Positions 1 to 45,478 of a stretch of 45,478 nt of DNA are shown in pieces. The notes under the pieces are model-generated. The model searched no databases, had not been told where the DNA came from, and saw only the letters and a list, made by a program, of their open reading frames with translations. The stretch's first letter is position 1. The number at the start of each line of letters is the position of its first letter. The translations under genes and the position numbers were made by a program. Source of the DNA: Burkholderiaceae bacterium (GTDB lineage: Bacteria > Pseudomonadota > Gammaproteobacteria > Burkholderiales > Burkholderiaceae_D); assembly GCA_018262475.1 (NCBI GenBank), contig JAGSYW010000001.1, positions 1 through 45,478 of the forward strand. The letters are read 5' to 3'.

Positions 1-402
1 CTCCTCCAGCATCCGGATGGTTTGCGAATTGACCGTCACACCCCGAATTTCCTCGATGTCGCCGCGCGTCACCGGCTGGTGATACGCGATGATGGCCAGA
101 ATCTCCAGCGTGGCGCGCGAATACCGCGGCGGCCGCTCCGGATTCAACCGATCCAGATACTTCTTCATCGACGGCTTGCTCTGGAAACGCCAGCCAGACG
201 ACAGTTCAACCAGTTCGATACCGCGATCCGTCCAGTCGGCGTGCAATGCATCCAGCGCCTCGCGAATCGCAGATGTGCCCAAAACGCCATCAACATCGCT
301 GACATCTTCAGCAAACAGTGCCTTCAAATCATTGAGCGACAACGGCTCAGACGCGCACAACAGCGCGGTTTCGAGGATCAGCTTCGCCTCAGCGGTATTC
401 AT
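1..402 (-). CDS. scpB: Segregation and condensation protein B (ScpB), 3' end cut by the window edge
   Basis: My own translation of the minus strand from the ATG at 400-402 gives [30 protein letters not shown]...[37 protein letters not shown], a typical ScpB winged-helix N-terminal region. It is missing from the ORF track because it runs off the window. Confidence 0.85.
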
Positions 403-636
403 GCACGACGACCTGTATGACAAAGTTTTGCCGGAAAACACCCAGCGAACGGGCTCAACGCTTATTGCGCTTTCAGGAAATTCGCTGAAATTGCACTCGC
501 CACATCAGAAAGGCGATCATCGGGGATGAATGCCGCATGGCACGGGATACTGGCTTCCTTTTCAGTGATGGCCACTTCCGCCCCGGCCAGAACGGTATCC
601 AGCAATCAAGGATACCGGCTGGCGCTACATTGGCAC

Positions 637-670
637 CGCCCGGATGGGCGCTGCAACGCGCGTTTTTTTT
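637..670 (+). promoter_or_regulatory. Terminator-like structure in the mgtA 5' leader (possible attenuator)
   Basis: Two short overlapping hairpins that cannot both form: CGCCC-GGAT-GGGCG (637-650) and GCGC-TGCAAC-GCGC (648-661). The second is followed by T8 (663-670). It lies about 150 nt upstream of mgtA on the same strand, and no upstream + strand gene needs terminating. Confidence 0.4.
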
Positions 671-820
671 GCAAACGCACTAGATTGTACCTGAATATCG
701 GAACAGGTCATCCCCAACGCCGTTTTTTGTTGCAGCATTTGCGAAAGAGCAAGAAACGGCCGACAGAGCCGCCTACCATCATCGCCAACGGATCAATACT
801 GGCGCCACGCTGGTAAAGGA

Positions 821-3364
821 ATGATCATGGAACCGTTCGAAACCGATTTCTGGAACCTGCCAGCCGCGCAACTCTATGAGCGGCTTGATTCAGACATTAA
901 TGGACTGGACAACAAAGAAGCCAGTGAGCGCCTCGCACGCTTTGGGCCGAACCTGCTGAAGGTTCAGCGTGAGCGCGCACTGGTGCTGCAATACCTAGCG
1001 CATTTCAAGAATCCGCTGGTGATGATCCTGCTGGCCGCCAGCGCGATTTCCGCGCTGACTGGCGAAATCACCGGATTCATCATCATCTGGACCATCGTGC
1101 TGATGAGCGTCACGCTCGATTTCGTGCAGGAGCATCGCGCCAACCGCGCCGCCGAAAAACTCAAGCAGCAGGTCGCGGTCACGGCCAGTGTGCTGCGCGA
1201 CGGCCAGCCACACAACATTCCAATGGCGGAACTCGTTCCCGGCGACGTGGTGCAACTGTCCGCCGGCGATCTGATGCCGGCCGATTGCCACCTGCTCGAA
1301 GCAAAGGATTTTTTCGTCAACCAGGCGCTTTTAACCGGCGAATCATACCCGGTCGAAAAGCGCGCTGCCGATCTGTCTGCGCCAACCGAAGCGCTGGATG
1401 AAGCAACCAATGCTGTATTTATGGGCACCTCGGTTATCAGCGGCATCGGCAAGGCAATGGTCTGCCGCACCGGCAGCGATACCGCAGTTGGCCGCATCGC
1501 TGGTTCACTGCAAACCAAAGCGCCACAGACCGCATTCGAGCGCGGCTCGCACGACTTCGGCATGCTAATCATGCGGCTGACCGTGCTCCTGGTGCTGTTC
1601 GTTTTTCTGGTGAATGCATTGCTGCACCGTCCATTCATGGAATCCTTCCTGTTTGCGATTGCACTCGCCGTTGGGCTGACGCCGGAACTGCTGCCGATGG
1701 TGATCACCGTGACGCTATCTCGCGGCGCGATGCGGATGGCGAAGGAACATGTGATCGTCAAGCAGCTGATGGCGATCCAGAACCTAGGCAGCATGGATGT
1801 GCTGTGCACCGACAAGACCGGCACTCTGACCGAAGCGCACATCCGGCTGGTGCGTCATATGGATGCCGACGGTGACGAGAGCGAAGACGTACTGCAGTTC
1901 GCCTACCTGAACAGCCATTTTGAAAGCGGCATCAAAAGCCCGCTGGACGACGCGATACTCGACCACGAAACTATTGATATTACCGGCTGGAGCAAGATCG
2001 ACGAAGTGCCGTTCGATTTCGAGCGACGTCGGGTATCGGTGCTGCTGGAAAAGGAGGGCCAGCGGCTACTGGTGGTCAAGGGCGCGCCTGAAGACATCCT
2101 GCGGCTATCGACACAGCACGCGCCGAACCCAGAACATACAGCACAGCCACTGGACGACGCCGCACGTGCGGCCATCGACACGCTGCACGACAGCCTCGGT
2201 AGAGAAGGCTTCAAGGTGCTCGGCATCGCCTGGAAAACGGTTCCTCCTGATCACTCTCATGCCGTCGTCGACGATGAAACCGAACTGGTATTCGCCGGTT
2301 TCGCCGCCTTCCTCGATCCGCCGAAGGAAAGCGCCGGAAAGGCGTTCAAGGCGCTGGTTGCTGACGGCGTTCTGGTCAAGATTCTGACCGGCGATGGCGA
2401 GCTGGTCACGCGCCATATCTGCCAGCAGCTTAATATCCCGATCACTGGCGTTCTCAACGGCGGCGAAATCCAGCAGATGGATGACGTCTCCCTTGCTGTG
2501 CGCGTGCTAGAAGCGAACGTGATATGCCGTGTCACGCCTGCGCAAAAGAATCGCATCATCCTGCTGCTGAAATCACAGGGGCACACGGTCGGCTATCTCG
2601 GTGATGGCATCAATGACGCACCCTCACTGCACTCGGCCGATGTCGGCATATCGGTCGATTCGGCGGTCGATGTGGCCAAGGAATCGGCGAACATGATCCT
2701 GCTGCGCCAGGATCTGGGCGTGTTGCACGCTGGCGTCATAGAGGGCCGACGCACCTTCGCCAATATCATGAAATACATCATGATGGGCACCAGCTCGAAT
2801 TTCGGCAACATGTTCAGCATGGCCGGAGCCACGTTGTTTTTGCCTTTCCTGCCGATGCTGCCGGTGCAGATTCTGCTTAACAACCTGCTGTACGACGTAT
2901 CCGAACTGCCAATCCCGATGGATTCGGTCGACCGCGAATCCATCGCGCATCCGCGTCACTGGGATACCGGCTTCATTCGTAACTTCATGCTCGCCATCGG
3001 CCCGATCAGCTCGATCTTCGACTTCCTCACTTTCTGGCTGATGCTGAAAGTGTTCGACGCGACCGAATCGCTGTTCCAGACCGGGTGGTTTGTCGAATCT
3101 CTGGCAACGCAAGTGCTGGTGATCTTCATCATCCGCACCCGCGGCAACCCGTTCAAGAGCCGCCCGAGCCGCGCACTAATCGCCACCTCGCTCGCGGTCG
3201 TGCTCGCCGCCGCCATCCTGCCATTCACGCCGCTGGCCGCACTGCTCGGCTTCACCGCCCCGCCGCCGCTGTTCTACCTGCTGCTGCTGGGGATGTTGCT
3301 GTCTTACCTGTTTATCGTGCAAGGCGTAAAACGCTGGTTCTACCGGCGTTTTGCGTCTCATTGA
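821..3364 (+). CDS. mgtA: Mg2+-importing P-type ATPase (MgtA/MgtB type)
   Basis: 847-aa ORF with the P-type signatures TGES, DKTGTLT (phosphorylation site) and GDGINDAP, plus the C-terminal membrane domain typical of the MgtA subfamily. An alternative ATG at 827 sits at a better distance from the AAGGA SD motif. Confidence 0.9.
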   Translation: MIMEPFETDFWNLPAAQLYERLDSDINGLDNKEASERLARFGPNLLKVQRERALVLQYLAHFKNPLVMILLAASAISALTGEITGFIIIWTIVLMSVTLDFVQEHRANRAAEKLKQQVAVTASVLRDGQPHNIPMAELVPGDVVQLSAGDLMPADCHLLEAKDFFVNQALLTGESYPVEKRAADLSAPTEALDEATNAVFMGTSVISGIGKAMVCRTGSDTAVGRIAGSLQTKAPQTAFERGSHDFGMLIMRLTVLLVLFVFLVNALLHRPFMESFLFAIALAVGLTPELLPMVITVTLSRGAMRMAKEHVIVKQLMAIQNLGSMDVLCTDKTGTLTEAHIRLVRHMDADGDESEDVLQFAYLNSHFESGIKSPLDDAILDHETIDITGWSKIDEVPFDFERRRVSVLLEKEGQRLLVVKGAPEDILRLSTQHAPNPEHTAQPLDDAARAAIDTLHDSLGREGFKVLGIAWKTVPPDHSHAVVDDETELVFAGFAAFLDPPKESAGKAFKALVADGVLVKILTGDGELVTRHICQQLNIPITGVLNGGEIQQMDDVSLAVRVLEANVICRVTPAQKNRIILLLKSQGHTVGYLGDGINDAPSLHSADVGISVDSAVDVAKESANMILLRQDLGVLHAGVIEGRRTFANIMKYIMMGTSSNFGNMFSMAGATLFLPFLPMLPVQILLNNLLYDVSELPIPMDSVDRESIAHPRHWDTGFIRNFMLAIGPISSIFDFLTFWLMLKVFDATESLFQTGWFVESLATQVLVIFIIRTRGNPFKSRPSRALIATSLAVVLAAAILPFTPLAALLGFTAPPPLFYLLLLGMLLSYLFIVQGVKRWFYRRFASH

Positions 3365-3507
3365 TCGTATCCAGCAATCAAACAGCTTGAATACCGGCGC
3401 ATGACATGCGTTCACAGCTAACAGCACCAAACTGGACAGCATGGCTACAATCGGATTTAATCATTGTACGAATGCCATCCATCACTTCACCCAACCGGAA
3501 ATCATCC

Positions 3508-4011
3508 ATGAAACTTCGCCTGCTGCTCGCTGCTGCGCTGTTAATCGCATCAAACGCGTTCGCCGCGCCGCCAACGACCGAATCGGTCGAGCAAATGTTC
3601 TCACTGACCAAAACCGAGTCCATCATGAATACGCTTTATGCCAATCTGGACAACGTGATGCGCAGCGCTATCAACGAATCGCTCAAGGGACAGAAACTGA
3701 CGCCAAAACAGCAGCGGGCGCTCAATGCCTTGCCTGCGAGGATGGCGCAGGTTATCCGGGAAGAATTTTCATGGGACAAACTCAAGCCGGTCTACCTGAA
3801 AATTTACCAGGAAAGCTTCACACAGGAAGAAATAGACGGTCTGATCGCGTTCTACCAAAGCCCTGCGGGGGTAGCACTGGTCAACAAGATGCCCATCGTG
3901 ATGCAAAAATCAATGGCCGCAACACAAGCCCAGCTCGCACCGATGATGGCAAAAATGAAGGCTGCGCTCGACAAGGCTGTGGCAGAAATCGAGAACGAAT
4001 GCAATGAATGA
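3508..4011 (+). CDS. Secreted DUF2059-family protein
   Basis: Internal ATG at 3508 gives the signal peptide MKLRLLLAAALLIASNAFA. FTQEEIDGLIAFYQSPAGVALVNKMP resembles the DUF2059 core. Confidence 0.75.
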   Translation: MKLRLLLAAALLIASNAFAAPPTTESVEQMFSLTKTESIMNTLYANLDNVMRSAINESLKGQKLTPKQQRALNALPARMAQVIREEFSWDKLKPVYLKIYQESFTQEEIDGLIAFYQSPAGVALVNKMPIVMQKSMAATQAQLAPMMAKMKAALDKAVAEIENECNE

Positions 4012-4075
4012 GGCCTGCGGATTTCAACCTATTCTGACTTGCCAAATCTCTCGCCGGCCAACCAAGGACTCACCT

Positions 4076-4495
4076 ATGCTGCGCACCCTTCTGTTACTAC
4101 TGTTTATCTTGCCATCGCTTTCGCTGGCGGCCGAATCCTCATGCCTCGAATACGAACCTGCCGAAGTGACGCTGACGGGCAAGCTTAAGCGCTACACCTT
4201 CCCCGGCCCACCAAACTTCGAGAGCGTGGCCAAAGGCGACATGGCTGAAACCGGCTATTACCTGCAGCTGAAAAAAGCGGTGTGCATAAATGGCAATCCG
4301 GATTCGGCCGATGCCTATCCGCAAAAGAATGTCAGTTTCGTGCAGCTGTTCCTTTCGCCACAGCAAATCAAGAAGCTCAAACCTTGGCTAGGCAAGGCAA
4401 TCAGCCTGAAAGGGACTCTGTTCGCGCGCCACACCGGGCACCATCATGCGCCGCTGATCCTCAAACCAGCCGAACCTGAGGAACAGAAGCGCTGA
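4076..4495 (+). CDS. Secreted DUF4431-like protein
   Basis: ATG at 4076 gives the signal peptide MLRTLLLLLFILPSLSLA. LTGKLKRYTFPGPPNFESVAKGD resembles DUF4431. Confidence 0.65.
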   Translation: MLRTLLLLLFILPSLSLAAESSCLEYEPAEVTLTGKLKRYTFPGPPNFESVAKGDMAETGYYLQLKKAVCINGNPDSADAYPQKNVSFVQLFLSPQQIKKLKPWLGKAISLKGTLFARHTGHHHAPLILKPAEPEEQKR

Positions 4496-4504
4496 GTGTT
4501 TTTT

Positions 4505-4633
4505 GCCCAGGGCTGGCGAAAGCGTGGCTTCAGCCAGCTTTTCGCCATTTTTAAGCCCCAAACATACTTCCTAGTGTATTCAAAAACAGCCCCTTAGTAT
4601 GAGGCCCCAAAAGGTGATTTCTGCACATACCCC
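4505..4633 (-). repeat. Dispersed ~115-nt repeat, copy 5 (reverse orientation, different 3' module)
   Basis: The reverse complement reads GGGGTATGTGCAGAAATCACCTTTTGGGGCCTCATACTAAGGGGCTGTTTTTGAATACACTAGGAAGTATGTTTGGGGCTTAAAAATGGCG... It shares the GGGGTAT start, GGCC, CTGTTTTT-AATAC-N-GTAT-TTT core with the other copies. Confidence 0.6.
4514..4552 (+). terminator. Intrinsic terminator after the DUF4431-like gene
   Basis: Long stem TGGCGAAAGC...GCTTTTCGCCA with an inner TGGC-TTCA-GCCA hairpin, followed by T5 (4548-4552). Confidence 0.65.
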
Positions 4634-4646
4634 AGCAAAACCCGTT

Positions 4647-5678
4647 TTACAGCCATTCGCTACGCTTGAAACGCCGGTAAAGGTAAACACAGCCAGCCAC
4701 CACGAACGCCACGCTGGCAGGGTATGCCAGCGGCCAGTCGAGTTCCGGCATGTGCTTGAAATTCATGCCGTACATACTGAACACCATGGTCGGAATCGCC
4801 AGAATCGCGCCCCAGCTGGCAAGCTTTTTCACGATTTCATTTTGGCCGATGGCAATCATCGCTAGATCCACCTGCATCGCCGCCGTCACCATATCGCGCA
4901 TGTTGTCGATCGATTCGTTCAGCCGCAGCACATGGTCGTAAATGTCGCGGAAATAAACGCGGCTTTCGCGCGGGATGATATCGGTGTGAAAACGCATCAG
5001 CGCATTGCAGATATCCAGCAGCGGCAGGACGGCATTACGCAGCAATAGCAACTGGCGCTTGAGGTCATACAACTGCTGCAGGCATTCACTGCTGAAGCGA
5101 GCACTGAACAGTTCGTCTTCCAGCGTGCCCAGCCTTGCTTCCATCGCATCCACAATCGGACGGTAATTATCCACCACAAAATCTATCAGCGCATACATCG
5201 CGAAGGCCGGCCCCTCGGACATCTGTTCCTGCATCTTTTCGCAACGCTCATGCACCCGCGCATAGCTTTGCGAATGACCGCGCCGCACCGACACCAGGAA
5301 ACGGTGGCCAAGAAAAAGGTGGGTTTCACCAAATTGCAGCGTTCCACTTTCCTTGCACAGTTGCGCTGTGCGCAACACGACGAACACAGTGTCGCCGTAC
5401 TCCTCCAGCTTTGGCCGCTGGTGCGCAGCATTTGCGTCATCGATCGCTAGCTGGTGCAGACCGAATTCTTCCTGCAGTTTGGGCAACAGGTGCAAATCAG
5501 CTTCATGCAGGCCAACCCAAATGAATGCATCTTCACGCAGCAGGTAATCACTGATTTCATCCAGCGTGATGTTGGCCAGTTTTTTGCCATACAGATAGGC
5601 AGCGCAATATACGCCTAAACGAGTAGTGGCTGCGGACTCGCCACTCTCTCCTTCTCTGGAAAGATATACTTCGGTCAT
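4647..5678 (-). CDS. corA: CorA-family Mg2+/Co2+ transporter
   Basis: 343 aa with the GMNF signature (YGMNFKHMPEL) before the last transmembrane (TM) helix. ATG at 5676-5678 is preceded by GAGGA. Confidence 0.9.
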   Translation of the reverse strand: MTEVYLSREGESGESAATTRLGVYCAAYLYGKKLANITLDEISDYLLREDAFIWVGLHEADLHLLPKLQEEFGLHQLAIDDANAAHQRPKLEEYGDTVFVVLRTAQLCKESGTLQFGETHLFLGHRFLVSVRRGHSQSYARVHERCEKMQEQMSEGPAFAMYALIDFVVDNYRPIVDAMEARLGTLEDELFSARFSSECLQQLYDLKRQLLLLRNAVLPLLDICNALMRFHTDIIPRESRVYFRDIYDHVLRLNESIDNMRDMVTAAMQVDLAMIAIGQNEIVKKLASWGAILAIPTMVFSMYGMNFKHMPELDWPLAYPASVAFVVAGCVYLYRRFKRSEWL

Positions 5679-5704
5679 CGGCTATCCTCGTTCAGGATTT
5701 CAGC

Positions 5705-5729
5705 GCAAATAAGCACCAATAAATGGTGC
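5705..5729 (-). terminator. Hairpin plus T-rich tail downstream of the GAF-GGDEF gene, inside the corA leader
   Basis: On the minus strand, GCACCA-TTTAT-TGGTGC is followed by TTATTTG. Confidence 0.4.
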
Positions 5730-5835
5730 CTCAATACGATTGAAAATGAAAATTTTCAACAGCAACAACAGCACGCAAACTGTCAAACGATTAATGTTTG
5801 GCAGAACCGTTTTGATCATAGAAAGCCGTCGAATA

Positions 5836-7056
5836 CTAGCAAACGGGGCGAGGCAGCACCTCATGAAACTGGCTGACGGATGATTCCGATTGGACTGAAG
5901 CCTTGCCCTCAGCAACTGGCAGTGCAAACACCAGATCTTCCGGCCTTTGTTCTGACATGGCAGATTCTTCTACTTCAGCCGACACATCAGATTCTTCGAA
6001 CACCGCAGATTCTTCCTTTTCTTCTGGCACTGGGTGCTGAAGTATGGCGCACCGCGATTCCTTCAAACGGTTTCCTGCCAACTCCACCATCTTTTCGATC
6101 GACATATCTTCGGCTGAAAATTCGGAGCTGTCGGCAATACCGTGGCTGAAGGCGAGCTCCATCTCCTGTCCCTGAAAGTTGAAAGCATGTTCCTTAAGCA
6201 TGGCAGCTATCCGCTTGAACAGGTAGCCGGCTTCGTGTGCATCCTCATTAACTGAAACGAGGATGAATTGATTTTCGCTGTAACGTCCGACCAGATCATA
6301 CGGACGAATCGATTTGCCAAGGATCGAGGCCAACTCCTTCAACATGGCAGTTGCCGCATCCTGTCCGTAGTACAGGCTTATACTGTCAAAATCTTCGACC
6401 TCAAGCAGGCAAACGCAGAAATTGCGTCCCAAACGCGCATACTCTGCATCGAAGCCCACCAACCGGTCAAAAACATAGCGTTCGCTGTAGATTCCTGTGT
6501 ATGCATCACGAATTGAGCTTTCTGCAGCGGACTGGGCATATTCGGCTTTTTCTTCCCTAAACTGATCGCGCATCAATTCGCGCTCGCAAAATGCCGAAAC
6601 CAGAGCTGATGCTGCCTTCAGCAAGGCTGTTTCCTCAGCGCTCCAGTAGCGTTCATACCAGCAGGTGTCAAACGCGGAAAAACCAGCTATCTCATCATCA
6701 ATTATGATGGGCCAGACCTGCAATGAGCGGATATTGTGCTGCTCGTAAACCGGACGCAATTCATCCGGAAGCACAGCCACGTCAGACGCAATGATCTGCG
6801 CATCCCGCATCAGCAGGCGCTTGAGGGAAGCGTAAGCGGTATATGGGACATCCTGCATCCACTGCTGCAGCACACCCTCGGCACACCATTCATGGATGTA
6901 ACCCATTGTGGCGCGTTCCTCGCCTTCAAAAAAGACATAGGCGCGAGAAAGTTGCAAGCCTGTGCAAAGCGTTTTCAGAACCTTGCTCAAGCGCTCGCCC
7001 AGCCCATCTTGACTCACTAGTGCCAGCGCCACCTCGGACAACAGTTCAGAATTCAT
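5836..7056 (-). CDS. GAF domain protein with a degenerate GGDEF domain (SENQF in place of GGDEF, RxxD I-site retained)
   Basis: 406 aa. The N-terminal region looks like GAF. The GGDEF-fold region runs DAYTGIYSERY...RPYDLVGRYSENQFILVS. ATG at 7054-7056 is preceded by AAGGAG. Confidence 0.85.
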   Translation of the reverse strand: MNSELLSEVALALVSQDGLGERLSKVLKTLCTGLQLSRAYVFFEGEERATMGYIHEWCAEGVLQQWMQDVPYTAYASLKRLLMRDAQIIASDVAVLPDELRPVYEQHNIRSLQVWPIIIDDEIAGFSAFDTCWYERYWSAEETALLKAASALVSAFCERELMRDQFREEKAEYAQSAAESSIRDAYTGIYSERYVFDRLVGFDAEYARLGRNFCVCLLEVEDFDSISLYYGQDAATAMLKELASILGKSIRPYDLVGRYSENQFILVSVNEDAHEAGYLFKRIAAMLKEHAFNFQGQEMELAFSHGIADSSEFSAEDMSIEKMVELAGNRLKESRCAILQHPVPEEKEESAVFEESDVSAEVEESAMSEQRPEDLVFALPVAEGKASVQSESSVSQFHEVLPRPVC

Positions 7057-7209
7057 CGCGGTCTCCTTGGCCGATCCATCCTGCTAGGGAATTGTATGCT
7101 GGAAGCTTGTGCGACCGAAGGCCGGCGTTGCGATATCCAGACAAAGCGGTGTTTGGGAAATAAGATGCCACGAGGAATTATCTTGACCAGCAGCAGACAG
7201 GCAAGCAAC

Positions 7210-7413
7210 TCACAGCAAATCGCGGCGCACACACTCCTTGTGCAGTTCTTCCTGCGACCAGTTGTTGTAGCCGATGAAACCTTCCATCATCATCGTGGCC
7301 AGTGCAATCTTGGCGGCATCCGAGGTACGGATGTAAGCGACAAAGTATTCGATGTCGTAAGCCACCAGATTTCTGATCAGGACATCCTTCGCAGTCGCCA
7401 GTTCATTACTCAT
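7210..7413 (-). CDS. Hypothetical small protein (67 aa)
   Basis: ATG preceded by GGAGG. Codon pattern looks protein-like. I recognise no family. Confidence 0.5.
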   Translation of the reverse strand: MSNELATAKDVLIRNLVAYDIEYFVAYIRTSDAAKIALATMMMEGFIGYNNWSQEELHKECVRRDLL

Positions 7414-7485
7414 TTAGCCTCCAGATGGCAACGCGAAAGCGCACAGGTTGCCGTCCGCATTGCCTCAAACAGCATCACAGCCGCC

Positions 7486-7638
7486 TCAATCTTCGGTGAG
7501 GTCAAGGCGGTCGAAAGTTTCGACCACATCCGGATCGGATACCAATTGCGCCTCATCCCTAGATATCTTGACCCAGCGCTCACCGCTGATCGGGTCAAGA
7601 AATTCTTCACCAATTCTGACAAACTGAAAATTCTGCAT
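7486..7638 (-). CDS. Hypothetical small acidic protein (50 aa)
   Basis: Internal ATG at 7636-7638 is preceded by GAAGGAAG. Translation MQNFQFVRIGEEFLDPISGERWVKISRDEAQLVSDPDVVETFDRLDLTED. I recognise no family. Confidence 0.45.
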   Translation of the reverse strand: MQNFQFVRIGEEFLDPISGERWVKISRDEAQLVSDPDVVETFDRLDLTED

Positions 7639-7708
7639 GGTTCTTCCTTCAAATACGTAACGCAGGTTGAATTTTACCGCAGCGGGTGCGTGCCACACCC
7701 GGCTTCAA

Positions 7709-8290
7709 CTACCGCAGCACCTGTGCCAGATGCACGCGGTAACGGACGACATCGCTGTCGATCGCTGGCTGCTTCATCACATCGTTGCACATGAAGGTCG
7801 GCAGCGGCGAAAGCCCGATGAACTGGTTGGCCTTGTGGAACGGGAAGTAGACAGCATCTACCCCCTTGCCTTCGAAAAATTCCGCCGGATCAGTAAAGGC
7901 TTCCGCCGGCGCGTTCCACGTCACCGACAGCATGTAGGTCTTGCCTTGCAACATGCCGCCCTTGCCGTAATTCTTGCCCGGCGCAGTGCGCGTGCGGCCA
8001 TCATCGCGGAACAGCTTGCCGTGGCCGGCGGTGAACACTTCATCCATGTATTTTTTCAATATCCACGGCTCGCCCATCCACCATGCCGGCATCTGGTAAA
8101 TGATCGTGTCAGCCCACAGGTACTTGCCGATCTCGTCTTCAATATCGTAGCCCTGAGCGACATGGGTCACCTTGACCGCATGACCGGCCTGAACCAGCGC
8201 CTGCTGCGCCACGTCGGCAAGAAAAGTATTCAACTTGCCGCCAGAATGGCCAAACTCTTTGGCGGCATTGACGATCAATACGTTTTTCAT
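7709..8290 (-). CDS. mdaB: NAD(P)H:quinone oxidoreductase MdaB (flavodoxin-like fold)
   Basis: MKNVLIVNAAKEFGHSGGKLN...WQ/YQMPAWWMGEPW...GKTYMLSVTWNAP...PFHKANQF aligns along its whole length with E. coli MdaB as I remember it. ATG at 8288-8290 follows TAAGGAGG. Confidence 0.85.
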   Translation of the reverse strand: MKNVLIVNAAKEFGHSGGKLNTFLADVAQQALVQAGHAVKVTHVAQGYDIEDEIGKYLWADTIIYQMPAWWMGEPWILKKYMDEVFTAGHGKLFRDDGRTRTAPGKNYGKGGMLQGKTYMLSVTWNAPAEAFTDPAEFFEGKGVDAVYFPFHKANQFIGLSPLPTFMCNDVMKQPAIDSDVVRYRVHLAQVLR

Positions 8291-8362
8291 GCGAACCTCC
8301 TTATGAATGACTTTCAACGGTCAAGTTCGTCACTGCACGATGCGACGTGGCGCCTGCTCAAT

Positions 8363-8626
8363 TCACGGATTGTTTGCTGGCGGCGACAGCACGATGTTGA
8401 CATCAAGCACATCCATGTCGCCGTGCCGGTCGCGCGAAATCTTGATGTCTTCCGGCGAAACAGGAACGTACTTCGTGATCACGGCAATCAGATCGCGATG
8501 CAAGTCCTGCAGATAATCCGGCGTCGAACGGTCACTGTGCTCCCGCGCGATGACGATCTGCAGCCGCTCTTTCGCCTGACTGGCAGATGATACCTTCTTG
8601 GGAAAGAAAAATGAAAACAATGACAT
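8363..8626 (-). CDS. minE: Cell division topological specificity factor MinE
   Basis: MSLFSFFFPKK...AKERLQIVIA is a typical MinE N-terminus. It follows minD directly. An alternative ATG lies at 8632. Confidence 0.9.
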   Translation of the reverse strand: MSLFSFFFPKKVSSASQAKERLQIVIAREHSDRSTPDYLQDLHRDLIAVITKYVPVSPEDIKISRDRHGDMDVLDVNIVLSPPANNP

Positions 8627-8628
8627 AG

Positions 8629-9444
8629 TCATTTACCTCCCAGCAACCGCTTGAAGAAACCGGGTTTCTCGTAGGTGGTAAACCGCAGCGGTGTTTCCTT
8701 GCCCAGGAAGCGCGAAATGACATCCTTGTAGGCCTCGGACACGTCCGAATCCTGCATGTGGATTACGGGTACGCCCTGATTCGATGCGGTCAGTACGTCA
8801 TCGGATTCCGGAATCACGCCCAAAAGCGGAATGCGCAGGATTTCCTGCACATCCTGATAGGGCAGCATCTCGCCGTCTTCGGCCCGCTTGGGCGAATAGC
8901 GCGTCACCAGCAAATGTTCCTTCACCGGCTCACCGCCTTCCTTGGCGCGCTTGGATTTCGCCTGGATGATGCCGAGAATCCGGTCAGAATCGCGCACGGA
9001 TGAAATTTCCGGGTTGGTGACCACGATCGCTTCGTCGGCGAAGGTCAGCGCCATCAACGCGCCCTTTTCGATGCCGGCCGGCGAATCGCAAACGATGTAT
9101 TCGAACCCCATCTCGATCAGTCCCTGAAGAACCTGCTCGACGCCCTCTTCCGTCAGCGCATCCTTGTCTCGGGTCTGGGATGCTGGCAGCACGAACAGGT
9201 TTTCGCAGTTCTTGTCCTTGATCAGCGCCTGATTCAGTGTGGCTTCACCATGTATCACGTTGACAAGATCGTACACAACGCGCCGTTCGCATCCCATGAT
9301 CAGATCGAGATTGCGCAAGCCGACGTCAAAGTCGATCACGGCAGTCTTGTGGCCACGCAATGCCAATCCGGAAGCAAAACTGCCGCTGGAGGTCGTTTTG
9401 CCGACACCGCCTTTTCCGGACGTAATCACAATAATTCTTGCCAA
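8629..9444 (-). CDS. minD: Septum site-determining ATPase MinD
   Basis: (M)ARIIVITSGKGGVGKTT deviant Walker A motif, 271 aa. The start codon is TTG (9442-9444), 7 nt after GGAG. Confidence 0.95.
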   Translation of the reverse strand: MARIIVITSGKGGVGKTTSSGSFASGLALRGHKTAVIDFDVGLRNLDLIMGCERRVVYDLVNVIHGEATLNQALIKDKNCENLFVLPASQTRDKDALTEEGVEQVLQGLIEMGFEYIVCDSPAGIEKGALMALTFADEAIVVTNPEISSVRDSDRILGIIQAKSKRAKEGGEPVKEHLLVTRYSPKRAEDGEMLPYQDVQEILRIPLLGVIPESDDVLTASNQGVPVIHMQDSDVSEAYKDVISRFLGKETPLRFTTYEKPGFFKRLLGGK

Positions 9445-9468
9445 GATAAAACTCCTTTGCGTAAAAAA

Positions 9469-10212
9469 TTACATGGCACCATTAACCGGTTTGATACGAA
9501 TTTTATTGCCGTCCAGTCTGATTTGCGTAGGCAAACCTTTCTCGACGGTAGCAGCAAATGCTTCATTGGTGCTGTAAACACCGGCAATCGACACCAGCTC
9601 CGCTTCCATGCTCATGGTGAAAATCCGCGCCTGCGTATTGCCGCTGGCGCCAGCAGCCGCGCGCCCCTTCAACGGCGCATAAACATGAATGCTACCATCC
9701 GCAATCACCTCAGCCCCAGGATTAACAACGGCAGTGATGATCAGGTCCGCGTTTTTGGCATAAACCTGCTGGCCGCTCCTGACAGGCGTATCGACGAAAA
9801 CCGCCGGCGCTGCCGGCACTTCCACTGGCGGCGCCTGAACCGGCGCGGGCGCTGGCTGCGGCTCCTGTGGCACTTCAGCCGCTGGCTGCGGCGGAATGCG
9901 AGGCTGCGCGGCAATTTCATCCAGTGCCAACCCGTTCGAAAGAATCTGCTCTTGCATGTGCTGCGGCGCATTGCGAACCAGCACCGGATTGAGCCTGCAT
10001 GAGCGAAACAGCGCCAGAAGCTGTTTCCAGTCGATGACCGCATCTTCGGACAAATGCCCGATATCGATCACGGTGAAATCATTCTCGAAGAAATCCTTTT
10101 CCGGCCCAGCCGCTTCAGACAGGGCGACCTCCAGACCACCGATATCCGTGCTGTGCAAGACCGCGGTCACGGTAAGCATGCTGGTGCTTTTTAACTCAAG
10201 AGTTTTCTGCAT
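9469..10212 (-). CDS. minC: Septum site-determining protein MinC
   Basis: Internal ATG at 10210-10212 (MQKTLELKS...). Pro/Ala-rich linker, then a C-terminal beta-helix region (VRSGQQVYAKNADLIITAVVNPGAEVIADGSIHVY). Confidence 0.9.
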   Translation of the reverse strand: MQKTLELKSTSMLTVTAVLHSTDIGGLEVALSEAAGPEKDFFENDFTVIDIGHLSEDAVIDWKQLLALFRSCRLNPVLVRNAPQHMQEQILSNGLALDEIAAQPRIPPQPAAEVPQEPQPAPAPVQAPPVEVPAAPAVFVDTPVRSGQQVYAKNADLIITAVVNPGAEVIADGSIHVYAPLKGRAAAGASGNTQARIFTMSMEAELVSIAGVYSTNEAFAATVEKGLPTQIRLDGNKIRIKPVNGAM

Positions 10213-10732
10213 TTTTATTACGAAATTTTCAACACAACACTGAATTGCCACCGCGCGCCACTTCCGTTACGCGTTCGCATGCGCCTGCCATACTCCATTG
10301 ATGGGAAACAGTCGCTCAACCGTGACCAACTTCGGGATTGTAAAACATCTCGCCGCGCGAAACGACATCTTGTTTGGGCTTTTGCAGCCTGAGCAGTAAA
10401 ACAACAGCCTTCAGGAAAAATGCCGGCATATTCTCCCATCCCGGCCGCTGGCAGCGAGCGGCTGAAAAATGCCTTGATACGCGCTGCAACCGCTTGAGAA
10501 ACGGTTGCCAAGTCTTCGTAGCTTTCTTCGTTCGCATTGCATTTGCTGACATATCTCAAAGTGCGCCGCAGCCTGATGGCGTACGTTCTTCGGCAGGCAT
10601 CCAGCCGTTTCATTCATAAAGATATCCTGAAAGACAATAGCTGCCGGCGTTGACACTCCGGCGCGAAAGACTTTGGCTGCATTGGCGCATCTGCTGGCAG
10701 CCAGAAAAAATCACGAAATGAAAGGTCACCCC

Positions 10733-11107
10733 ATGAAAACCAGGAAAATCGCACTTGGTATTGCGTTGGTATTGGGCCTGCTCGGCCTGACTTCCTGCGC
10801 CGATATGTCAACCCGAGACAGTACAGTCGTCGGCGCCGGTGTCGGCGCCGTGACTGGCGCCATCGTTACCAACAGTGCTGTCGGCGCGGTCGGTGGCGCG
10901 GTCGTCGGTGGCGTCATAGGCCATGAAATTGGACGGCATAACAACCGCTATCCGCCAGACAAGTATTACTACAACGAATCCAACGGCCGTTACTATCACC
11001 GGCACTATCGCCGCGGCCATACCAAAGTCCGCTGCAATGATGGCGCAATCCGCAATGCGAGAGCGAACGCCTGCCGCAACCACGGCGGCGCAAAATACTA
11101 CTGGTAA
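10733..11107 (+). CDS. Glycine-zipper lipoprotein with a Tyr/Arg/His-rich tail
   Basis: ATG at 10733. Lipobox LGLTSC. Gly-zipper GAGVGAVTGAIV...GAVGGAVVGGVIG. Confidence 0.7.
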   Translation: MKTRKIALGIALVLGLLGLTSCADMSTRDSTVVGAGVGAVTGAIVTNSAVGAVGGAVVGGVIGHEIGRHNNRYPPDKYYYNESNGRYYHRHYRRGHTKVRCNDGAIRNARANACRNHGGAKYYW

Positions 11108-11172
11108 AAGCGAACACTGTTCACGCCGTCCGCCACCAGTTGAAAGCCATTTTCATAAAGAGTAATCAAACG

Positions 11173-11205
11173 AAAAGGCCGCAGAAATTCTGCGGCCTTG
11201 TTTGA
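11173..11205. terminator. Bidirectional intrinsic terminator
   Basis: AAGGCCGCAG-AAATT-CTGCGGCCTT has T-rich runs on both strands. It lies between convergent genes. Confidence 0.6.
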
Positions 11206-11223
11206 ATTGCGAAAAGAACGAAA

Positions 11224-11865
11224 TTAGCGCGCCAGCCCCGGGAACAGACTTAACAACCCACCCGCCATCAGCTGCACCGCCATCGCGGAAAGTATCAATC
11301 CCATGAGCCGGGTAGCGATGTTAAGCCCGGTAGTGCCGAGCCGCTTGCCGATCGGCCCCGCCAGCAGCAGCACCCCACAGACAATCGCAGCAATCAGGAT
11401 GATCCCTGCACTCAGCATGAGTTTCCCCGACCAGCCCGCCGCCTGATGCGCATCGACAATGGTCAGGCTGATTGCACCCGGACCCGCAAGCAGCGGCACG
11501 GCCATCGGCACCACGGAAATATCGTCTTTCGCTTCAGCTTCGTCCTGCTCCGCCTGCGTGTGCCGCACCCGGCTGATTCTGGCATCAAACATGGCGATGG
11601 CAATGATCAACAGCAAGATACCGCCGCCGATGCGGAAGGCAGGGATTCCGATGCCAAAAAACTTCAGCAGGCTTTCTCCTGCCCATACGGAGGAAATCAG
11701 GATGGCAGCGACAGCAACGGCGGTCTTGAGTGCCGTCCGGCGCATTTCTTCAACGCCTCTGCCTGCCATCAGCCCGAGATAAATGGGAATTGCCCCGAGC
11801 GGGTTCAGAATGGCGAAGATGCCGATAAGATAAGTCAACTGTTCCGCTAGCACTGCTTCAGTCAT
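11224..11865 (-). CDS. MarC-family (UPF0056/NAAT) membrane protein
   Basis: Start MTEAVLAEQLTYLIGIFAILNPLGAIPIYL, multi-TM. ATG at 11863-11865 follows GGAG. Confidence 0.85.
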   Translation of the reverse strand: MTEAVLAEQLTYLIGIFAILNPLGAIPIYLGLMAGRGVEEMRRTALKTAVAVAAILISSVWAGESLLKFFGIGIPAFRIGGGILLLIIAIAMFDARISRVRHTQAEQDEAEAKDDISVVPMAVPLLAGPGAISLTIVDAHQAAGWSGKLMLSAGIILIAAIVCGVLLLAGPIGKRLGTTGLNIATRLMGLILSAMAVQLMAGGLLSLFPGLAR

Positions 11866-12014
11866 TGGCGCTCCATGCAAATTACTGCCTCACAAAAAAA
11901 TTTAGCGATCTGTCCCCATTATTCTTTCGTCGCGCCAATTTCGTTTGGTACAATCAAAATGCAGCATATTCGTCTTACAACAATTATTGCAAGCCTTTTC
12001 ACTAGGAGAAGACT

Positions 12015-12251
12015 ATGAAAACTGTGGTGACGATATTGACTTTTGCCCTTTCCGCAATCGCCGTTTCAACTGCGCATGCACAAGCCAGTTGCATGAAGGA
12101 CTGCGACACAAACGCAAAACAATGCATTGCCAAACATTCTAAAGCAGACTGGTGGGGCAACAAGATCGCGACGCCTGAAGGAGAAAAAGCCTGTCAGGAC
12201 AGTGCGCGAGAATGCAGAAGAAATTGCGTAAAACAGATGTCGACAAAATAG
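12015..12251 (+). CDS. Small secreted cysteine-rich protein (78 aa, 6 Cys after the signal peptide)
   Basis: AGGAG SD motif, signal peptide MKTVVTILTFALSAIAVSTAHA. I recognise no family. Confidence 0.5.
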   Translation: MKTVVTILTFALSAIAVSTAHAQASCMKDCDTNAKQCIAKHSKADWWGNKIATPEGEKACQDSARECRRNCVKQMSTK

Positions 12252-12364
12252 CAGCCGACTCTTTTCTATTCAATGCAGCTTGGCACGAAGGCTCTGATGG
12301 GCGCTGCAGCGGCAGTCAGGGGCTTCGCGCTTGCGCTATTTTTCGTTCAGCAATGAAAAAATGA

Positions 12365-12480
12365 GGGGTATATGGCCAAAACCATGCCACAGGCCACATT
12401 TTTAGAGGATGTTTTTAAATACTGGATGGAGTATATTTTTAAGGCCTTACTGACCAAAAATGCGTTTTGGTCAGTTATTT
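12365..12480 (+). repeat. Dispersed ~115-nt repeat, copy 1 (most complete)
   Basis: GGGGTATATGGCCAAAACCATGCCACAGGCCACATTTTTAGAGGATGTTTTTAAATACTGGATGGAGTATATTTTTAAGGCCTTACTGACCAAAAATGCGTTTTGGTCAGTTATTT. The terminal hairpin CTGACCAAAA/TTTTGGTCAG is perfect and is followed by TTATTT. Confidence 0.85.
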
Positions 12481-12553
12481 CAAAGCCAAGCTCAAGCACT
12501 TGAATCCCTGATGCATTGCTTCAACGGTCGCCAGAACAGCAGATTGAGCCTCC

Positions 12554-12997
12554 CTACCCCTGAACAGCAGAATCAGCAACCGATTGCATAATCTGGTGCC
12601 AACCCGGCTGCGCATTTTTACCGGCCGCGATAAATGCTTCATTCAACTGCCGCAACTGGGTCGCAGTCAGTTGCTGTTCCAGTTGCTGTCCGCTTTCTGT
12701 CAAGCGCAGTTCCTTGGCGCGACGGTCGTGTTCCGCCTTTGCCGTTGCAACCAGCCCCATGTCAATCAACTGGCGCAACGGACTGTTCAGCGCCTGCTTC
12801 GTCACTTGCAACGTATTCAGCAACGAGGTCACCGTCATGCCGGGATGACGGGCAACGAAATACAGAATGCGGTGGTGTACGCGCCCCAGCCCGCGGCGCT
12901 CCAGGATTTTGTCCGGCAGCGCGGTGAACGAGCGGTACGCGAAATAGAACAACTCGATCGATTCAAGCGCCGCTGGATTGTGATTTAGGTCAACCAT
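12554..12997 (-). CDS. MarR-family transcriptional regulator
   Basis: 147 aa with a winged helix-turn-helix region (HHRILYFVARHPGMTVTSLLNTLQVTKQALNSPLRQLIDMGLV). Divergent from the aminotransferase gene. Confidence 0.85.
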   Translation of the reverse strand: MVDLNHNPAALESIELFYFAYRSFTALPDKILERRGLGRVHHRILYFVARHPGMTVTSLLNTLQVTKQALNSPLRQLIDMGLVATAKAEHDRRAKELRLTESGQQLEQQLTATQLRQLNEAFIAAGKNAQPGWHQIMQSVADSAVQG

Positions 12998-13064
12998 ATT
13001 GACATATTTACCAACAATCGCTACTGTGTCAATAGGTCAACAGCATTGAAATAACCCTCATATC

Positions 13065-14207
13065 ATGAATTCCAGAACAACACGCTTTTCGCATCGCTCC
13101 AACGACCTGAAACCCTCTCCCGTACGCGAAATCCTCGCCGTGATAGACCGGCCGGGAATGATCTCGTTCGCCGGCGGCTTGCCAGCAGCGGAAAGTTTTG
13201 TTTCGATGGATCTCGGCACGGTGCCGCAGGAAATGCTGCAATACGGCGCAAGCGAAGGCGAAAAGGCGTTGCGCAACAAGATTGCTGCCTCCGTCAACGA
13301 ACTGGGGCTGCAATGCTCGCCCGAACAGGTATTGATTCTTTCCGGCTCGCAGCAAGGCATCGACCTGATGGCCAAACTGTTCATTGACCCAGGCACCACC
13401 ATCGCGGTTGAAAATCCCACCTACCTCGCTGCGTTGCAGGTGTTCCGCTTTTTCGGTGCCAGCTACCAGCCGCTCGACCGCACGCAAACGGATTTCGGCC
13501 TGAACCAGTCACAAACGCCGCCGGCCTTTGCCTACGTCATCCCCTCATTTCAGAACCCGACCGGCTATTGCTACACCGCGCAGGAGCGCATCGCATTGGC
13601 CGAAGCCTGTGACCGGCACAACGTGGTGCTGTTTGAGGACGACCCCTACCGCGATCTGGTTTTCGACCCGTGCGAACGCACGCCGGTCTGCGCCCACGTC
13701 AAGCGCGCTTCGTGGGTTTATCAAGGCTCGTTTTCCAAGATACTAGCTCCCGGCTTGCGGCTCGGCTATCTCGTGGCTTCGCCCGATCTGGTGCCCTACC
13801 TCACCCGGCTGAAACAGGCAGCGGATTTGCACAGCAGCCGCGTCAGTCAATGGGCGGTGCTGAATTTCCTCAACGACCCCGGCTACGCCGACCGGCTGAA
13901 AAATGTGGCAGAACTGTATCGGCGCAAGCGCGATGACTTTGCCGCCGCGCTCAAGCGACACTTCTCCGGCTTGGCGCAATGGCAAATGCCGGCCGGCGGC
14001 CTGTTCTTCTGGCTCACACTGAACAACAGCATCGACACCGAAAAGCTGCTGCCGACCGCCATCGAGCGCGGCGTGGCATTCGTGCCTGGCAAACCGTTCT
14101 ACGCCAACGAAGCCGAAAGCCACGGCACGCTGCGCCTGAACTTCAGCCATGCCTCTCGCGAACAGATGGATACCGGCCTCAGCATCCTGGCCTCGATGCT
14201 CAAATAA
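13065..14207 (+). CDS. PLP-dependent aminotransferase (class I/II fold)
   Basis: 380 aa. SFSKILAPGLRLGY holds the PLP lysine. NPTG and FEDDPY motifs present. Confidence 0.85.
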   Translation: MNSRTTRFSHRSNDLKPSPVREILAVIDRPGMISFAGGLPAAESFVSMDLGTVPQEMLQYGASEGEKALRNKIAASVNELGLQCSPEQVLILSGSQQGIDLMAKLFIDPGTTIAVENPTYLAALQVFRFFGASYQPLDRTQTDFGLNQSQTPPAFAYVIPSFQNPTGYCYTAQERIALAEACDRHNVVLFEDDPYRDLVFDPCERTPVCAHVKRASWVYQGSFSKILAPGLRLGYLVASPDLVPYLTRLKQAADLHSSRVSQWAVLNFLNDPGYADRLKNVAELYRRKRDDFAAALKRHFSGLAQWQMPAGGLFFWLTLNNSIDTEKLLPTAIERGVAFVPGKPFYANEAESHGTLRLNFSHASREQMDTGLSILASMLK

Positions 14208-14236
14208 GGCAAACTGCCCGCCTCGCTTGCGGGCAG
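14205..14236 (-). terminator. Hairpin terminator between convergent genes
   Basis: CTGCCCGC-N7-GCGGGCAG (14214-14236). The minus-strand version is followed by TTTGCCTTATTTG. Confidence 0.5.
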
Positions 14237-14278
14237 CCGCCTACCGCTGAAATCCCCGGCACCGCGCTTGCTCCGGCC

Positions 14279-14965
14279 TCAATCAGCGAGGAAAGTCGCA
14301 AACGCGGAAACCGGCTCGCGCTCGGACACCAGGCGGTTGATCGGCTCGTTCATGTCGGCATACCCGAGCGCCATGCCGCTAATCAGGATCTCCTCCTGAT
14401 CCAGCTTCAGCTCCGATGCAACCACACTATGAAAATCGCTCCAACCAAACTGCAGGCAAGTGCCCAGCCCGCGCGCACGGGCGGCGATCATGAAGTTCTG
14501 GAAAAAAGCGCCGTAATCAATGTAATACGCCTGCGGTAAGCTGCGGTTCAAGGTAAAGAACAAACCGACCGGCGCGCCAAAAAATTCGAAATTCTTCCGC
14601 GCCTGCAAGCGCATGCGCTCGCTGTCGCCTTTCTCGATGCCGACTAAATCGTACATTGCGAAACCAAGCTTCCGGCGGCGGGACATAAACGGCTCGATGA
14701 ATTTTTCCGGGTAGTACGGGTAAACGCTCTTGAATTTTTCCGGCCCGGAATCGAACGCCTGGCACACCGCCCCGGTTACGCGCTTAAGCGCCCCTCCGGT
14801 CAGCACATACGCCTTCCACGGCTGCAAGTTGGTGGACGAAGGCGCGCGCGAAGCCAAATCGAGCAGCTCCGTCACCAGCGCAGCCGGAACGGGCTTATCG
14901 AGATAGGCACGAATGGAATGGCGGCTGCGAATGGCCGCATCAACAGCGGCGACGGCATCAGTCAT
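14279..14965 (-). CDS. Nitroreductase-family protein
   Basis: Internal ATG at 14963-14965 follows GGAG. RHSIRAYLDKPVP and SSTNLQPW are typical nitroreductase motifs. Confidence 0.85.
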   Translation of the reverse strand: MTDAVAAVDAAIRSRHSIRAYLDKPVPAALVTELLDLASRAPSSTNLQPWKAYVLTGGALKRVTGAVCQAFDSGPEKFKSVYPYYPEKFIEPFMSRRRKLGFAMYDLVGIEKGDSERMRLQARKNFEFFGAPVGLFFTLNRSLPQAYYIDYGAFFQNFMIAARARGLGTCLQFGWSDFHSVVASELKLDQEEILISGMALGYADMNEPINRLVSEREPVSAFATFLAD

Positions 14966-15135
14966 GAAACGCTCCTCAGTGGAAATAACACGCGCCATTA
15001 TGCACCAGGGCTCTGCCATCCAACACCTGATTCGCATGGAATGGAAATAGATGTCGAAACGAGCGCGTCACGCCGTTCAGCCAGACAGCCTGCGCGCCGA
15101 TAACTCGACGCACGCCGAACTCCGGCAAAAAATGT

Positions 15136-15250
15136 GGGGTATATGACCAAAACCAAGCAATAGGCCTTTATTTTGCTGGCTGTTTTTAAATACTAGATGG
15201 AGTATGTTTTTTAGCCTTAATGACCGAAAATTCATTTAAAGTCAGTTATT
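15136..15250 (+). repeat. Dispersed ~115-nt repeat, copy 2
   Basis: GGGGTATATGACCAAAACCAAGCAATAGGCCTTTATTTTGCTGGCTGTTTTTAAATACTAGATGGAGTATGTTTTTTAGCCTTAATGACCGAAAATTCATTTAAAGTCAGTTATT. Roughly three quarters of positions match copy 1 by eye. Confidence 0.8.
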
Positions 15251-15398
15251 GGCGTTATGGGAAGGACATGGCTCACTGTTGCTCGCACGCCAGCCCATAA
15301 TCTGCAATACCAGCCATGCAAAAACGGCGTAGAGTACGATCTGCGAGAATTTTCCGGCGCAATAAATTGCCGGCAACAGTCCGAACACCGTAAATCTC

Positions 15399-16733
15399 AT
15401 GAAAACTCTCAAACGCTCCTTCTGGGGCTTTCTCTTATTCTTAAGCTTGTTGTGGTGGCTGGCAGACACTACCAAATGGTCATCCCTGAATGACATCTTT
15501 GCCTATCGCGGCGTGCTGATGCAGTACACCGGCATCATCGCCATCGGCGTCATGAGCGTCGCCACCATCCTTTCTGTCCGCCCCATTCTGCTGGAACGGC
15601 CGTTTGACGGTCTCGATAAAATGTACCGCCTGCACAAGTGGCTGGGCATCGCCGGTCTGGTCATGGCCGTTGCGCACTGGCTGGTGGTCGAGGGACCACG
15701 ATGGATGGTATCGCTCGGCTGGATAGTGCGCACCTCGCGCCGCATACCGCCGGCAATGCAGGAAGGCTCGCTGCAGCACCTGCTGTCGCTGCAACGCGGC
15801 CTGGCAGCCAAAATGGGAGAATATGCCTTTTATCTGGCCGTGCTGCTGATAGTTCTCGCACTCATCAAGCGTTTTCCCTACCGCCAGTTTTTCCAGACTC
15901 ACCGCATCCTGGCCCTGACCTATCTGGCGCTGGTGTTCCACTCGGTAGTATTCATGCGCTACGCCTACTGGAGCACACCGCTCGGCATCTTCATGCTGAT
16001 ATTGATGGGGCTGGGCAGCATCTCCGCCGTGCTGGCCTTGTTCCGCAAGCGCGTCGGCCGAAGCCCAATAGATGGGCAAGTGAGCGCCATTGAAATGCAC
16101 CCCGCCATTGACCTGATGGAAGTCAGCATCCGGATGGATAAAGGCTGGGCAGGACATGCTGCCGGGCAGTTCGCCTTCGTCACTTTCCACAAGAACGAAG
16201 GGCCGCACCCGTTCACCATTTCCTCACCCGGGGAACAAGAAGGCAACATCAAATTCCTGATCAAGGGCATAGGCGATTACACCCAAACGCTGCCAGAACG
16301 ACTGCGGGTTGGCGATCAGGTCAAAGTGGAAGGCCCATACGGACGTTTCAATTTTGACGGCGATACCCAGCGACAGATCTGGATCGCCGGCGGCGTCGGC
16401 ATTGCCCCGTTCCTTGCAAAAATGCGCGAGAGAGCCAGGCAATCCGACGGCAAGGTCATCGAACTGTTCTACTCGACCTCGACCCACAATCCGGCTTTTG
16501 CCGCAGAATTGTCCCGCACCGCTGCAGAGGCCAAGGTTCAACTCCATTACCGCAGTAGCAAGCAGGACGGGCGATTCGATCTGGAAACCATCCTCAATAG
16601 CGTGCCGGAATGGCGCGAAGCCGATGTCTGGTTCTGCGGCCCCGAATCATTTGGTGCGATGCTGCAACAAGGATTCGCCAATGCAGGCGTGCCCGAGAAA
16701 CGGTTCCACCGCGAACTGTTCGAGATGCGTTAG
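15399..16733 (+). CDS. Ferric-reductase-domain / FNR-like flavoprotein fusion (bacterial NOX/FRE-family homologue)
   Basis: 444 aa. His pairs H79/H93 and H168/H181 sit in TM helices with 13- and 12-residue spacing. HPFTISS (FAD), GGVGIAPF (NAD(P)H) and FCGP motifs present. Confidence 0.85.
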   Translation: MKTLKRSFWGFLLFLSLLWWLADTTKWSSLNDIFAYRGVLMQYTGIIAIGVMSVATILSVRPILLERPFDGLDKMYRLHKWLGIAGLVMAVAHWLVVEGPRWMVSLGWIVRTSRRIPPAMQEGSLQHLLSLQRGLAAKMGEYAFYLAVLLIVLALIKRFPYRQFFQTHRILALTYLALVFHSVVFMRYAYWSTPLGIFMLILMGLGSISAVLALFRKRVGRSPIDGQVSAIEMHPAIDLMEVSIRMDKGWAGHAAGQFAFVTFHKNEGPHPFTISSPGEQEGNIKFLIKGIGDYTQTLPERLRVGDQVKVEGPYGRFNFDGDTQRQIWIAGGVGIAPFLAKMRERARQSDGKVIELFYSTSTHNPAFAAELSRTAAEAKVQLHYRSSKQDGRFDLETILNSVPEWREADVWFCGPESFGAMLQQGFANAGVPEKRFHRELFEMR

Positions 16734-16841
16734 GCGGCGACTGGTTCCACTCGTTACCCGCCCCGCATTCTGGCACCGCCGCCCATTTCGGACAATAAAA
16801 AGTGGTCAGGCCCGTATGAATGCGAGCCTGCCGCTTGGGTT

Positions 16842-17150
16842 TCAGGTCGAGAGTTTGCGCCCGAGCTGGTTTTCCACCGCATCGACCTTGCCTTTCAGAC
16901 GGTTGACGCCGCCTTCACGGTAGTCGATCTTGATGCCAACGCCAATGCGCTTGCAGTCTTTTTGCAGCTCCTCGAAACAGGCGTCAACGACGTTCATCAC
17001 TTCCCGCCATTCTCCTTCGAGGATGGTTCCCATCGGGGTGAGTTGATAAGCAACGCCGCTTTTGTCGATGATGTCGATAATGCGAGAAACGTATTCGACC
17101 AGTTCCTCCCCTTTGTCGCGCGGGGCCATGGCAAATTCCAGTAAGACCAT
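16842..17150 (-). CDS. MTH1187/YkoF-family (UPF0045) thiamine-binding-like protein
   Basis: Internal ATG at 17148-17150 follows AAGGAG. 102 aa, MVLLEFAMAP...YQLTPMGTILEG is typical of the family. Confidence 0.8.
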   Translation of the reverse strand: MVLLEFAMAPRDKGEELVEYVSRIIDIIDKSGVAYQLTPMGTILEGEWREVMNVVDACFEELQKDCKRIGVGIKIDYREGGVNRLKGKVDAVENQLGRKLST

Positions 17151-17367
17151 AAGAATGCTCCTTGAAGAGTAAGAGACGACGAGCTCATTATGCACCCGAA
17201 TATCGAGTAATGCCCCTACTGAATATCCGGTCTGAAGATATACCAAGCAAGCAGCGCCTTTTGATAACCATTCCCCCCCGGGTGGACGGCTATGGCCTTT
17301 TGGCCTTATGCTGCGCACCTTGAAACCGATCTCACAACAGTCATCTTCGTGACTGGTTAATTTCGCA

Positions 17368-17835
17368 ATGGAAAATATTTATCTGGAAGCCCGCCAGTCG
17401 AACATCGAAGGCACAGGCTGTTTCGCGCGGCGGCATATTCCCGCCGGCACGCGCATCATCGAATATCTGGGCCAGCGTATTCCTCCTTCGATAGTCGAAG
17501 AGCGCAGCCAGGTTGAAGTCGACGATACGGGCGAAATCATCAAGGAATCGCACGTCTACATGTTTTACGTCGACTGGCGCACCACCATCGACGGCGCAGT
17601 CAACGGCAACGACGCGCGCTTCATCAACCACTCATGCAACCCCAACTGCAAATCAACGGTTGAAGACCGGCGCGTGTTCATTGATGCGCTGCGCGACATC
17701 GAACCAGGCGAAGAACTGACTTTCGATTACAAGCTGGAAGTGACCGCATCAACCGAAGCAAAAAAACGCTATGCCTGCCGCTGTGGCGCACCCAATTGCC
17801 GTGGCACGATGCTGGCGCCTCCGAAGAAAAAGTGA
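17368..17835 (+). CDS. SET-domain protein (putative lysine N-methyltransferase)
   Basis: 155 aa with RFINHSCNPNC, ELTFDY and a C-terminal Cys cluster CRCGAPNCRG (post-SET-like). Confidence 0.85.
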   Translation: MENIYLEARQSNIEGTGCFARRHIPAGTRIIEYLGQRIPPSIVEERSQVEVDDTGEIIKESHVYMFYVDWRTTIDGAVNGNDARFINHSCNPNCKSTVEDRRVFIDALRDIEPGEELTFDYKLEVTASTEAKKRYACRCGAPNCRGTMLAPPKKK

Positions 17836-18002
17836 GGCCTTGCCGCTAAAAGTAAGGCTCTTTAAAACCGTGAATGGTCGCTCACCCCCGCGCAGGCAAA
17901 ACGTACCGATTTCCAAAGCGCTCTGAAACAAGCAGATATCCAAATCGGCCCCTGAAAGCCAGTGTAGAATCTACAGCATTCCAACCATTGAAAGGTTTGA
18001 CC

Positions 18003-18290
18003 ATGTCTTACACACCTGAACTGCTAGATGAACTGAATGTATTGATTCGCTTCGACTTAATGACCAATCAACAAGGCATCAAAGTTCACACCAACACGGC
18101 CGACGCCAAGGTGATTTCTGCCACTCGTCGTCTGTACGACAAAGGGCTGGTTACGCAGCCAGATGGTGGCTATCTGACCAGTCTGGGGCGCAACGCTGCC
18201 GTCCATGTGCACGCTGCGTTGACCTTGCTAACCGAGGGCAGTGCAAATCTTTCTGCTACGCCTAAAGATGAAGTTGCAATTTCTACCTAA
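18003..18290 (+). CDS. Small conserved protein resembling the TIGR02647 family
   Basis: Internal ATG at 18003. MSYTPELLDELNVLIRFDL...KGLVTQPDGGYLTSLGRNAA matches my memory of TIGR02647 proteins (xPDGGYLTSLGR). Confidence 0.6.
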   Translation: MSYTPELLDELNVLIRFDLMTNQQGIKVHTNTADAKVISATRRLYDKGLVTQPDGGYLTSLGRNAAVHVHAALTLLTEGSANLSATPKDEVAIST

Positions 18291-18628
18291 TAAGAAATTG
18301 TCAGGGCGGACAGACGATGCCAAGTCTTACATCTTTCAGTCACGCCTACCGCATCAAATCCACCATACGCGAGCATATCGACATCCTGGTATGCGTCGGC
18401 CACCACAGTAGGCGCCCGCTCTGCCAAAACCGTCACGCGTACTTTGCCAGATTTCACACCATCAACACAAACTGCACCGTTTCTGCGCGCTCGCGAAATG
18501 CGTGGCGCAATGTATGCGCGTCGGGGCGATGTGAGCCTGAACGCTTGAATCTAATCCAAATCACGCCGCACAGCACAACGATCTGCGCCTTATGGCTCAA
18601 TGCACGTCAAACGCTCGCGGAAAATCAT

Positions 18629-18743
18629 GGGGTATATAGCCAAAACACCACTTTGGGCCACGGATTTTCTGGATATTTATAAATACTGCCTAGTGTATAT
18701 TTTTTGGCCTTACTGACCAAAAAATCATTTAAGTCAGTTATTT
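18629..18743 (+). repeat. Dispersed ~115-nt repeat, copy 3
   Basis: GGGGTATATAGCCAAAACACCACTTTGGGCCACGGATTTTCTGGATATTTATAAATACTGCCTAGTGTATATTTTTTGGCCTTACTGACCAAAAAATCATTTAAGTCAGTTATTT. Confidence 0.8.
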
Positions 18744-18812
18744 GGGGGTGGCGGACAGAACATGGTTCACGCTTGTTCGCGCTTCCGCACATCAATTACG
18801 TTCTATCCCCGA

Positions 18813-19220
18813 TTATTTTTTGTCACCAGCATTTCCACGAATAACAATCATAACCATAAGAATGATTCCATAAATAAACCCGTCAAACAAAATACCACCA
18901 AGTATCCTTTCGCCTGTAACAACGCGATGCACCATAAATGTAGTTGTTACACCAAACACCAACACAACGGATATGTATTGCAACACTATTATTGCAACGC
19001 CCTGTTTTAATATTAACCAAATAATTGCAGGAAACAAGAAGACCCATCCGTTCCACGGAAATATTATTGTTAATGCAAAATTAGCTATATCCGTTAATAA
19101 CTGAAATGGATTTTTAGGAATAATTAGATACAACTTAATATGCGCATACTCAAAATATGTTGCAATTACAACAGCCAATGCCTGTGATAATAAGCATAAA
19201 TATTGTTTTGCATGCTTCAT
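18813..19220 (-). CDS. Hypothetical multi-TM membrane protein in an AT-rich islet
   Basis: 135-aa ORF with about 4 hydrophobic helices. ATG start but no clear SD motif. The local sequence is much more AT-rich than its flanks by eye. Confidence 0.45.
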   Translation of the reverse strand: MKHAKQYLCLLSQALAVVIATYFEYAHIKLYLIIPKNPFQLLTDIANFALTIIFPWNGWVFLFPAIIWLILKQGVAIIVLQYISVVLVFGVTTTFMVHRVVTGERILGGILFDGFIYGIILMVMIVIRGNAGDKK

Positions 19221-19271
19221 ATTTTTTCTAAAATAATCTGGATTAATTGAGATGAGGCCACAATTCCGCCC

Positions 19272-19634
19272 TTACTTTTCCAGCGCAGCCTTTGCTACTG
19301 CCCGAGCGTGAATGGCGGTCGTGTCGAATAGCGGAACAGCAGCGTCTTGTTGGCTCACCAACATGAATATTTCCGTACACCCCAAAATGATCGCCTGTGC
19401 TGCGAGATTCGCCATGATTTTCCTGTATGCGATTCGAGATTCCGGCAACACAAGGCCAAGACATAATTCTTCGTAAATGATGCGGTGGATGATGCCGCGC
19501 TCATCCTCAATCGGAACAACCACCTTCAATCCGCGACGCTCGCTCAATCGAGCACGATAAAAAGCCTGCTCCATCGTAAAATGACAACTTATCTTGTTTG
19601 GGTACTCGCCAGAAAGGACATTTCCTTTGCCCAC
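19272..19634 (-). pseudogene. 5'-truncated aspartate/glutamate racemase-family gene (YgeA-like), C-terminal ~100 codons only
   Basis: HFTMEQAFYRARLSE...IIYEELCLG...ILGCTEIFMLV...PLFDTTAIHA aligns with roughly residues 126-230 of E. coli YgeA as I remember it. The N-terminal half, including the first catalytic Cys region, is missing, and its place is taken by the 3' end of the neighbouring gene. Confidence 0.7.
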
Positions 19635-20356
19635 CGCGTATATTGAAGATGATATTCAGCAAGCTCCTTTGATTCTGCTGTCTTTTCGATGTACATGTTC
19701 AAAACCGACAATTGCTGTTCAGCGATGCCTTGTGCGTCTGGATTGCGTGTTGCGGTCAGGAAGGACGAAAGGCTGGTGATAACCTGCCCGCCTTTCCGGT
19801 CGATAGAGGCTTTGGCCAGGGAGCCGGTGATCAAGGGCGTATACCTGAGCATATAGGTGGCATAGGTGCGCATGGTCGGCACCTGCGTTCTTAACGCTGC
19901 CAGCTCACGGTCAAAGTCTTCGCGCCAAACCACTTTTTTATGGCTAAAAACGACCGGCGCTGTGGGGGTTGTGTTGCACGCCCAGCCTGCCCGAGGCGAT
20001 AGCGTTTCCGCCTGATACTGTTCTTCCCTATATGGATAAAATGGCATCGTACGGCAACGTAGCGGCTTGTTTGCATGAATTCCGCACAAATTGTTTGCGG
20101 CGAGCGCCGGACAGGGAAATGTCGGCGGAATGTATGCGGTTGGTACGATAAGTGCTGCCAGATCTTTCCCGTTCGGCATTTTGATCGTGGCGCCCAGACT
20201 GGCAACCATTGGGTAATCCTTGCTGCCTTGCCGTAGTGGTGTCCATGCAAAAGCTAGCGGAAACAGCTTTGCGTATGCAAAGGCGTCTTCCAGAGTCAGC
20301 GGCAACTGCCCGTAGCAGCACTTCCCGCAGGCAGTACATTCAAAATGACGATCCAT
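19589..20356 (-). CDS. YkgJ-family (UPF0153, CxxCxxCC) cysteine-cluster protein with a long C-terminal extension
   Basis: Start MDRHFECTACGKCCYG...CPALAANNLCGIHANKPLRCRTMPF. The ATG at 20354-20356 lies 2 nt after the ychJ stop. Confidence 0.7.
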   Translation of the reverse strand: MDRHFECTACGKCCYGQLPLTLEDAFAYAKLFPLAFAWTPLRQGSKDYPMVASLGATIKMPNGKDLAALIVPTAYIPPTFPCPALAANNLCGIHANKPLRCRTMPFYPYREEQYQAETLSPRAGWACNTTPTAPVVFSHKKVVWREDFDRELAALRTQVPTMRTYATYMLRYTPLITGSLAKASIDRKGGQVITSLSSFLTATRNPDAQGIAEQQLSVLNMYIEKTAESKELAEYHLQYTRWAKEMSFLASTQTR

Positions 20357-20358
20357 TG

Positions 20359-20847
20359 CTAGTTCTGGACGGCAGCTGTACCGCAGCACTGCTTGGATTT
20401 TTTTCCAGATCCGCAGGGGCAAGGATCATTGCGCCCGACTTTTATTACCCGGCGCTGTGTGATGGCGGGGCCTATCTCACCGTTCACGTAAAGCCAGAGA
20501 CCATTTTCGCGACGGAATGTTGCGACTTCGGCTTGCGCCATTTCTTGGTTGTCACGCTTGAATCGGATGACAAAATCGACTTCAGCTGTATCGCCGTTTT
20601 CAGTGGAGCGGCGAATGTCGAGTCCATGCCACTCGCACTCTTCGGCCAGTCGTTCGGCTTCTGCACGATTGAAATCGAGTTGAATTTCAGGGGCATGAGT
20701 ACGTGCCACATGATCAAGCGCACCGGTAACGAATGCCGTGTAACGCGATCGCATCAGCATTTCGGCGGTGGGTGCCGGATCACCCGCAATGATGGGGCCG
20801 CAGCATTGAGCGAAATTTCGTGTTGAGCCACATGGACATAGTTTCAT
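20359..20847 (-). CDS. ychJ: YchJ-family (UPF0225) protein with SEC-C motifs at both ends
   Basis: Internal ATG at 20845-20847. [17 protein letters not shown] at the N-terminus and [17 protein letters not shown] at the C-terminus. Confidence 0.8.
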
Positions 20848-21067
20848 CGACTGTTTTCTTTTTTTATGGTGGCGCAACAGCGCCTCTGGCAGATTGGATT
20901 GAAGAAGGCGAATCGGCAAGGTTGCAGAGTTGCCTGTAATGGATGAAGCGTTATAGGGAACAGACCACAACCCCCGCAAAAACCGCCCCCATACCTTGCC
21001 AGACTATCATGGGGCTTCGCCACCTTCAATGCACACCATCAACATCCATCGAATATTTGACTCCACA

Positions 21068-21113
21068 AATAATCAACGGGGCAGGAACCAATTGTGGTTG
21101 CCCCCCGATTATT
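21068..21113 (-). terminator. Long imperfect hairpin just downstream of the diguanylate cyclase gene
   Basis: AATAATC..GGGGCA-loop-TGCCCC..GATTATT. On the minus strand it is followed by TGTGG/T-rich sequence. Confidence 0.4.
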
Positions 21114-21149
21114 CGATTTGTATTTGGATTATTTTGTATTTTGTGTGAG

Positions 21150-22517
21150 CTAAAGAATTTGAATGCGGTTGCGTCCTTCCGATTTGGCTCGGTACAACGC
21201 CTGATCGGCGCGATCCAGCGTTTCCTCAAATGTTGCATCCTCACCGGTCATCTGAGTCACCCCTAAACTGATGGTGTAATTCAACTCGCCTTGGTCCGTA
21301 GGCACACTGGCGGTCTCGATCTTCTGACGCAAACGCTCAGCAAACAGCATCCCCTGCTCGACACTCGTCTCCGGCAACAGTACGACAAATTCCTCGCCCC
21401 CCAGTCGCCCTGAGTAATCGCTTTCGCGCAAGGTCCCCGCCACCAGTTTGGCCAAATGCCGCAGCACCTTGTCGCCAACGCAGTGTCCGTAAGTATCATT
21501 CACGCGCTTGAAGCGGTCGACATCAAGAATGAACAGCACCGCCATGCCTGCCTTGTTGCGTTTGATGCGCGCCAATTCGGCTGATGCACGCGTAATGAAA
21601 TAACGCCGGTTTGACAGGCCGGTCAACCAATCCGTGGTCGCCTGCTGCCGCAATTCATCCTCCATGCGCTTGCGGTCGGCAATGTCGTTTTTGATGCCTA
21701 CATAATGGTGCACATTTCCAGAAGCATCCTTGACTGGAGATATCATCATCTCTTCGAAACTCAAGCTGCGATCCTTGCGGCAATTCACAATATCACCGCG
21801 CCAGACATTACCGGCTGTCAGTATCTGCCACATCTGCTGGTAAAACGCATCGTCATGCCGTCCAGATTTAAGCATGCGCGGATTCTGGCCGACCAATTCA
21901 TCGCGCGAGTAACCGGTCAAGGCAGAAAATGCGGGGTTGACCCATTCGATATTCGCATCAAGATCGGTAATCACCACCGGACTGTTTTCCAGTGCTGAAA
22001 CCAGCCACTCTTTGCGCGACTCCAGTTCCTTACGTTCGTCAATATCAATGGCGTAACCATGCCATAACACACTGCCGTCAGGTAACCGTTCCGGCATTGC
22101 GCTTTCTTCGCGCCAATGAACACTTTCATCATGAAATACGATGCGATATTCGGCATGCCACTTACTCAAGTTCTGTCCGGATTCCAGAAGCCTGGAACGG
22201 TAGATTGCAGCATCTTCAGGATGCAAACGCCCAAAAAAATTCTCGGCATTCTCATCCATTTCCTGCGGCGTTAGATCAAACAATTGATTGGCGGTGTTTG
22301 AAGCATAAGGAAAGTGTGAACTGCCGTCAGGGCGCAAGCGATACTGGTATAAAACGCCAGGAAAATGCCATGGAAATTGGGATAACATTGACTGTTCCGA
22401 CATCTCGGAAATCGCTGATTCCTGCGCCACGTCACTGCCCCTCATGCGCGCGCCCCCCCAGGCAATCAATACAATAGGGAGTGCGACACAGACAATAATG
22501 ATGAGTACGTCAGGCAT
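21150..22517 (-). CDS. Membrane-anchored PAS-PAS-GGDEF diguanylate cyclase (intact GGEEF and RxxD)
   Basis: N-terminal TM helix, two PAS-like regions, DWLTGLSNRR...RESDYSGRLGGEEFVVLL. The track start is TTG, and I prefer the ATG at 22515-22517. Confidence 0.9.
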   Translation of the reverse strand: MPDVLIIIVCVALPIVLIAWGGARMRGSDVAQESAISEMSEQSMLSQFPWHFPGVLYQYRLRPDGSSHFPYASNTANQLFDLTPQEMDENAENFFGRLHPEDAAIYRSRLLESGQNLSKWHAEYRIVFHDESVHWREESAMPERLPDGSVLWHGYAIDIDERKELESRKEWLVSALENSPVVITDLDANIEWVNPAFSALTGYSRDELVGQNPRMLKSGRHDDAFYQQMWQILTAGNVWRGDIVNCRKDRSLSFEEMMISPVKDASGNVHHYVGIKNDIADRKRMEDELRQQATTDWLTGLSNRRYFITRASAELARIKRNKAGMAVLFILDVDRFKRVNDTYGHCVGDKVLRHLAKLVAGTLRESDYSGRLGGEEFVVLLPETSVEQGMLFAERLRQKIETASVPTDQGELNYTISLGVTQMTGEDATFEETLDRADQALYRAKSEGRNRIQIL

Positions 22518-22688
22518 GATGCGGATCTCCAGCAATGGGCATTACCATATCGCCCCTCAAGTGTAAGGGAGCATGCCTTCGTCATGCCTGAATAATCAGC
22601 AAAGTTTTGCCTTTGCGCAAAACCGAGCCTATCCACAAAAAGTGAACAGATAAACGCCAATACTCATTGATTTCAACACCAACAAACG

Positions 22689-22726
22689 GAGAAATCAGCG
22701 CGAACCGATTTCTCCGATTACAGTTA
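22689..22726 (-). terminator. Intrinsic terminator of clpB
   Basis: On the minus strand, CGGAGAAATC-N10-GATTTCTCCG is followed by TTTGTTGG. Confidence 0.7.
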
Positions 22727-22742
22727 CCAAAAAAACGACTTC

Positions 22743-25346
22743 TTAACCGGCTCGCTTCTCAAACGTCAATTCGCCGCCCTTCACTCCCACCACCACCGTA
22801 TCCTTCGGCCCCAGCTTGCCTTCCAGAATCAGGCGCGAAATCGGGTTTTCGATTTGCTGCTGGATGGCGCGCTTCAGCGGTCTCGCGCCATAGACCGGAT
22901 CGAACCCAGCTTCGGCGATCTTTTGCAGCGCGATGTCGGAAATTTCCAGCGCCATTTCCATCTTCGCCAGCCGCTGTTCCAGAATCTTCAATTGCACCTT
23001 GGCAATCGCGCCGATGTTCTTTTCATCCAGCGCATGGAATACCACGATCTCGTCGATGCGGTTGATGAATTCCGGCCGGAAATGCGTTTTCACTTCGGCC
23101 AGCACTGCCAGCTTGACCACCGCCGGTTCGCTGCCCTGCATCGACTGAATCATGTGCGAGCCGAGGTTCGAGGTCATCACGATCACGGTGTTCTTGAAAT
23201 CCACCGTGCGCCCCTGCCCGTCGGTCATGCGGCCATCGTCCAGCACTTGCAGCAGCACGTTGAACACGTCCGGGTGCGCCTTTTCGATTTCGTCCAGCAG
23301 GATCACTGAATACGGCTTCCGGCGCACCGCTTCCGTCAGGTAGCCGCCTTCTTCGTAGCCGACATAGCCCGGCGGCGCGCCAATCAGCCGCGCCACCGAA
23401 TGCTTCTCCATGAATTCGCTCATGTCGATGCGGATCAGCGCTTCTTCGGTGTCGAACAGGAAGCTGGCCAACGCCTTGCATAATTCGGTCTTGCCCACGC
23501 CAGTCGGGCCAAGGAACATGAACGAGCCGTAAGGCCGACCCGGATCGCCCAGGCCAGCGCGCGAACGGCGAATCGCTTCCGATACCGCCACCACCGCTTC
23601 ATGCTGACCAACTACGCGCTTGTGCAGTTCGTCTTCCATCTGCAGCAGTTTGGCGCGCTCGCCCTGCATCATTTTCGATACCGGAATGCCGGTCGCACGC
23701 GACACCACTTCGGCGATTTCTTCTGCCCCGACCTGCGTGCGCAGCAGCTTCGGCTTGCCCGCCTGTTCGCCGCCCTCTGCCTGCGCATCCTTCCTGCTCT
23801 GGATTTCCAGCGCCTTTTCCAGTTCCGGCAGCTTGCCGTACATCAGCTCGGACATTTTCTGGTAATCGCCCTTGCGCTTGGCTTCCTCGACCTGCTGCCG
23901 CACGCGGTCAATCTCTTCCTTGATGTGCTTGGTGCCTTCAACGCCAGCCTTTTCCGCCTTCAGGATTTCCTCGTAATCCGCATATTCGCGTTCCAGCTTG
24001 CCGATTTCTTCTTCGATCAACGACAGCCGCTTTTGCGAGGCTTCGTCGGTTTCCTTTTTCATCGCTTCGCGCTCGATTTTGAGCTGGATCAGCCGGCGTT
24101 CCAGCCGATCCATCACTTCCGGCTTGGAATCGATCTCGATCTTGATTTTCGACGCGGCTTCATCGATCAGATCGATCGCCTTGTCTGGCAGAAAGCGGTC
24201 GGTGATGTAACGGTGCGACAGTTCGGCCGCGGCAATGATCGCCGGGTCGGTAATATCGACGCCGTGGTGCACTTCGTATTTTTCCTGCAGGCCGCGCAGG
24301 ATGGCCACCGTATCCTCCACGCTCGGCTCATCCACCATCACCTTCTGGAAACGCCGTTCCAGCGCCGCATCCTTTTCCACGTACTTGCGGTATTCGTCCA
24401 GCGTGGTCGCACCGACGCAATGCAGTTCACCGCGCGCCAGCGCCGGCTTAAGCATGTTGCCCGCATCCATCGCGCCTTCGGCCTTGCCCGCGCCAACCAT
24501 GGTGTGAATTTCGTCGATAAACACGATGTTCTGGCCTTCGTCCTGCGCCAGTTCCTTCAGCACCGCCTTCAGCCGTTCCTCGAATTCGCCGCGGTATTTC
24601 GCCCCAGCCAACAACGCCGCCATGTCGAGCGACAGCACGCGCTTGCCCTTCAGGCTGTCCGGTACTTCACCATTCACGATGCGTTGCGCCAACCCTTCGA
24701 CGATCGCGGTTTTGCCCACGCCCGGCTCGCCGATCAATACCGGGTTATTCTTCGAGCGGCGTTGCAAAATCTGGATGGCCCGGCGGATTTCTTCGTCGCG
24801 GCCGATCACCGGATCGAGCTTGCCGCTCCTGGCGCGCTCGGTCAGGTCGAGCGTGTATTTCTTCAGCGATTCCCGTTGGCTCTCGGCATCGGCCGAACTC
24901 ACATTCGCGCCACCGCGCACGGCATCAATCGCCGCTTCCAGCGCCTTCCGCGTCAGGCCGCTTTCCTTTGCCAGCCGACCAGCTTCGGATTTGTCCTCGG
25001 TCAGCGCCAGCAGGATCATTTCGCTCGCCAGGAACTCGTCGCCGCGCTTTTGCGATTCCTTGTCTGCCAAATTCAGCAGCGCCATCAGCTCGCGCCCGAC
25101 CTGCACATCGCCGCCGGTGCCACTCACCTTCGGCATGCGATCGAACGCGGTTTTCAACGCCGCCGCTAGCCCGCCCACATTCACGCCGGCACGCTGCAGC
25201 AGCGAACGCGCGCCGCCGTCGTCCTGCTGCAACAGAGCCGCCAGCAGATGCACCGGCTCAATGTACTGGTTGTCGTTGCCGACCGCCAGACTGCGCGCAT
25301 CCGAAATTGCTTCCTGCAACTTTGTGGTCAATTTGTCTTGCCGCAT
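22743..25346 (-). CDS. clpB: Chaperone/disaggregase ClpB
   Basis: 867 aa with two AAA+ modules (GEPGVGKT and GPTGVGKT Walker A motifs) and the long coiled-coil middle domain. Confidence 0.97.
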
Positions 25347-25380
25347 CGTTCATGCTCCTGATAAATTCTGAATGATCCGA

Positions 25381-25409
25381 CTATTGGGTCGGGCAGCCGT
25401 GTTTTCAAG
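25381..25409 (-). promoter_or_regulatory. Sigma-32 (RpoH)-type heat-shock promoter upstream of clpB
   Basis: The minus strand reads CTTGAAA-N14-CCCAATAG, close to the CTTGAAA-N13-15-CCCCATnT consensus, about 35 nt upstream of the clpB ATG. Confidence 0.55.
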
Positions 25410-25502
25410 CAAAGAATAATCGTCGTGACAAAACGCAACTAGACCTGGATCAAGCAGTGCGAAAATCATCCGGTTTTTCAGCCAGCCCAACTACTGCCAC
25501 GC

Positions 25503-26534
25503 ATGAGAAATAGACTGCCTTCCCTGCTCCTGACCTGCCTGCTGTATGCCTGCAGCGCGAATGTGCTGGCCAACATCATGCTGTATGGCAACCTTGATAT
25601 GGGCTACATGAAATGGAGCGGCAACAAGCTGCGGATGGAAGAAAGGTCGAGCAGCCGGATCGGTTTGGAGGGCGAAGAAAACCTCGGCGGCGGCACAAAA
25701 ACGATTTTCCAGCTCGAACAGCGTTTTACCGCCTACGACGGCATTGCACCAACCTCCTATGCGTTTCAGGGCGGCTCGAATGTCGGCCTGGCCGGCCATT
25801 TCGGCAAGCTGCGTTTCGGCCGCATCAACCAGATGGTGACCGAAACGATGTGGGATTTCGATCCGTGGTACGACGACGGCATCACCACCCATCAGCGCAA
25901 CGTGGTGGCTGGCGGCAACGCACGCATGGGCATAGGCGGGTTGCCTGGCAACGGGCGGCAGGACAATACCGTGCGCTGGGATAGCCCTGCCTTTGGCGCT
26001 TATGCGTTCGGTCTGGCGTATCAGCTCAGCGGCAATGATGAACATCCTTCGAACCAGCACCAAAATGCCGGTTTCAGCCTGTTGGCGAAATACAACCGTG
26101 GACCGACCGCACTGGCGCTGGGATTCCACCGGCGCGCGAATTCAGCCAGTTCGCAATACTGGACGGTGGGTGCCGCGCATGAATTCGGGCCGCTGCGACT
26201 GTCGGCGCTGTACGAACGCGCCATCAGCCGCAAGGAGTGGATTGGCAGCGGCTACACTGATGACCTGCTGGAACGCAATTTCCTGCTCGGCATGATTTAC
26301 CAGCTCGGCCAAGACAGCATCAATGCGTCATACCAGCAGTTGAAAGCGGAAACCGGCGGCGCCAGCATCGGCATCGACCGCAAATATTCGCTCGGTTACG
26401 TTCACTGGCTGAGCAAGCGCACCTCAGCCTACATTGACTGGACCAGAATCCGGCACGGCCAGCAATCCATCTTGTGCGGCAGCGGTTGCGGCACCATTGG
26501 CGGCATCGCCATCGGCATGAATCACCGTTTTTGA
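25503..26534 (+). CDS. Gram-negative general porin (beta-barrel)
   Basis: Signal peptide, alternating beta-strand pattern, and the C-terminal ...GMNHRF with a terminal Phe. Confidence 0.85.
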   Translation: MRNRLPSLLLTCLLYACSANVLANIMLYGNLDMGYMKWSGNKLRMEERSSSRIGLEGEENLGGGTKTIFQLEQRFTAYDGIAPTSYAFQGGSNVGLAGHFGKLRFGRINQMVTETMWDFDPWYDDGITTHQRNVVAGGNARMGIGGLPGNGRQDNTVRWDSPAFGAYAFGLAYQLSGNDEHPSNQHQNAGFSLLAKYNRGPTALALGFHRRANSASSQYWTVGAAHEFGPLRLSALYERAISRKEWIGSGYTDDLLERNFLLGMIYQLGQDSINASYQQLKAETGGASIGIDRKYSLGYVHWLSKRTSAYIDWTRIRHGQQSILCGSGCGTIGGIAIGMNHRF

Positions 26535-26538
26535 GACT

Positions 26539-26913
26539 TCAGGCTGCCAGGTTGCGGTACAGCGCAAATCCGAGAATGCAGCACAGAATCGAGCCTGTCA
26601 GGTGCAGTGCGGAGTGACCAAAGGCCCATAAGTAGTCACCGCGTTGCAGCAACAGCATCGATTCGGCGGAAAAAGTGGAAAATGTCGTCAGCGCGCCCAG
26701 AAAGCCGGTGATCACCATCAGCCGCCATTCTGGCGCAAGCCCTGGATGGCTGTTGAAGAACGCGACCGACAACCCGATGATGAAACCGCCGCCCAGGTTG
26801 GCGACGATGGTGCCGAGCGGCAGGTGGCTATGCACCGGATTCAGCCATACTCCCAACCACCAGCGCAACCACGCTCCAAGCACCGCGCCAACGCCAACGG
26901 CAGCAAAACTCAT
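26539..26913 (-). CDS. crcB: Fluoride channel CrcB/FluC
   Basis: 124 aa, 4 TM helices, GGFIIG and GALTTFSTF motifs. Its ATG overlaps the moaE stop (ATGA). Confidence 0.9.
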   Translation of the reverse strand: MSFAAVGVGAVLGAWLRWWLGVWLNPVHSHLPLGTIVANLGGGFIIGLSVAFFNSHPGLAPEWRLMVITGFLGALTTFSTFSAESMLLLQRGDYLWAFGHSALHLTGSILCCILGFALYRNLAA

Positions 26914-27380
26914 TTCGCTTTTCCTCCATTTTCATTCCAGCGCGCCATCGCCGTGTCGTCCGAGTCACGTGCATCGACCCAGCGCGCGCCGTCAGACGTC
27001 TGTTCCTTTTTCCACAATGGCGCTGCGGTTTTCAGGTAATCCATCATGAATTCGCACGCAGCAAACGCTTCGCGTCGGTGCATGGCCGCAACCGCTACCA
27101 ACACGATTTGATCCATCGGCTTGAGCGGCCCCACACGATGAATCACCTGTGCATCGAAAAAATTCCAGCGTTGCTTGGCTTCGATGATAATGGCTTCCAG
27201 CGACTGCTGCGTCATGCCGGGATAGTGCTCCAGTTCCATCGCCGTCACTTCCTTGCCATCGTGCAAATCCCGCACTGTACCTACAAAGGCAGCCACCGCC
27301 CCAACCTTGGGGTTATTTGCGCGCAAGGTTGCCACTTCGGTGGTGAGATCAAAATCTTCAGTCTGAACACGAGCAGTCAT
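26910..27380 (-). CDS. moaE: Molybdopterin synthase catalytic subunit MoaE
   Basis: 156 aa. GAVAAFVGTVRD...ELEHYPGMT...HRVG...VAAMHRREAF...LKTAAPLWKKE is typical MoaE. Confidence 0.9.
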   Translation of the reverse strand: MTARVQTEDFDLTTEVATLRANNPKVGAVAAFVGTVRDLHDGKEVTAMELEHYPGMTQQSLEAIIIEAKQRWNFFDAQVIHRVGPLKPMDQIVLVAVAAMHRREAFAACEFMMDYLKTAAPLWKKEQTSDGARWVDARDSDDTAMARWNENGGKAK

Positions 27381-27415
27381 GGATACAGGATGGTTAATAC
27401 GATGAAGGCATTCTT

Positions 27416-27664
27416 ATGCAGGAAATTATCGTCAGAATTGTATTTGATATCGACGAAGATGTGGCCGCCAGAAATCTTTTTTCATACTCACCATGGCAGA
27501 TACCGAAAAGTACCAGAACATTCACAGATCGCCCACCAGAAACAATGGCAGCACTTTCTCTGCTCATGACCGACAATCCAAAAAACTTTTCCAACCTCGA
27601 ATACGCCGCCATGAGGCTCGAAATTCAGCAGAAAATTTGTTATTTCACAAAACCCAATAGCTGA
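27416..27664 (+). CDS. Hypothetical protein (82 aa) in the AT-rich spacer
   Basis: ATG 7 nt after GAAGG. I recognise no family and it may not be expressed. Confidence 0.3.
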   Translation: MQEIIVRIVFDIDEDVAARNLFSYSPWQIPKSTRTFTDRPPETMAALSLLMTDNPKNFSNLEYAAMRLEIQQKICYFTKPNS

Positions 27665-27753
27665 ACGCACAGAAACTATGCTTTATGGCAACAACTCTCT
27701 TCTTCCCTGAATCCATGGATCGTTGAAATTTACCAGTTTCACAAAGGAGTTAT

Positions 27754-29340
27754 ATGTCGGCAAACAAGAAAAAGTCCTCCATGCGGCTAGCGACAAAACT
27801 GGGATGGTTGGTCGCTTGCGCGCTCATTGGTGTTGTAGTCATCTCCGGTTCCTTCCTCTATTCAGAGAGAACCCTGATACTTGAGGAGAGAAAGGCTACC
27901 GTACGCCAGGTAGTTGAGGCCGCACATGCAACCATTGCACACTTTGGAAATCTGGCTCAAAGCGGCAAGCTAAGCGAGCAGGAAGCGAAACAACGTGCGC
28001 TGGAAACACTAGAAGCGCTGCGCTACAACGGACAGGAGTATTTTTGGGTCAATACCATCAGCGCCCATCCCATCATGGTAATGCATCCCGTCTCGAAAAA
28101 TCTGATCGGCACCGATCTGTCTGACATAAGCGACCCTACCGGCAAACGACTTTTTGTTGAAATGACCAATCTGGTAGAACAATCCGAAAAAGGATACGTC
28201 TTCTATTTATGGCCCAAACCAGGCTCAAAGGACCCTATCGAAAAAGTCTCCTATGTTCAGGGGTACAAACCGTGGGGCTGGATGGTGGGTTCAGGCGTGT
28301 ACATTGATACCGTACAAGCAACGATTATGGGCCGGCTTTTGAAATTTGGCGCTGGCACCATTGCATTGGGCATATTGTTGCTACTGGCGGGCATCTTGAT
28401 TGCGCGTAGCGTGCTTCGGCAAATTGGCGGCGAACCCGAAGACGCAGCCAACATTACACAACATTTGGCTGCTGGCGACCTGTACATCGACATTGAACTT
28501 AAAGGCAACGATCATACGAGCCTGCTGTATGCCATGAAGAACATGCGGGACAGCTTTGCCAATATCGTCAAGCAGGTTCGCTCAGACTCGGAGGCAATCG
28601 CAACAGCAACTGCACAGATCGCATCAGGCAACCAAAATCTATCGACCCGCACTGAAGAGCAGGCAAGCTCCCTGGAAGAAACGGCTTCGTCGATGGAACA
28701 ACTTACCTCAACCGTCAGACAGAATGCCGAGAATGCCAGTCAGGCAAACCAACTGGCGATTTCTGCGTCAGATATCGCCACAAATGGAGGAAATGCTGTT
28801 CAGGAAGTCGTTCAAAAAATGCACTCTATTGACGATTCATCAAGAAAAATGGCGGATATCATCAACGTCATTGATGGCATCGCATTCCAGACCAACATCC
28901 TTGCACTGAATGCAGCGGTTGAGGCGGCACGCGCAGGTGAGCAAGGCCGAGGTTTTGCCGTGGTTGCTACAGAAGTGCGTAATCTGGCACAGCGCAGTGC
29001 AAAAGCAGCACAGGAAATTAAGGATTTGATCAACGACTCTGTCAGCAAAGTTGAGGATGGCAGCAAACAGGCTGAGCATGCCGGTGAAACGGTTAAAAAA
29101 GTGGTGGATAGCATTCGGAACGTGCGAAACATCATGGAAGAAATCACGGCAGCCAGCACGGAGCAGAGCGATGGCATCGAACAAGTGAACCGGGCCATTA
29201 TGCAGATGGATTCTGTTACACAGCAAAACGCCGCCTTGGTTGAAGAGGCAGCAGCTGCTGCTGAATCCCTGCGGGCGCTATCCAAGAGTCTGGTGGAAAC
29301 AGTTAAAGTCTTTAAAATCCGTAAAGAGGAGACTTCTTAG
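27754..29340 (+). CDS. Methyl-accepting chemotaxis protein with a single-Cache (sCache_2-like) periplasmic sensor
   Basis: AAGGAG SD motif. TM - Cache-like region (EYFWVN...YLWPKPGS...SYVQGYKPWGWMVGSGVYID) - TM - HAMP - MCP signalling domain (IAFQTNILALNAAVEAARAGEQGRGFAVVA). Confidence 0.9.
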   Translation: MSANKKKSSMRLATKLGWLVACALIGVVVISGSFLYSERTLILEERKATVRQVVEAAHATIAHFGNLAQSGKLSEQEAKQRALETLEALRYNGQEYFWVNTISAHPIMVMHPVSKNLIGTDLSDISDPTGKRLFVEMTNLVEQSEKGYVFYLWPKPGSKDPIEKVSYVQGYKPWGWMVGSGVYIDTVQATIMGRLLKFGAGTIALGILLLLAGILIARSVLRQIGGEPEDAANITQHLAAGDLYIDIELKGNDHTSLLYAMKNMRDSFANIVKQVRSDSEAIATATAQIASGNQNLSTRTEEQASSLEETASSMEQLTSTVRQNAENASQANQLAISASDIATNGGNAVQEVVQKMHSIDDSSRKMADIINVIDGIAFQTNILALNAAVEAARAGEQGRGFAVVATEVRNLAQRSAKAAQEIKDLINDSVSKVEDGSKQAEHAGETVKKVVDSIRNVRNIMEEITAASTEQSDGIEQVNRAIMQMDSVTQQNAALVEEAAAAAESLRALSKSLVETVKVFKIRKEETS

Positions 29341-29415
29341 CGACTGCATTTGACGTGACATTTAACCCGCAGTCTCGCGCGCTACGGATAAGAAGCAGGC
29401 GCTATGCTAGCACTA

Positions 29416-30561
29416 TCAAGTGGCATGCTGCCCCAGCCGCCAAAGCGATGTAACTTCGGCGGAACGCGCCGCATGCAACGGGTCGTTGTCGTCCACCGCT
29501 TTCGGGTGCACTGGCCGGATATCGTGCCGTGCGAGGACTTTCAGTCCAGTGTCATCTATCCATGCCAGCAATTGGTCACGATCGCGCAAGCCAAGGTGCT
29601 CAGCAAGGTCGGACAAAATCAGCCAGCCCTCGCCACCGGGTTCGAGGTGCGCCGCCAAACCGGACAAGAAGCCTTTGAGCATCGCACTGTCCGGGTCGTA
29701 CACCGCGCGCTCAATCGCCGCATTCGGCCGCGCTGGCACCCATGGCGGGTTGCAAACGATCAGTGGCGCCTTTCCTTCGGGAAACAAGTTTACCAACTGC
29801 AGTTCGATCTGGCCGCTCAAGCCTAGCCGGTCGATGTTGTCGACCGCACAGGCAAGCGCGCGCGGGTCCGTGTCTGTCGCAACCACGCGCCGAACACCGC
29901 GTTTGGCCAGCACGGCGGCAATCACGCCGGTGCCGGTGCCGATGTCGAACGCCAATGCAGTCGATGGCAACGGCGCTTGCGCCACCAGTTGCAAATACTC
30001 ACCGCGAACAGGCGAAAACACGCCATAGTGCGGATGGATGCATGCGCCCAGCGCGGCAACCTGCACTCCTTTCTTGCGCCATTCATGCGCGCCGATCAGG
30101 CCCAGCAGTTCGCGCAGCGACACCACCGACGCTTCACCAACCGAGCCGTAAGCCTCCTCGCATGCCGCGCGCACATCCGGCGAACGCCGCAGCGGCACGG
30201 TGTAGTCCGGATCGAGCGGCACCAGCAGCATGCCGAGCGTACGCGCCCGTTGCGACTGTGCCTGCCGGTGCAGGTGAAACGCTTCAATCGGCGACGACGG
30301 CACCGTTTTCGCCTTGCGCGGTTTGCGTCCGGCGCCAGCCGCTCGCCGCGCCATCGCGTTCAGCAACTGACGCGCATTCTGGAAATCGCCGCGCCACAGC
30401 AGCGCAGTTCCTTCGGAAGCCAGACTGAAGGCCTTGTCTGCCGGCATCGTATCGTCGGCGATGACCACCCGTTTCGGCGGCGGTGCATGGTTTTCCGAGC
30501 GCCAGCGCGCCTCGCGCATTTCGCCGTCTTCTTGCCAGTGAATTGTTGGGGTTGCGCTCAT
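29416..30561 (-). CDS. Class I SAM-dependent methyltransferase with an NPPW motif (HemK/PrmC-like catalytic fold) and a ~170-aa N-terminal domain I do not recognise
   Basis: 381 aa. FDIGTGTGVIAA (SAM motif I) and LIVCNPPWVP (N-methyltransferase motif IV). Confidence 0.8.
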   Translation of the reverse strand: MSATPTIHWQEDGEMREARWRSENHAPPPKRVVIADDTMPADKAFSLASEGTALLWRGDFQNARQLLNAMARRAAGAGRKPRKAKTVPSSPIEAFHLHRQAQSQRARTLGMLLVPLDPDYTVPLRRSPDVRAACEEAYGSVGEASVVSLRELLGLIGAHEWRKKGVQVAALGACIHPHYGVFSPVRGEYLQLVAQAPLPSTALAFDIGTGTGVIAAVLAKRGVRRVVATDTDPRALACAVDNIDRLGLSGQIELQLVNLFPEGKAPLIVCNPPWVPARPNAAIERAVYDPDSAMLKGFLSGLAAHLEPGGEGWLILSDLAEHLGLRDRDQLLAWIDDTGLKVLARHDIRPVHPKAVDDNDPLHAARSAEVTSLWRLGQHAT

Positions 30562-30671
30562 AAAATCCCGTATTTCAATCTCGAACTATTTGTAGCAAGG
30601 CTGCGAGGCGCAGGCAGTACGAAAGTACGGCTAGACGAAGCTAACGCAGCTACGGGCAGTTCGGGTTGAAA

Positions 30672-30929
30672 TCAGCCGCCGGTCACCGGCGGGAAAAATG
30701 CGACTTCGCAGCCTTCGGTAATCGGCGTATCCGCCTCGGTCATCACATGGTTGTACGCCATGCGCAGCGATTTGCCTTCGGCCAATGCTTCCGCCCATGC
30801 GCCGCCGCGCGCAACCAGCCACGCGCGCACAGCGCCGACTGTGGTCACTTCGGGCGGCAGGCTCACGTTTTCCGAGGCGGTGCCGACCGCTTCGCGCACG
30901 CTGGCAAAAAAGCGCAGTTCGATTTTCAT
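30672..30929 (-). CDS. moaD: Molybdopterin synthase sulfur-carrier subunit MoaD
   Basis: Internal ATG at 30927-30929. 85 aa, MKIELRFFASVRE...FFPPVTGG with the C-terminal Gly-Gly. It starts 2 nt after the moeA stop. Confidence 0.85.
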   Translation of the reverse strand: MKIELRFFASVREAVGTASENVSLPPEVTTVGAVRAWLVARGGAWAEALAEGKSLRMAYNHVMTEADTPITEGCEVAFFPPVTGG

Positions 30930-30931
30930 GG

Positions 30932-32164
30932 TCAGTAAAGAAGTTCGTTGAAAGGCAGGAAACGGACGATGTCGCCCATTGCAATCAGGTTGTGGGGCGG
31001 ATTGTCGATCAAGCCATCGCCCCAAACAGTCGAAGTCAGCACGCCGGCGCTTTGGTTCGGGAACAGATCCAGTCCGCCCTGCTCGTTAATGCGGGCGCGC
31101 AGGAACTCATTGCGCCGGTCGGCCTTTTGCTGCGCGAAATCGGCTCGCATCGCATAGGCCGTCGGCGCAACCTTTTGCACCCCTTGCAGGCGCAGCATGA
31201 ATGGCTTGACGAACAGCAGAAAGCCGATCAGCACCGACACCGGATTACCTGGCAGACCGATGAAGAACGCATCATCCCTGCCGGCGACACAGCGAATTTC
31301 GCCAAACGCCAGCGGCTTGCCCGGCTTGGACGCGATTTGCCACATGTTCATCCGCCCTTCGGCCTCGACCGCCGGCTTGATGTAATCCTCTTCGCCGACC
31401 GACACCCCGCCGGAGGTGATGATCAGATCGTTTTCCTGCGCCGCGCGCACCAGCGTTTGCCGGGTGGCTGCCAGCGAATCGGGCACGATGCCGTAGTCGG
31501 TGATGTCGCACCCCATGTTCTGCAGCAGACCGCGCAGCGTGAAGCGGTTCGAGTTGTATATCGCTCCCGGCTTGAGTTCCTCGCCCGGCATTGCCAGTTC
31601 GTCGCCGGTAAAAAACACCGCCGCCCGCAGACGGCGCACGACCGGCAACTCTGCCTGTCCGACCGATGCTGCCAACCCCAGCTCCTGCGGCCGCAGGCGC
31701 GTGCCGGCCGGCAGGATTACGCTGCCGCGGCGGATGTCGCCTCCCGCCGGCCGGATCCATTCGCCAGCGCTCGGCTGGTAATTGATGGTCACGCGGTCGC
31801 CATCGGCTATGCACTCTTCCTGCATCACCACCGCATCCGCGCCCGGCGGAATCGGCGCACCGGTGAAAATCCGCGCCGCCGTTCCCGGCTGCAGCAGTTG
31901 TGGCACACTGCCAGCAGGAATGCGCTGCGATACCGGCAGTGTCGCCTTGCCGCTGGCACAGTCTGCCATCCGTACCGCATAACCATCGCGATCGGAATTG
32001 TCCGCCGGCGGCACGTCGAGCTGCGACACTTGCGCTTCAGCCAGAACGCGGCCATTTGCTTCCAGCGTAGGCACCCACTCAACAGCGGTTATCGGCCGGG
32101 CCGCCTTGAGCAGCAAGTCCAGCGCCTCGGCCACGGTCAGCAATGGTTTCGGTTGGTTCATCAT
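30932..32164 (-). CDS. moeA: Molybdopterin molybdenumtransferase MoeA
   Basis: ~410 aa, typical MoeA (...GYAVR...GADAVVMQE...TSGGVSVGEEDY...LPGNPVS). The track start is TTG at 32182. I prefer the ATG at 32164 (or 32161). Confidence 0.9.
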   Translation of the reverse strand: MMNQPKPLLTVAEALDLLLKAARPITAVEWVPTLEANGRVLAEAQVSQLDVPPADNSDRDGYAVRMADCASGKATLPVSQRIPAGSVPQLLQPGTAARIFTGAPIPPGADAVVMQEECIADGDRVTINYQPSAGEWIRPAGGDIRRGSVILPAGTRLRPQELGLAASVGQAELPVVRRLRAAVFFTGDELAMPGEELKPGAIYNSNRFTLRGLLQNMGCDITDYGIVPDSLAATRQTLVRAAQENDLIITSGGVSVGEEDYIKPAVEAEGRMNMWQIASKPGKPLAFGEIRCVAGRDDAFFIGLPGNPVSVLIGFLLFVKPFMLRLQGVQKVAPTAYAMRADFAQQKADRRNEFLRARINEQGGLDLFPNQSAGVLTSTVWGDGLIDNPPHNLIAMGDIVRFLPFNELLY

Positions 32165-32196
32165 TTGTTCTTCTGGTTGCAATGCCGTTCCGGTGG

Positions 32197-32274
32197 CTCA
32201 AAAAATACTCCGGCCAGTATTTTTACATCGCCAGGAAATACGTGGCCAAGCACATTGTTTTCAGCTCATACCCC
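32197..32274 (-). repeat. Dispersed repeat, copy 6 (5' core only, no terminal hairpin module) between thrC and moeA
   Basis: The reverse complement reads GGGGTATGAGCTGAAAACAATGTGCTTGGCCACGTATTTCCTGGCGATGTAAAAATACTGGCCGGAGTATTTTTTGAG. It shares GGGGTAT, GGCCAC and AAATACTGG-N-GGAGTAT-TTTT with copy 1. Confidence 0.65.
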
Positions 32275-32308
32275 GCCCAAAACCTCTATATTAGTGCAGC
32301 CAGTCGCA

Positions 32309-33781
32309 TCACAACCCGGTGCGGGCGGCGATGTAGGCCTTCATTTTTTCGGCATCGACCGGCATCACATCGAAACGCTGCGGCTGCGCCTCGATGTTTT
32401 CGAACCCGGCCGGACGCGGCGCATCCTTACCCAGTGCTTCCTGTATCGTTTCGTTGAACTTTGCCGCCAGCGCGGTTTCCAGCACGATCATCGGCACGCC
32501 GGGTTGCGCATGTTCGCGCGCGACCTTGACGCCATCGGCGGTGTGGGTGTCGATCATCACGCCATACTTGGCGTACACATCGCGGATCGTCTGCAGCCGG
32601 TCGGTATGCACCGACTTGCCGGATTCAAAGCCGAACTGCCCCACTTGCTTGAATTCATCGCCATCGCTGCCAGACTGGCCGGACAAGTCAAAGCCGCCAT
32701 GAGTGTCGATTTTGCCGAACAGGGCGCGCACGCGGTCGCCATCGCGCCCTGTCAGGTCATAGATGAAGCGCTCGAAATTCGATGCCTTCGAAATATCCAT
32801 CGACGGGCTGCTGGTATGGAAAGTTTCGGCCGACTTGCGCACGCGGTACACACCGGTGCGGAAAAATTCGTCCAGCACGTCGTTTTCATTGGTGGCAACC
32901 ACCAGCTTGTCGATCGGCAAGCCCATCATGCGCGCGATGTGTCCGGCGCAGATGTTGCCGAAATTGCCGGACGGCACGGTGAATGACACTTTCTGCTCGT
33001 TCGACGTCGTGGCAGAAAGGTAGCCGCGGAAGTAGTACACCACTTGCGCCACCACGCGCGCCCAGTTGATCGAGTTCACGGTGCCGATCTTTTGCTTCGC
33101 CTTGAACGCCAGATCGTTCGACGCCGCCTTCACCATGTCCTGGCAGTCATCGAACACGCCTTCGACTGCGATGTTGTAAATGTTTTCATCCGGCAAGCTG
33201 AACATTTGCGCGGTCTGGAACGCGCTCATTTTCTGGTGCGGCGACAGCATGAACACGCGGATGCCCTTCTTGCCGCGCATCGCATATTCGGCCGAGCTGC
33301 CGGTATCGCCGGAAGTCGCGCCGAAAATGTTGAGTTCCGCCTTTTGCTTCGCCAGCGCGTATTCGAACAGGTTGCCGAGCAACTGCATCGCCATGTCCTT
33401 GAACGCCAGCGTCGGGCCGTTCGACAACGCCTGCAGGATCAGCGTCTTGCCACCCACGCTTTCAAGCGGGTACAGCGGCGTGATCTGCGGCGCATCCTCA
33501 GGCTGACGCGCGTTGCAGTATACCTCGGCGGTATAAGTCTTGTGCGCCAGCGCCTTCAAATCCGCTTCCGGGATGTCGGTGGCAAATTTCTTCAGAAGCT
33601 CGAATGCCAGATCGGCGTAGGAGAGTTTGCGCCATGCATCAAGTTCAGCGCCTGTCACTTGCGGGTATTCGATCGGCAGGTACAACCCACCATCGGGTGC
33701 CAGACCTTCGAGCAGGATTTCGGAAAACGAACGCGGTGCAGCGGCGCTGCCCTTACCAGCACGGGTAGAAACGTATTGCAT
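32309..33781 (-). CDS. thrC: Threonine synthase
   Basis: Internal ATG at 33779-33781 (MQYVSTRAG...). 490 aa with the PLP site FKDMA. The longer track ORF adds an implausible N-terminus. Confidence 0.92.
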   Translation of the reverse strand: MQYVSTRAGKGSAAAPRSFSEILLEGLAPDGGLYLPIEYPQVTGAELDAWRKLSYADLAFELLKKFATDIPEADLKALAHKTYTAEVYCNARQPEDAPQITPLYPLESVGGKTLILQALSNGPTLAFKDMAMQLLGNLFEYALAKQKAELNIFGATSGDTGSSAEYAMRGKKGIRVFMLSPHQKMSAFQTAQMFSLPDENIYNIAVEGVFDDCQDMVKAASNDLAFKAKQKIGTVNSINWARVVAQVVYYFRGYLSATTSNEQKVSFTVPSGNFGNICAGHIARMMGLPIDKLVVATNENDVLDEFFRTGVYRVRKSAETFHTSSPSMDISKASNFERFIYDLTGRDGDRVRALFGKIDTHGGFDLSGQSGSDGDEFKQVGQFGFESGKSVHTDRLQTIRDVYAKYGVMIDTHTADGVKVAREHAQPGVPMIVLETALAAKFNETIQEALGKDAPRPAGFENIEAQPQRFDVMPVDAEKMKAYIAARTGL

Positions 33782-33890
33782 GATGATTGCGCGAAAACAA
33801 TGTAAAACTCCGATTTTACCCGTAACCTGTATTTGCCGGTGAGCGCGTGCGATAATTCCCGCAACTGTTTGCATAAACCTTGTCAATGTC

Positions 33891-35504
33891 ATGACCATCA
33901 AAGTCGCCATCGCCCAGATCAACTGCACTGTCGGCGATTTCAGCGGAAACCGCATCAGAATCGCCGAAATGGCTCGCCGCGCCGCTGCCGCAGGAGCCGA
34001 TATTCTGCTGACGCCGGAACTGTCAATTTCGGGTTATCCACCGGAAGACCTGCTGCTGCGCAATGCATTTTTCGATCTTACGCAGCAGACGCTCGATGAG
34101 CTGGCTGCCGAACTGGCCAGCCTGAAGGGGCTGCACGTGATTGTTGGCCACCCGCTGCTGCGCGGCGGTCAGCGCTACAACGCCGCTTCGGTGATAGTCG
34201 AGGGCAAACTGCTCGGCACCTACTGCAAGCACAAGCTGCCGAATTACATGGTATTCGACGAAGTGCGCTATTTCGCTTCGGCCGAAGAACCGTTCGTGTT
34301 CGAGCTCAAGGGAACGAAATTCGGCCTGAACATCTGCGAAGACTGCTGGTTCCCTGAATCGCCGCAGGCGGCACGCGCCGCAGGCGCCGAAGTGCTGTTG
34401 ATTCTGAACGGTTCGCCATACCACATGCACAAGCAGCATGTGCGCTACGACATGATGCGCGAAAACGTGCTGGCTGCCGGCATGTCGCTGGTGTATGCGA
34501 ATCTGGTCGGCGGACAGGATGAACTGGTGTTCGACGGAAATTCGTTCGTGATGAACCGGCGTGGCGAACTGTGCCTGCAGTTGCGACACTGCGAAGAAGA
34601 CTGGCGCATGGTCGAATTCGATGGTGCAGAACCGCGCAAGCAACCATTTGAAGGCGACCATTCAATCGAAGCGATGGTCTACCAAGCGCTGGTGGTGGGC
34701 GTACGCGACTACATCGGCAAGAATGGATTTCCTAGCGTCATCATTGGCCTATCAGGCGGGGTCGATTCTGCGTTGACGCTGGCGGTGGCAGTTGATGCCT
34801 TGGGTGCGGACAAGGTGCGCGCGGTGATGATGCCTTCGCCATACACGGCCGACATCTCGCTGGCCGATTCGCGCGACATGGTGCGCCGCGTAGGCGTGCG
34901 CTACGATGAAATCCCGATCAATCCCTGCTTCACCGCTTTCAAAAACATCCTGTCGAAGGAATTCGCTGGACTGGACGAAGACACGACAGAGGAAAATATT
35001 CAGGCGCGAATACGCGGCACGATCCTGATGGCGCTTTCGAACAAGCATGGCTCGATCGTGCTGACCACCGGCAACAAGAGCGAAATGGCGGTCGGCTACT
35101 GCACGCTGTATGGCGACATGGCCGGCGGATTTGCCGTGATCAAGGACATTGCAAAGACGCTGGTTTACCGTCTGTGCCATTACCGCAACACCGTGTCGAA
35201 CATCATCCCCACACGTATCCTGACGCGCGCGCCGTCGGCCGAACTGAAACCCGATCAGACCGATCAGGATTCGCTGCCGCCGTATGAGGTGCTTGACCCT
35301 ATCATGCAGTTGTATATGGAGGAAAACAAGAGCGCGGCCGAGATCGTCGCCGCCGGTTATGCCGCCGCAGATGTACAGCGCATCACCCACCTGATCCGCA
35401 TCAACGAATACAAGCGGCGCCAGGCACCGATTGGCATCCGCGTCACGCATCGCGCCTTCGGCCGCGACTGGCGTTATCCAATCACGTCAAAGTACCGCGA
35501 ATAG
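33891..35504 (+). CDS. nadE: Glutamine-dependent NAD+ synthetase
   Basis: 537 aa. N-terminal nitrilase/CN-hydrolase domain (PELSISGYPPEDL, CED/CW region) plus a C-terminal synthetase domain (LSGGVDSA). Confidence 0.92.
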   Translation: MTIKVAIAQINCTVGDFSGNRIRIAEMARRAAAAGADILLTPELSISGYPPEDLLLRNAFFDLTQQTLDELAAELASLKGLHVIVGHPLLRGGQRYNAASVIVEGKLLGTYCKHKLPNYMVFDEVRYFASAEEPFVFELKGTKFGLNICEDCWFPESPQAARAAGAEVLLILNGSPYHMHKQHVRYDMMRENVLAAGMSLVYANLVGGQDELVFDGNSFVMNRRGELCLQLRHCEEDWRMVEFDGAEPRKQPFEGDHSIEAMVYQALVVGVRDYIGKNGFPSVIIGLSGGVDSALTLAVAVDALGADKVRAVMMPSPYTADISLADSRDMVRRVGVRYDEIPINPCFTAFKNILSKEFAGLDEDTTEENIQARIRGTILMALSNKHGSIVLTTGNKSEMAVGYCTLYGDMAGGFAVIKDIAKTLVYRLCHYRNTVSNIIPTRILTRAPSAELKPDQTDQDSLPPYEVLDPIMQLYMEENKSAAEIVAAGYAAADVQRITHLIRINEYKRRQAPIGIRVTHRAFGRDWRYPITSKYRE

Positions 35505-35879
<375 letters not shown>

Positions 35880-35921
35880 CGCAAACCGGGACCGCTTCAA
35901 CAGCCCCGGCCTGTCAGTGAT

Positions 35922-35942
35922 GGCGCGGCACACTGCCGCGCC
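35922..35942. terminator. 9-bp GC hairpin between convergent glnB and the Sel1 gene
   Basis: GGCGCGGCA-CAC-TGCCGCGCC. There is no clear T-tract on either strand. Confidence 0.35.
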
Positions 35943-35947
35943 AGAGT

Positions 35948-36394
35948 TCATTCCTTCACCGGCTTCCATTCCTTCGCCAGCGCTTTCGCCTGCGCGACCT
36001 GCTGCGGTGTCATCGTTTCTTCCAGATCCTTCATCCGCCGCGTGGCCGGGCCAAAACCCTGATTCGATGACAGCGTCAGCCACTTGACCGCCTCAACCAG
36101 ATCCTTCTTCACCGTCACGCCGCTGGCATACATCTCGCCCACATTGTTTTGCGCTTCCGAGTGCCCCTGGTTGGCAGCCCTGCGTGCCCAAAGCGTGCCT
36201 TTGCGGTCACTGTGATCGACACCGTTCGCGGTCAGGTACAACATCGACAACTGATGCTGCGCTTCCGCATCGCCTTTTTGCGCCTTGGCGGTATATTCCT
36301 TTTCCAGGTCAGTGCTCGACGTGCATCCTGCCAGCGCCATTGCCGCCAGCGCAATCGCACAGGCCGCGCCCCACTTCTTCAATCCTGCGTGCAT
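35948..36394 (-). CDS. Sel1-repeat (TPR-like) lipoprotein
   Basis: Lipobox LAGC. Sel1-type repeats (GDAEAQHQLSMLY...; GHSEAQNNVGEMYASG...). GGAG SD motif. Confidence 0.8.
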   Translation of the reverse strand: MHAGLKKWGAACAIALAAMALAGCTSSTDLEKEYTAKAQKGDAEAQHQLSMLYLTANGVDHSDRKGTLWARRAANQGHSEAQNNVGEMYASGVTVKKDLVEAVKWLTLSSNQGFGPATRRMKDLEETMTPQQVAQAKALAKEWKPVKE

Positions 36395-36430
36395 CTACTC
36401 TCCCCGTTATGTTAGAAACCTGCCAGCCTT

Positions 36431-37075
36431 TCAGCCACGCCCCTTGAGCAGCACCACCAGCGCGCCAGAACCGCCATCGGCCGCCTTCGCCTGGCAAAAG
36501 GCAATCACCTCGTCCTTTTGTACCAGCCATTTGTGTACCATCTTTTTCAGCACAGGTTCCTTGTTGACCGAACCCAGTCCCTTGCCATGGATGATGCGCA
36601 CACAGCGCAAGCCGCGCTTCGTGACTTCGCGCAGAAAATCGGCCAGCGAATCGCGCGCTTCATCGCGCCGCATGCCATGCAGATCGAATTCATCCTGAAT
36701 CACCCAGTGCCCTTTGCGCAGCTTGCGCACCACGTCTGGGCCAATGCCATCGCGCCGGTAGCTCAATGCCTCATCAACTTCGAGCAGCGTGGTCACATCG
36801 AATTCGTCCGACATTGCAGCGCGCAGCACTTCGCGCTCGTCCGCATGGCGCTGGTGCGGGATCGGTTGCGGCGGCGATGCCATGACATCTGCCCTGTTCT
36901 GTCGCGCCAGTGGCGTCACATCCCCGACCGCACGCCGGAAAATATCGGCCTCGCACTGCATTTCGCGTTCCTGCCGCGCACGCTCGCGCGCGGTCGCCTC
37001 CTGCTCTTCCTTCAGCTTTTTCAGCGCCTTGCCCAGTTTCTTGAGGTCGGCCAGATCCTTGAACGATTCAGACAT
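36431..37075 (-). CDS. Smr-domain protein (Smr/MutS2 C-terminal family)
   Basis: Internal ATG at 37073-37075. C-terminal Smr domain: DLHGMRRDEARDSLADFL...VRIIHGKGLGS. Confidence 0.85.
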   Translation of the reverse strand: MSESFKDLADLKKLGKALKKLKEEQEATARERARQEREMQCEADIFRRAVGDVTPLARQNRADVMASPPQPIPHQRHADEREVLRAAMSDEFDVTTLLEVDEALSYRRDGIGPDVVRKLRKGHWVIQDEFDLHGMRRDEARDSLADFLREVTKRGLRCVRIIHGKGLGSVNKEPVLKKMVHKWLVQKDEVIAFCQAKAADGGSGALVVLLKGRG

Positions 37076-37088
37076 GAAGCAACCCTGC

Positions 37089-38144
<1,056 letters not shown>

Positions 38145-38208
38145 TTAAGATTTGAAATTATAGACGAACAGGGCAAAATATCGCCCCCGCATTAACGCAC
38201 GAAGCATA

Positions 38209-40539
<2,331 letters not shown>

Positions 40540-40541
40540 AA

Positions 40542-41186
40542 ATGCTTAACCGCCTCGGCGCCCGTTGCGCCCTTCTCGCTGCCATCACCATGTCTGCCCT
40601 GTTGCCTGCGCTGGCGCAGGCTGGCGCGGTTGAACAATTCAAGACCTTCATTGCATCCACCCGTTCGGCCAAAGGCGAATTCAGCCAGCATCTGGTGAAA
40701 ATGGCCGATGGCAAAGCCAGCGTTGCGAAACGCTCCAGCGGCAGCTTCGTCTTTGCCCGCCCGGGCAAATTCATCTGGACCTACCACAAGCCATATGAAC
40801 AGGTGATTCAGGCGGACGGCAAGGATGTGTTCATCTACGACAAGGATCTGAACCAGGTCACGGTCAGGAAGCTCGGCAATGCGCTCGGTTCCAGCCCGGC
40901 GGCGATCCTGTTCGGCAGCAACCGGGTCGAACAGAATTTCACGCTGAAGGAAGCCGGCACGAAACAGGGCATCGAATGGCTGGAAGCTGTGCCGAAAGCG
41001 AAAGACACCACCTTCCGCCAGATCGGCATTGGCATGAAAAACGGTGTGCCTGTGGCGATGGAACTGCACGACTCGTTCGGCCAGGTCTCGGCTCTGACGT
41101 TCCACAAATTCGACCGCAACCCACCGGTTTCATCCAGCCAGTTCAAGTTCGTCATGCCGAAAGGCGCTGACGTCTACCGGCAATAA
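40542..41186 (+). CDS. lolA: Outer-membrane lipoprotein carrier LolA
   Basis: 214 aa with a signal peptide, F..F...RSAKGEF.Q, and the conserved position right after ftsK. Confidence 0.9.
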   Translation: MLNRLGARCALLAAITMSALLPALAQAGAVEQFKTFIASTRSAKGEFSQHLVKMADGKASVAKRSSGSFVFARPGKFIWTYHKPYEQVIQADGKDVFIYDKDLNQVTVRKLGNALGSSPAAILFGSNRVEQNFTLKEAGTKQGIEWLEAVPKAKDTTFRQIGIGMKNGVPVAMELHDSFGQVSALTFHKFDRNPPVSSSQFKFVMPKGADVYRQ

Positions 41187-41206
41187 TTCACCATCCGGAG
41201 GCACGA

Positions 41207-42334
41207 ATGAACCAGACAACCGAACGGCCTCCCGAACTTGCACCCGACCTGCCTCGCCTCGCCATCCGCTCACTGGTGCCGGTGGCTGTGTTGCTGGCCG
41301 CGCTGGCGCTACTGCCGTTCTGGCCCGGCGGCGGCGCAATCCGCTGGCTCGGCATCGTGCTGGCAGGCGCTGCCCTGCTGCTGTTCTGCCTGGCTGTACT
41401 GCGTATCCTTGCTCCCTTAGCGCAACGCATTCGGCAGGACGCCGACCTGCTGGCCGAGCGCGAACAGGATCTGGAACAACTGCTGGCCGCCTGCCCAAGC
41501 GCAATGCTGCTAGTTGATGCGGAAACCCTCGCTATTGTGCGAGCAAACCGCAAGCTGCTCGAACTGACTAGCCGCGCATCAGGCGAACTGGACGGCCTCG
41601 CGCTGGAGAGCCTGCTCGCGCCCGGTTCCGGCACGAACCGCGATTTTATCGATAAGATTCAGGGCGCCCGAACATTGAACGAATTCGAAATCGCACTGCT
41701 CGACCGGAAAAATGACGTGGTCGAATCGCTGGTATCGACCAGCGCGTTGCGCTTTGGCGGACGCGACGCGCTGCTGCTCGGCTTCACCGACATCAACGAA
41801 CTGCGGCAGGCGCAGCACAGCCACGAATACTATGCCAGCTACGACGAACTGACCGGCCTGACCAACCGCCGCACCGGGTTGATGTTCCTGGAAAAAGCAA
41901 TGGCACGCGCGTGGCGCGAAAGTAGTCCGCTAACAGTGATTCACGCCGACCTCGACGGGCTGAAACAGACGAATGAAATTTACGGCCATGCGGCAGGCGA
42001 CCGGCTGATCCGCGCCGCCGCCAACATCATGACCGGCCTGATCCGCAGCTCCGATTTCGCCGTGCGCCTTGGTGGCAACAAATTCCTGATAATCCTGCCC
42101 AACTGCGCGCCGGACAATGCACAACGGATTGCCGGCAACCTTGAACACTTGCTGGCCGCGCTCAAGGCCGAAGACGATCGCCGCCACGTGCTTTATGCCA
42201 TCAGCTGCGGCATCGCCGGCTATGCCTCCGACGTGCATGCCACGGCAGAGGAACTGATCACCGCCGCCGCGTCAGCACGCGCGCAGGCAAACCAAACGGT
42301 GTCCGCAAGCACCGAGGTCACGCTCCCGGCCTGA
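41207..42334 (+). CDS. Membrane-anchored PAS protein with a degenerate GGDEF domain (GGNKF, RxxD I-site retained)
   Basis: GGAGG SD motif. 2 TM helices, a PAS-like region, then DELTGLTNRR...IRSSDFAVRLGGNKFLIIL. Confidence 0.85.
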   Translation: MNQTTERPPELAPDLPRLAIRSLVPVAVLLAALALLPFWPGGGAIRWLGIVLAGAALLLFCLAVLRILAPLAQRIRQDADLLAEREQDLEQLLAACPSAMLLVDAETLAIVRANRKLLELTSRASGELDGLALESLLAPGSGTNRDFIDKIQGARTLNEFEIALLDRKNDVVESLVSTSALRFGGRDALLLGFTDINELRQAQHSHEYYASYDELTGLTNRRTGLMFLEKAMARAWRESSPLTVIHADLDGLKQTNEIYGHAAGDRLIRAAANIMTGLIRSSDFAVRLGGNKFLIILPNCAPDNAQRIAGNLEHLLAALKAEDDRRHVLYAISCGIAGYASDVHATAEELITAAASARAQANQTVSASTEVTLPA

Positions 42335-42342
42335 TAACCTTT

Positions 42343-42457
42343 GGGGTATATACGCAAAATAGGCTATTAGGCCAATTGTTTGGTGGCTGTTTTAAAATAC
42401 TGGCAGGAGTATATTTTTTATCCTTACTGACCAGAACGTCAGTTTGAGTCAGTTATT
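42343..42457 (+). repeat. Dispersed ~115-nt repeat, copy 4
   Basis: GGGGTATATACGCAAAATAGGCTATTAGGCCAATTGTTTGGTGGCTGTTTTAAAATACTGGCAGGAGTATATTTTTTATCCTTACTGACCAGAACGTCAGTTTGAGTCAGTTATTT. It begins 8 nt after the stop of the upstream gene. Confidence 0.8.
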
Positions 42458-42609
42458 TGGACGTTCTGACAGAGCCCACGCAATGCAGGAAAACAGAACC
42501 AGAGCGAATGGCGGCTTTTGCCGCAAAGGCAAATAGAATTCAGCCACTCTTTTCAACACCACCTGCAGACCAACCAGCAGACCATCAGTCAGCCATCAAC
42601 CGATCTAGC

Positions 42610-43020
42610 ATGAACGAACGAAACCTATCTGATGCCGACCAAATCCGCGCAGCCAGAACGGCGCAAACCGCCGCCATCGCCCAAGGCGATTTCGAGGCCA
42701 TCCCGACATTCTGGACCGAGGACATCACCGTGCGCCGTGCGCTAGGCCAAGCGGTCAACGGTGTGGAGCAAGCGCTGGCGGCGCTTAAGCCCAATGACGA
42801 TACGCCACTGGTTTATCAACGCGAAGCGGTGTCGGTCGAGGTCAGCGCGCACTGGCCGCTCGCGTTCGAGGAAGGACGCTGGTCCGGCCACCCTGGAAAT
42901 GCCAAGGCGGCGCCTGTCATCGGCGGACGTTATGCGGCGCAGTGGGTGAAGCAAGGTGGCCGCTGGCTGATCCGATCCGAAGTGTTCGTCGCACTGACTC
43001 GCTCCGGCACTGAAAACTGA
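42610..43020 (+). CDS. SnoaL-like / DUF4440 (NTF2-fold) protein
   Basis: Internal ATG at 42610. 136 aa. The pattern ...F..DITVRR..G....G.......W..QGGRWLIRSEVF is typical of NTF2-like small proteins. Confidence 0.65.
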   Translation: MNERNLSDADQIRAARTAQTAAIAQGDFEAIPTFWTEDITVRRALGQAVNGVEQALAALKPNDDTPLVYQREAVSVEVSAHWPLAFEEGRWSGHPGNAKAAPVIGGRYAAQWVKQGGRWLIRSEVFVALTRSGTEN

Positions 43021-43249
43021 CAGCGTAAGCATTGTCGAAAAATCATCGACAGTCAGCTTTCGACAAAAAATGACGACAACGAGATTGATTCCCTGTTGCA
43101 AATGACGATGATGAAGAAAATCTCGACATTATCACAAGCTTTTGAAATTAAAAGAAAAAACAGAGAATAACCTCGTCGCACCACTTTTCTTTACCACATG
43201 GCACGGGATATGCGTATATGCAAGCGTCCCAAATGGCGCCACCCCAAGC

Positions 43250-43546
43250 ATGCTGACAAGCTGTTTGAATGATGTCATTGAGACAGGGTTTGTTCTGTCT
43301 ATTTGTTTTTTGTCGGTGTGCGTCGTTCGCACCATTACTGCTATGTTACCTATCATTCCGCTCCTAATCGGCGCCATTCCGGTGCTAACTTTTGCCAGTT
43401 TCTGCGGCATTGCCATTTATTGCCTGATTTCCGAGAAAAAGCACAAGCAACAGCTTGGAAAGTACTACAACCATCCCGACCACGATCGGCCACTGTACAA
43501 CATGGGGCACTGTGACCGTTATTCGGCTGGAACCTTTTCCTGGTAA
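43250..43546 (+). CDS. Hypothetical small membrane protein (start uncertain)
   Basis: The track ORF starts at a TTG (43142). An internal ATG at 43250 would give ~98 aa with two hydrophobic helices. AT-rich context, no family recognised. Confidence 0.3.
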   Translation: MLTSCLNDVIETGFVLSICFLSVCVVRTITAMLPIIPLLIGAIPVLTFASFCGIAIYCLISEKKHKQQLGKYYNHPDHDRPLYNMGHCDRYSAGTFSW

Positions 43547-43600
43547 TCTCTCGCAAAGGTGCTATGGAGCATCATCCCCTGAAACACCCCCCCTCTCGGG

Positions 43601-43680
43601 GGGGCAACGCCAGCTGAAACCCATTCATTCGGCTTGAGTTTTCAAGGCATCCCCGAATACCGGATGGAATATGCTTTGGT
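43601..43680 (+). repeat. Probable degenerate copy 7 of the dispersed repeat (5' core only)
   Basis: GGGGCAACGCCAGCTGAAACCCATTCATTCGGCTTGAGTTTTCAAGGCATCCCCGAATACCGGATGGAATATGCTTTGG. It shares AGCTGAAA(A/C)C with copy 6 and AATAC-CGGATGG-AATAT with the core hairpin, with similar spacing. Confidence 0.35.
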
Positions 43681-43755
43681 GCGATTCAGCCCGGAAAATT
43701 CTTTTCCCGCTTTTCTCTTTGCAGTTCCCTGCTGAGGCCTGTACAGCTGCCCTGC

Positions 43756-45063
43756 CTAAAGCGCGCTGCCTGTTGTTTGCGGACGTTCGTCCAGCACTCG
43801 CACCACGCGCTGCGGATACGGCACTTCGATCTTGCATTCCTGCAATACTTTCCAGACTGCGCGGTTCACGTCCGACAGCACCTTGCCAGTGCCATTTTCC
43901 GGATCGTCTATCCAGAAACCGACGCGCAAATCCAGCCCGTCAGCGCCAAACTTGACCAGCGTCGCCGCCGGAGTCCGCACCTTCGATACGCGCGGCACCG
44001 TCGCCGTCGCCTGTTCCAACACCGGCAGCAATGCCTCGATATCGGTGTCGTAACCGACACTAACATCGGTCGTCACCCAGATGTGCGGATCAGAATATGA
44101 ATGGTTTTGCACCGCGCCGGAAACCAGCATTTCATTCGGGATAATCGATTCGATGCCGTCCAGCCCTCGCAGTACGGTAAAGCGGGTATCGATCTTCGTT
44201 ACCCGACCGTAAAACTTGTCCACCGCGATCATGTCGCCAATCGCCAGACTGCGGTCGAACAGTATGATGAAGCCGGACACATAGTTGCTGGCAATTTTCT
44301 GCATGCCAAAGCCCAGACCGACACCCAACGCGCCACCGAATACCGACAGCACGGTCAGGTCGATGCCGACCATCGACAAGCTGACCAGCACCGCCACCAG
44401 CATCAAAAGCGCGCGCGACAGACGTGACAGCACCACGCGGAACGACAGATGCACTTCCTCAATGCGCATCAGCCGCTGTTCGATTACCGCCGCGCCCCAC
44501 AGTGCCAGCAACAGGGTGATGACCACAGAAATACCGGCCTGCATCATCGCCAGAATCGAGACTTTCTTCGCGCCGATGATGAACACGATGTCGTCAAGCC
44601 AGTGCATCAACTCATTCCACAGCCCGGTGATGTGCAACGCAAACCAGCACCACAGCAGTGCCGAGAGTATCCGTTCGAGGAATTCCAGCCGACTGCCGAT
44701 CCAGCCGATGCTGATGATCAGCGGCTGCATCACCAGCAGTACAAACCGCAACAGGCTTAACGCTAGCAGGAACGACAGCGATGCGCGCAGCACATTCACG
44801 CTGTGCCACTGCATTAGCACCGGCTTCGCTACCGCCACCAGCACCAATGAAAACAGCGCCGTCAGGAAATACACGATACTGCGCGAGCCGAGACGCAAGC
44901 CCTGCGCAATCGTTTCTGCCGACAACAGTTTACGCTGCGCCAGCCGAGCCAGGTGCCAGCTGATGGCGATGGAAATCAGCAGCGTGCCTATCTGCCACAC
45001 GACCCCCGGTTCGCTCAGGTCGTGCAAAACATCAAGCAGCATGCCCGATAGCGTGATTTTCAT
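43756..45063 (-). CDS. MscS-family mechanosensitive channel
   Basis: 435 aa. Several N-terminal TM helices, then an MscS core (GVGLGFGMQKIASNYVSGFIILFDRSLAIGDMI) and a beta domain. Confidence 0.88.
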   Translation of the reverse strand: MKITLSGMLLDVLHDLSEPGVVWQIGTLLISIAISWHLARLAQRKLLSAETIAQGLRLGSRSIVYFLTALFSLVLVAVAKPVLMQWHSVNVLRASLSFLLALSLLRFVLLVMQPLIISIGWIGSRLEFLERILSALLWCWFALHITGLWNELMHWLDDIVFIIGAKKVSILAMMQAGISVVITLLLALWGAAVIEQRLMRIEEVHLSFRVVLSRLSRALLMLVAVLVSLSMVGIDLTVLSVFGGALGVGLGFGMQKIASNYVSGFIILFDRSLAIGDMIAVDKFYGRVTKIDTRFTVLRGLDGIESIIPNEMLVSGAVQNHSYSDPHIWVTTDVSVGYDTDIEALLPVLEQATATVPRVSKVRTPAATLVKFGADGLDLRVGFWIDDPENGTGKVLSDVNRAVWKVLQECKIEVPYPQRVVRVLDERPQTTGSAL

Positions 45064-45087
45064 CGATGCTTTTCCATCATGCGTTTT

Positions 45088-45478
45088 TCATGCATCCGCG
45101 CCCTGATTTTGCTTTGCGGATGTCTGCGCCGCCACTTTCTTTGCCGCCACCTTGCGCTCGAACACCGCAGCAAAGAAGCCGTCGGTCTGGTGCCGGTGTG
45201 GCAGCAGCGCCAGATAATCATTCATTTCCAGCGGAATCCTCTGTTCGGCCAGCACGTCTTTCATCGGCACCAGCGCAAAATCTGGGTGCGAGGCGAGGAA
45301 TTGCGCCGCCACGTCCTCGTTTTCATCGTGCAGCAGGCTGCAGGTTGCATACACCAGCCGTCCGCCCGCCTTCACCAGTCGCGCAGCCGAATTCAGGATC
45401 GCGATCTGCTTTTGCTGCATCTCGGCCACCGTTTCCGGCGTCTGCCGCCATTTGATGTCCGGATTGCGGCGCAGCGTG
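45088..45478 (-). CDS. RsmB/NOP2/Sun-family RNA m5C methyltransferase, C-terminal part (5' end outside the window)
   Basis: The frame stays open to the window edge. ...RRNPDIKWRQTPETVAEMQQKQIAILNSAARLVKAGGRLVYATCSL...TDGFFAAVFE contains the family's catalytic TCS Cys motif. Confidence 0.8.
   Translation of the reverse strand, partial: TLRRNPDIKWRQTPETVAEMQQKQIAILNSAARLVKAGGRLVYATCSLLHDENEDVAAQFLASHPDFALVPMKDVLAEQRIPLEMNDYLALLPHRHQTDGFFAAVFERKVAAKKVAAQTSAKQNQGADA

Follow-up and report, generated by a model that had tools for sequence, protein, structure and literature searches.

Does a sequence of ~115 nt that recurs seven times between the genes of a single 45,478-nt stretch of Burkholderiaceae DNA (hereafter the window) serve the cell and, if so, is it read as RNA or as double-stranded DNA? 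Dispersed repeats are common in bacteria, and tolerated junk can seldom be separated from sequence that is used by the cell.

Non-coding interspersed elements specific to one clade

A profile HMM built from four clean copies returned, in an nhmmer scan of the window, exactly the seven sites of the original prediction and no other site of comparable score; a repeat search (family D1) and a MAFFT alignment agreed with this copy set. The high genomic abundance suspected from the window was borne out in the related MAG Burkholderiaceae CTSoil_111, where 54 loci on ~2.05 Mb of contigs match a strict 25-base pattern, and the flank profile revealed sharp element boundaries. The repeat family is real and large. 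Its members are non-coding interspersed elements of 80–115 nt, specific to one clade. The hosts are a small set of uncultured soil and freshwater betaproteobacteria with Oxalobacteraceae as the nearest named relatives, and the element can be used in practice as a strong metagenome marker for this uncultured clade. At 80 metagenome loci around the aminotransferase gene (relatives, 63–68% identity) no copy was found, the CTSoil genome itself excepted, and BLAST of the consensus in distant mode against PLSDB plasmids and INPHARED phages retrieved nothing. Rfam gave no match in the whole window at gathering thresholds and, around the first copy with E values up to 10 allowed, chance-level hits only (E ≥ 1). 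Together with sequence inspection, these database scans uphold the initial impression that the family lies outside REP/BIME, ERIC, Correia, and attC, and place it outside Rfam as well. Coding potential was rejected upon inspection of the alignment, since the frames on both strands differ between copies; ATGs fall in differing frames, and loops vary in length between copies. There is no consistent ORF in the element.

The first window copy (c1; 12365–12480, +; nhmmer 12361–12482, E = 2e-35) is a full one, consisting of a core plus a module termed H3, and is flanked by a small ORF at 12015–12251(+) and a marR-like gene at 12554–12997(−). The full elements c2 (15136–15250, +; nhmmer 15132–15254, E = 3e-35) and c3 (18629–18743, +; nhmmer 18626–18747, E = 3e-35) occupy a divergent intergenic region, 14279–15037(−)/15399–16733(+), and a convergent gene end, respectively. 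The fourth full element, c4 (42343–42457, +; nhmmer 42340–42462, E = 2e-34), begins 8 nt past the stop codon of a GGDEF gene, 41207–42334(+), upstream of a SnoaL-like gene, 42610–43020(+). A divergent core-only copy, c5 (4558–4633, −; nhmmer 4553–4634, E = 9e-7, or 1e-12 with a broader HMM), with the sequence GGGGTATGT ... GAATACA, N6, AGTATGTTT, occupies a convergent region, beginning 13 nt beyond the stop codon of corA; it had been delimited as 4505–4633(−), but the copy is a core of ~4558–4633 and the remainder is unrelated terminator-like sequence. Also core-only, c6 (32199–32274, −; nhmmer 32180–32275, E = 3e-13, or 3e-17 with the broader HMM) lies beyond the thrC stop (32309) and ahead of the moeA start (32182), two genes whose orientation it shares, and c7 (43599–43680, +; nhmmer 43617–43703, E = 4e-3) preserves a degenerate core, GGGGGCAAC ... 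GAATACC, GGATGG, AATATG.

Alignment of 62 copies confirmed all of the shared blocks that had been picked out by eye, most of them at >90% conservation. The ~80-nt core runs GGGGTATAT, 43 nt, AAATACT, 6 nt, AGTATATTTTT, with the consensus GG(G/A)GTAT(A/G)T, 43 nt, AAATAC(T), 6 G/C-rich nt, (A)GTAT(A)TTTT; AAA, GCCA, TTT, and GGC stand at fixed positions inside the 43-nt stretch, which has no indels in ~80 copies. Its invariant left end, block B1, is GGGGTATAT at 12365–12373 (+) in c1, and GGGGTAT is invariant in 62/62 aligned copies. B1 combines a G-tract with a GTAT half-site and is directly repeated 63 nt downstream; the suspected internal direct repeat is real, its two members being GGGGTATAT (position 1) and GGAGTATAT (position 64). 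Two palindromes follow in the core. H1 (12392–12411, +, in c1, followed by a T run; family consensus GGCCA, ~9 nt, TGGCT) has invariant columns C34/C35 and five pairs that are 91% paired with no compensatory change, whereas the arms of the operator-like H2 (12417–12440, +, in c1: AAATACT, GGATGG, AGTATAT, then TTTTT) are invariant in 62/62. The optional H3 module of ~38 nt (CTTAYTGACC, 13–16-nt loop, GGTCAGTTATTTT), found at 12446–12480 (+) in c1 as CTTACTGACC, loop, GGTCAGTTATTT, adds a hairpin with 5–6 pairs, ~3 of them G-C, and a T-tract (tail TTATTTT). Its 3' arm, GTCAGTTATTT, is nearly invariant, the 5' arm decays without compensation, and in 26/62 copies C faces A at the sixth pair. Core-only copies and more distant lineages lack H3, six CTSoil copies carry it twice, and neither solitary H3 modules nor solitary element ends were found; the core is the ancestral unit, and the H3-bearing type a younger, amplified form.

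Mobile origin and persistence at orthologous sites

Comparison of orthologous sites supports a mobile origin of the family. At site B, the interval between an SLT gene and an 86-aa gene measures 112–137 nt and bears the element in four lineages, but is only 13–20 nt long, too short for a copy, in two outgroups (67–69% protein identity); Herminiimonas arsenicoxydans carries no copy in 22 syntenic kb. An extra full copy at L045 2311–2429 exists only in CTSoil_111, the flanks of this insertion being too diverged for alignment. CTSoil_111, in turn, lacks c2 together with its downstream gene, and synteny breaks at this copy (window 15003–16835 vs. L051 5329–5421). Insertions reach into gene ends, where the element ends provide stop codons to neighboring genes. 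The ancestor of the clade received the element in short intergenic spacers at gene ends, and at least one further copy was gained after the lineages split.

Of the MITE-like reading put forward originally, the mobile origin stands, on filled and empty orthologous sites and one lineage-specific gain, while the imperfect terminal inverted repeats do not: the true termini in the 62-copy alignment, GGGGTATAT and GTCAGTTATTTT, are unrelated and not complementary, and the similarity behind the apparent inverted ends is a subterminal CCAAAA adjoining the H3 palindrome. The impression that target-site duplications are missing holds, as the longest shared flank string is 3.98 nt vs. 4.06 ± 0.11 nt after permutation (57 copies). 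Between oppositely oriented copy pairs no transposase was found in ~0.5 Mb, the genes there being housekeeping ones, and no RAYT (TnpA_REP) occurs among genes between or adjoining copy pairs, or in the window. The element is small, non-coding, multicopy, and inserted (80–115 nt, 54 loci, filled vs. empty sites) and, devoid of terminal inverted repeats and target duplications, is not a MITE by definition.

Once inserted, the copies have grown old under strong purifying selection in place, as judged from their orthologues. In CTSoil_111, the c1 orthologue (L051 2160–2280) differs at 3/65 conserved columns and that of c4 (L046 2392–2513) at 1/65; L051 6686–6801 is probably the c3 orthologue, with 4/65 columns changed, and the site orthologous to c7 is as degenerate as c7 itself. 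Window and CTSoil orthologues differ at 4/130 family-conserved columns vs. ~24% of third codon positions in the neighboring genes, an excess of conservation with a binomial P of 4e-11. Across four lineages, divergence amounts to 8.9% at conserved, 47% at intermediate, and 65% at variable columns, and overall the conserved columns differ by 3–9% between orthologous copies. Most testable sites are common to the species rather than polymorphic. Orthologues share derived states that are missing in paralogues, which argues against concerted evolution. Selection has held ~32 positions of the core (~65 in the full form) and all internal spacings. Conservation between orthologues does not extend to the variable columns; these therefore cannot be seeds or guides, and a role of this kind for the variable segments was discarded. 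Because nearly unchanged copies persist at the same places in several species, the cell probably uses the element. The same copies can be traced, site by site, across four or five species-level lineages, and the sharp contrast between 3–9% change at the ~32–65 fixed positions and saturation between them would make the family a clean case of an exapted mobile element.

RNA-level signals and the central palindrome

We asked what the conserved positions say about the form in which the element is read. Among 58 full copies, ~30 lie in convergent, 25 in co-directional, and 3 in divergent contexts; copies thus favor convergent gene ends and shun divergent promoter regions. Such an enrichment is also expected for an element that is just tolerated. 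The orientation bias with the upstream gene noted among the seven window copies vanished in this larger sample, with 12 same and 13 opposite orientations in co-directional contexts, convergent ones being uninformative in this respect; orientation relative to genes is random. Convergent contexts display no distance asymmetry, many copies begin 2–30 nt past a stop codon, several stand directly after a canonical terminator, and at site B each of the four lineages keeps the copy antisense to its operon.

There was no sign of a folded RNA. Although the palindromes are 87% paired, their covariation score (0.057) did not exceed that of shuffled controls (0.062), 448/500 shuffles scoring at least as high, and a mutual-information scan of 95 cores detected no Watson-Crick covariation. 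The RNAalifold consensus reached −3.3 kcal/mol, single-copy folds gave z-scores from +0.8 to −3.9 with differing structures, and none showed end-to-end pairing. The RNA readings in the original prediction, for which covariation had been named as a check, are not sustained by these data: there are no compensatory pairs above shuffled controls, no base-pairing signal, and no selected hairpin in the variable region. A variable-stem hairpin just past GGGGTATAT, convincing by eye in several copies, was dismissed on a mean dG of −4.55 vs. −4.46 kcal/mol for shuffled sequences (77 copies). In the forward consensus H1, H2, and H3 are each trailed by a T run, and H3 folds in all copies tested, yet a terminator scan flagged no copy (an intrinsic terminator has a G+C-rich stem of ≥5 bp, a loop of 3–8 nt, and a T-run), and no U-run follows a hairpin on the reverse strand.

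As for promoters, none is conserved that would make sRNA genes of the copies. A forward sigma-70 type was rejected, since the flank profile holds no −35 signal; a weakly conserved A/T-rich hexamer lies 4–9 nt upstream of GGGG, and about one-third of these hexamers are T-runs rather than −10-like. The reverse strand bears a good −10-like TATACT, with a weak −35 in 39/89 copies and in none of the core-only ones. Sigma-54, sigma-32, sigma-28, and ECF consensus sequences did not fit by eye. The contrast between fixed and saturated positions, at unaltered spacer lengths, narrows the mechanism to sequence and geometry, not RNA folding.

The H2 dyad reads TACT, six G/C-rich bases, AGTA. Its spacer, first described as the variable loop of a small hairpin, is constrained: 81/83 copies have exactly 6 nt here, with 82% G+C, and in 66/83 copies the whole block is rich in either G or C, the tract being usually interrupted (GGCAGG, GGCGGG, GCACCC). 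In the scan of 95 cores, the spacer positions couple like-with-like (G..G or C..C). The central 'hairpin' has the properties of a double-stranded protein-binding palindrome. Type-1 CsoR/RcnR operators consist of AT-rich inverted repeats, TACT/AGTA, lying 6–9 bp apart around a G/C tract, and the Streptomyces lividans CsoR consensus contains GGGGTATAT as one of its halves (PMC3902906). The element resembles them in TACT-N6-AGTA, with invariant AT-rich arms and a G/C-rich spacer (TACT-G6-N-AGTA for E. coli RcnR), in a G-rich-or-C-rich spacer as expected for strand-symmetric shape read-out, and in a nearby second G-tract plus GTATAT half-site reminiscent of tandem sites. However, a genome holds one or a few true operators, placed in metal-efflux or regulator promoters, whereas the element sites number tens to hundreds, lie at gene ends, and mostly carry an interrupted G/C tract. 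No DUF156 (CsoR/RcnR) gene was found by tblastn in 1.4 Mb of sequence. This likeness may therefore indicate a way in which the site could be read, rather than membership. Consensus sequences for LexA, IHF, Fis, dif/Xer, Tn3, and Tn7 ends did not fit.

Competing readings and known repeat systems

Tentatively, and at somewhat less than even chances, we favor a mobile element exapted as a putative protein-binding DNA platform. The core would be read as double-stranded DNA by a putative protein, with the dyad TACT-(G/C)6-AGTA at the center of its site and a third half-site, the G-tract plus GTATAT, located exactly 63 bp, or six helical turns, upstream. The fixed-spacer dyad and the phased third half-site would thus make the element a putative host-factor docking platform at gene ends, possibly acting as a topological, architectural, or road-block site in the manner of BIME/RIP sequences with IHF and gyrase; in one orientation, termination may come from the H3 hairpin and T-tract as a side effect. 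Some features sit uneasily with docking: ~65 constrained positions exceed what a protein-binding site typically needs, the forward palindromes with their T runs resemble a terminator array and could mean an RNA-level role, and, for a protein of the CsoR/RcnR type, the sites are at gene ends instead of promoters and their G/C tract is mostly broken. If a binding protein is found, the family would represent a new lineage-specific chromosome-organizing or transcription-boundary system and would offer a way into a transposition mode that leaves no inverted repeats and no target duplications. A more specific version, which we deem unlikely but worth stating, holds that the core is a genome-wide composite site, in tens to hundreds of copies, for a putative DNA-binding protein reading the TAC/GTA dyad around the G/C tract plus the phased third half-site. 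A mobile element with neither terminal inverted repeats nor target duplications would have seeded the chromosome with this site, and the copies would then have been fixed at gene ends. Were this true, the family would be a lineage-specific nucleoid or transcription-boundary system with its roots in a mobile element, and the mode of transposition, without either hallmark, would also be undescribed.

Terminator, small-RNA, and purely selfish readings are weaker than protein docking. Among them, a cis role at the RNA level, in which hairpins and U-runs in mRNA 3' ends or between cistrons terminate, protect, or process transcripts, would resemble REP stabilizers, ERIC, and the pneumococcal SPRITE terminator-like element, and REP and ERIC offer precedents for roles at mRNA 3' ends (PMC3184786). 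It accounts for the T run behind each forward palindrome, the consistent folding of H3, the enrichment at gene 3' ends (~30 of 58 full copies convergent, 3 divergent), and the many starts just past stop codons, as in c4 behind the GGDEF gene. We nonetheless hold it to be unlikely, because compensatory changes are missing, the H3 5' arm decays against an invariant 3' arm, the sixth pair is often C:A, and a hairpin can function without invariant stem sequences; moreover, the stems are 5-bp and AT-rich, H3 has a 13–16-nt loop, the terminator scan flags none, and several copies stand right behind a canonical terminator. The even split of co-directional orientations, the symmetric convergent distances, and the antisense placement at site B in four lineages, on whose reverse strand no hairpin precedes a U-run, point the same way.

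Purely selfish, non-autonomous MITE-/REPIN-like DNA, the conserved blocks of which would reflect the needs of a putative transposase, is an improbable explanation. It agrees with filled and empty orthologous sites and a lineage-specific gain, high copy number, sharp boundaries, insertions into gene ends that supply stop codons, the decayed copies c5–c7, and the avoidance of promoter regions, but the needs of transposition cannot fix a sequence after insertion, and conserved columns are nevertheless 3–9% diverged next to saturated ones. Furthermore, terminal inverted repeats and target duplications are missing, no transposase was found between oppositely oriented pairs in ~0.5 Mb, and most testable sites are common to the species instead of polymorphic. 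Independent small-RNA genes on a common scaffold, each with its own promoter and T-run terminator, are the least probable of the readings considered. Orientation independent of the neighbors, conserved blocks, T-runs at the ends of both the core and H3, the A/T-rich hexamer before GGGG, and the reverse-strand TATACT would all suit such genes; against them count the lack of a forward −35, the T-run nature of about one-third of the upstream hexamers, a reverse −35 that is weak and confined to 39/89 copies with none in core-only ones, the missing Rfam match, conserved fold, and covariation, and variable segments that are not conserved between orthologues.

The element was also set against known repeat systems. 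Integron attC sites carry the core sites R''/L''...L'/R', RYYYAAC ... GTTRRRY, in one-orientation cassette arrays; the ends of the element, GCCAAAAC and GTTATTT, are off this consensus, and its copies lie scattered between housekeeping genes and occur in either orientation. To our knowledge, no transposase is assigned to BOX elements. These repeats of Streptococcus pneumoniae, composed of boxA, a repeated boxB, and boxC, are modular and intergenic and number ~100 copies (partly PMC3184786). The element likewise combines a constant core with a module present 0, 1, or 2 times in ~100 copies, but its sequence is unrelated, and it has neither end-to-end complementarity nor RNA-structure support, whereas BOX is predicted to form long stable RNA hairpins via boxA-boxC complementarity. 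With Correia (NEMIS/CREE) and ERIC repeats, which are co-transcribed with neighbors and hold host-factor (IHF) sites, it shares a similar size, a location at gene ends, and the occasional lending of stop codons or promoters to adjacent genes (PMC3184786). Terminal inverted repeats, an end-to-end fold, and TA flanks characterize those families; membership was rejected, as the element has neither an end-to-end palindrome nor 26-bp terminal inverted repeats, and its flanks lack TA or any other duplication. The known 'mobile terminator cassette' type of repeat (PMC3184786) is also dispersed, with a 3' part that looks like a hairpin plus T-run; in contrast, hairpins of the element are short and AT-rich, one is long-looped, orientation is random, and what is conserved in the stems is the sequence, not the pairing.

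REP sequences, imperfect palindromes of 20–40 nt that are rich in G+C and carry a conserved 5' GTAG head, are mobilized as REPINs by RAYT. The element does not fit the REP/BIME/REPIN palindrome criterion, as its consensus has ~40% G+C, is mostly non-palindromic, and has no GTAG head; unlike REP, it is AT-rich, 80–115 nt long, and built of invariant blocks whose spacings are fixed, and selection keeps its copies at orthologous sites with no population turnover. The likeness to REP/BIME, including the IHF-binding RIP/RIB class, lies elsewhere: tens to hundreds of extragenic copies at gene 3' ends and convergent pairs, a mosaic modular build (core with or without H3 and a second H3), insertion with no target duplications, occurrence in either orientation, and evidence or precedent for binding of host proteins (IHF, gyrase, Pol I; PMC3184786).

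Copies in the window and in related genomes

A repeat search of the window identified 124-nt direct repeats forming a family of four members (at 12356, 15127, 18620, and 42334), and an HMM was built from these copies. It recovered the four clean copies (c1 to c4) at E about 1e-35 each, together with three weaker ones at 32180-32275 (−; E = 3e-13), 4553-4634 (−; E = 9e-7), and 43617-43703 (+; E = 4e-3), with no comparable score elsewhere in the 45 kb. The same seven sites, and none other, had been listed in the original prediction. They lie in an ordinary betaproteobacterial chromosome segment (56% G+C; genes mgtA, corA, clpB, ftsK, lolA, thrC, and moeA). The true upstream neighbor of c1 is a 78-aa ORF (12015-12251, +) missed by the 80-aa ORF cut-off, which has a good Shine-Dalgarno, a signal-peptide-like N-terminus, and several cysteines, and no Pfam match.

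We then searched one genome per species (GTDB) with a pattern of 25 specified bases, GGGGTATAT-N40-46-AAATACT-N6-8-GTATNTTTTT, for which about 0.02 matches are expected by chance. Among the 58 loci retrieved, 54 belong to one MAG, Burkholderiaceae bacterium CTSoil_111 (on 29 contigs that together span about 2.05 Mb), and the remaining four, all outside the clade and consisting of the core only, to CAWIOX01 (one), JAZKIX01 (two), and Ampullimonas aquatilis (one). nhmmer over the 8-kb loci brought the number to 75 (full-length copies make up about 60), bearing out the early impression of a very abundant genomic family. Synteny of the window with CTSoil_111 at 82-89% DNA identity points to two related species. 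The Rfam check proposed at the outset gave no family match to the consensus, which likewise had none in plasmids or phages, and literature searches by sequence string and keyword found no description of the element. We conclude that this is a genuine, undescribed element that is abundant within its clade. Several mosaic families of intergenic repeats seem to be present in CTSoil_111; some copies are immediately preceded by one of two more repeated modules, upA (about 100 nt) or upB, with seven occurrences each (flanks in loci L014, L023, L041, L034, L052, L004, and L037, and in L006, L007, L028, L032, L033, L039, and L051).

Architecture and comparison with known repeat classes

Alignment of 61 copies with 80-nt flanks revealed sharp element boundaries; the consensus reads GGGGTATATAGCCAAAACnnnnCGCyGGGCCACATwTTTGCTGGCTGTTTTTAAATACTGnnnnnAGTATATTTTTyrGCCTTAyTGACCnAAAnnnnnTTnnGGTCAGTTATTTTGG. 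About 65 columns of a 62-copy alignment are conserved at ≥90%, with GGGGTAT, ATAC, GTAT, TTTTT, and TCA as invariant blocks and near-random columns at positions 22-30, at the centre of the small palindrome, and in the loop of the last hairpin, while the 43 nt between GGGGTATAT and AAATACT contain zero indels. The build is modular. In about 15 copies, among them c5, c6, c7, and the four matches outside the clade, the ~80-nt core with its final T-run stands alone, six copies carry a second module resembling H3 (the terminal hairpin) in tandem, and H3 without the core was never seen in the sequence examined. Full copies sometimes stand in tandem with old core-only ones (5813-5889 and 5942-6062 of locus L018; 9176-9294 and 9325-9397 of L144, a longer piece of the CTSoil genome, which was also compared), suggesting that new insertions may favour sites next to existing copies.

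The element falls within the broad kind of bacterial interspersed intergenic elements but fails the defining tests of MITE, REP/BIME, ERIC, and Correia elements, the last three as originally judged. As a MITE it was rejected because its two ends, which in c1 had earlier looked like imperfect terminal inverted repeats, are unrelated in sequence and, as had already been noted, no target duplication is evident (mean longest shared flank string 3.98 nt vs 4.06 nt for permuted flanks). A REP-like element was discarded because the sequence is AT-rich, mostly non-palindromic, and devoid of a GTAG head, and a coding sequence for want of a consistent reading frame. Its distinctive points are the fixed geometry, a dyad resembling CsoR/RcnR-type operators, and unusually clear evidence for purifying selection at orthologous sites.

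Placement, history, and constancy at orthologous sites

Using a codon-usage gene caller trained on the loci, we scored 30 full copies between convergent genes (71 such intervals in the same loci), 25 between co-directional genes (256 intervals), and three in divergent regions (64 intervals); copies are strongly biased towards gene ends and against promoter regions. Orientation, on the other hand, is random relative to transcription, since 12 co-directional copies follow their genes and 13 oppose them, and copies in convergent regions have no distance bias towards either gene (16 vs 18). That six of the seven window copies point the same way as the upstream gene proved uninformative, because in convergent regions either orientation counts as the same. 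Some copies touch or overlap a stop codon, or even provide it themselves, either as TAG in GGGGTATATAG or as TAA in the reverse complement of GTTATTT (for example, at L045 2311-2321 and at the 3′ ends of copies in L044, L014, L055, and L053), and insertions therefore remodelled the C-termini of neighboring genes.

Positions orthologous to c1, c4, and the degenerate c7 are filled in CTSoil_111, c3 is probably orthologous to a copy there, and c2 is absent along with its neighboring gene. The latter case is a gene-plus-element indel between the two species, in which window positions 15003-16835, containing c2 and a FAD-binding oxidoreductase gene (15399-16733), correspond to just 92 nt (L051 5329-5421). 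Window 17840-22740 is not collinear with CTSoil_111 and may be recently acquired DNA; its G+C falls to 31-37% at 18.8-19.3 kb, and the ORF at 18813-19220 (−) matches no Pfam family. Next to c7, ~190 nt (43411-43604) are roughly 97% identical to CTSoil_111, with surroundings at about 85%; it takes in the 3′ terminus of a small ORF (stop 43544-43546) and then a C7-TCTC-G7 hairpin (43587-43604) overlapping the start of the copy.

More distant comparison began from a lytic transglycosylase (SLT) gene adjoining two CTSoil copies, for which syntenic contigs were retrieved from relatives with protein identities of 79% (L141), 76% (L143), and 72% (L142). Four sites are filled in every lineage covering them: site A by a core-only copy, site B by a copy that lies antisense to its operon throughout the four lineages (two have the full form and two the core alone), site C adjoining a NUDIX gene, and site D after metF. 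The comparison of filled and empty sites advised earlier thus found four filled lineages and two outgroups with no room for a copy, since merely 13-20 nt are left between gene calls at site B in two relatives at 67-69% identity, and 1-6 nt at sites A and C in the 67% relative. No copy was found in 22 syntenic kb of Herminiimonas arsenicoxydans or in eighty loci around another gene from relatives at 63-68% identity. This pattern points to insertion in the ancestor of a small clade. Amplification of the core plus H3 continued after the lineages split, as the full copy at L045 2311-2429 is present in CTSoil alone, beside an old core-only copy. L045 and L144, two public records of an otherwise identical genome (100% across 8 kb), disagree in the SLT gene by 60 nt (L045 4710/4711 vs L144 11575-11636), a discrepancy that may stem from assembly or masking or be a true length polymorphism.

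Between the window and its CTSoil orthologues, 4 of 130 family-conserved columns differ, as against about 24% of third codon positions in neighboring genes (P = 4e-11); across four lineages, differences affect 8.9% of conserved, 47% of intermediate, and 65% of variable columns. Gene conversion does not explain this constancy, because orthologues share derived states lacking in same-genome paralogues, such as GGAG and TGTAT at site B. At each site, purifying selection acts on the conserved blocks and on the spacer lengths.

RNA-level readings and an operator-like dyad

The RNAalifold consensus reached merely −3.3 kcal/mol with one invariant 5-bp stem, and single-copy folds differ (z-scores +0.8 to −3.9). 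In the three palindromes that we specified (the small H1, central H2, and terminal H3), 87% of cells pair, and compensatory covariation scored 0.057, below the shuffled mean of 0.062, with 448 of 500 shuffles scoring at least as high; this was the covariation test originally suggested, run in other form, and it speaks against RNA structure. A mutual-information scan of 95 cores uncovered no Watson-Crick covariation. The H3 5′ arm degenerates (TTGACC, TTGAAC, TTAAAC), its 3′ arm GTCAGTTATTT is almost invariant, and 26 of 62 copies have a C:A mismatch as the sixth pair. A hairpin in the variable region was also dismissed (−4.55 vs −4.46 kcal/mol when shuffled; 77 copies). The only upstream feature of the flank profile is a weak A/T-rich tract at a distance of 5-9 nt, a −35 signal being absent, and a simple promoter scan found no forward promoter and, on the reverse strand, a −10-like TATACT that in 39 of 89 copies is paired with a weak −35.

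These results bear on the readings first offered (MITE-like element, RNA family, or terminator cassette), of which an insertion history stands and the MITE definition does not. An RNA-level terminator or stabiliser would explain the T-runs after all three palindromes in forward orientation and the many copies beginning just past a stop codon, yet the orientation statistics, site B, the weak stems, and the lack of compensation render it unlikely. A purely selfish element accounts for the spread of the family but leaves the constancy at each site unexplained, and we give it little chance. Slighter still is the prospect of independent sRNA genes, with which orientation independent of neighbors would agree, but not the absence of a promoter, of a fold, and of a conserved variable segment.

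Recognition as double-stranded DNA fits better than a strand-specific RNA role, as suggested by the invariant non-palindromic blocks, fixed spacings, absence of pairing covariation, and indifference to transcription direction, including at site B, kept antisense for the whole clade history. The central palindrome TACT-N6-AGTA has a spacer of exactly 6 nt in 81 of 83 copies, with 82% G+C as compared with about 40% in the rest of the element. Forty-eight copies have a G-rich spacer and 18 a C-rich one, and spacer positions covary like with like (G..G or C..C), an alternation fitting a dyad-symmetric DNA binder rather than an RNA loop, since a G-tract reads as a C-tract on the complementary strand.

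The dyad resembles type-1 CsoR/RcnR operators, which are described as AT-rich TACT/AGTA repeats 6-9 bp apart around a G/C tract, as in the E. coli RcnR operator TACT-G6-N-AGTA, and GGGGTATAT, the left end, is identical to one half of ATATACCCCTNAGGGGTATAT, the CsoR consensus of Streptomyces lividans (PMC3902906). In this end the right arm of the dyad recurs at a distance of 63 bp, or six helical turns, upstream, and the weak left-flank A/T tract aligns with the missing left arm. The likeness would be one of site read-out, not membership, as the element sites, unlike CsoR/RcnR operators, are at gene ends instead of promoters, far too numerous, and usually interrupted in the G/C tract. A search with approximate query sequences found no gene of the CsoR/RcnR repressor family (DUF156) in the 1.4 Mb examined. 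BIME/RIP elements bind IHF, gyrase, and Pol I, and those of Pseudomonas are biased towards convergent genes (PMC3184786); by analogy with them, we infer that the element may act as a host-factor docking platform at gene ends. The lone core-only copy in the Ampullimonas aquatilis chromosome (L059 2161-2236), located between divergent genes about 250 nt upstream of smc, differs from the clade copies in its AT-rich, 7-nt dyad spacer.
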